Below are positions 1-47,180 of a stretch of DNA of 47,180 nucleotides, piece after piece. The position numbers were made by a program, and so were the translations under genes. This stretch comes from Escherichia phage phiEB49. The first letter of the stretch is position 1, and every line of letters begins with the position of its first letter. The notes below the pieces were generated by a model. That model did not search any database and was not told the origin of the DNA. It was given only the letters and a program-made list of their open reading frames with translations. The stretch lies in the sequence record JF770475; one strand, 5' to 3'.

Positions 1-258
1 TTTGTGTGAAGTCATCATACCATTAAATGCAACCATTGCAAGCATTATCTACGCGTAGAAAAAAGTTATGACCTGTTATTTTTTATGGTTACGCCGCCAG
101 CCCTTGCACTGCAAGGTTGTTATACCGTAGAAAAATGTAGATTGATTTTTTACCCACCTCTTGATGCCCCTCTGGATTGCGCTTCTTGCAAGTATTTATC
201 ACCAGCGCAATATAAAAAATATCACCAATATCTCAGATAATCATGGTTACGGAATAAC

Positions 259-283
259 ATATAATAATAATAATAATAATAAT
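259..283. repeat. (ATA)7 microsatellite in AT-rich control region
   Basis: Direct read: ataataataataataataata; a shorter (ATA)3-4 copy with similar flanks lies at about 19589-19602. Confidence 0.8.
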
Positions 284-460
284 AAATCTAAAGTGTTGTT
301 ATATAAGGGATTTATTTTGTAACCAGCGCGTAAATTCGCGTGAATGTCGTAGATGTGGCTAAATGTCTACACGGTTGAACAGTTTATAACGCGTATATAA
401 AGGAAGGATCTCCGCGGGCGACAAAACCAACCAACTAGTTGATACATCCTCCTTCATTCC

Positions 461-580
461 ATCAATCTATCAATCATTGCTCAATTCGCAACAGTCCAGA
501 AAATCATTGCAAAGGATGCAATATTGCTATAAGTGCAATAGTACAGAGAATCATTGCAATATCTGCAACAATCCGTAAAT
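461..580. repeat. iteron-like cluster of ATCATTGCAA / TGCAATA repeats
   Basis: ATCATTGC at 473, 503, 550; TGCAATA at 517, 534, 555; palindrome GCAATATTGC; non-coding, between divergent gene sets. Confidence 0.6.
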
Positions 581-586
581 CTCACC

Positions 587-632
587 AATAGCACTTTTTG
601 CTAATGACCGCTCAGTCCTGATTGGGTATAGT
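587..632 (+). promoter_or_regulatory. dyad-motif promoter (TAGCA-N5-TGCTA, then TATAGT)
   Basis: Dyad core 589-603, 23-nt spacer, TATAGT 627-632, leader with GAGGAG SD before ATG 661. Confidence 0.5.
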
Positions 633-660
633 CATCACATCAACAGCGAGGAGATATAAA

Positions 661-879
661 ATGAAATCGATTATTATCAACAACGAAATCAAATTTGACG
701 AAGATGCATTGAGCCTGGCTGATATGGGCTATGAGATTGGTGAAGGGGTTGAAGTTTTTGAGCTTGGTGGAGATTACTTTATTGATGCAAAGCAAAATGT
801 TGTTATTGACGGCATTGTAGCCATTTACGAAGGTGAAGAGGTTTACGTAACAAAAGAAGAAATCGAGGTATTAGCATGA
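661..879 (+). CDS. hypothetical early protein (73 aa)
   Basis: ORF track 622..879 trimmed to ATG 661 preceded by GAGGAG SD; stop overlaps next start (ATGA). Confidence 0.5.
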   Translation: MKSIIINNEIKFDEDALSLADMGYEIGEGVEVFELGGDYFIDAKQNVVIDGIVAIYEGEEVYVTKEEIEVLA

Positions 880-1115
880 AGATTCGCTGCACTAATGTTA
901 TTCAAAGCACAGACAAGAAAGTATTAACACCATTCGTAAAAGGCTCTGTATACGACGCTGAGCAGTTAATCATTAACGGTAAGGCAATCCCGAACGAGTG
1001 GTTGATTAATGGCGCTGAGCGACCGCACAAGCACGATTCTGGATGGATTGCTATCGCTGGCTGGAAGGTTGGAATGTTTATACCTGGAATCGCAACTTTT
1101 GACGAGGTGAAATGA
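876..1115 (+). CDS. hypothetical protein (79 aa)
   Basis: ORF track; start overlaps upstream stop. Confidence 0.45.
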   Translation: MKIRCTNVIQSTDKKVLTPFVKGSVYDAEQLIINGKAIPNEWLINGAERPHKHDSGWIAIAGWKVGMFIPGIATFDEVK

Positions 1116-1268
1116 ATGCTAAAGCCATCTGATTTGAATTATTACGATCTGGAAACCATAGCGAAGTACAGCGGCAAAGGCTGGCCTGTTGGTGACTACT
1201 TTAAGGAAGACCTGATAGAGAGCTTTCAGGTTGTCCAGGAAGCAATTACAAAAGCAGCAAAGAAATAG
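1116..1268 (+). CDS. small hypothetical protein (50 aa)
   Basis: ATG immediately after upstream TGA; below ORF-track cutoff; stop lies inside next dyad motif. Confidence 0.3.
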   Translation: MLKPSDLNYYDLETIAKYSGKGWPVGDYFKEDLIESFQVVQEAITKAAKK

Positions 1269-1308
1269 CACTAATTGCTAAAGCACTTACAGAAATTTGA
1301 TGTATATT
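1264..1308 (+). promoter_or_regulatory. dyad-motif promoter
   Basis: TAGCA-ctaat-TGCTA 1266-1280, 22-nt spacer, TATATT 1303-1308, leader AACGAGAGGA before ATG 1338. Confidence 0.5.
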
Positions 1309-1337
1309 TATTTCACACCAAACGAGAGGATATAAAC

Positions 1338-1727
1338 ATGGCAACTACCATTACTAAGAACTGGGTGAGCAGCGATAACAAATTATTTAAAGCTCGCGTT
1401 AAGTTTGTTGATGAATTTGTTAATGGCGTAGTCGAGAAGGTGGGATATGAACAAATAAAGCTTAATGGGAAGTGGGTACAGAAGCCAAAGGGAGGGAGAT
1501 ACATTAATACAAAGACACTGCTTTGCACCAAGGTTGACCACAGCAATCCACTCAAAAAATCATTTACTGAGGGGAAGCGTTATCAGATCGCCATGCACGC
1601 TGGATTAGGTCGTAACGCTGGCTATATCTACGACAATGAAGGTGACGGCTGGCAGCTAACTAGAGACGATGAAGTTGGCTATGATGTTGGTTTTGGCATG
1701 TATAAATTTGAAGCTCAATATAAGTAA
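1338..1727 (+). CDS. hypothetical protein (129 aa)
   Basis: ORF track 1275..1727 trimmed to ATG 1338 with SD GAGAGGA. Confidence 0.5.
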   Translation: MATTITKNWVSSDNKLFKARVKFVDEFVNGVVEKVGYEQIKLNGKWVQKPKGGRYINTKTLLCTKVDHSNPLKKSFTEGKRYQIAMHAGLGRNAGYIYDNEGDGWQLTRDDEVGYDVGFGMYKFEAQYK

Positions 1728-1772
1728 ATAGCACTTTTTGTTAATGACACTACCCGCTCCGGCGGGTATATT
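1727..1772 (+). promoter_or_regulatory. dyad-motif promoter (variant TAGCA-N5-TGTTA) with hairpin in spacer
   Basis: Core 1729-1743; spacer holds hairpin CCCGC-tcc-GCGGG; TATATT 1767-1772; leader CATCGATAACAACGAGAGAG before ATG 1805. Confidence 0.5.
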
Positions 1773-1804
1773 TATATCCATCGATAACAACGAGAGAGAA
1801 TAAG

Positions 1805-3388
1805 ATGTTTGATTTTAACGAAGATAAGTTATCAGTAGAACAGGTAATGTCTGTTGCGGCAGCTGAGAATTTACCACCTTTGCGAGTTGCTATTAATGCA
1901 AATGGCTATCGTCAAAGCGCTTCATTCTGGAAGGCTCCGGTCGAGATTGATTCAACTGGTGATAAATATCCAGTCATCTCACTTGGAAATGATTGTGATG
2001 TTGTCGGGAAGCTATCTAGCAACATTGCACGCTCCGTTCAGTTCCCTGAATCATCTGCTTACATGCATTTTCTTGGATGCATATCAGCTGCAATGCTTGG
2101 TCGATTCACTGTTGAGTATCACGGAACTCAGCAGCCGACATCCCTGTACGTCGTAACCAGTCAGCCGCCATCAACTGGTAAATCAGCAATCAACTCACTC
2201 GCACTCGCGCCAATGATTGCAGAGACCGAGCGACTGAATGAGATTCGCAAGCGTGACCGTAAGAAGATTATGGCTAAGCTGTCAGCTCTGGCAAAAGAGA
2301 TGAAGCAGGAGAAGTCACCTTCCGAGATGGCTGGATTGTTCGAGGAAAAGGAAGAGTTAGAGGAGAAACTAGAGAAACTTTGCGATATCGTATTTCCAGT
2401 ATCAGACACTACGCCTGAAGGTCTTGCGCGAATAAACAACCGTCAGGGTAACTTCTCCGTGATTTCTGATGAAGCGACAAGTGTTAACTCATTACTCGGC
2501 ATGACATATGGCGATGGCTCGAAGAAAACAAACAGTGAACTTGTTCTTAAAGCATGGGATGCCGGTAACGTATCCATCGCACGCGCTAATGCAGAGAACA
2601 ACATGAGCTTTATCGCTATGGGCTGTATCTCAGTAATTGCTCAGGACGAAACGATCGTCGCAATCATGAATGCTGGCGCTCGCGGTATCGGTGTATCAGA
2701 GCGTTTCCTTCTTGTGCGTGAGAAGTCATTCCTTGGTGAGCGTGTTTTCGTCGATGATAATGGAGAATCAACATATGAGCCTATCGATGGCACCCTTAAA
2801 GCTGACTACTTCCGCCTGGTACATGAAATAATGAATGAGCAAGATGTGAGGCTTACCGTAAGCAATTCAGCGATGAAGCATCTCAACCGTGCGCGCCAGG
2901 AAATGGAACCTCACCTTGCAGATGGCGGTAAGTATTCACATACAATGTTGCGCGGCGCGTTAGGTAAAATGGATAAACAGGTAATTCGCATTGCGGCAGT
3001 TCTTCACACTATCCGCAATTGGTTCAACCCTAATGGCGGTAGTCCGCAGAAGTCAAGGGAGATTGAACTAGAAACGATGCAAGAGGCTTTATTGATGTTT
3101 GAAGAACTGAGTAAGACTTATTTGTCTTCCGCTAACGCGGCTGGTCACGCTGGTGATAATGCAGAGATGAATAAGCTAATTGATATCCTTATTAAGCAAG
3201 GTAAGAACAGCAAAGGAGTTGTAGGGTTGCGCTCACTATATGAAGCGGCGCGTAAGGTTAGACCGTTTGAGGCTCAGGCTGGCGTAATGGCTAAGATTAA
3301 AGACCATTTACTGCCGATGCTTGATGAGAAAAACTACACCTGCCTGACTGGCGATAAGATTTACATTAATCCACGACTGCTGGGGTGA
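1805..3388 (+). CDS. large early protein with P-loop-like motif (PSTGKS); N- and C-terminal domains shared with 46106..46648
   Basis: 527-aa ORF; N-terminus MFDF..RVAINANGYRQSA and C-terminus NSKGVVGLRSLYEAARKV..GDKIYINPRLL recur in the 180-aa paralog; function not assigned. Confidence 0.6.
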   Translation: MFDFNEDKLSVEQVMSVAAAENLPPLRVAINANGYRQSASFWKAPVEIDSTGDKYPVISLGNDCDVVGKLSSNIARSVQFPESSAYMHFLGCISAAMLGRFTVEYHGTQQPTSLYVVTSQPPSTGKSAINSLALAPMIAETERLNEIRKRDRKKIMAKLSALAKEMKQEKSPSEMAGLFEEKEELEEKLEKLCDIVFPVSDTTPEGLARINNRQGNFSVISDEATSVNSLLGMTYGDGSKKTNSELVLKAWDAGNVSIARANAENNMSFIAMGCISVIAQDETIVAIMNAGARGIGVSERFLLVREKSFLGERVFVDDNGESTYEPIDGTLKADYFRLVHEIMNEQDVRLTVSNSAMKHLNRARQEMEPHLADGGKYSHTMLRGALGKMDKQVIRIAAVLHTIRNWFNPNGGSPQKSREIELETMQEALLMFEELSKTYLSSANAAGHAGDNAEMNKLIDILIKQGKNSKGVVGLRSLYEAARKVRPFEAQAGVMAKIKDHLLPMLDEKNYTCLTGDKIYINPRLLG

Positions 3389-3545
3389 CTTATGAGAAAG
3401 ATTGAAAGTTTTGTCATGTATTCATTAATACCTATTCACTTGATTAGCATTTTGTTTTGCATACTATCATTAATCCACGACTTCTGGGGTAGATTATGAA
3501 AAATCTTAAAAACTTTATTGTGCATTCATTAATACCTTTTTTGTT
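3365..3545 (+). repeat. tandem duplication (2 copies, about 105 bp apart) covering the 3' end of the 527-aa gene and a small peptide gene
   Basis: ATTAATCCACGACT(G/T)CTGGGGT at 3365-3388 and 3469-3492, each followed by ATGA and a hydrophobic mini-ORF. Confidence 0.6.
3392..3499 (+). CDS. small hydrophobic peptide (35 aa)
   Basis: MRKIESFVMYSLIPIHLISILFCILSLIHDFWGRL; SD GGGGTGA; paralog of next ORF. Confidence 0.3.
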   Translation: MRKIESFVMYSLIPIHLISILFCILSLIHDFWGRL

Positions 3546-3585
3546 TTTCACATTTGTTTTGGTAATGACTTTAATTTATGGGTGA
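3496..3585 (+). CDS. small hydrophobic peptide (29 aa), paralog of preceding
   Basis: MKNLKNFIVHSLIPFLFFTFVLVMTLIYG; start overlaps upstream stop (ATGA). Confidence 0.3.
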   Translation: MKNLKNFIVHSLIPFLFFTFVLVMTLIYG

Positions 3586-3588
3586 TTT

Positions 3589-3924
3589 ATGTTCTTACTA
3601 GACGTTTTCAGATTTTGTGAGAGTTATGAGAGGTTTAATCGGCAGCACCTGGCGGTATTCATTTATCGCCACAAGGACTGCGAAAGAATGGCAAAAGCCG
3701 CGGGAGTTACTACACGTTACTTTGCATCATCTGCTTCAAAGGAGTTTTTGGCCAGGTGCATGACTGAAGGTTACATCGATGTGGTTAATGGTAATTACTG
3801 CAGCAAAGGCAGCACAAAGCGACCATTCGGATTCAGCTTCAGGTGCCTTAATGGTGAGAGCGATAAGTACACTAAAGAGATGATGACAATAGGTGAAATG
3901 ACAGACGACCAGCTATTTGCATAA
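3589..3924 (+). CDS. hypothetical protein (111 aa)
   Basis: ORF track; followed by bidirectional terminator. Confidence 0.5.
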   Translation: MFLLDVFRFCESYERFNRQHLAVFIYRHKDCERMAKAAGVTTRYFASSASKEFLARCMTEGYIDVVNGNYCSKGSTKRPFGFSFRCLNGESDKYTKEMMTIGEMTDDQLFA

Positions 3925-3926
3925 AA

Positions 3927-3955
3927 GAAAGGAGCCATTAGGCTCCTTTTTTGTT
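3927..3955. terminator. bidirectional intrinsic terminator between convergent genes
   Basis: AAAGGAGCC-atta-GGCTCC followed by TTTTTTG; A-run on the other side. Confidence 0.6.
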
Positions 3956-4342
3956 TCCTGCAAATCTTAAAGCGAAGTAAGTTAGCAAACCTGAAAATAA
4001 TCCAGCCAGAACTCCCCAGACTAAAGAGTCAACACCAGAATTTTCAGTGCTATGAATTTCGATCTTTTCAGCTGTTATTGTGTTAGCTGAGAGGCCCGTA
4101 GCTGCAGTCTTTTTTTGGCTTGATGAGTCTACATCTCTGTTAGTTGAGTTGCGCATATCGCTTTCTACAGAGCTAGATTTGTCTGTTTGATTTGATAATC
4201 CAATACCTGTCTTCTGGTTAGATTCACCAACCTGAGCCGTTGCCTCGATGCCATCCTTTGCTGGTAACAAATCAGAGATGGCTGACATAGCAGAGCAACC
4301 AGTCAGTAAGGTAATTGCCAGAACTACAACTCCGACACGCAT
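3938..4342 (-). CDS. unimolecular spanin (N-terminal lipoprotein signal, C-terminal TMD)
   Basis: Lipobox LLTGCS near N-terminus, hydrophobic C-terminal helix, last gene of lysis cassette and overlapping endolysin 3' end; architecture of T1 gp11-type u-spanin. Confidence 0.6.
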   Translation of the reverse strand: MRVGVVVLAITLLTGCSAMSAISDLLPAKDGIEATAQVGESNQKTGIGLSNQTDKSSSVESDMRNSTNRDVDSSSQKKTAATGLSANTITAEKIEIHSTENSGVDSLVWGVLAGLFSGLLTYFALRFAGNKKGA

Positions 4343-4809
4343 AGTTTAATCTCCGCTTTACGCCTGTTAACCAGGCCTTTGCTAACAACCTTCTTACCAC
4401 CAACGGTAATTTTATTCCACATGGAGAAAGCGTCACACCCACCACGAATATCACCACGATTCATACGCCTGATAACGGTTGAGTTGCGCATTGCGTTGGT
4501 GCCAATATTGTATGACAAGCTGTATAGTGCAGCCCTGGTGCTAACAGGAACATCAACATTTAGCGCCGAATCTACAGCCTTTTGATGAATAGACAAATGC
4601 TTTTCAAGAAGTGTGTCACACTCGCGCTGTGTGTAAACCTTACCCAGAATAACGTCTGGACCAGTAATTCCCTGGCAGACGGTCCATACCCCAGCCACAT
4701 CCTTGTAAGGCTTATATTCAACCCCTTCATACTTATTCAGGAACGGAACAGCCAAAGCCATAGCACCAGCGACTACTGAGCCTATAATCTTATTCTTAAA
4801 ACTCATCAC
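4324..4809 (-). CDS. SAR endolysin (T4-lysozyme-like muramidase with signal-arrest-release N-terminus)
   Basis: Gly/Ala-rich weakly hydrophobic N-terminus followed by YEG..D..T lysozyme catalytic region; start overlaps holin stop. Confidence 0.75.
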   Translation of the reverse strand: MMSFKNKIIGSVVAGAMALAVPFLNKYEGVEYKPYKDVAGVWTVCQGITGPDVILGKVYTQRECDTLLEKHLSIHQKAVDSALNVDVPVSTRAALYSLSYNIGTNAMRNSTVIRRMNRGDIRGGCDAFSMWNKITVGGKKVVSKGLVNRRKAEIKLCVSEL

Positions 4810-5021
4810 TTGCTCCTTATCCTCATTGCCTCACGGATATCGCCATCCTCAAGTGCCTTATGGAGCGCCTTGCTGTCCATCCAGCGCAGCCATGCGCCAA
4901 AGATACCAAAGCACACGGCTACGATTAAGCCAATAATGCCGATGATTGTATTGTCAGATAAACCGCCGCCCATAGCTACTCCGCTACCGGACAAAGCGGC
5001 TGCGTCATAGAAATGCTTCAT
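4806..5021 (-). CDS. holin (small, pinholin-like)
   Basis: 71 aa, hydrophobic TMD IIGIIGLIVAVCFGIFGAWL and charged C-terminus; immediately upstream of endolysin. Confidence 0.6.
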   Translation of the reverse strand: MKHFYDAAALSGSGVAMGGGLSDNTIIGIIGLIVAVCFGIFGAWLRWMDSKALHKALEDGDIREAMRIRSK

Positions 5022-5044
5022 GTTGCGGCCTCTTTAAGTTAATT

Positions 5045-5062
5045 TGGTTAAATAATACCAGA
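5045..5062 (-). promoter_or_regulatory. putative extended -10 promoter for lysis cassette
   Basis: Minus-strand TGGTATTAT (TGn plus TATTAT) about 30 nt upstream of holin ATG, downstream of a terminator. Confidence 0.3.
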
Positions 5063-5081
5063 CATTACACTTTGACATAAA

Positions 5082-5110
5082 CGAAAAAAGGCAGCCTTAA
5101 AGGCCGCCTG
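5082..5110 (-). terminator. intrinsic terminator (minus strand) upstream of lysis cassette
   Basis: Minus-strand GGCGGCC-tttaa-GGCTGCC followed by TTTTTT. Confidence 0.55.
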
Positions 5111-5135
5111 TTTGCAACATGATGTTTTGTATATG

Positions 5136-5309
5136 TTAGTCTGCGATAATGAATTCCACCAATTCCCCATCGGTCGGTGCGAAAATCCAGGTCATGTCAT
5201 CGCCATAAATCTTGTAGTTTCCGTCACCCTGGTACTCAGCGCTATACGGATTGTTTACAGTGAACGGCAGAGTTTTTGATTTGTTGCTTACGCAGAATAA
5301 TTTAGTCAT
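5136..5309 (-). CDS. hypothetical protein (57 aa)
   Basis: ORF track 5136..5387 trimmed to ATG 5309, directly after upstream stop. Confidence 0.4.
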   Translation of the reverse strand: MTKLFCVSNKSKTLPFTVNNPYSAEYQGDGNYKIYGDDMTWIFAPTDGELVEFIIAD

Positions 5310-5310
5310 T

Positions 5311-5496
5311 TCATTTTTCTCCAAGAGCAATAAGGATTGCGTTAGCAATTTCACGAGCATTTTTAGCGGTAAGGTTAATAGTGTCAACTTTCACATCTTC
5401 CTCGCTAGAGCCGTAAGCCTGCGCAATCTTAAATGTCTTACCAAAACCAACATCTTTAACTTCAATCTGCGCATCTGATTGTGTGAACTTAGCCAC
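5311..5496 (-). CDS. hypothetical protein (about 61 aa, GTG start)
   Basis: ORF track 5311..5562 trimmed to GTG at 5496 with conserved leader and SD GAGAGGA. Confidence 0.4.
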   Translation of the reverse strand: MAKFTQSDAQIEVKDVGFGKTFKIAQAYGSSEEDVKVDTINLTAKNAREIANAILIALGEK

Positions 5497-5528
5497 CTTT
5501 GTATCCTCTCGTTTGTTTCGATGGAGTA

Positions 5529-5573
5529 AATATAACCCATCTTTTGATTTTTGTTTTAGCAATTAGTGCTGTT
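5529..5573 (-). promoter_or_regulatory. dyad-motif promoter
   Basis: Core 5557-5571 (TAGCA-attag-TGCTG); minus-strand TATATT at 5529-5534; leader CATCGAAACAAACGAGAGGA. Confidence 0.5.
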
Positions 5574-5575
5574 TA

Positions 5576-6703
5576 TTACATGCCTGGGCGGTAAATGAAT
5601 CGACCAACCTCACCAAACTGCTTGTGGTAAACAATTACTGCAGCCTGTCGATAGCTCCTCCAACCACCACGAGCAGCGTAAGCATCCTTACTAGCTAGTG
5701 CCGGGTGAACCTCGTCAATACCAAGCGTGCACTCGGTTACTGTTGCATGATGGAAATGGCCTGAGTGGCAGTAAACGAACTCACATTCACCAAAGTCCTT
5801 GCGATAATCAGTAGCCATGGCAGCGAGTCGACCCTCGGCTTTCTTCATGGTGTGACCATGCGTATACCCAAGCAAAGTTGATCCGTAGCGAGTCTTGTGC
5901 ATGATTGCAGGACTTACATCAACATGGACTCGTGGCTCGTTGTCATAGAATGCAGCCATTGCAGCTCGAAGCCAAATCATTGATGCCTGATCGTGGTTGC
6001 CTTCAATAACCTGAATCTCAACCTCTTTATGCTTCATTGGCATCTTAGTTACAGTTGCACACAGAGATCGAATGGCAACATATACCAACTTGGCAAATCG
6101 ACTATCCTGATCAAGTACGTGCTTACTTGCTGGTGTAACCGCATCAAGACCATCAGAGTGAAGGAAATCACCACCAATCAGAAGCACTGCCTTCTCTGAA
6201 TTTGGAGCTTTGCTAATTGAATAGTCAAAGTATGAGTTCATCAACTTTTCAGCTGTTGCCGTGTCGTAGTTCTCACCAGCCTCGTGGGCGTGAGCCATCA
6301 TGCCAATGTGAATGTCAAAAACCGGGTAAAGCGTTAACGTCTCATCGAAATCAACTTTATCACTCTCAACAACTTCAGCCTTCGGGAGTTCTGAGCAAAA
6401 TGCCTCTTTTGCTTGAGCCATAATCTCTTCAAGTCGCTCATTATCAATACTAGTCTTCACCCAGCGAATCTTCTCGTTACCTTCAGCATCAATCATGGTT
6501 GAAGTTCCTTTAACCATGTAGCCATCTGGAACTAGCTTCTTGATACCTTCATTTCCGTGACCATCACCAGCTTTAGCTAGCTTGCTGCGACGAAGCTCAA
6601 CGTTACGAATATTCATACCGTACTTCTCTGCGATTGCCTTGTTAGTCATACCGTTAGCCAATTCTTGCTTTAACTCTTCGTTGGTTATTTTAGCGATAGC
6701 CAT
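5576..6703 (-). CDS. calcineurin-like metallophosphoesterase with N-terminal HTH-like domain
   Basis: Motifs DIHIG, GGDFLH, GNHD, GHTH, HSGHFH; N-terminal 45 aa resemble a DNA-binding helix-turn-helix. Confidence 0.7.
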   Translation of the reverse strand: MAIAKITNEELKQELANGMTNKAIAEKYGMNIRNVELRRSKLAKAGDGHGNEGIKKLVPDGYMVKGTSTMIDAEGNEKIRWVKTSIDNERLEEIMAQAKEAFCSELPKAEVVESDKVDFDETLTLYPVFDIHIGMMAHAHEAGENYDTATAEKLMNSYFDYSISKAPNSEKAVLLIGGDFLHSDGLDAVTPASKHVLDQDSRFAKLVYVAIRSLCATVTKMPMKHKEVEIQVIEGNHDQASMIWLRAAMAAFYDNEPRVHVDVSPAIMHKTRYGSTLLGYTHGHTMKKAEGRLAAMATDYRKDFGECEFVYCHSGHFHHATVTECTLGIDEVHPALASKDAYAARGGWRSYRQAAVIVYHKQFGEVGRFIYRPGM

Positions 6704-6782
6704 TATTTAATTTCCTGTTAGCAGATTATGAAGTACATGATTATAAAGGTTAATGGCATAGCCATCAACGGTAGTAATGTTT

Positions 6783-6986
6783 TCATTGAGCAATTGACCA
6801 GTCAAGGTATTCCTTGTCAACTAGGTCTATCGATATAACATCGCCAGTGTCATCCTCTATGTATACTATGCAGTAGAAGTCGCTATCAACCTTCTTTACA
6901 TCATAAACCTTGCCAATTGTCAGGAAAGTTAAGAAGAAGTCGTGAAGACCTGTACCAAAAGTTACGTCATTTAATTTTACTTTCAT
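6783..6986 (-). CDS. hypothetical protein (67 aa)
   Basis: ORF track; preceded by dyad promoter and conserved leader. Confidence 0.45.
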   Translation of the reverse strand: MKVKLNDVTFGTGLHDFFLTFLTIGKVYDVKKVDSDFYCIVYIEDDTGDVISIDLVDKEYLDWSIAQ

Positions 6987-7021
6987 TGCCTTACTCTCTC
7001 ATCTCTCGTTTCGATGAACGC

Positions 7022-7066
7022 ACTATACGCCATCATTGGCGATGCGTTTTAACAAAAAGTGCTATT
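7022..7066 (-). promoter_or_regulatory. dyad-motif promoter with hairpin in spacer
   Basis: Core 7050-7064 (TAACA-N5-TGCTA); spacer hairpin CGCCA-atga-TGGCG; minus TATAGT 7022-7027; leader TTCATCGAAACGAGAG. Confidence 0.5.
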
Positions 7067-7319
7067 TAATCTCTTTTAGCCAGTAATCAAGAAACTCAGT
7101 TTCTAGCGCCGCTACTGCTGGTGAGTACTCGCTAGGCATCATCATATTGCAGCCTGGAGAGTAATACATCAGCTCAGCCTTACCCACTTCAATTTGCACC
7201 AGCACATCAAGGTAGTCTGGTGGAATCCAATCAGAGAAGGGAATCTTCCTGTAAGGTTCCTCACCAAAAAAAACAACTGGATACTTACTCTCATCAAAAT
7301 CAAGACCTGGTAAATTCAT
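7062..7319 (-). CDS. hypothetical protein (85 aa)
   Basis: ORF track. Confidence 0.45.
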   Translation of the reverse strand: MNLPGLDFDESKYPVVFFGEEPYRKIPFSDWIPPDYLDVLVQIEVGKAELMYYSPGCNMMMPSEYSPAVAALETEFLDYWLKEIK

Positions 7320-7555
7320 TTCTTAGCACCCTTCTTAAATATCTTCTTACCTTCCTCGCGATACATCGCGAGGCTAGGCGTCGCTGGAACCCTTACATAC
7401 TTACGCGGACGCTGGTTCATGTAACTAAACTTCCCGTTAAAAACTACGGATATGTCATCAATATCAAAATGCTTGCTTATCATCTTAATATCATCCTGCA
7501 AACCCGCCTCTCCGCAGTGCGCCCATACCGCGGCGCGTCCGGTTTCAACTATCAT
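7316..7555 (-). CDS. hypothetical protein (79 aa)
   Basis: ORF track; start overlaps upstream stop. Confidence 0.45.
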   Translation of the reverse strand: MIVETGRAAVWAHCGEAGLQDDIKMISKHFDIDDISVVFNGKFSYMNQRPRKYVRVPATPSLAMYREEGKKIFKKGAKK

Positions 7556-7677
7556 AAGCCGTAAGCTATTCTCAGGTATTCTTTAGCGCACATCCAGCAA
7601 TATTCAGAGCTATTTTTAACTGCGTCACTTGCGAAAGACTGCGCAATTTCAAACATCTCTTTGTCTACGATTTTCAT
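7552..7677 (-). CDS. small hypothetical protein (41 aa)
   Basis: ATGA-coupled to both neighbours; below ORF-track cutoff. Confidence 0.3.
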   Translation of the reverse strand: MKIVDKEMFEIAQSFASDAVKNSSEYCWMCAKEYLRIAYGL

Positions 7678-7874
7678 CTCACAATCTCCACATCCAATTT
7701 TGAAACACTAACAACAATACCCGCATCGTTTTTAACGATGTATCTATCTGAGTCAGCGGAAATTTCAAGAACAAAATAGCTATTCCCGCGCTTTAGAAGG
7801 TACTCATCAATATCCATCCGTGGGGTGTTGTTTCTTGGCTTAAACGTAACAACGAACGGTCTATTATTAATCAT
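7674..7874 (-). CDS. hypothetical protein (66 aa)
   Basis: ORF track 7674..7892 trimmed to ATG 7874 with GGAGG SD. Confidence 0.4.
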   Translation of the reverse strand: MINNRPFVVTFKPRNNTPRMDIDEYLLKRGNSYFVLEISADSDRYIVKNDAGIVVSVSKLDVEIVR

Positions 7875-8089
7875 AAAAAATCCTCCGGGCAATCTTTTTT
7901 CATTTCTGCGATATCTGCAACCATACGGTCACGCCATGTTTCGATATCGGTGTTCAGGTAATCATGATCAAAACTCATGTCCAGGCACCAAGCCATATCC
8001 CAGCCGTCATATTTATACCCAGCTTTATGCAACTCCTGAGCCGCCATCTCCTTAAAAAGTTCCCATTTAGTTTCGAAATAAGTTTTCAT
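7871..8089 (-). CDS. hypothetical protein (72 aa)
   Basis: ORF track 7871..8125 trimmed to ATG 8089 just after upstream stop 8094. Confidence 0.45.
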   Translation of the reverse strand: MKTYFETKWELFKEMAAQELHKAGYKYDGWDMAWCLDMSFDHDYLNTDIETWRDRMVADIAEMKKDCPEDFL

Positions 8090-8093
8090 ATAA

Positions 8094-8417
8094 TTATGCC
8101 TTATCGTAAGAGATTCGAGATACAAGGATTGCGATATCTTTAATATCCATTTCGCTTTTTGTTTTAGCGACTATTGAGTCATACTTATTAGTCAATTCAT
8201 CCTTACTAATCTTGCCGCGAGATTCTATTGCCGTCTCGCAAGTATTGATATACATAGAAACTGTTTTAGCATTAACCACATCAGTTTTGTTAGCGCCCCA
8301 TTCGTTAACTGCAAGGTTGTAAGCGTACTGAACGATGTCATGGCAGTTGTTAGCTTTTGCGTCTGCATTAACACTTGCCACTGCCATCAGGATAGTTGCG
8401 ATAATTAACTTTTTCAT
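8094..8417 (-). CDS. small secreted protein (signal peptide)
   Basis: ORF track trimmed to MKKLIIATILMAVASVNADA signal-peptide start at 8417 with SD GAGGGGAG. Confidence 0.5.
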   Translation of the reverse strand: MKKLIIATILMAVASVNADAKANNCHDIVQYAYNLAVNEWGANKTDVVNAKTVSMYINTCETAIESRGKISKDELTNKYDSIVAKTKSEMDIKDIAILVSRISYDKA

Positions 8418-8456
8418 TTTGCTCCCCTCATTTGTTTGTTTCGTTTCGATGAAGTG

Positions 8457-8501
8457 ATAATACACCACTTCATCGATTCGTCTTTAGCAATTCGTGCTAT
8501 T
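8457..8501 (-). promoter_or_regulatory. dyad-motif promoter
   Basis: Core 8485-8499 overlapping 3' end of VRR-NUC gene; minus TATTAT 8457-8462; leader CATCGAAACGAAACAAAC. Confidence 0.5.
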
Positions 8502-8873
8502 TGATAGATAGTCCTCAATTGCCATTTTAAACATTTCGAACCCGTAGCAGATTGCTGCGTAACCTCCTGTTTCTGATACCTTTTCAAGGAACTCCTTTTG
8601 CTCCTTAGAAACTTTGCTATCTGATTTTATTGCCCGTTTAAGCTCTATTGCGGCAAATCCATTTGGTCCAATCAGTAAGATATCTGACACTCCCTTGACA
8701 ACCCCCTCCTGCTTATCCTTCATGGCTGTACCGATTGACTTCAGCCCCTCGTTCTTTACGTGAAACGCGAATATCTCAGGGTGATTATGTCTCACCCATG
8801 CAATCGAATTAATTTGATGGACTACCTCTTTAGCCTTGTCAGTGCTTGTCTTGTCGTGAAATAACTTAATCAT
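8484..8873 (-). CDS. VRR-NUC domain nuclease
   Basis: PD-(D/E)XK-like core ...GFAAIELKRA...KEQKEFL... typical of VRR-NUC; start overlaps helicase stop. Confidence 0.6.
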   Translation of the reverse strand: MIKLFHDKTSTDKAKEVVHQINSIAWVRHNHPEIFAFHVKNEGLKSIGTAMKDKQEGVVKGVSDILLIGPNGFAAIELKRAIKSDSKVSKEQKEFLEKVSETGGYAAICYGFEMFKMAIEDYLSNSTNC

Positions 8874-10816
8874 CAGAACTCCTTATTTGCCATGTTATCG
8901 CCGCCTTTGGCGGTCTTGCGGTGAGTTACTCGCTTCGGAGCCTGAATGTACTGCGCATACTCCATAATCTTGCGAGCATTGCGATATGCAGCCATATATC
9001 GCTTGGCATTCATATCAACTACGTGACCCTTAATGCCATTATTAAGCCAGAGTGTTTTACATACTCGATGGTCAGACTCTACGAAGAAAACCTCATGAGC
9101 TTTAAATGTCCCACCCATGCCATCATCAAGGATGTAGTTGTAGATGATTCCTGATTGGTTCTTTGTTAGCCCAACCTTAAAGTCAACAACATCAAACCAG
9201 TCGTTCTTGCGGTAATGTTTGCCGCTTAACTTGAGATTTGGATCAAGCAAAGTGCAATCGCAACCCCTACAAATCTTAGCTGCAACGTCATTCTGAACTC
9301 CACAGCCTTTAACGATAACCTTTCCTGTTCGTGGGTCTTTCTGGTCTTCACATGTGCGACTTACCCAGAAGTAAGAGCATCGATCACCACTCTCATCAAC
9401 ATGCATGCATCGGCGAGCATAAAAACTATTCTCAGTTCCGCAAACTGGGCACTGCTTAGTCTCCTTGCCGTTGCTCTTGCGTAGCTGATACTGAGCCTGT
9501 TCAAGAATGGGATTGAAGTACAATGATGCCATCGAGTCCATAGTTCCAGCAAAATCTAAAACCAAATGGTCATTCTTAACCATTCCTTTATCTTCATGTA
9601 GCTTCTTCAGTTTGCGCATTCCGCGACCTAGAAGTTGGACTAGAAGAGTTAAGCTGCCAATCTTGCGTAGGATTACGCTTGTATCCCATGGTGGAATAGA
9701 TACGCCAGTAGTTAGTGCTTGCACTTGAAAACAAAACTTAATCTCTCCATTTAAGCACTTATCCAGTAGCTCCTTACGCTGCTTCTCACCAGTTTTTCCA
9801 GTAATTATGCAGTAAGTCTCACCTTCCGGAAGGTAACTTGCAGCCTCCTTGCAATGGCGCTCACCAGCGCACGTCACGAGAACACCGTTACGATCTTTTG
9901 CCGCCAACCACACCTTCTTCATAATCTCAGCTGTCATTGTACCTGACTGCTGAATCTTCTTCTCCATTGCTTCTAGCTGAGATTTAGTGAAGTCCTGAAC
10001 GCCATCATCAGCTGAAGTGTCGAACTCTGACAGGTCATAACCAACGCCATCAGTAGACCCAAAATTCGTAGGAACAACAGAGCCAAACTCAACTAGATAG
10101 TTGGTATCAATGTTAGTCACTGTTTCACGCCAGAATCCAAGTTCCTTAAGGTTCTCCACAACAATTGGCGTGGTCCCGCGAAAAGGAGAGCCAGTCAGTC
10201 CGAATATCCTAAGTTCACGACCATACTTGGCGCGGCATCTCTCCATCAATGTAAGAATGATGATTGTATACTGACTGCGTCCTTTGTCTCTTGCTTGCTG
10301 AGGTGTCTCATTGTTATCTATTGCCTCAGCGATATCCTGGTCATCAACCATATGACACTCATCTATTGCCACCACAGCCGGGCAAAAATCACCAAGAGCC
10401 TTATCCAATCCACCAACAACTGTACCTTCAGAGCCGACAATTACAGGGAAGTAAGATGACTTAACGCCAAGACCAGAACAGTAAATAGAGTTAGGAACTC
10501 CATAATCTGAGATTTCAGATGCGTTTTGGCTAACCAGCTCTGCCTGGCGAGCAAGTAGAAGCATTGGCAAACCAAGTTCAGAACAGCGTTTTGCAACCAT
10601 AGCGAAAACCAGAGTCTTACCAGCAGAAACTGAAGCCATTGCGATGAACGGGTGCTTATATTTACCAATGCGCTTGGCGATCTCATCATACATTACGCAC
10701 TGATAACTGTATGGAACCATTCCATTTGATGATGTAAATTTTTCCTGAATCTCTTTAATCTTATCTTCGCCTAGTTCTTCAGTCTGTTTTTGTATTGATT
10801 TCAATCGCATAGTCAT
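8873..10816 (-). CDS. superfamily 2 DNA helicase with C-terminal Cys-rich zinc-finger region
   Basis: Walker A SAGKTLVFA, DECH box, helicase C-terminal motifs, CPVCG..C..C cluster. Confidence 0.8.
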   Translation of the reverse strand: MTMRLKSIQKQTEELGEDKIKEIQEKFTSSNGMVPYSYQCVMYDEIAKRIGKYKHPFIAMASVSAGKTLVFAMVAKRCSELGLPMLLLARQAELVSQNASEISDYGVPNSIYCSGLGVKSSYFPVIVGSEGTVVGGLDKALGDFCPAVVAIDECHMVDDQDIAEAIDNNETPQQARDKGRSQYTIIILTLMERCRAKYGRELRIFGLTGSPFRGTTPIVVENLKELGFWRETVTNIDTNYLVEFGSVVPTNFGSTDGVGYDLSEFDTSADDGVQDFTKSQLEAMEKKIQQSGTMTAEIMKKVWLAAKDRNGVLVTCAGERHCKEAASYLPEGETYCIITGKTGEKQRKELLDKCLNGEIKFCFQVQALTTGVSIPPWDTSVILRKIGSLTLLVQLLGRGMRKLKKLHEDKGMVKNDHLVLDFAGTMDSMASLYFNPILEQAQYQLRKSNGKETKQCPVCGTENSFYARRCMHVDESGDRCSYFWVSRTCEDQKDPRTGKVIVKGCGVQNDVAAKICRGCDCTLLDPNLKLSGKHYRKNDWFDVVDFKVGLTKNQSGIIYNYILDDGMGGTFKAHEVFFVESDHRVCKTLWLNNGIKGHVVDMNAKRYMAAYRNARKIMEYAQYIQAPKRVTHRKTAKGGDNMANKEF

Positions 10817-10853
10817 GTTCTCAAATGCCTTTCATGTTCGTTCTATTGACGCT

Positions 10854-10897
10854 ATAATAACAGCCATCAAAGCCAATGTTTAACAAAAAATGCTATC
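10854..10897 (-). promoter_or_regulatory. dyad-motif promoter for helicase operon; dyad also lies in 5' UTR of divergent HTH gene
   Basis: Core 10881-10895 (TAACA-aaaaa-TGCTA); minus TATTAT 10854-10859; plus-strand TATAAT 10853-10858 serves the divergent gene. Confidence 0.45.
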
Positions 10898-10909
10898 GAG
10901 GTGATAAAA

Positions 10910-11383
10910 GTGAGTGAAATTGATAAGCGTACTCTTAACGGTAATAACGGAACAATACGAACAGAAGACAAGAAGCCTCGGAAACGACCGTCAGGTTACT
11001 ATGTTTTAAAGGATGAGGTAAGGGCGGGATTGAGGGCAAGACTTGAAATTGTTTTAGACTTTTACGGCAGCAAGGCGAATATGGCGAAACAATTGAAGGT
11101 TACTCGCCAGGCTGTTGAGGAGTGGTTTAATCGCGGCATGATGTCGGCGCGCGGTGCTCAGCTAGCTCACAATCGATACAAGCGAACAGGTGAGGGCTTT
11201 AGAGCTACATTCTGCCGTCCAGATCTTCAATTTGACGGCAACGGTAAGCCTCTCACTCTTCGTTGCAAAAAGCGCCACATGCTTCGCGTGGTTACTGATG
11301 CTGAATTAGCAACTAAGCCTGAGTGCCGTTCATGGCGCAAAATTAAAGCCGCAAACGAAGCAGCACGAAAAGCTAAAGAGTAA
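10910..11383 (+). CDS. HTH DNA-binding protein (Cro/YdaS-like), candidate transcription regulator
   Basis: GTG start with SD GAGGTGA; helix-turn-helix-like segment SKANMAKQLKVTRQAVEEWFNRG; basic C-terminus. Confidence 0.5.
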   Translation: MSEIDKRTLNGNNGTIRTEDKKPRKRPSGYYVLKDEVRAGLRARLEIVLDFYGSKANMAKQLKVTRQAVEEWFNRGMMSARGAQLAHNRYKRTGEGFRATFCRPDLQFDGNGKPLTLRCKKRHMLRVVTDAELATKPECRSWRKIKAANEAARKAKE

Positions 11384-11389
11384 CAATTG

Positions 11390-11423
11390 AGGTTGTGCCA
11401 TAATCGGTGCAACCTTTTTTATT
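11390..11423 (+). terminator. intrinsic terminator followed by ATTGGAG SD cassette
   Basis: GGTTGTGCC-ataatc-GGTGCAACC followed by TTTTTTATTGGAG. Confidence 0.6.
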
Positions 11424-11426
11424 GGA

Positions 11427-12377
11427 GTGAATACAGTGAGCGAGATAAGTTACCAAAAAGAAGAAGTCCTGCCGTACATGAAAGGCTTGTGGAGGGAGGC
11501 GCTCCAGTCTATATGCGGCCTTAATGATTCATACTTTAGCAAAAAACACGGCCCGTGCCCCCATTGCTCGGGAAAAGACAGGTTCCGCTGGACTGACAAC
11601 ATTAACTCTCCTGGTGACGGCGGGGCTATCTGCAACCAATGCGGTAATGACTCTGGCGTTGGCTGGATGATGAAATTGACTGGTGAGCCTTACAGTGAGG
11701 TGATTAATATTCTGGGTCGATTCCTTGGTAAAGTTCCGCAGGATTACAAGGCAAAGGCTTACCGCAGAGCATCGCGAGTACCTGAGAAAGGATTGGGTAA
11801 GATGTCTGACCATGAGTCATGCTTGGATGTAATGGAGCGCACAGAGAAACGCGAGAGTACTGATTTAAGCTTGTATGAGTGTTTGACTGAGGATTCGTAT
11901 GATGTTGGTGTAAAGTTGCGCAAGGATGGCTCTGAGGAGCTAATACACGCACTGCCATGCTATATGGTTCATGCTGATGGGGTTGATGATGAAATGTGTA
12001 ACGTAATGTTCGCTTATGATAACGGCGAATACACCTTTCTGGCTCGTGATTATTCGCGCGGCTCAGTGGTTAAGCTTGGAAGCGGAGAGGAGGATGCAGC
12101 CATATATATGACAAGCGATCTTATTGATGGCTACCGAGTTAAGATGGCAACCAGTCAGGAGGTGTGGGTTACTTTCACACCAGAGAACCTTGAAATAGTG
12201 GCCTATCGTTATCGCGGGGAACGCGAGTTGCGGGCAGCTTGCCTTCCTGATGATTTGCGAACTCTTTATCTGGCTGATGAGCGAGATTTGAAAGTGGTCG
12301 TGCCTAACCATGGAAACTTCAAAATGGGACTTGAGCGAAGGCTATATAAACCACAAGATCTGATAGATAAGTGCTAA
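11427..12377 (+). CDS. putative DNA primase (zinc-ribbon domain)
   Basis: HGPCPHCSG..(19)..CNQCG resembles primase zinc-binding domains; GTG start. Confidence 0.5.
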   Translation: MNTVSEISYQKEEVLPYMKGLWREALQSICGLNDSYFSKKHGPCPHCSGKDRFRWTDNINSPGDGGAICNQCGNDSGVGWMMKLTGEPYSEVINILGRFLGKVPQDYKAKAYRRASRVPEKGLGKMSDHESCLDVMERTEKRESTDLSLYECLTEDSYDVGVKLRKDGSEELIHALPCYMVHADGVDDEMCNVMFAYDNGEYTFLARDYSRGSVVKLGSGEEDAAIYMTSDLIDGYRVKMATSQEVWVTFTPENLEIVAYRYRGERELRAACLPDDLRTLYLADERDLKVVVPNHGNFKMGLERRLYKPQDLIDKC

Positions 12378-12385
12378 TGAAAATT

Positions 12386-12408
12386 ACCCGCTTCGGCGGG
12401 TTTTTTTA
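12386..12408 (+). terminator. intrinsic terminator
   Basis: CCCGC-ttcg-GCGGG followed by TTTTTTT. Confidence 0.7.
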
Positions 12409-12422
12409 TGCAAGGAAGATGG

Positions 12423-12449
12423 TATACTTTATTTTAGCAAATCGTGCTA
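12423..12449 (+). promoter_or_regulatory. TATACT -10 element with dyad in operator position (+1 to +15)
   Basis: TATACT 12423-12428 directly followed by TAGCA-aatcg-TGCTA 12435-12449; SD TAAGGA before ATG 12476. Confidence 0.4.
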
Positions 12450-12475
12450 TCAACTTAAATTAAGGATTTACAATT

Positions 12476-15469
12476 ATGGCGATTTATGACGCGGGCACTG
12501 CCTCGCTAGATGCTGATGGTACAGTTACTGGCGTAGGGACAACCTGGCGACAACCACTAACGCTCATTCGCGTTGGTGCAACAATGATTTTCAATACATC
12601 ACCGATTAGCATCGTGACAATCGCTGAGATCTTGAGTGATACAAGCATTCGCGCGTTTAACGATAAGGGATTTATAGCTCCGGAAGGCACTCAGTATTTC
12701 ATCCTGGCTCATGACGGGATTACAGTTCAAGGGCTGGCTCAAGACGTCGCTGAGACTCTTCGTTACTATCAGTCAAGTGAGACGCAGATTGCGGATCTTG
12801 TTGAGCTTGCTAAGTCTGGTGATTTTGATTTTGATAAGTTACAGCGATTAGTTAATGAAGCAAAGGCAAGCGAAACAAATGCAGCATCAAGCGCATTGGC
12901 AGCATCAGCCAGCCAGCAAGCTGCCGCTACAAGCCAGACTCTGGCTGAATCAAGCGCAAGCAGTGCGCAAGCGGCATACAATAACACGGTTGATGTTATT
13001 GCTAATGCTGGTGATGCTGGAACCTTGGTTACGCTTGCTAATATTGGTATAGCTACAGATTCAACACCGCTAATAAATAACTTCGATTGGCAGAATTTTA
13101 CCTTTAAGTCAGGAGGACTTTATCGCGCCAATGTTTCATCAATGATGAACACCCCGGGCGATATCACTTTAACCTTCGGTGAATCCATAGCTGCCTTATG
13201 TATTCAAGTTATATCAAAGTCAAGTAATACAACAACGCACTCCTTAAGGGTTGTATCTCAGTCATCAACAAGCAACCAGTATAGCAGGGAAATTTACATC
13301 CAGTTTACAGGAGCGCCTGGCGCAAGGGTTTTTGCACCAGGTAGAGAAATGGTGATGGTTGGGGCTGGCAAGTCCGGAGGTGGAGCTACGGCATCGAGGG
13401 CTAGAAACTTACTTGATGTTTACTCAAAAGCCGAATCTGACGCAATAAGGACAATTGCTCTTGGTGGGAACTTTCAGGATGGAATGACTATCCAGTCGAA
13501 AAGCCAGCAAATCTTAAATGTTAAAAATGGAATTGCGGAGGCTTATGTGTGGGCGGGGTCACTCCCTAAAGTTGTTCCAGCAAACTCAACGCCTGAAACA
13601 TCTGGCGGGATTGGTGATGGAGCTTGGGTTCAGCTTGGCGGATACTCTTCTGGTGTTAGCTCTATTTATGACTTAATTAACAAACAAGCACAACCTCAGT
13701 CAATTGTGAATGTTAAGTCTTATATTTCTGGCTCCAATTCTGGTGGTGGTGTTTTCTATTGGAGCGAAACAACTCCAAAAAGTAGACACAATGGGGTTAC
13801 AGTGTTCAGCCCCACCGTTCCATTTGACGGAACGCATAGCGGAATTGCTGATTTCATTTCCGCTTCTGGCGAATCTGATCCGTCAGGTCTTGGGTGTTGG
13901 GTTCGAATCACCTCTGGATTTGATGAAATTCACACCGAATGGGCTGGGCATGATGTTTCTGGCATCAACACATCAAATGCATCAGTAATGAAGTGCATTC
14001 AGATGGGTCACGAACAGTCAAAGACTGTGAGACTCAGTGCAGGAAGGCTAAAAGTCTCTTTCGACAATGGGGTTCAGTACAACGACAAATATAGTGTTTT
14101 TAGGCAGACTGCCTTTTTCTTGAGCGGCTTAAAGGTAAAGATTTTTGCCAAAAACGATGTAGAGATTGATATATCAGCGAGCTCTTCTCCGGAAAGGGTT
14201 GTTTTTGGACTTAAGGGTTGTGATTTCATCGCTGAAGGCTTTAACTGGAATAGTGATTTTTCAGACTATTCAATCGGTGAATCAGACACAACTCACAGGG
14301 CTAGGGAAGACTGGTTTGGATTCCTTGCTGAAGGTTGCTCATCAGTTGTTGTTGATAAGATGATTGTTAACGCCTCAAGGGCATTCATAAACGCTGATGC
14401 TTTAAATGGAGACTCAAACGCATTCATTGCCCTAAGGAACTCAAAGTTTAAATATAACGTAAACTACTGCCTGATAACCAGGAATTGTGACTATTCTGAA
14501 TTTATTGGAAATGAAACAAAGCAGTCTGGTAGGGTGTGGCATACTTATGGTGAGGACTATGCGATTTCAGAGCGCAGCAGAAGGTCTTATGCTCACAACA
14601 ATAAGTTCTATTATCCTATATCCATCCAGTCAAGGATAACCCCAGCTGGAGAGAACATAACAGTTACTGATAACTATTATGCTGGCTCAGGGATTTTTGT
14701 TGAAGCCTTCGCTTGTAACAATGTGATATGTAAGGGAAATACAAGCATTATTACAACCGACTCTGTTGGCAGAGCGTCGTCTCACTATCTTTTGATAACT
14801 AACGACGATTCCAATGATTGGGGTGTTAATGAAGGATTGAGTAACATCATTATATCTAACAACATAATGATTGGAGGGGGAATATCTGTGCAGGGTTACA
14901 ACGAAGGGGTGCAGGTTAAAAATGGATTGATTATCACAGATAATACAATGACTGATACAAAAGCGCCTGTGCTTGGTGCTTCGTCGTGGGTTGGAACTAC
15001 ATTCTCTGGTAACAAATGCAGGTTTACACCTGGATATGGTGGCCTTGGGGTTGGAGGGCAGTACCCTACAGTCAGCAATAACATTATAGACGGTGGGTAT
15101 ATTTCGTGCAGGTTTGGGTATGAAATAACATCACCAACGTTTGAAAACAACATTTTTAGAAACACAACTGGAGCGACACTATCAACCATTTTTGATATTG
15201 ATAGTTTTTCTGGTGGTATTTTTAGAAACAACAACTTCAGGGCCTCTAGCTTCCTTATGGTGTTCCCAATTAACGATAACGTTGTTAAGGTTGGTTTTAG
15301 ATATGTTGACTATGGTTTCAGTTCAAGGCCAACAGATACGTATGGTTCAAAGTGCGTAATTAGAGCTGGTGACTGGATTATTAACGACAACCCATCAACT
15401 TATGGCTCTGCTGCTGCCTGGATTGGTGGATCAAACGGTGCTTATCTTCAACTAAGTACTGCTGTATAA
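12476..15469 (+). CDS. tail fiber / tailspike with beta-helix-like C-terminal region
   Basis: N-terminus MAIYDAGTASLDADGTVTGVGTTW typical of tail fiber N-domains; C-terminal NNI/GN-rich repeats suggest parallel beta-helix. Confidence 0.65.
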   Translation: MAIYDAGTASLDADGTVTGVGTTWRQPLTLIRVGATMIFNTSPISIVTIAEILSDTSIRAFNDKGFIAPEGTQYFILAHDGITVQGLAQDVAETLRYYQSSETQIADLVELAKSGDFDFDKLQRLVNEAKASETNAASSALAASASQQAAATSQTLAESSASSAQAAYNNTVDVIANAGDAGTLVTLANIGIATDSTPLINNFDWQNFTFKSGGLYRANVSSMMNTPGDITLTFGESIAALCIQVISKSSNTTTHSLRVVSQSSTSNQYSREIYIQFTGAPGARVFAPGREMVMVGAGKSGGGATASRARNLLDVYSKAESDAIRTIALGGNFQDGMTIQSKSQQILNVKNGIAEAYVWAGSLPKVVPANSTPETSGGIGDGAWVQLGGYSSGVSSIYDLINKQAQPQSIVNVKSYISGSNSGGGVFYWSETTPKSRHNGVTVFSPTVPFDGTHSGIADFISASGESDPSGLGCWVRITSGFDEIHTEWAGHDVSGINTSNASVMKCIQMGHEQSKTVRLSAGRLKVSFDNGVQYNDKYSVFRQTAFFLSGLKVKIFAKNDVEIDISASSSPERVVFGLKGCDFIAEGFNWNSDFSDYSIGESDTTHRAREDWFGFLAEGCSSVVVDKMIVNASRAFINADALNGDSNAFIALRNSKFKYNVNYCLITRNCDYSEFIGNETKQSGRVWHTYGEDYAISERSRRSYAHNNKFYYPISIQSRITPAGENITVTDNYYAGSGIFVEAFACNNVICKGNTSIITTDSVGRASSHYLLITNDDSNDWGVNEGLSNIIISNNIMIGGGISVQGYNEGVQVKNGLIITDNTMTDTKAPVLGASSWVGTTFSGNKCRFTPGYGGLGVGGQYPTVSNNIIDGGYISCRFGYEITSPTFENNIFRNTTGATLSTIFDIDSFSGGIFRNNNFRASSFLMVFPINDNVVKVGFRYVDYGFSSRPTDTYGSKCVIRAGDWIINDNPSTYGSAAAWIGGSNGAYLQLSTAV

Positions 15470-15500
15470 AAAAAGCCCCGAAAGGGGCTTTATCTTTTAT
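15467..15500. terminator. bidirectional intrinsic terminator
   Basis: AAAAAAA-GCCCC-gaaa-GGGGC-TTTATCTTTT between convergent genes. Confidence 0.7.
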
Positions 15501-15919
15501 CCGTTTAATCCTTCTCCGTTTTCTGCGTGCCATTGCATATGGTGAGCTTGGCATAGCCATCTTACATCCATTGGTTTTGAGTAATCATCATGATGAGCTA
15601 CCGCCTTATCATTCCCGCAAACCTCGCAAGGTTTTTTATTGATCTCACCATCCCTTATCGCGTTATTTAAAATCGTGTGGCAATTATATTTTATGGGGTT
15701 TCTTGATCTATACTCCTTAACGTAACCATCCTTCTGTCTATTGCCCTTTTCTCTATCGTACTCTCTGTAATATTCTATTTTTGATTTTCTATTTGATTTA
15801 ACATCAACCTTATTGCATTCCTTACACTTATTTACACGTCCGTCAGCCATGGCTTTATGTTTATAGAACTCCGTGATGGGCTTAAGCCCACCACATTTGA
15901 AACAGCCTTTATAGTACAT
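15497..15919 (-). CDS. HNH endonuclease (zinc-finger type)
   Basis: CEVCG..AHHDDYSKP..WLCQAHHMQWH; ORF track 15497..16054 trimmed to ATG 15919 because the upstream part overlaps SSB. Confidence 0.6.
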   Translation of the reverse strand: MYYKGCFKCGGLKPITEFYKHKAMADGRVNKCKECNKVDVKSNRKSKIEYYREYDREKGNRQKDGYVKEYRSRNPIKYNCHTILNNAIRDGEINKKPCEVCGNDKAVAHHDDYSKPMDVRWLCQAHHMQWHAENGEGLNG

Positions 15920-16370
15920 AAATATTTGACATACCGTACTGAAGACCAATGGGAGCAAACGGAATATCGTCTTCAAACTGGCTTTGATGCTGTGGTTGCT
16001 GCCGCTGCTGTTGCTGAGGCTGCTGGCGCTGTTGCTGTGGTGCTGATTCCCCACCTCGCTGGCTGAACATCAATCGAGGATTCTGCAACTCAAGCGTAAT
16101 ATAAACCTTTCCATTATGCTCACGCTCATTAACCGCCAATGAATCACCACTCACAGAAATAACTTTCCCTTCCTGAAATGCTTCATCATACCAACTAATC
16201 TGCGCCTCACTGGCAAACATCGTAATCCGGTAATTACTGTACTTACGCTCGCCATCTTTAGTCTTGTATGATTCGCTCATCTCGATGGCGTACATTTTCC
16301 AGTTACCTTTGGCATTCTGACCATCTTTAGTGTAAGGAGCTTTGCGAATCTGACCTGTAATTACGTGCAT
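15909..16370 (-). CDS. ssb: single-stranded DNA-binding protein
   Basis: OB-fold-like N-terminus, Gln/Pro-rich linker, acidic tail ending DDIPF. Confidence 0.8.
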   Translation of the reverse strand: MHVITGQIRKAPYTKDGQNAKGNWKMYAIEMSESYKTKDGERKYSNYRITMFASEAQISWYDEAFQEGKVISVSGDSLAVNEREHNGKVYITLELQNPRLMFSQRGGESAPQQQRQQPQQQQRQQPQHQSQFEDDIPFAPIGLQYGMSNIYVL

Positions 16371-16417
16371 GTTATTCTCTCTTCTCGTTTGATTTTGGGG
16401 CCTAAGCCCCGTTTAAT

Positions 16418-17065
16418 TTAGAACTGCTCGATTGGTTGTGATTCTACAGCTTCACTCGGTGCATTTACAACAACTTTAGTTACTTCTTTTGGTTTCGCTG
16501 GGTTGAAGCCGCTTGCAGAAGCCATCTTAATCTCTGCTTGCTTTTCGATGATGGCCTTCTCAACAATACCCCACGTTGCGGCATCAGCTTGTGATTTGCA
16601 AGCCTTGTAAACCTCTACAAGTTCATCGCGAGTCTCTGCTTTTTCCACTTCGCGCTTCCAATCTTTTACGCTCTTGACTGCCATCTGAGCATCATCATCT
16701 GATTGGCTAATTCCAAGCGCCGCAGCCAATGAGTAGCGTCGTGCATATGTGAATGCTGAGCCTACGCCTTGCGGGTCCTTCTTAACAATAGGCATAATCA
16801 TGAAGAAGCTAACCCACTCACCAGAAACGTGATAAAGGGTTGTTTCAACATTAAGATTATCAGAAGTTGATGTCTCTAGCATACTCTGCATAATCATTAA
16901 GTCATTGTCATCAAGCGCAGGCACTACCGCCTCCAGCATCGAATCAAGCGTCGCGTATCGATTCTTAAGGTGGCTGTTTTGCTTGTCTCTCGCTGCTTTA
17001 GCGAAGCCTGTGCGAGCCTTAAAGAGCGCCTGTAAAACTGATTTATTACTTTCTGAAGTCTTCAT
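16418..17065 (-). CDS. ssDNA annealing protein (ERF-like recombinase)
   Basis: GSAFTYARRYSLAAALGI segment, position between exonuclease and SSB; family assignment by eye only. Confidence 0.45.
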   Translation of the reverse strand: MKTSESNKSVLQALFKARTGFAKAARDKQNSHLKNRYATLDSMLEAVVPALDDNDLMIMQSMLETSTSDNLNVETTLYHVSGEWVSFFMIMPIVKKDPQGVGSAFTYARRYSLAAALGISQSDDDAQMAVKSVKDWKREVEKAETRDELVEVYKACKSQADAATWGIVEKAIIEKQAEIKMASASGFNPAKPKEVTKVVVNAPSEAVESQPIEQF

Positions 17066-17083
17066 CTTTCTTCCTCTCGCTGT

Positions 17084-17138
17084 CGATGAGGTAACTATAC
17101 CTCACCGATTTAATCTTTTTTTAGCTATTCGTGCTGTT
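17084..17138 (-). promoter_or_regulatory. dyad-motif promoter (variant TAGCT-N5-TGCTG)
   Basis: Core 17122-17136; minus TATAGT 17084-17089 inside hairpin GGTGAGGTATAGTTACCTCA; leader CATCGACAGCGAGAGGAAG. Confidence 0.45.
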
Positions 17139-18089
17139 TTCGTATTTTGACATATAGTAAGAAGGAACCTGCAACTCCATCGAATCCTCAATCGCGTTGT
17201 AACCGGGCCAGACATTAAACTTCTTGCACTGCTTGTATGTTGCCAATGCCTCCATATACTGCCTACGACCTAAAGCAATGTGAGCATCTGATAATGTGTA
17301 AAGCATAGGCAGGTACGGGGCTTTCTTTTCCTGCGCCAGTAATTGCACAACAACTCGACGCTTTTCGTTAAAAGCACGCACAAATAGATCGCGCTGTAAA
17401 CTCATCTTAAGCAAGTAGCCATAGTTAGCAGCCAACCTACCAAAACCTTCAGGAGATGCGTCTGATGTCGTTTTGAAATCGGTAATGATAACCGTGTCAC
17501 CAACCACATCGACATGGTCCAGTCTAACCTTCACTCCACACTCGTTAATCTCGCCGAAGATTGATAGCTCTCGCTGAGCGGTTTCACTGTTAACTATTGC
17601 ATTGTAAGCAGGAATGCCACACAAAACCTCTCGCATCGCCCGCACGGTGTCAAAGTCCTTAGCTGATACAATCTCTCGACCTTCAGCTTTAATCTCGCTA
17701 GAGCGCTGGATATCCCACCATACGTTGAGTGATTCACCAGTCAGCGCCAGCATCTCCATCAATTCGGGATAATCCTTACCAGAAGTGCCAGCAATCCCCA
17801 TCGACTTCAATCGAGTTGCTAATGCCGCCTTGCTAGTAATCAGGTCTTCAAACTCCTCCTGTGCTGGTTGGCGGTAGTAAGTCGCGTCAAATACCGAATT
17901 CTCAAGTATGCATGTGTGAGCGCATGTGCCAAACTTTAAAGCCTTATTGCTATCATCATGCTCGGCAAACTTATATGCAGCTGGGCAAGTTGAGAAGATA
18001 TGAGCCAGACCGGAGCCAGACACATGTTCAGACTCCTGATGGTAGGCTTCGTTGGTTAACTCATCGTTAGTGTAAACCTTGAAGCTCAT
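17121..18089 (-). CDS. PD-(D/E)XK recombination exonuclease (RecE/YqaJ-like)
   Basis: D..ITDFKT nuclease core and QR..Y motif; located upstream of annealing protein and SSB. Confidence 0.55.
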   Translation of the reverse strand: MSFKVYTNDELTNEAYHQESEHVSGSGLAHIFSTCPAAYKFAEHDDSNKALKFGTCAHTCILENSVFDATYYRQPAQEEFEDLITSKAALATRLKSMGIAGTSGKDYPELMEMLALTGESLNVWWDIQRSSEIKAEGREIVSAKDFDTVRAMREVLCGIPAYNAIVNSETAQRELSIFGEINECGVKVRLDHVDVVGDTVIITDFKTTSDASPEGFGRLAANYGYLLKMSLQRDLFVRAFNEKRRVVVQLLAQEKKAPYLPMLYTLSDAHIALGRRQYMEALATYKQCKKFNVWPGYNAIEDSMELQVPSYYMSKYENSTNS

Positions 18090-18093
18090 CGTA

Positions 18094-18288
18094 TTATTCC
18101 TTAACCTTAATCACTTTAACAACGCCACCAAACTCCTCATCGTTAATGCTACCCCACTCCATAGCCTCAGCTTTCGTATTGAACCGCTTAGCATCAGCTT
18201 TGTGGTCGCAGTACCCAGAACCCTCATCCGTGTAGTAGACATTACCGAAAATCGGATTGTTTCGCTCTTGAATAATGAAGTATGCCAT
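18094..18288 (-). CDS. hypothetical protein (64 aa)
   Basis: ORF track; conserved leader upstream. Confidence 0.4.
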   Translation of the reverse strand: MAYFIIQERNNPIFGNVYYTDEGSGYCDHKADAKRFNTKAEAMEWGSINDEEFGGVVKVIKVKE

Positions 18289-18364
18289 TTCTCTATCTCT
18301 CTTTGTTTGTGTGAGTTAACTATGCCATCCGTGGCTAAGTTTATCCAATTGGTTTTGCCTATTA

Positions 18365-18580
18365 TTAACTAAATTTTGGAGGATTTGGTGCCAGCATGTA
18401 ATGCGTCACATCATCAATCTCCTCGCAACCAAGAGTAGTGAAGCACCTATACTTCTTAAACGTTTTAGGATCCACTAAGTAATTCCAATAAGCAGGCATC
18501 ACACCATAACTACTTGAATTAACAATAATAAATACTTGGTCATCGCTTGGCTTTGCGTCTTTAACATCAATCCATTTCAT
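18365..18580 (-). CDS. hypothetical protein (71 aa)
   Basis: ORF track. Confidence 0.4.
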   Translation of the reverse strand: MKWIDVKDAKPSDDQVFIIVNSSSYGVMPAYWNYLVDPKTFKKYRCFTTLGCEEIDDVTHYMLAPNPPKFS

Positions 18581-18654
18581 AATTAATACCTATATATATT
18601 ATTTAAATTAACTATATAATAATTTAATTTCTATTATCCAATCGGTTTTGCCTA

Positions 18655-19284
18655 TTAGTTCAGTTTCAAAATCTCGCTATTTTTATCAACCAGCTTATTA
18701 ATCAACTCATCCTTATCGTTTAACTTCTGGCAAAGAATTTCACACTGAGATTGATATGAGTAAACTAACTCCTGAGAATCGAAGTATCTACTAGAATCAA
18801 ACTTAAGCTCATACATCTTCTCGTCAACCTCTTCACCATTTGAAGCCTTATCAATGTACTTATAGATAATCTTCTCTAGCTTGTAAACTTCATCTTCGGC
18901 GCGATTTCGTGCTGCTAGCTCCTTGTTGGTTTGCAGCCTCTCCTTCAACACCATGTCGTAAGATACCATTTTTGCCATATGTTCCTTAAGTAGTTTGTTT
19001 TCCCTCTCAAGAACCTTAATCTTCTTAATCATGTTCATTCTTGCTTTTGCGCTATATTTTGCAACAAGGCAAATGGTGTGATCTTTGTCGAGAACTGCCA
19101 CATTGTGCATCTTTCCATTATGGTATTCTTGCTCCTCAAATTGAGGAGCACTACCTTCACCATACAGCTCAACGTACATCGCCTTAACATCCCTCATTAC
19201 GTTATCGTGACGAACATCAACAATTTTAGCAATATCAGCGGTTGTCATGGTCATCTCTTCATCAACTTTAATAATATCCATCAT
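18655..19284 (-). CDS. Rha-like phage regulatory protein with coiled-coil C-terminus
   Basis: N-terminal TTADIAKIVDVRHDNVMRDVKAM resembles Rha family; first gene of leftward operon from control region B. Confidence 0.5.
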   Translation of the reverse strand: MMDIIKVDEEMTMTTADIAKIVDVRHDNVMRDVKAMYVELYGEGSAPQFEEQEYHNGKMHNVAVLDKDHTICLVAKYSAKARMNMIKKIKVLERENKLLKEHMAKMVSYDMVLKERLQTNKELAARNRAEDEVYKLEKIIYKYIDKASNGEEVDEKMYELKFDSSRYFDSQELVYSYQSQCEILCQKLNDKDELINKLVDKNSEILKLN

Positions 19285-19326
19285 CTATTACTCGTTTATA
19301 GCAACGCCATTGCTGCCGATGAGTGC

Positions 19327-19371
19327 ACTATAACCAATCATGAAGCATCCTTTTTGATTATTCGTGCTATT
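19327..19371 (-). promoter_or_regulatory. dyad-motif promoter (half-site variant)
   Basis: TGCTA 19365-19369 with degenerate partner; minus TATAGT 19327-19332; leader before ATG 19284. Confidence 0.4.
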
Positions 19372-19726
19372 TTGTATATCGGTGTAAACCGCACATAAAT
19401 ACGCCTCGCGAGTCTCTGGGCTGCATGGATGCTGAATGTAACTGTTGTAACCAATGTATCCACCACTTTTGCACCCTATCTATATCTATATGCATTTCCT
19501 CCTTAACTGGAAATAAAACATAGTCTTTTAGAAAAACATACAAACATAGCTATAGAGAGTAGTTACAATATATACATAGTAATATATATAATAATAATAA
19601 TACTCTAAACCCTTATTATATAAGGATTTATAGATGTAACTAATGCGTATCTGCGCGTAAAAAGCGTATACAATTTTCCGCGGATGATATTGTATACATC
19701 GAGTTACATCGGTTACGCGTATATCA

Positions 19727-19772
19727 AATAGCACGATTTGCTAAAGACTCCAGCAGCAGCCTTTGCTATAGT
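19727..19772 (+). promoter_or_regulatory. dyad-motif promoter
   Basis: Core 19729-19743; 23-nt spacer; TGcTATAGT 19764-19772; leader CATCGAAACGAAAC and SD AAGGA before ATG 19813. Confidence 0.5.
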
Positions 19773-19812
19773 TACTCCATCGAAACGAAACACACTTACT
19801 AAGGAATACAAA

Positions 19813-20043
19813 ATGACTAACTTCATCAAATCAGCAATCATCGCAGCAGCAGTAATCATGACAGTAGGTTGTTCTTCTGGCCCGCGCCCTGACGGCTGGT
19901 GTGCGACTGAAGTTAACGGTTCTTGTGTTGCTAAATGGAAAGGCGGTGTAGTTGTAGCTTCAGGTGAAACTGATATCCGCTGGGATGGTATCAAGAACTT
20001 CTCTGGCTCAGTTAAAGATCACGGCACAAAGGAGTGGAAATAA
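19813..20043 (+). CDS. cor: Cor-like superinfection-exclusion lipoprotein
   Basis: 76 aa, lipobox MTVGCS, located next to J as in phi80/T1-type phages; ORF track 19738 start trimmed to ATG 19813. Confidence 0.5.
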
Positions 20044-21005
20044 TGCCTCAAGGTATCTTAATAGACCTTAATGACGGAAGGCCAAGAATGGAGATTACGG
20101 CAGGGTTAAGAGCCCCAGCCGTAACAGGAAGCCTTAGCAGCGGCTCTACGTTCGATTCTGCTAACAGCACCAGAGACTTCAGTCTAACAATGACTCAGGG
20201 CTCTACGGCCTTTATATTGCCCACAAAGGCTGTTGATGTTTATGACTTCGACTTTATACCAGAGGTTTATTTCATGAATGGATTCTCAAGGGTTAATAAC
20301 TCAACAGGTAGGATAAGCATAGGAAACTTCAATGGATCATCAGGACACCTGATTGGGTTCGGAGCTCAGGGCTTCGAGGTCCTTGGAGCGTCATCTGGAA
20401 GTGAGGGTATATTTGTTAGTGACTCGACAAATTTCACGGCGATAACATCAAACTCAAGGCTTCTTACTGCTCAATATGTTGGTTCCGTTACAGTTAACGG
20501 CAGCTACACCCTACCAATAACAGGAATACCTTTTGCAAGATGGAATAACGCTAACGTGACGCTTGAGTTTGACGGAACAAGGCTGCTATGTACTAACAAC
20601 ACGTACACTGGAATTGATAACGTTACAGGTTCAGTAACAATTGACCTTGTGATATTTAACAATACCGCACCAACTGCTGGCCCTGGGTTAACAATGTCAA
20701 ACGCAGCTGGTCAGATTGTGTTCTCAAGCGTAAAGAGGCCATTTGTTCTAAGTGGATTCTTGCAGTTATCTAACTCATACCAATCTATAGGAGGTGGATT
20801 CTTCCCAGTACTACGATGCGGCGCTATGGTTGAGGTTACTGGAGGATATAACAACCTAAGATATAAAGGCGTTGCAATGTCCAATGGTCAGGTTAGGGCG
20901 CACAAAGGAAGCGTTTACGGTAACTACTCAACCCAGTCAGGCGCAAACTTTCCATTCAACACCAACATCTCAATGCAGCTGCCTTACATACCAAGCATGT
21001 ACTAA
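20043..21005 (+). CDS. Ser/Thr/Asn/Gly-rich protein, possible tail-fiber-associated or receptor-binding protein
   Basis: About 320 aa, beta-rich low-complexity composition; ATG overlaps Cor stop (TAATG); convergent with J. Confidence 0.4.
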   Translation: MPQGILIDLNDGRPRMEITAGLRAPAVTGSLSSGSTFDSANSTRDFSLTMTQGSTAFILPTKAVDVYDFDFIPEVYFMNGFSRVNNSTGRISIGNFNGSSGHLIGFGAQGFEVLGASSGSEGIFVSDSTNFTAITSNSRLLTAQYVGSVTVNGSYTLPITGIPFARWNNANVTLEFDGTRLLCTNNTYTGIDNVTGSVTIDLVIFNNTAPTAGPGLTMSNAAGQIVFSSVKRPFVLSGFLQLSNSYQSIGGGFFPVLRCGAMVEVTGGYNNLRYKGVAMSNGQVRAHKGSVYGNYSTQSGANFPFNTNISMQLPYIPSMY

Positions 21006-21034
21006 AAAAGGCCCCAGAAGGGGCCTATATTTTA
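21003..21034. terminator. bidirectional intrinsic terminator
   Basis: AAAAAA-GGCCCC-agaa-GGGGCC-TATATTTT between convergent genes. Confidence 0.7.
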
Positions 21035-24000
21035 ATTCCAAACTCCAACTACAACCCTTCCTCCGCCAGGTAAGTTAACAGTGATTCCGTTACCGTTAAT
21101 CTGAACAGTATTACTTGTTCCGTTAAATGCGAAGTTACCATTGTTAGCGTACAGGCTACCGCGAACAGTGGCGTTACTTAACTCAGCAAAACCAGATTTA
21201 TCAATTGCCCATCCAGCGCTACCTGCAACATAGTTGTTTGATTGAATCCTGTTACCAATCTTAGCGTTAGTAATTGAACCATCCTGAATCACCGCGCTCT
21301 GAATGAACACCTGGTTATTCTCGACAACGAAAGGCAGCGACCACTGACCGGAACCAGAGCTAATGCCGTTGCTGATTGCGAACCTGTTAGCATCGAAAAT
21401 GAACTGACTACGAACGTTTCCACCACTTCCAGTTAGCTCCATGCTCATACCGGCGCCATACTCAACTCCATTGTACTTCAGGCCAAGCTTAACGCCGTAC
21501 TGAACACCAACGCCTTCAACTGTAGCGTAAGAATCAAGCTTCTGATTTAACGCCGCTGTATTCTCACCTAGTTGCGCAGTTAATGCGGTATCTGCCGTAG
21601 CCCTTGCTTCCGTCTCCGTAGCTAGAGCGGTTTCAATTGTCGTAATCTGTCCAACAATCTCATCATCAATCTGCGCTTTGAGCTCCGTGAGGGCGTCTAC
21701 ACGGGCTTGAGTTTCATCAGCAATCAAACTCACGGCCTGACGATATTCAGCCTTCCTGTTAAGATTCTCCTTTGTCATAACGCGTACATCAGTATCGTTT
21801 GCTAGAGCGTTCTCTATAATTGCCTCAGCCTGATTCTGGATGTCAGTATTTGCATCAATAGCGTTCTGGAGAAGATATTTGTACCCATCAGAGTTTTCGA
21901 TATCAACCTTTATATCGCCAATGATCGCACTTACATCATCGGATGCCATGCCTCTGACAAAATCAGTCCATGGAGATACGTTACCTATCCTGTCAATAAT
22001 CCTCGCCCTGTACCACCTCACGTTTCCTGCTGGAAGAGTTGTGTGCCAGTACTCATATTGAGGGTAAGGAACCAGCGTAAGCAGTGATGCGTTTTCTGGA
22101 TTGTATGTACCGTAACCATTATCAGGAACCTGCTGAATCTCAGTGTACGCAGTATCGGCTGAATCAGTAGGAAACCCCCACTTAACCCTAATCCCGAAAA
22201 CCTCATCATCAGACGCGGTAATTACAGGCGGCGCTGATGGCTCTCCAATCTTACCAGTCAAGCTGACTGTCGTTATTTCAGACCATGCCGATACTGATTT
22301 TTGGTCAGTTACAGCACGAACCCTGACGTCGTAAATGCCAGCGTAGATACCTTCAATATCAACTTCAGTGTTAGCCGTCTCGGGAACGTTAATCCAGTTT
22401 CCGTTATTCTTACGCCATTGTACGTTGTATGTTTTCGCATACTGCACCTTGTCGTAACCGATAACCATGGTCTCAACGCTTAATCCCTGAACTACCTTAC
22501 TGTAGCTAGTAACGGTGATATTTTCAGGTGGTAAAATCCTGTCAGGGTCAACGATGCTTGTTGGCCTGTCATCGATGTTTACTCCGTAGTCGATCTCATC
22601 GTACTTGTTAGGGTCATACTGAACAGCTGTGATGCTGTACTGGAATGAGTCCTCGCCGTCCGTGTTAGCTTTTTGAATCCCGGTAACCACATATTGCTGC
22701 AACGCAAGATTCTGCTTGTCGATTGCGAATACCGTATCAGGCTGGGGCGTGAAGCTGAATGCTGTATTCAGTTCAAGCGTAAGCTTATCAGCAGATACGG
22801 AAGCGATAGTCCTGTACTCCGGGCTTCCATCTGGCTTGTTGATTAAAATCCTGTCGCCAGGGTCAGCATCAATAGCGAACGGAACAAAAACCTGTAATCC
22901 TGTAGCTTCAACGATTCGACCCGAAAGGTTCAATGTGTAGTTGCTAGACCACGCCTGGTCATTGACAGCAATTACATCACCAATCATAGGAATCATGCCT
23001 TCCAGGCCAGTTGTGAAAGTTACCGTTTCACTGCGAAGGTTTGTTTTCAGCAACCATCTACCTCGACGGTTAGCCTCACTACGCCTTACGCAGCCAATTG
23101 CGGTCAGGTCTACAGGGTTGTAACCAAATCTACGAGTCGCCTCAAGGTCAAATACTGGCTCGACATCTTGCTGATAGTTATTCTCTACGTCATCAAACTG
23201 AACGTTTGCAGTCGTGTAAAGAGACTTATCACTAGAGAATGTCCTGTTAAACAATCCATCAACAACGTTATCATTGGTGAATACATAGCTAGGCTGGCGC
23301 GGCCTGTCTACAACAATCCCGATTTGCTCACCGTCATAGAAGGTTAGACCTCGGAAAATAGAACAGATGTCACGAATAAGCTGATAAGCTTCCACTTTCT
23401 GCTGAATGACAACGTTACAAGTATATCTCGGCTCCATCCCGCCTTTGCCGTCCGGAACCATCTGGTCACAGAATTGCGCAGCTTCATACAGGCCCCACTT
23501 ATCAATCTCTACACCAAGCTCCCGCTGGTCCAGGCCGTAACGCTGACTAACCACCAGGTCATATAAAACCCAGGCTGGATTATCAGACCATGCCATTTTA
23601 AAAGTGCCATCCCAGGTTCCGCTATAAGTACGAGTCTCTGGGTTGTAGTTTGTTGGTACACGGATAATCTTCCACTTCTTCTTAATAGCTATCGTTGGGA
23701 TGCCGTTTGGGAAAAGGTCAGAGCTGAACTCAACGTAAACAAGAGCCGTAAGAGGGTAGCGGAATTTAGCGTCGATTACTTCCTGATAGGTTGTAATCTG
23801 CATCCCGTTAACCAGTGTGCTGCTTGTTGAGTCCGGAGTTAACTTCCTAATACGAACAAGAGCGCTGCTAAACTCTGCTGGTAAGTTAACCCTGATACTG
23901 CGGTCGTAACCTGTTGTAGTTTTACCGTTAGCCACGCCTCTGGTATATTCCGTGTACGCTGCGCCATTAACTGATAAATCGATTGCATATTCGCATGTTG

Positions 24001-24460
24001 TACCATTTAAATCTCCATTCTCTTCTTGTTTAACTAGTCGAGGCCAGAACAGCTTGACTCGGATTGCTGATAACTGACTGTTGTTAACTGCGATGATGTA
24101 AGGCGTATCGTTGTTAATCTCACGGCTAACCTGAATCTCCGACGCAGCACCATCTAGTCCTGCGATGTAATCTTGGGATTGAGTGCCAGGGCGAAACTCA
24201 GCCGTTACACCTTCGTAGTTGAATGAGTTGTCCTGGTTCTGTACGGGAACATCAGCAAGGTAGAGATCCTTTAGTGAGAAACTTGAGTCAACCTCACCAT
24301 CAGCAACCGCCAACAGAACCTTAATCTTGTTAAGTGAAATCAGGTTATCTTCTTGCTCTACAGGCGTGTGCTGCTTCTGGCTTCCACCCTTGCTTCCATA
24401 AATCTTTGGCAAATCGGTCATATCATATAACCTCGTTGTTTGTTTAACCATTTGTGCCAT
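21032..24460 (-). CDS. J: central tail fiber / host specificity protein (lambda J-like)
   Basis: 1142 aa; N-terminal GSKGGSQKQHTPVEQEDNLIS matches the lambda J N-terminal signature; possible true start at ATG 24421. Confidence 0.85.
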   Translation of the reverse strand: MAQMVKQTTRLYDMTDLPKIYGSKGGSQKQHTPVEQEDNLISLNKIKVLLAVADGEVDSSFSLKDLYLADVPVQNQDNSFNYEGVTAEFRPGTQSQDYIAGLDGAASEIQVSREINNDTPYIIAVNNSQLSAIRVKLFWPRLVKQEENGDLNGTTCEYAIDLSVNGAAYTEYTRGVANGKTTTGYDRSIRVNLPAEFSSALVRIRKLTPDSTSSTLVNGMQITTYQEVIDAKFRYPLTALVYVEFSSDLFPNGIPTIAIKKKWKIIRVPTNYNPETRTYSGTWDGTFKMAWSDNPAWVLYDLVVSQRYGLDQRELGVEIDKWGLYEAAQFCDQMVPDGKGGMEPRYTCNVVIQQKVEAYQLIRDICSIFRGLTFYDGEQIGIVVDRPRQPSYVFTNDNVVDGLFNRTFSSDKSLYTTANVQFDDVENNYQQDVEPVFDLEATRRFGYNPVDLTAIGCVRRSEANRRGRWLLKTNLRSETVTFTTGLEGMIPMIGDVIAVNDQAWSSNYTLNLSGRIVEATGLQVFVPFAIDADPGDRILINKPDGSPEYRTIASVSADKLTLELNTAFSFTPQPDTVFAIDKQNLALQQYVVTGIQKANTDGEDSFQYSITAVQYDPNKYDEIDYGVNIDDRPTSIVDPDRILPPENITVTSYSKVVQGLSVETMVIGYDKVQYAKTYNVQWRKNNGNWINVPETANTEVDIEGIYAGIYDVRVRAVTDQKSVSAWSEITTVSLTGKIGEPSAPPVITASDDEVFGIRVKWGFPTDSADTAYTEIQQVPDNGYGTYNPENASLLTLVPYPQYEYWHTTLPAGNVRWYRARIIDRIGNVSPWTDFVRGMASDDVSAIIGDIKVDIENSDGYKYLLQNAIDANTDIQNQAEAIIENALANDTDVRVMTKENLNRKAEYRQAVSLIADETQARVDALTELKAQIDDEIVGQITTIETALATETEARATADTALTAQLGENTAALNQKLDSYATVEGVGVQYGVKLGLKYNGVEYGAGMSMELTGSGGNVRSQFIFDANRFAISNGISSGSGQWSLPFVVENNQVFIQSAVIQDGSITNAKIGNRIQSNNYVAGSAGWAIDKSGFAELSNATVRGSLYANNGNFAFNGTSNTVQINGNGITVNLPGGGRVVVGVWN

Positions 24461-24468
24461 TCTACACT

Positions 24469-24494
24469 AAATAAAAAACCCGCACTAGGCGGGT
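24469..24494 (-). terminator. intrinsic terminator / attenuator between I and J
   Basis: Minus-strand ACCCGC-ctagt-GCGGGT followed by TTTTTTATTT. Confidence 0.55.
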
Positions 24495-24501
24495 TGTGAT
24501 T

Positions 24502-25077
24502 TTAACTAATATCTTCACTATAGCTACCAGCACTAAATACAGCGCCGCCAACCGTTCGATATCCATAAGGTAGGCAAACAGGGTTGCCAGCAGCAATGGT
24601 GTTTACTGCAGAGCCGAATGCGTATGATGCTCGGTTGCTTGTTTGTGATGCCTGGTCGTTCAATCCTGTTGCTTGTGGTGCCAATAACTGAGCTACACCA
24701 CCAGCAAGAAGGCCCACAGCTACTGGCAAAAGAACAGGAAAGAAGTAGGACGCCACCAGAAGTACACCGCCAAGTATGGTCTGGAATAAGCCACCTGATT
24801 TTCTACCTTGTGGTATTGGCATAATCCTGATTTCACGAACAGTCTGCAGGTCATTAATCTTGTGCTCGTTAACATTTTTACCGTCAACGAATACAGCAAA
24901 CCTCGTGTTCTGGCCCACATGGCTACGCATGAATTCTTTAAATTCAGGAATGTTTACAGAAAGAGCTCGCATTGCTTCTGGGACTGTTTTCACGCAAAGC
25001 TTATGTAGCTTTCCAAACTTCCTGCCCAAACCTAATCCCAACTTAACATCAATCACGTTCTGGGTCATAACCCGCAT
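24502..25077 (-). CDS. I: tail assembly protein (lambda I-like)
   Basis: C-terminal hydrophobic GGV..LLAP segment as in lambda gpI; overlaps K 3' end. Confidence 0.7.
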   Translation of the reverse strand: MRVMTQNVIDVKLGLGLGRKFGKLHKLCVKTVPEAMRALSVNIPEFKEFMRSHVGQNTRFAVFVDGKNVNEHKINDLQTVREIRIMPIPQGRKSGGLFQTILGGVLLVASYFFPVLLPVAVGLLAGGVAQLLAPQATGLNDQASQTSNRASYAFGSAVNTIAAGNPVCLPYGYRTVGGAVFSAGSYSEDIS

Positions 25078-25795
25078 CCTCCGGTAAATCTTTATGCCTT
25101 ACGATTCGCACTGTCCGCTCACGATAGTAGTCGCCGTACAAATCAACCTTACTCATCTTACCATATAAATGGTGTAGGATTTTATTATCACCAATGTAGA
25201 TGGCAGCATGGTTGGTCTTCTCGCTCTGAATCTGCATCATAATCATTGATCCAATTGGTATGTCATTACCTCGAACTAACTCAAACCCTTCAAGTTGCCA
25301 ATTATCATCATAGATGTTGTCAGGGTATTCATTCGTCCACCATTGATAATCTACTCGGTAGTCGTTCAACTTAACTCCGTGAATAGCATGGAAAGCCATA
25401 ATGAGCCCCCAGCAATCAAAGCTACCAAGACCCCAAGGTCTGCCAGATAAAGGCATCTTTTCAGGCTGAATAATACGCAGATCACCCTCAGGAATAGACA
25501 CGATAACATAAGGCAGCTCACACTCGTTACAGCTACAGATATCTGCTGCGGAAGGCCTGGTAGTTGCGCCGTCGCCAGTGTGAGAATGAACAACATAAAC
25601 AATACCTTCATTTTCCAAAATCTCCATGAATTCTGATGAATCAAGAATGAATGATTGCTCTGGTGTTTTAGATAAGTTAGTAATCCTGTGATACTTCTGA
25701 GCCATACCCTTCTGAGTTACAACCCCGCAACACTCATGCGGGTAAAATTCTTTTGCGTGCTTGAAGATTTCCAACTTAACTTTTGGTGTTAACAC
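25049..25795 (-). CDS. K: tail assembly protein (lambda K-like; JAMM/MPN plus NlpC/P60)
   Basis: HSHTGDGATTRPSAADI metalloprotease-like motif and Cys/His peptidase motif; start set to GTG 25795 after GGAGG. Confidence 0.7.
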   Translation of the reverse strand: MLTPKVKLEIFKHAKEFYPHECCGVVTQKGMAQKYHRITNLSKTPEQSFILDSSEFMEILENEGIVYVVHSHTGDGATTRPSAADICSCNECELPYVIVSIPEGDLRIIQPEKMPLSGRPWGLGSFDCWGLIMAFHAIHGVKLNDYRVDYQWWTNEYPDNIYDDNWQLEGFELVRGNDIPIGSMIMMQIQSEKTNHAAIYIGDNKILHHLYGKMSKVDLYGDYYRERTVRIVRHKDLPEDAGYDPERD

Positions 25796-25806
25796 TTTTA
25801 CCTCCA

Positions 25807-25834
25807 ATAAAAAAGGCCAATCTCTCGATTGACC
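25807..25834 (-). terminator. intrinsic terminator followed by ATTGGAGG SD cassette
   Basis: Minus-strand GGTCAATC-gaga-GATTGGCC followed by TTTTTTATTGGAGG. Confidence 0.55.
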
Positions 25835-25854
25835 TAGTTTAACACTAATTTCGT

Positions 25855-26220
25855 TTATTCAAAATAAACCTCAAAGTCTATAAATACTGAAACACCCTTG
25901 GATTTAAGCTCCTCAGCCTCAATCAGCTTTTCATCAAAGAATGACTTAGTAACATCAATGCCATTCATTCTATATTTCATCTCTCCATCATGCGTATCAC
26001 TTAACAAATTGACACCCTCATCATTAAGGTCAACTCTTGAAAAGTTGTAATAACTATCATGAAAAAAGCTTCTAAATTTTACAGTTTTACCATCATCATC
26101 CATAACCTGATAGTAAACACCTGAGTCGACAACATCACATGCGTAAGTATCACCAACAGAAAACAAACCATAGCATTCTTCTTTGTGTTTTTTGTATCCG
26201 TTAAATTTAATGTAGAACAT
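25855..26220 (-). CDS. moron protein (121 aa) with own promoter and terminator, inserted between L and K
   Basis: Flanked by dyad promoter 26250-26295 and terminator 25807-25834; paralog of split ORF at 40191-40522. Confidence 0.5.
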   Translation of the reverse strand: MFYIKFNGYKKHKEECYGLFSVGDTYACDVVDSGVYYQVMDDDGKTVKFRSFFHDSYYNFSRVDLNDEGVNLLSDTHDGEMKYRMNGIDVTKSFFDEKLIEAEELKSKGVSVFIDFEVYFE

Positions 26221-26249
26221 TTTTCATCTCCTCTCGTTTGTGTGAGGTA

Positions 26250-26295
26250 ACTGTAATCCAATCCTGTCTGCGCGTCTTTAGCAATTCGTGCTATT
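26250..26295 (-). promoter_or_regulatory. dyad-motif promoter
   Basis: Core 26279-26293; minus TACAGT 26250-26255; leader CCTCACACAAACGAGAGGAG. Confidence 0.5.
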
Positions 26296-27059
26296 TAGTT
26301 CTGATTGGCTTTGGCCTGAAGACTTGCTGCCGCACAACCGCCAAATGATAATTGGTTATTCTCTCCGAACCTTAGCTTGCAAGCCGTTACCGTTCCGGCA
26401 CAAAAGTCTTGTGATGGATCGGATACAGGCACGTTGTCTTTATCAAAATACCTATTACCCATATAGTCACATCCATTACCTGAGCGGTAAAGCCCTCGCT
26501 GTGCCCAATAGCAAACAGACTGAACAAGTCGCGCAGGAATGTAAATACCATCCATATCCATTGGGCTAGTTAATTCAAATGACGCCGTGTTGTAGTCAAC
26601 CTGCTTAGGTCGCTCAATGAAGTAAACCAACTTACGGTAATCCCCATCAGCAATGGTTCCATCTTCGTTAATATTCTCTCGAAGGGTGATCCAGATAGTA
26701 ACCTTTGCCTGAACAAGCCCGTTGTAAGTCCTGATTAGTGCGGAAATGTTCTGGTCTACGTTGGATACAACAAGCGTTACCTTGTTTGCCTTGCCGTCAG
26801 AAGTCATGTTAATACCCTGAATACCAAAAGGCCTTGCGCCGTACTCTTCTCCACGGAAAGTGATTGTCTTTGCTGGCAGTGGCTGACCTGTTGATTGCGC
26901 CATCATGATTTCTTCTGGCGTATAGCTGATATTCTCCCCATGAAAGCGGTAAACTGGTGCACCAAACTTTCCTCCGTCAACCTCAATAAGTGTAACGACC
27001 TCACCAGGGAACAAGCTTTGTAATTGATTCTCAAACTTAGTGCTTAATGGCGTTGCCAT
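26295..27059 (-). CDS. L: minor tail protein (lambda L-like) with C-terminal Cys cluster
   Basis: 254 aa; four C-terminal cysteines consistent with the Fe-S cluster of gpL. Confidence 0.7.
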   Translation of the reverse strand: MATPLSTKFENQLQSLFPGEVVTLIEVDGGKFGAPVYRFHGENISYTPEEIMMAQSTGQPLPAKTITFRGEEYGARPFGIQGINMTSDGKANKVTLVVSNVDQNISALIRTYNGLVQAKVTIWITLRENINEDGTIADGDYRKLVYFIERPKQVDYNTASFELTSPMDMDGIYIPARLVQSVCYWAQRGLYRSGNGCDYMGNRYFDKDNVPVSDPSQDFCAGTVTACKLRFGENNQLSFGGCAAASLQAKANQN

Positions 27060-27070
27060 GATATTTCTCC

Positions 27071-27096
27071 AATAAAAAAAGACCCCGTAGGGTCTT
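27071..27096 (-). terminator. intrinsic terminator followed by ATTGGAG SD cassette
   Basis: Minus-strand AGACCC-tacg-GGGTCT followed by TTTTTTTATTGGAG. Confidence 0.55.
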
Positions 27097-27099
27097 AGT

Positions 27100-27453
27100 T
27101 TACTGCATACTGGTAAAAACTTCTACAAACTGCATTGATACAGTCTGCAATTCCCTAGTATTTGGCGTGACGCTGATGCTATCCTGAGCCACAACAAACA
27201 GCTTAAGCTCACCCTGCGGATTTGTCCATGCGAACGGGGTGATGATATGTGCAAAGCAGAAGTCCAATACTTCCTTCCAGTTGGTGTTGGTGTATGTCAT
27301 GTTGTAGGTTCTGACGTTTGTGTTATATCCTCCACTTCCAATTTGCTTGTAGCCGCCACCAAATGAAACCGTCCTTACGTTGCTTGTATTGGTGAAGGAA
27401 CCCCCTCCATTTTGAATCTGAGTACACCAGTTAAAACTTTCTAATGCCATCAT
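27100..27453 (-). CDS. M: minor tail protein (lambda M-like)
   Basis: 117 aa, position between tape measure and L. Confidence 0.65.
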   Translation of the reverse strand: MMALESFNWCTQIQNGGGSFTNTSNVRTVSFGGGYKQIGSGGYNTNVRTYNMTYTNTNWKEVLDFCFAHIITPFAWTNPQGELKLFVVAQDSISVTPNTRELQTVSMQFVEVFTSMQ

Positions 27454-27929
27454 TTACTCCCGTGATTTTTATGAAATCCGTGCTCTACCTCAGCATCCCT
27501 TCTTACCTTTATCGCATCTTCGAGATTTTCATAAATCCCAAGATAGTATTTTTTACCATTTGCGTGTATTGATGCGCACCACTTTGATGCAGCTTTATGC
27601 CACTCAACGCCTACGCATCCACTCTTATTTCTCTTGCTTATGCTTAAGTTCTGATTGTTATGGAATATTGTAACAACCCTTAGGTTTTCAATCCTGTTAT
27701 CTGTCCTGACGTGATTTATATGATCGATTTGCATTCCTTCTGGTATTGGGCCATTATGCATCTCCCAAATCAATCTATGAGCAAGCATGCGATTCTTCAT
27801 GTATGATACCGTTATGTAACCTTGCTTTGTTTTTGCTCCAACGATGTCACCAATGTTGGTCCTATATCTTGGCTTCACCTTCCAGTAAAGAACACCATCT
27901 CTATACTCAAAAATATCATTCCAGTTCAT
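27450..27929 (-). CDS. HNH homing endonuclease with AP2 domain
   Basis: HRL.WE...G.IP.G..IDHIN..R.DNRI.NLR plus AP2-like C-terminus; stop overlaps M start. Confidence 0.75.
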   Translation of the reverse strand: MNWNDIFEYRDGVLYWKVKPRYRTNIGDIVGAKTKQGYITVSYMKNRMLAHRLIWEMHNGPIPEGMQIDHINHVRTDNRIENLRVVTIFHNNQNLSISKRNKSGCVGVEWHKAASKWCASIHANGKKYYLGIYENLEDAIKVRRDAEVEHGFHKNHGSK

Positions 27930-27957
27930 TTCTTAAATCCTCGGTTAATTTTCACTC

Positions 27958-28002
27958 ATTGTATCAAGCCAAGTCCATTTGGCTTTAACAAAAAGTGCTA
28001 TT
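27958..28002 (-). promoter_or_regulatory. dyad-motif promoter for HNH gene
   Basis: Core 27986-28000 (TAACA-N5-TGCTA) abutting tape measure stop; minus TACAAT 27958-27963. Confidence 0.45.
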
Positions 28003-30979
28003 AACTGTAACCGCGCAAGAACTGGTAAGCAGTCCCGCCTTGCTGGAAGGACTGAGTAATCTCTTCTGCGATGATAACCCTGATACCAGATTCTAACTGT
28101 TTAGCGTCATTACCGCCACCACCGCCAAGACCTGTCTGAACGGTAACATTCACACCACCAACGTTAACATTGCTTCCACCAACAAGTCCACCAGTCGCAT
28201 AACCAGGACCAGACCCAACGACACCGCCGTTTGCGTATCCGCGCATCAACTTGTACAGGTTGTCTACGCCAATCCTTGAAGTTGCCTCCTTCGTAAACAC
28301 GAATTCACCACGATGCACCGTACCAGCTGGTTCATACTTACCTCCGTTACCAGTGTAGCCACCAGATGCAAAGCCAAAAGATTTACCAAAGTTAGATATG
28401 GCTGTACCTGTTGAGCCGCCACTACCGCCAAAACTAGATATCGTTGACTCAATCGCCTTAATCAAAAGAAGCTGCGTTGCAATGCGTGCAATCTGCTTCA
28501 AAATCGATGCTGTAAACTCACGGAAATTAGCCTCACCAGTAGTTACCAGGTTTGTGATCTGGTCAGTCAATCCATTGAAAGCACTCATTGCCAGCTCAGA
28601 GCCAATCTGGTTGAAGTTAGACAATTCGTCAGCCGTCTCTGCAAATGCAGACTTAACTCCAGCCAACCAATCGCCACGCAAGGCATCTTCCTGATTGTAG
28701 AAATTCTGACGAGCCTGCAATAGTGCCTGGAAATCAGTGTCATCTACGGAGCCACCTTTAGAAACTTGCTGAGCCTTAAGCGCTTCTATCTCCTTCAGTC
28801 TGTCAGCTTCTCGATTTGCTAATCCAGCACCAAGGCTAACTGATGAGGCTTCAGCGTTAATCTGGCGTGTCTTCTTGATGTTATCATCAAGGAGTTTATT
28901 GGCCCTTTCCTGTAATACAATCTGGTCTCCGAGCTCAGCCTTCTCTCGAGCAAGCCCTAAGATTTTATCCTGTTGCAACAGTAAAGCCCTCTGTTGCTTT
29001 GTGATGGTTCCGTCTGCGAGCCTTTCATTAAGGATTGCAAACTTAGCTTCTTCTGCGAACAACTGCTTGCGCTCGTTGCTGACAACATCACTAATCTGGC
29101 GGTGTTCCTGAAGAACCTTAAGCTGAGCTTGCAGGGCTAAAACGCCAGACTCGTAGTTGATGGTAAGGTCTCGCTGGTCCTTAACACCCTCCTTCCTTTT
29201 CTTGTTTGCCTCCTCAATGTCCTTTAGCTCCTGCTCTCTAGCTTTCCTGCGCTTCTCGAACTCGGCATCAGACTCACCAGTTCTCTGCTGCTCTTCCTGG
29301 GTTGAGGTAACATAACCAAGCTCACCTTTACGAATCCTTGCGTCACGCTCAGCTACTGACTTAACTAACTCTTCGTTAGCTTTCTTTATCCCTTCGTTTT
29401 GCTTTTCGAACTGCTGAACTAGCTCGCTACCAACCCCGTCGGCACCAGGAATGTTCTGGAATGCTTTAATTGTTGAGATCAGGAAGTTATTAATCAGAAC
29501 ATCACCCTGACCAATCAATAGCTGAATCTGCTCAATAGTACCGGCAACAACATCTACGATGAGGTTTAGTGCGCCAAGCGTCCTGTTACCAATATCAGTC
29601 CAAACCCGAGAAACGAAGTTTTTGAAGCTATCCCAGGCCCTCTCGAGAGGCGTTAGTGACTCTGCAACTTTGTTTAGGCGATTCTCCATTACATCAGCAA
29701 ATAGCTTCGTAGCAGCCGTTACAGCCTGCGTCTGACCCTCTGTAATCCTAATCTGCTCGATGTACTTAAGCTGACCAGCAGTTAAGAAGTTAAACTGCTT
29801 ATCAAGCTCAGCCAGACCTTTGACCGGGTCATTTGCGATTTTATCGAAGTTCTTGACGATATCATCAGCTGAATCACCAGTAACAGTTGCCCAGCGCGCA
29901 GTTGCCTCGGTAATAATTGAAATCTGAGCTACCGTGCGGCTTCCACTTGCGACCAATCCATTAGCAATCTCCTGACCAAGGCCTTGAGTTGCTCCAGCAG
30001 CCTCAGCCGCATTTCTCGCCAGATTCTGAACTGCACCTGCTGATAAGTTTGCTGATTGCCCGGTCAGGGTAAGCGTCTGGTTTAACTGCGATGTGTTCTG
30101 ATAGGCCTGATAAGCTGATAGTCCCAAAGCGCCAAGAGCAACACCCAGGGCTCCAGCTGCGACAATGAACGGATTTAATGCAGCAAGAGCAAACCTGAAC
30201 GTGTTGGCAACACCACCAAAGCTATCCTTAATCTGACCACCCTGCTGAATTGCAATTAGCCAGATTGGAATGCCGCCAGCCAATGAAGTTCCAATATCTG
30301 TAATCTGCGCTGGCAACTGCCTAATGGCGTTCTTATATGCGCCAACAGATAGACCAGAACGCTGCAATGCCTGAGATTGCCTTGTTAATGCTGCTGCGGA
30401 TTGGTCGGCTGCCGCTCCGATTTGTGCAATAATTGGCGCAGCCTGGCTTGAGACTCCTAGTTCTGCCGCCCTTAGCTTTAACAGCTCCTCGCGCGTTAAT
30501 GTTGCTGCCTGAGCCTCAGCTTGCAAAGACTTGAGGAATCTTTCAGCCTGGTTTGCGGCTTGAGCCTTAGCTTTTGACGCCTCGATTGCAGCCCTGCCTT
30601 CCTCTGTTAATGCACGCTGCGAGTTACGAAGCCTATTAGTCTGAGTCTCAAGAGCCTCACTTAAACGGTAGAATTCAGCCTCAGGAACAACGCCAGCAGA
30701 GAATGATTTATCCAGTGCGTCAGCTGCTTCCTGTAGTTTGCGAAGTTTTCCTGCTGTTGGGTCGATTGCCGTTTGCAGTTGACGGAAAGCCTGACGCTGT
30801 TCAGACAAGTATCTTGCCGTGTCGCGGGCCTGATTCTTGGCAACCAACTCAGCGTTAACGAACTCACTAACACCAGCAGCCGCCTGTTCATTGGCGCGTT
30901 TAAATTCTTGCAGGGACTTTGTGCCCTGGTCAACCTGGCGAACGTCAACGCCAAGTGTGATACCTGCAAATTCTGCCAT
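28001..30979 (-). CDS. tail tape measure protein
   Basis: About 990 aa, Ala/Gln-rich coiled-coil, Gly-rich C-terminus; start set to ATG 30979 after GGAGG. Confidence 0.85.
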   Translation of the reverse strand: MAEFAGITLGVDVRQVDQGTKSLQEFKRANEQAAAGVSEFVNAELVAKNQARDTARYLSEQRQAFRQLQTAIDPTAGKLRKLQEAADALDKSFSAGVVPEAEFYRLSEALETQTNRLRNSQRALTEEGRAAIEASKAKAQAANQAERFLKSLQAEAQAATLTREELLKLRAAELGVSSQAAPIIAQIGAAADQSAAALTRQSQALQRSGLSVGAYKNAIRQLPAQITDIGTSLAGGIPIWLIAIQQGGQIKDSFGGVANTFRFALAALNPFIVAAGALGVALGALGLSAYQAYQNTSQLNQTLTLTGQSANLSAGAVQNLARNAAEAAGATQGLGQEIANGLVASGSRTVAQISIITEATARWATVTGDSADDIVKNFDKIANDPVKGLAELDKQFNFLTAGQLKYIEQIRITEGQTQAVTAATKLFADVMENRLNKVAESLTPLERAWDSFKNFVSRVWTDIGNRTLGALNLIVDVVAGTIEQIQLLIGQGDVLINNFLISTIKAFQNIPGADGVGSELVQQFEKQNEGIKKANEELVKSVAERDARIRKGELGYVTSTQEEQQRTGESDAEFEKRRKAREQELKDIEEANKKRKEGVKDQRDLTINYESGVLALQAQLKVLQEHRQISDVVSNERKQLFAEEAKFAILNERLADGTITKQQRALLLQQDKILGLAREKAELGDQIVLQERANKLLDDNIKKTRQINAEASSVSLGAGLANREADRLKEIEALKAQQVSKGGSVDDTDFQALLQARQNFYNQEDALRGDWLAGVKSAFAETADELSNFNQIGSELAMSAFNGLTDQITNLVTTGEANFREFTASILKQIARIATQLLLIKAIESTISSFGGSGGSTGTAISNFGKSFGFASGGYTGNGGKYEPAGTVHRGEFVFTKEATSRIGVDNLYKLMRGYANGGVVGSGPGYATGGLVGGSNVNVGGVNVTVQTGLGGGGGNDAKQLESGIRVIIAEEITQSFQQGGTAYQFLRGYS

Positions 30980-30989
30980 GTAACCTCCA

Positions 30990-31021
30990 TAAAAAAACCT
31001 CCACAAAGGGAGGTTATTTTT
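30990..31021 (-). terminator. hairpin with flanking T/A runs upstream of tape measure gene
   Basis: CCTCC-acaaag-GGAGG with A-run and T-run flanks. Confidence 0.45.
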
Positions 31022-31268
31022 GCCTTACTTGCATCATCTCAAGTGCTTTGCACTCCAGTACTCGCAAGTCATTTAAAGTCATCTCTTTGTCCTTGACATT
31101 ATACACATCAAAGAGGAAAGGGAGTACTGAATAATCTATTCCGGTAGCGCCGTTCATACCTACACGCCATTGAGTTGAAACTGCCTGATAAACAGTCCAT
31201 GCCAGCATCATGTCGTCATCGAAGAATAATTCCTCTGGCTCCTCATCTTCATAATCCGAACGCCGCAT
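31014..31268 (-). CDS. putative tail assembly chaperone extension (GT-like -1 frame segment)
   Basis: ORF in -1 frame relative to upstream chaperone, open through the G stop; no canonical slippery heptamer seen. Confidence 0.35.
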   Translation of the reverse strand: MRRSDYEDEEPEELFFDDDMMLAWTVYQAVSTQWRVGMNGATGIDYSVLPFLFDVYNVKDKEMTLNDLRVLECKALEMMQVRQK

Positions 31269-31330
31269 GCCAATAGCTTCAAGCTCGGCGTCCGTTGGCT
31301 CTCTTTGGTATTGTAGATATACTGCGCGCT

Positions 31331-31645
31331 TTAGACCTTTGCGCGCTGGCCCGCCAGAGCTTGCATATAAGCGTTAGTCAGTGCCAGGACGGATGCAGGG
31401 AAAAGAGACACCAGCTCCTCGATGTTCTCGTCATTAAATTCTTCCTCAAGGTTCCAGCCGCTGCAGATCTCTTTCACAAAATCAAAATCCTTAAGACCCT
31501 CAGTCTGAAAAACTTCCTGAATCTCTTTTGCCTTACGATGCTTTGCTGTAAAGATAACCTCAGCTTCATCACCGTTAATCATCTGGAATTTTACAGGTAA
31601 CTTGAAGTCAGGCAACGCGCCAAGTTTGAGTTTGAATTTTGCCAT
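31331..31645 (-). CDS. tail assembly chaperone (lambda G-like)
   Basis: Position between major tail and tape measure; acidic C-terminal half; start set to ATG 31645 after GAGAGGAG. Confidence 0.5.
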   Translation of the reverse strand: MAKFKLKLGALPDFKLPVKFQMINGDEAEVIFTAKHRKAKEIQEVFQTEGLKDFDFVKEICSGWNLEEEFNDENIEELVSLFPASVLALTNAYMQALAGQRAKV

Positions 31646-31681
31646 TTTTATTACTCCTCTCGTAAATTGAATCATGATTAT

Positions 31682-31710
31682 AAAATAAAAAAGCCCTCAT
31701 TGCGAGGGCC
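31682..31710 (-). terminator. intrinsic terminator after major tail gene
   Basis: Minus-strand GGCCCTC-gcaat-GAGGGC followed by TTTTTTATTTT. Confidence 0.6.
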
Positions 31711-31717
31711 TTGTAAC

Positions 31718-32311
31718 TTATGCTGCCAGGAAGCTGTAGCGTCCACGCACCGTAATCGCTACGGATACAGTTTCGATTTCATTAACGGAAACGTTTGGAG
31801 TTTCGTTAAAAGCAACGGTACCAGTCCACAAGCGAACTTCGCTAGCTTTCGGTACATATGCACGAATCGCAGTAACCTTGCCACTTTCATCCAGTTCACG
31901 AAGGATTGGGTAGATTGGGTTATTGTATTCATGAGCAAAAGTATAGGTCGTGTTTACTGCAGACTTGTAGGTAGGAATCTGCTGTTCACGGTCATCGCTC
32001 AAGCACTGATAGGTAACGAACTGCTGCTCACCACCATCAGTAGAAACATCCTGAATACAAGGCATTTCAAACCAGGTAAGAACCTTAGCGATAGTTGCCG
32101 TGCCGCCAGCCGGGAATTTCAGGGTTGAAGTGGTATCGATACCTTCGACGGTGATAGTCGTATCGGTGGTAGACACTACGCGAAGCTGCTTATCAGCCAG
32201 GTTAGACCAGGTTGCAGATTCAACAACAATGAAATCGCCGTCAGCGAAGGTTGAAGCGTCAGCGACAGTCATGACTGGTTGTGTCGCGTTAGTAATGGCT
32301 GAAACGGTCAC
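31718..32311 (-). CDS. major tail (tube) protein
   Basis: 197 aa, Thr/Val-rich, position before chaperones; GTG start, 5' extent uncertain. Confidence 0.55.
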   Translation of the reverse strand: MTVSAITNATQPVMTVADASTFADGDFIVVESATWSNLADKQLRVVSTTDTTITVEGIDTTSTLKFPAGGTATIAKVLTWFEMPCIQDVSTDGGEQQFVTYQCLSDDREQQIPTYKSAVNTTYTFAHEYNNPIYPILRELDESGKVTAIRAYVPKASEVRLWTGTVAFNETPNVSVNEIETVSVAITVRGRYSFLAA

Positions 32312-32389
32312 AGCCTCCGAGCGCGAGCCCTCGATGAAAATTTGAGATCCGTTTGCGAGATGGGCAATAATACACCTCCAAGTAACAAG

Positions 32390-32872
32390 TTAATATTTAA
32401 TGTCTCTCATTGCATGATTGCGATGATAGCCTAATGAAACCTCTGCAACAATTCTTGCTTCGCACGCTGAGATAAAGGACTTGTAATGACCGAGGCTTAT
32501 AGCCTTACCATTGTCTGATATCATTGCGTGCCACAAATCGTCGCGCTGGTTGTAGTTTACACCATTGACGCCAGGCAGTCTACGACGCCTTTTACATAAA
32601 TTTCTTCTATTTCCAGATGCTGAAACGCATCGGAGGTTTTCTATACGATTATCATCCCTAATGCCGTTTATGTGATCAATTTGCATTCCATCAGGTATCG
32701 CCCCATTGTGCATCTCCCATATAATCCTATGCACATACATCTTACCTGTCATTGTGACGTACATTTGTAGGTATCCATTTGGTTTGTTGTATCCGAGTCG
32801 CTTACTACAACCATTCTTCGTGAGATATCCTTCGCTGTGATATTCGTAATTTGAATTTAGAAAATCTTTCAT
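32390..32872 (-). CDS. HNH homing endonuclease with AP2 domain
   Basis: HRIIWEMHNGAIPDGMQIDHINGIRDDNRIENLR motif. Confidence 0.75.
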   Translation of the reverse strand: MKDFLNSNYEYHSEGYLTKNGCSKRLGYNKPNGYLQMYVTMTGKMYVHRIIWEMHNGAIPDGMQIDHINGIRDDNRIENLRCVSASGNRRNLCKRRRRLPGVNGVNYNQRDDLWHAMISDNGKAISLGHYKSFISACEARIVAEVSLGYHRNHAMRDIKY

Positions 32873-32899
32873 ATAAACACCCTCATTTAAGTTACTTCC

Positions 32900-32944
32900 A
32901 TAATAACAAAAGCCCCAGGAGGGGCTTTAACAAAAAGTGCTATC
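32900..32944 (-). promoter_or_regulatory. dyad-motif promoter with GC hairpin in spacer
   Basis: Core 32928-32942; spacer hairpin GCCCC-tcct-GGGGC; minus TATTAT 32900-32905. Confidence 0.45.
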
Positions 32945-33329
32945 AATCGATTCTGACGTAGAACCTTACAGGTAAAAACCAGCCGCTCTGGGATTTAACT
33001 GGAGGGTACACGGACCCACCCTCGTAAATGTATCCATAATCAAGCCGCCTGCCATCGAAGAAGTGATCAGCTAATCTCCCAGCCAATTGGCGAGGCCTAT
33101 CAGTTCCCTCACCTGGTGAAAAGAATATAGAGACCTGAACCATTCCTACGTAATAACGGCATGTTCTCTGCAGTCCCCACGTCACACTATCAACCTCCGT
33201 ATAGTCAAACTTCAACCATGAACTTCCGTTTTTGGGCGGGGTGAAACCGCAGTTCTCATAATCCACTGGAAGTCCGCCAGCAATATCAACAGCGGCATCA
33301 CTAACCAGCTTTCTTGCTGCTACCATCAT
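32943..33329 (-). CDS. putative tail terminator / tail completion protein
   Basis: Position between neck proteins and major tail; ORF track 32943..33458 trimmed to ATG 33329. Confidence 0.4.
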   Translation of the reverse strand: MMVAARKLVSDAAVDIAGGLPVDYENCGFTPPKNGSSWLKFDYTEVDSVTWGLQRTCRYYVGMVQVSIFFSPGEGTDRPRQLAGRLADHFFDGRRLDYGYIYEGGSVYPPVKSQSGWFLPVRFYVRID

Positions 33330-33330
33330 T

Positions 33331-33759
33331 TCATAGTGCACGTTTAGCCTCCTGTACCGCCTCAGCGAAGTAACGACCCAGCCTTTTTTGGACCACACCA
33401 AGAACGCCAGAAGGCGCCTGATTGGATGAACCAAACTCAAGTCCTTGCGCATAATCAAGGCGGTTGGTAATGTAAATTACTTTAGTATTGGTATCCCTGG
33501 CGAGTGCGTAGATCTGCCTACGAAGAGAGTTTCGAGTCTCATTGCCGTCAGGGTCGTAATTATTCAGTGACTGCGCTGCTGGTGAGTTTCCAGTAGCCTG
33601 CCAGTTACCTCTAAATCTACCCGTATCAACCGGAGATAGCTTAACTATGTCGTTGGCAGCCTTGGTTAATGTGCCATCCACGATCAATTCTACGCCCTCT
33701 GTTACCCCATCAATCCATTCGTTAATTGAATTCCTGAAACTTACAACGTCATTAGCCAT
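33331..33759 (-). CDS. putative neck / tail completion protein (HK97 gp10-like)
   Basis: SPVDTGRFRGNW segment resembles gp10-family signature. Confidence 0.4.
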   Translation of the reverse strand: MANDVVSFRNSINEWIDGVTEGVELIVDGTLTKAANDIVKLSPVDTGRFRGNWQATGNSPAAQSLNNYDPDGNETRNSLRRQIYALARDTNTKVIYITNRLDYAQGLEFGSSNQAPSGVLGVVQKRLGRYFAEAVQEAKRAL

Positions 33760-34129
33760 AAGTTGCAGCCCTCCGCAATACTGGCCTGTAGGCGATTACC
33801 GTACCGGTTGGCTTTACTGGCCTTGGGTCAATGACTGTATAGGCTTCCTGGTCAATGTAGATGCGATCGCCTTCCGATACAACTGAATCAGCAGTAAAAA
33901 TTCCGCGACGGTCACCTAATTTGATTATATCACCGTCAATGTCTCGCGCTTTGAATTCACGGATAACACCTCGCACTGTGTATGAAGTGCCAGGCGTGCG
34001 CACTTCGTAGCCATTTACGATCGAGATGGTTGGTTGAGTTGTAGCTTCGAAAACGCCATCACCATCTGAAAGTAGATTGATTCCAGTTTTGATCTGCTGT
34101 TGCAAAAGTGCATGATTCATCTGCAGCAC
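33752..34129 (-). CDS. putative head-tail joining protein
   Basis: ORF track, position. Confidence 0.4.
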   Translation of the reverse strand: MLQMNHALLQQQIKTGINLLSDGDGVFEATTQPTISIVNGYEVRTPGTSYTVRGVIREFKARDIDGDIIKLGDRRGIFTADSVVSEGDRIYIDQEAYTVIDPRPVKPTGTVIAYRPVLRRAATYG

Positions 34130-34518
34130 CTCGGACCACTAGCGGTAATTAAGCCCCAGCGACCAACCTTGCGACGCATCAAATCAATGTAAAGCTTACC
34201 CCATGAGGATGCTTCAAGGTTAGATGAGCTTGCGGCAGCAGTGCTGGTATCATAGCTAATCGTGTACTCGCCGGAGAGTGAGTAGGACTTAACCCGGTCA
34301 GAGGATGTCTGGCTTGAATCATTCTCAGTCTTAAGCGCGATGTCCTGGCTAAGCAAGTGAAGCGTGTAGAATGCTAGTGCCTGAACCTGTTTATCGCCAA
34401 ACTTATCAAGACAGATAAACAGCTTCGCTACCTCAATCCATGCATTAAGAACATCATCAGTCTGATTGTTAAGTGGCGGGTAAAGGGTGCGCATGTACGC
34501 AATTACTTCTTCATTCAT
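34117..34518 (-). CDS. putative head-tail connector protein
   Basis: ORF track 34117..34668 trimmed to ATG 34518 to avoid overlap. Confidence 0.4.
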   Translation of the reverse strand: MNEEVIAYMRTLYPPLNNQTDDVLNAWIEVAKLFICLDKFGDKQVQALAFYTLHLLSQDIALKTENDSSQTSSDRVKSYSLSGEYTISYDTSTAAASSSNLEASSWGKLYIDLMRRKVGRWGLITASGPRCCR

Positions 34519-34561
34519 TTGATATCTCCATACAATAAAGGACGCCGAAGCGCCCTGTTTG

Positions 34562-34807
34562 TTATTTGTACTCGTTACCAGTCTCAGCTTCGGAGATGGT
34601 TTTCGGTTCTTTGCGCTTCTTCTTGCTAACAATTTCTTGCGCGATCTGTTTGGTTGCTTTAGCGTCACCTTCGATGGTCAGTTTACCATCTGCGATTAAA
34701 CGCTTGAGTCCGTCGCAAATTGCATCAACCTCGAAAGTGTCACCAGGTAAATATTTCTCACCCTTGTAAACGATAAGGCAAGCGCCAGTGTGTTCTAAAC
34801 GAATCAT
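34562..34807 (-). CDS. hypothetical head-associated protein (81 aa)
   Basis: ORF track. Confidence 0.4.
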   Translation of the reverse strand: MIRLEHTGACLIVYKGEKYLPGDTFEVDAICDGLKRLIADGKLTIEGDAKATKQIAQEIVSKKKRKEPKTISEAETGNEYK

Positions 34808-34852
34808 TTTTATCTCCTTTGTTTATCTGATTTGGTGATTATACGTCAATAG

Positions 34853-35377
34853 CTAAACTCTAGCAAATTCCTTGCATAGCTCCCTCTGCTTTTCTTCGTA
34901 AGCTAAAGCCGCCATCTCTGCCGTTTCGAAGTACCCTAAGTTTATTTCCTTCCCATCATACCTTAACCTAGCCCTACATCTGCCAGTTTGTTTAAAGTAT
35001 GACACACCCTTAAACCCGCTTGAGTTATCTCTGTGTGCTTTTTTGTTTGCGCTGTTTTGCTTTCTGTTAGCAAGTCTTAGATTTGATATTGAATTATTTA
35101 TCCCATTCATATCAATATGATCAACCTCGAATCCATACGGTATATCCCCATTCGCCACTATCCATAATAATCTATGAGCTAAGTGTGACTTCCCATTTAT
35201 AGAAATCCTGATGTATTTAGGGCCTGACTTGCACTCAAGCAATGAACCAGCGACTTTTCCGGCATTCCTTCCATTCCATTGCGGACTTAAATCATCCCTA
35301 TACTTCCATTTGATTAATCCAGTCTTAAAATCAACATCAAGTATCTTGTTTATCTCTTCTTTTTTTGGGTATTTCAT
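34853..35377 (-). CDS. HNH homing endonuclease with AP2 domain
   Basis: HRLLWIVANGDIPYGFEVDHIDMNGINNSISNLR motif. Confidence 0.7.
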   Translation of the reverse strand: MKYPKKEEINKILDVDFKTGLIKWKYRDDLSPQWNGRNAGKVAGSLLECKSGPKYIRISINGKSHLAHRLLWIVANGDIPYGFEVDHIDMNGINNSISNLRLANRKQNSANKKAHRDNSSGFKGVSYFKQTGRCRARLRYDGKEINLGYFETAEMAALAYEEKQRELCKEFARV

Positions 35378-35399
35378 AAACCCTCCGTTTTGCTATAGA

Positions 35400-35449
35400 C
35401 AAAAAAATAGCACCCCGAAGGGTGCTTATCATTAGCAAATCGTGCTATT
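35400..35449 (-). promoter_or_regulatory. dyad motif plus hairpin upstream of HNH gene
   Basis: Core 35433-35447 at capsid gene stop; hairpin GCACCC-ttcg-GGGTGC followed by T7. Confidence 0.4.
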
Positions 35450-36389
35450 ACGCGAAGGTGATACCCTTCATTACTGCAAACGTTAAAGGCCTGTAAATTA
35501 CCAAACCTGTCGACTTGGAAGTCACTGGGTATTTGATGTGTAAATCCTTCACTTGACCCGGAAGTACGTTGGTAGCTTCTGGAATCTCGATGCTAGCGTT
35601 CAGCGGATTCTTCTCAAAAGCCAGTGCAGCTTTACCACCTGCGCCATCGTAGTTATCCAGGAACTGAAGGTAACGCAGATTGATACCCGAGTTGTTGGTG
35701 GCGAACAGCTGCGCGTAACTGATAGAGGTGTTAGGAACCAGCTCTTGCATCAGGCGTCGAGCGGAAGCGGGCAGCAAGATATCAGTTGCGGTGTGAGTGC
35801 CATTGGTTGAAGTCTCGATTGCATCAATAAGTGCGGTGATATCAGTCATGGCAGCAGCTGCTGAGTTCCAAGTACCAGCAACAACGTTGTTGATGTTCGG
35901 ATGGTCGAATACGCTAGGGATACCGTGCGGAGCAGAGCCAGACCAAACCAGCTTATCAAGCAGGTTGTCGTGCGCTTCGAATGCAAGTGCCTGTTTGCGC
36001 GTTGATAGAGACTGACCAGTTGCAGCGCCAGCTTTAATTTCATCCGTAGAAATCAGGAATGCGTTACCGAAACGGAACACTTTACCTTGTTTCTCAGTCA
36101 TGAAAGCATCAACCAGCGGCAGGTCGTCAGAGTAATCAGCGATAATCTGAGCAATACCAACACCATCAAATTCTGGATATTCGAAATACTTCGCATGACC
36201 AGGGATTTCATTGGTTACAGGGAAAATGTTAACAACAGAGTTTTCTGCATATTCTTTTTCATAAGCGCGATTAAGAGCGGCGGTCAGCTGGCTAACGGTC
36301 CAGATACCAGCGGCATCTGCTTTATCTACGCCCATTTGCTCTAGGTGAGCGGTGATTTTTGCTTGTTCTGCATCAAATTTAATGGCCAT
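35448..36389 (-). CDS. major capsid protein
   Basis: 313 aa, position after scaffold and decoration-like genes, TATAAT and good RBS upstream; fold assignment not verified. Confidence 0.6.
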   Translation of the reverse strand: MAIKFDAEQAKITAHLEQMGVDKADAAGIWTVSQLTAALNRAYEKEYAENSVVNIFPVTNEIPGHAKYFEYPEFDGVGIAQIIADYSDDLPLVDAFMTEKQGKVFRFGNAFLISTDEIKAGAATGQSLSTRKQALAFEAHDNLLDKLVWSGSAPHGIPSVFDHPNINNVVAGTWNSAAAAMTDITALIDAIETSTNGTHTATDILLPASARRLMQELVPNTSISYAQLFATNNSGINLRYLQFLDNYDGAGGKAALAFEKNPLNASIEIPEATNVLPGQVKDLHIKYPVTSKSTGLVIYRPLTFAVMKGITFA

Positions 36390-36481
36390 TCTTTATTGTT
36401 CCTTTTCAGTTATGTGTCTACGGATTCATTATACAGTAGGGCGACTGCAAATCAACAGATAAGTTAGTCGCCCACGATGCG

Positions 36482-37171
36482 TTAGCTTGCGATGATCTTA
36501 GCTACGCGAAGCTGCGCGAGAAGGTCGTTTAGCTTAGTGCCTACCGCGTTAACTGCAGCGGTGGCTGATGTAGCTACTTCGGCGGCTTCAGCACCAGTCA
36601 CGGTCTGGCTCCCAACGTTAGCAACCGCCGCACCAGCAACAAACTTGTTACCCGGCATTGCGTTAGTCGCGCCAGTGCCAATCTGGATGGCTCCAGCAGC
36701 AGTGGTGCTTGCAAGTGGGAGACCAGACACAGGAACTACGCCACCAATGTTAGTCAAAGTCTTGTTTCCAGCCATAGCCTGGTTTGCTGCGGTGCCGACA
36801 ATTGGCGAGAAAGTGGATGGCTTTCCAGTTACGTCTCCCCACGCCACAGAGACGGAGCCGCCAGCACTGCCTTTATATGCATAGGCAAAGAACTGACCTG
36901 ACGACAGACTCAGGCTTGATGTGTCAATGGTGAAGCCATCATCAGACGCGGCCTCGATAGCATCGAACAGATTGCGCATATTGGTGGAGGTGATTACCTT
37001 CGCTTCGGTGATTGAGCTGTCAGCACCTTTTGCGACAACGACAGAATATGACTGAGAGCCACTTACCGTGATTTTACTTACTGGCTGAAAACCATCATCG
37101 ATAGCGGCTTGAAGCAGCGTGTTGAATCTACCGCTATCCGCACTGATAGCTTTAACTTCGGTATAAGCCAT
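36482..37171 (-). CDS. structural protein with Ala/Gly-rich repeats
   Basis: ORF track; repeats like AMAGNK / AMPGNK. Confidence 0.4.
   Translation of the reverse strand: MAYTEVKAISADSGRFNTLLQAAIDDGFQPVSKITVSGSQSYSVVVAKGADSSITEAKVITSTNMRNLFDAIEAASDDGFTIDTSSLSLSSGQFFAYAYKGSAGGSVSVAWGDVTGKPSTFSPIVGTAANQAMAGNKTLTNIGGVVPVSGLPLASTTAAGAIQIGTGATNAMPGNKFVAGAAVANVGSQTVTGAEAAEVATSATAAVNAVGTKLNDLLAQLRVAKIIAS

Positions 37172-47180: not shown

What the first reader, a model, noticed from the sequence alone, without database searches (positions are those of the whole stretch)
31014..31675. G/GT-like tail chaperone pair without an obvious slippery heptamer
The ORF 31014..31268 is open in the -1 frame well upstream of its first ATG and runs through the stop codon of the chaperone gene, as expected for a frameshift-extended GT product. 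No canonical X XXY YYZ site is visible near the end of the G frame. Either a non-canonical shift site is used or the downstream ORF is translated independently from its own ATG.
Basis: inference. Interest (0 to 1): 0.3.

Follow-up and report, generated by a model that had tools for sequence, protein, structure and literature searches.

The report
Tail chaperone frameshift with degenerate slip site
This T1-like phage almost certainly makes its long tail-assembly chaperone by a -1 ribosomal frameshift, as its relatives do, but its usual seven-base slippery site (A_AAA_AAC) has been replaced by a minimal four-base one (A_AAG), so most genome records list the two halves as separate genes.

Summary
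On the minus strand, G (ATG 31645, stop 31333-31331; Pfam Phage_TAC_4) lies between the major tail gene and the tape measure gene. It is overlapped by a -1 frame open from 31373 to 31014 (DUF1799). The 40-nt overlap has no in-frame X_XXY_YYZ heptamer.

The window is a Rogunavirus-like (Drexlerviridae) genome. Among 115 distinct homologous loci, 74 carry a canonical heptamer directly before the G stop (A_AAA_AAC in 62, G_GGA_AAC in 12). The window's clade has GCA_AAG_GTC_TAA at that position. Its sister Sd1 (99% identical G) still has GCA_AAA_AAC_TAA.

Codon-position patterns switch from the G frame to the -1 frame exactly at AAG-GTC-TAA. The 21 codons between the G stop and the T-frame ATG (31268) are under purifying selection. 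They contain no start codon, the ATG has no Shine-Dalgarno sequence, and that Met is Leu in most relatives.

Best explanation: -1 slippage of tRNA-Lys on the tetramer A_AAG (31340-31337), giving a 210-aa GT fusion. I found no convincing stimulatory structure. Klebsiella Weberviruses independently carry A_AAA_GTY_TAA.

The missing classical site in Rogue1 was already noted in 2012 (PMC3496638). This is an ordinary system with a modestly interesting variant shift site.

The parts
31718..32311 (-). Major tail (tube) protein gene, immediately upstream of the chaperone unit
   Evidence: Pfam Phage_tail_3 E 3e-70; PHROG 584
31690..31712 (-). Terminator-like hairpin between the tail tube gene and G
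   Evidence: Annotated as a terminator at the same place in AHP42 and Stevie
31331..31645 (-). G: tail assembly (tape measure) chaperone, 104 aa. ATG at 31645, Shine-Dalgarno AGAGGAG at 31660-31654, stop TAA at 31333-31331
   Evidence: Pfam Phage_TAC_4 E 4e-37 over residues 1-103. Anti-SD dG -8.6. 50 of 56 variable sites fall at G-frame third positions
31334..31373 (-). Overlap zone: the -1 (T) frame is already open while the G frame is still being read
   Evidence: Variation here is synonymous in the G frame (8 of 8) and non-synonymous in the T frame (0 of 8)
31337..31343 (-). Proposed shift site C_GCA_AAG. The tetramer A_AAG is 31340-31337 and sits at the position of the A_AAA_AAC heptamer of relatives. 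It is followed by GTC (31336-31334) and TAA
   Evidence: It lies inside a 22-nt stretch (CGCGCAAAGGTCTAAAGCGCGC) that is invariant in the clade
31014..31337 (-). T part of the GT fusion, read in the -1 frame from GGT (31337-31335) to stop TAA (31016-31014). Predicted GT = 103 + 107 = 210 aa
   Evidence: Pfam DUF1799 E 2e-14. PHROG 17368 positions 103-213 match T-frame residues 8-119. tblastn that includes the 35 codons before the ATG covers at least 80% of the query in 842 of 1088 phage records
31266..31268 (-). ATG previously taken as the start of a separate T gene; most likely an internal Met codon
   Evidence: No Shine-Dalgarno sequence. Leu at this position in most relatives. Purifying selection continues upstream of it
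30996..31015 (-). Terminator-like hairpin just after the T stop and before the tape measure gene
   Evidence: Annotated as a terminator in AHP42 and Stevie
28001..30979 (-). Tape measure protein gene (ATG 30979), the client of the chaperone
   Evidence: Pfam TMP_2 E 8e-58 and Tape_meas_lam_C E 1e-17. Start position matches the annotation of relatives

Best explanation
G and the downstream -1 ORF form one recoding unit of the lambda G/GT type.

Most ribosomes translate G (104 aa) and terminate at TAA 31333-31331. A minority slip back one nucleotide on the tetramer A_AAG in C_GCA_AAG (31343-31337). tRNA-Lys(UUU) detaches from AAG and re-pairs with the overlapping AAA. The tRNA-Ala on GCA in the P site does not need to re-pair. 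This is a single-tRNA, 'hexanucleotide NNA_AAG' type of -1 frameshift. Translation then continues GGT CTA AAG CGC GCA ... to TAA 31016-31014. The product is a 210-aa GT fusion with the junction ...AGQRAK-GLKRAVYLQYQ....

Shown here:
- The gene identities and their order.
- The -1 frame relationship.
- The frame under selection switches within AAG-GTC-TAA.
- This site is homologous to canonical heptamers in relatives.
- The ATG at 31268 is not a conserved or Shine-Dalgarno-equipped start.

Inferred:
- The slipping tRNA is tRNA-Lys on A_AAG.
- The frameshift efficiency is low, probably at or below the few per cent of lambda.
- GT works as in lambda: its G part binds the tape measure protein and its T part recruits the tail tube protein.
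For: - Context and family: tail tube gene, then G (Phage_TAC_4), then the -1 ORF (DUF1799), then the tape measure gene. G and the -1 frame match contiguous halves of the fused PHROG 17368.
- Homologous position: in 115 distinct loci, the bases directly before the G stop are A_AAA_AAC in 62, G_GGA_AAC in 12, A_AAG_GTC in 8 (the window's clade) and A_AAA_GTY in 33 (Webervirus). Sd1, the sister of the window's clade with 99% identical G, has GCA_AAA_AAC_TAA where the window has GCA_AAG_GTC_TAA. Both give fusions of equal length.
- Frame switch within the A_AAG_GTC clade (9 distinct sequences): upstream of the site, 4 of 4 overlap sites and 50 of 56 G-ORF sites are at G-frame third positions. Between the G stop and the ATG, 9 of 10 are at T-frame third positions (P=0.0004) and 0-1 of 10 in the other frames. 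Synonymous GCA->GCT and TAT->TAC changes occur 4 and 6 codons after the site in BECP10 and UDF157lw.
- The same switch is seen in 33 Webervirus sequences: 11 of 14 sites upstream at G-frame third positions, and 23 of 32 downstream at T-frame third positions.
- No alternative route to the T frame: no ATG/GTG/TTG in the T frame from 31373 to 31269; no Shine-Dalgarno sequence at ATG 31268; no promoter or terminator between G and T; no conserved antisense ORF.
- Precedent: the Z_ZZN tetramer A_AA.G is the most shift-prone tetramer in E. coli and is used by IS elements (PMC4066793). G_CGA_AAG in IS1222 and A_CGA_AAG in B. subtilis cdd are natural sites of the same form. E. coli tRNA-Lys can perform single-tRNA slippage, whereas tRNA-Asn (the AAC codon of the ancestral heptamer) needs tandem slippage (PMC5009743).
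- The frameshift is accepted and annotated (joined CDS) in the T1-like phage Stevie (PMC4319613).
Against: - No fusion protein has been observed for this phage or its close relatives. None of the seven close-relative records I inspected annotates a join.
- Tetramers without a stimulator were barely above background in E. coli reporters: about 0.15% against 0.11%. They reached 5.6% only with the IS3 pseudoknot (PMC4066793).
- I found no convincing stimulator. Fold z-scores were +1.27 and -0.84. The best proximal hairpin was worse than shuffled sequences, and the best pseudoknot-like combination was matched by 10 of 200 shuffles. The upstream Shine-Dalgarno-like CUGGCGGG scored -5.3 against a background of -3.6 +/- 2.1. 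Rfam gave no frameshift element.
- The 9-bp hairpin 43-80 nt downstream varies in one arm without compensating changes.
- The sequence data place the shift within three codons but cannot tell a slip on AAG from a slip on GTC.
Confidence: 0.7

Rival explanations
1. T is made as a separate 84-aa protein by ordinary initiation at ATG 31268, as most GenBank records of relatives annotate it, and no fusion is needed.
For: An ATG exists at the start of the Pfam DUF1799 match. Two separate CDSs are annotated in Rogue1, C119, Opt-79, Sf12, BECP10 and others.
Against: - The ATG has no Shine-Dalgarno sequence: dG -2.2, which is background level.
- The Met is Leu in most relatives. Tonn, Webervirus and HK639 have no T-frame ATG for 122-206 nt yet keep the whole T frame.
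- The 21 codons upstream of the ATG are under purifying selection in the T frame within this very clade.
- The ATG at +65 is also present in canonical-heptamer clades (L039-L047), so it predates the loss of the heptamer.
- In lambda the T domain acts only when tethered to G (established knowledge; Xu et al. 2013/2014, cited in PMC5009743).
Confidence: 0.07
2. The -1 shift occurs one codon later. Peptidyl-tRNA-Val on GUC slips to GGU while the ribosome waits at the UAA stop codon (G_GUC_UAA), giving the junction AKV-LKR.
For: The frame switch is located only to AAG-GTC-TAA. A slowly decoded stop codon in the A site is a known stimulator of P-site slippage (established knowledge, for example prfB). 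Both non-canonical clades independently carry GTY directly before the stop.
Against: Re-pairing of tRNA-Val on GGU has a mismatch at the middle position. In Webervirus (GUU/GUC to AGU) only the wobble position could pair (inference from anticodon sequences). No precedent turned up in the papers I read.
Confidence: 0.1
3. The clade has lost G-T frameshifting. The -1 frame upstream of the ATG is a recent relic, or the ribosome bypasses between the two GCA codons of the flanking AGCGCGCA repeats (a 17-nt hop).
For: The heptamer is gone and no stimulator was found. An 8-nt repeat, AGCGCGCA, flanks the site at 31347-31340 and 31330-31323 (direct reading).
Against: - The T frame between the G stop and the ATG is still under purifying selection across 9 distinct A_AAG_GTC sequences, including codons inside the would-be bypassed gap and at the landing codon (GCA->GCT).
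- The site is invariant in all 25 loci of this sequence type that I read, and the region has near matches in 29 phage-database records.
- Webervirus shows the same pattern with more data.
- The repeat is explained by Arg-Ala dipeptides in both frames.
Confidence: 0.04
4. The fusion is produced by transcriptional slippage (RNA polymerase stuttering), not by the ribosome.
For: The ancestral site contains an A6 run. One metagenomic relative (L102) has an extra A that fuses G and T in frame.
Against: The window has only AAA at the site. Productive transcriptional slippage needs long homopolymer runs (PMC5009743).
Confidence: 0.01

Closest known systems
Phage lambda G/GT tail assembly chaperone -1 frameshift (Levin 1993; Xu, Hendrix & Duda 2004, 2013, 2014)
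   Same: - Two overlapping ORFs between the tail tube gene and the tape measure gene.
- The downstream ORF is in the -1 frame and overlaps the end of G.
- The predicted products are a short G and a G-T fusion.
   Different: - Lambda uses the heptamer G_GGA_AAG. This window has no heptamer, only A_AAG.
- The proteins belong to different sequence families (Phage_TAC_4 and DUF1799).
T1-like (Drexlerviridae) tape measure chaperone frameshift at A_AAA_AAC_TAA, as annotated in Stevie and U136B
   Same: - Homologous G and T proteins (52-99% identity in G).
- The same gene order.
- The shift site is at the same alignment position next to the G stop.
- The fusion has the same length.
   Different: The heptamer A_AAA_AAC has become A_AAG_GTC by three substitutions. 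This removes tandem re-pairing, but it gives the A-site tRNA-Lys a cognate codon after the shift.
Tetramer / hexanucleotide -1 sites NNA_AAG: IS1222 G_CGA_AAG, B. subtilis cdd A_CGA_AAG, IS3/IS1 family tetramers (Licznar 2003; Sharma 2014)
   Same: The motif has the same form: a P-site codon ending in A that cannot re-pair, followed by AAG. GCA, like CGA, is read by a tRNA with broad wobble (my own knowledge: tRNA-Ala cmo5UGC).
   Different: Those sites rely on a pseudoknot, hairpin or upstream Shine-Dalgarno stimulator. None could be shown here. In the papers I could search, this motif was not reported for a tail chaperone.
Rogue1 genes 30/31 (Kropinski et al. 2012, PMC3496638)
   Same: The same locus in a ~90% identical phage. 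The authors already noted that gene 30 lacks GGGAAAG and may form a G-T type fusion with gp31.
   Different: They invoked an unspecified downstream pseudoknot, which my searches could not substantiate. They did not locate the shift site or compare it with the heptamer of relatives.

Membership tests
G/GT-type tail assembly chaperone recoding unit | Located between the major tail (tube) gene and the tape measure gene, on the same strand | tested here: met
   Phage_tail_3 at 31718-32311, then G, then T, then TMP_2/Tape_meas_lam_C at 28001-30979
G/GT-type tail assembly chaperone recoding unit | The upstream ORF belongs to a tail assembly chaperone family | tested here: met
   Pfam Phage_TAC_4 E 3.6e-37; PHROG 569 and 17368
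G/GT-type tail assembly chaperone recoding unit | The second ORF overlaps the end of the first in the -1 frame, is conserved as coding sequence from the overlap onward, and lacks its own conserved start | tested here: met
G/GT-type tail assembly chaperone recoding unit | Canonical slippery heptamer X_XXY_YYZ in the overlap | tested here: not met
   No in-frame heptamer in 31373-31334. Relatives have A_AAA_AAC or G_GGA_AAC at the homologous position
G/GT-type tail assembly chaperone recoding unit | A G-T fusion polypeptide is produced at a low fixed ratio to G | not testable with these tools
   Needs a reporter assay, mass spectrometry or ribosome profiling
Z_ZZN tetramer / NNA_AAG hexanucleotide -1 frameshift sites | [quoted passage not shown] | tested here: met
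   C_GCA_AAG at 31343-31337. Invariant in the clade
Z_ZZN tetramer / NNA_AAG hexanucleotide -1 frameshift sites | A stimulator: a downstream hairpin or pseudoknot 5-9 nt away, or an upstream Shine-Dalgarno-like element | tested here: inconclusive
   No structure better than shuffled sequences. A weak Shine-Dalgarno-like element 9 nt upstream is within background. No Rfam match. An unconventional stimulator cannot be excluded
Z_ZZN tetramer / NNA_AAG hexanucleotide -1 frameshift sites | The shift is demonstrated to occur on the tetramer | not testable with these tools
   Sequence comparison localises it only to AAG-GTC-TAA

The most novel reading that the evidence does not exclude
A_AAR_GUY_UAA (Lys codon, Val codon, stop) is a distinct -1 shift cassette that works close to a stop codon and without an RNA structure. 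It replaced the A_AAA_AAC heptamer at least twice independently: in the Rogunavirus-like clade and in Klebsiella Weberviruses. Its efficiency would be set by the context of the adjacent Val codon and stop codon rather than by a pseudoknot. This would be a new kind of stimulator context for single-tRNA-Lys slippage.
Probability: 0.15. Interest if true: 0.55.

Novelty: new variant of a known kind. Interest (0 to 1): 0.3.

Why it matters
**Annotation.** In every Rogunavirus-like and Webervirus record I inspected, T is annotated as a separate small gene, as fragments, or not at all. Among the phage-database hits to the T frame, 434 come from Klebsiella phages and 436 from Escherichia phages. Many phages of these groups are isolated as candidates for therapy or biocontrol. 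Frameshift predictors that look only for heptamers will miss this site.

**Biology.** The family offers a natural experiment. A low-efficiency tandem-slippage heptamer was replaced twice by a single-tRNA tetramer while the fusion protein kept its length. That can be used to ask how the G:GT ratio is tuned, and whether A_AAG can work in vivo without a recognisable stimulator.

The system itself is standard. It does not open a new question.

Tried and rejected
- **Downstream stimulator.** MFE folds of 31336-31240 and 31360-31290 were no better than shuffles (z +1.27 and -0.84). A custom hairpin and H-type pseudoknot search over 120 nt found nothing proximal. The best combination rests on a distal 9-bp hairpin and was matched by 10 of 200 shuffles. 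That hairpin varies in one arm without compensating changes. The 'downstream pseudoknot' claimed for Rogue1 (PMC3496638) could not be substantiated.
- **Upstream Shine-Dalgarno-like stimulator.** It is within background.
- **Rfam.** No frameshift element; only sub-threshold noise.
- **Alternative site G_GGC (31352-31349).** Rejected, because variation after it is still synonymous in the G frame.
- **In-frame T_TTC_CCT heptamer (31403-31397).** A shift there would run into the -1-frame stop at 31376-31374.
- **Antisense ORF 31267..31377 (+ strand)** as the source of the third-position pattern. Rejected: it is not open in most relatives, whereas the T frame is open in 114 of 114.
- **Evolutionary intermediates between A_AAA_AAC and A_AAG_GTC.** The IMG/VR scan returned only the six known contigs. 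The metagenome scan returned 14 unrelated chance matches with no G or T homology.
- **PDB sequence search with the GT fusion.** No hit.
- **Licznar et al. 2003**, which has the per-codon NNA_AAG efficiencies, is not held in the library.

Full report
**What is there**

The window is a complete ~47-kb phage genome (IMG/VR UViG_2700988963). Across the 901-bp region queried, it is 89-94% identical to Rogunavirinae phages of the Drexlerviridae (T1-like): Sd1, Rogue1, JK06, C119, AHP42 and others.

All relevant genes are on the minus strand, in this order:
- the major tail tube gene (32311-31718, Phage_tail_3);
- a terminator-like hairpin;
- G (ATG 31645 with a strong Shine-Dalgarno sequence; stop TAA 31333-31331; 104 aa; Pfam Phage_TAC_4, E 4e-37);
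- a -1 frame open from 31373 to the stop at 31016-31014 (DUF1799);
- a second terminator-like hairpin;
- the tape measure gene (30979-28001, TMP_2 plus Tape_meas_lam_C).

G and the -1 frame match the two contiguous halves of PHROG 17368, a 213-position profile onto which the two map end to end. G covers profile positions 1-107 and T-frame residues 8-119 cover positions 103-213.

**Checking the observation**

- The frame of ORF 31014..31268 is -1 relative to G.
- It is open for 35 codons upstream of its ATG and overlaps the last 40 nt of G.
- The overlap has no in-frame X_XXY_YYZ heptamer. It has only the tetramers G_GGC and A_AAG.
- One correction: G almost certainly starts at 31645, not 31675.

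An open stretch of 35 codons would occur by chance about one time in five (my arithmetic). The case therefore rests on comparison with other phages.

**Comparative evidence**

I collected 115 distinct homologous G-T loci from IMG/VR and GenBank phages.
- T is in the -1 frame in nearly all of the ~100 distinct loci first surveyed. The six exceptions carry apparent indels or an in-frame fusion.
- The bases directly before the G stop are A_AAA_AAC in 62 loci and G_GGA_AAC in 12. Both are textbook heptamers.
- The window's clade (8 loci) has GCA_AAG_GTC_TAA at the same alignment position.
- Klebsiella Weberviruses (33 loci) have GCA_AAA_GTY_TAA.

On a neighbour-joining tree of the fusion proteins, the window's clade is shallow. 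Its sister is Sd1, whose G is 99% identical and still reads GCA_AAA_AAC_TAA. Webervirus is a separate deep branch. The heptamer is therefore ancestral and was replaced at least twice.

**Where the reading frame changes**

I used 9 distinct sequences that share A_AAG_GTC.
- Upstream of the site, variable positions fall at G-frame third positions: 50 of 56 across G, and 4 of 4 in the overlap. In the overlap they are non-synonymous in the T frame.
- Between the G stop and the ATG, 9 of 10 variable positions are T-frame third positions (binomial P=0.0004). Only 0-1 of 10 are third positions in the other frames.
- Synonymous GCA->GCT and TAT->TAC changes lie only 4 and 6 codons after the site.
- A 22-nt stretch, CGCGCAAAGGTCTAAAGCGCGC, is invariant.

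Thirty-three Webervirus sequences show the same switch: 11 of 14 sites upstream and 23 of 32 downstream. The T frame is the only one of six frames open in all 114 loci tested over the 22 codons after the G stop, which rules out an antisense gene. tblastn with the T frame, including the 35 codons before the ATG, covers at least 80% of the query in 842 of 1088 phage records.

**Independent initiation is unlikely**

- The T frame has no ATG, GTG or TTG between 31373 and 31269.
- ATG 31268 has an anti-Shine-Dalgarno dG of -2.2. Random positions give -2.8 +/- 2.6, and the G start gives -8.6.
- The Met is Leu in most relatives. Tonn, Webervirus and HK639 have no T-frame ATG for 122-206 nt, and several records annotate no T gene at all.
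- The ATG at +65 also occurs in canonical-heptamer clades, so it is not a replacement for the frameshift.
- No promoter-like or terminator-like site lies between G and T.

**Mechanism**

The shift must occur within AAG-GTC-TAA. The most likely event is single-tRNA slippage of tRNA-Lys from AAG to the overlapping AAA in C_GCA_AAG (31343-31337). Decoding of GGT follows, giving a 210-aa fusion with the junction AK-GLKRAVY.

The literature supports this type of site:
- Z_ZZN tetramers are the minimal -1 motif. A_AA.G is by far the best tetramer in E. coli, and IS1/IS3 elements use tetramers (PMC4066793).
- G_CGA_AAG (IS1222) and A_CGA_AAG (B. subtilis cdd) are natural sites of the same form.
- E. 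coli tRNA-Lys can slip alone, whereas tRNA-Asn needs tandem slippage. P-site codons read by tRNAs with broad wobble favour the event (PMC5009743).
- A_AAA_AAC, the ancestral site, is itself a low-efficiency heptamer in E. coli. The bacterial rule favours cognate re-pairing in the A site (PMC4066793). The derived site satisfies that rule.

The weak point is the lack of a stimulator. Without one, tetramers were barely above background in reporters. I found no significant hairpin, pseudoknot, Shine-Dalgarno-like element or Rfam motif. The efficiency may simply be low, or an unconventional stimulator exists. A slip of tRNA-Val at G_GUC next to the stop cannot be excluded by sequence alone.

**Relation to what is known**

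- The G/GT frameshift is a classic. It is annotated as a joined CDS in the T1-like phage Stevie and was described for U136B (PMC4319613, PMC8104045).
- For Rogue1, Kropinski et al. (2012) already wrote that gene 30 lacks the classical GGGAAAG site and may still form a G-T fusion with gp31 (PMC3496638).
- New here: the site maps to A_AAG at the position of the ancestral heptamer; there is codon-level evidence that the fusion frame is maintained in this clade; the claimed pseudoknot could not be found; and Webervirus made a parallel change.
- None of the records I inspected from these two groups annotates the join.

**Verdict**

This is an ordinary tail chaperone recoding unit with a degenerate, tetramer-type shift site. 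I rate it a new variant of a known kind and of modest interest.

Noticed in passing
window 32390..32872 (-) and 34853..35377 (-): Two HNH_3 + AP2-like homing endonuclease ORFs sit inside the structural gene module. The first lies between the tail terminator gene and the major tail gene, where relatives Opt-79 and C119 have only a ~15-nt gap. It looks like a recent mobile insertion.
   Followed up: partly
window 31712..31690 (-) and 31015..30996 (-): Terminator-like hairpins bracket the G-T unit: one after the tail tube gene and one after T, just before the tape measure gene's ribosome binding site. The same positions are annotated as terminators in AHP42 and Stevie. This suggests stepwise attenuation of transcription through the tail genes.
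   Followed up: no
window 31347..31340 and 31330..31323 (-): An 8-nt repeat, AGCGCGCA, flanks the shift site. GCGCGC is palindromic, so a 6-8 bp hairpin with the slip site in an 11-nt loop is also predicted. BECP10 and UDF157lw carry GCA->GCT, which makes the stem a perfect 8 bp. The fold is not significant against shuffles, and a translating ribosome at the site would melt it. The repeat is probably a by-product of Arg-Ala codons in both frames.
   Followed up: partly
Webervirus loci L030, L104-L111, L114-L153 (e.g. L030:601-951): Klebsiella Weberviruses independently lack the heptamer (GCA_AAA_GTT/GTC_TAA) and have no T-frame ATG for 149 nt. Even so, they show the G-to-T switch in codon periodicity. 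The two GenBank records I inspected annotate the T region as two small fragments or hypothetical proteins.
   Followed up: partly
L102:401-1045: A metagenomic HK639-like contig encodes G and T as one uninterrupted 214-aa ORF (…GIREKKLRQVAAA…). It has one extra A in the A-run compared with HK639's GAA_AAA_AAC_TGA. This is either an assembly indel or a natural in-frame fusion.
   Followed up: no
L038:401-1027 (Citrobacter phage HCF1): Near the shift site this record appears to have two single-base deletions relative to its relatives, one of them shortening the A-run to A5. The N-terminal part of G ends up in the same frame as T, separated by a TAA. These are probably homopolymer sequencing errors.
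   Followed up: no
window 31403..31397 (-): An in-frame T_TTC_CCT heptamer lies inside G, 27 nt upstream of where the -1 frame opens. A shift there would terminate after about 8 codons. It is presumably irrelevant.
   Followed up: yes
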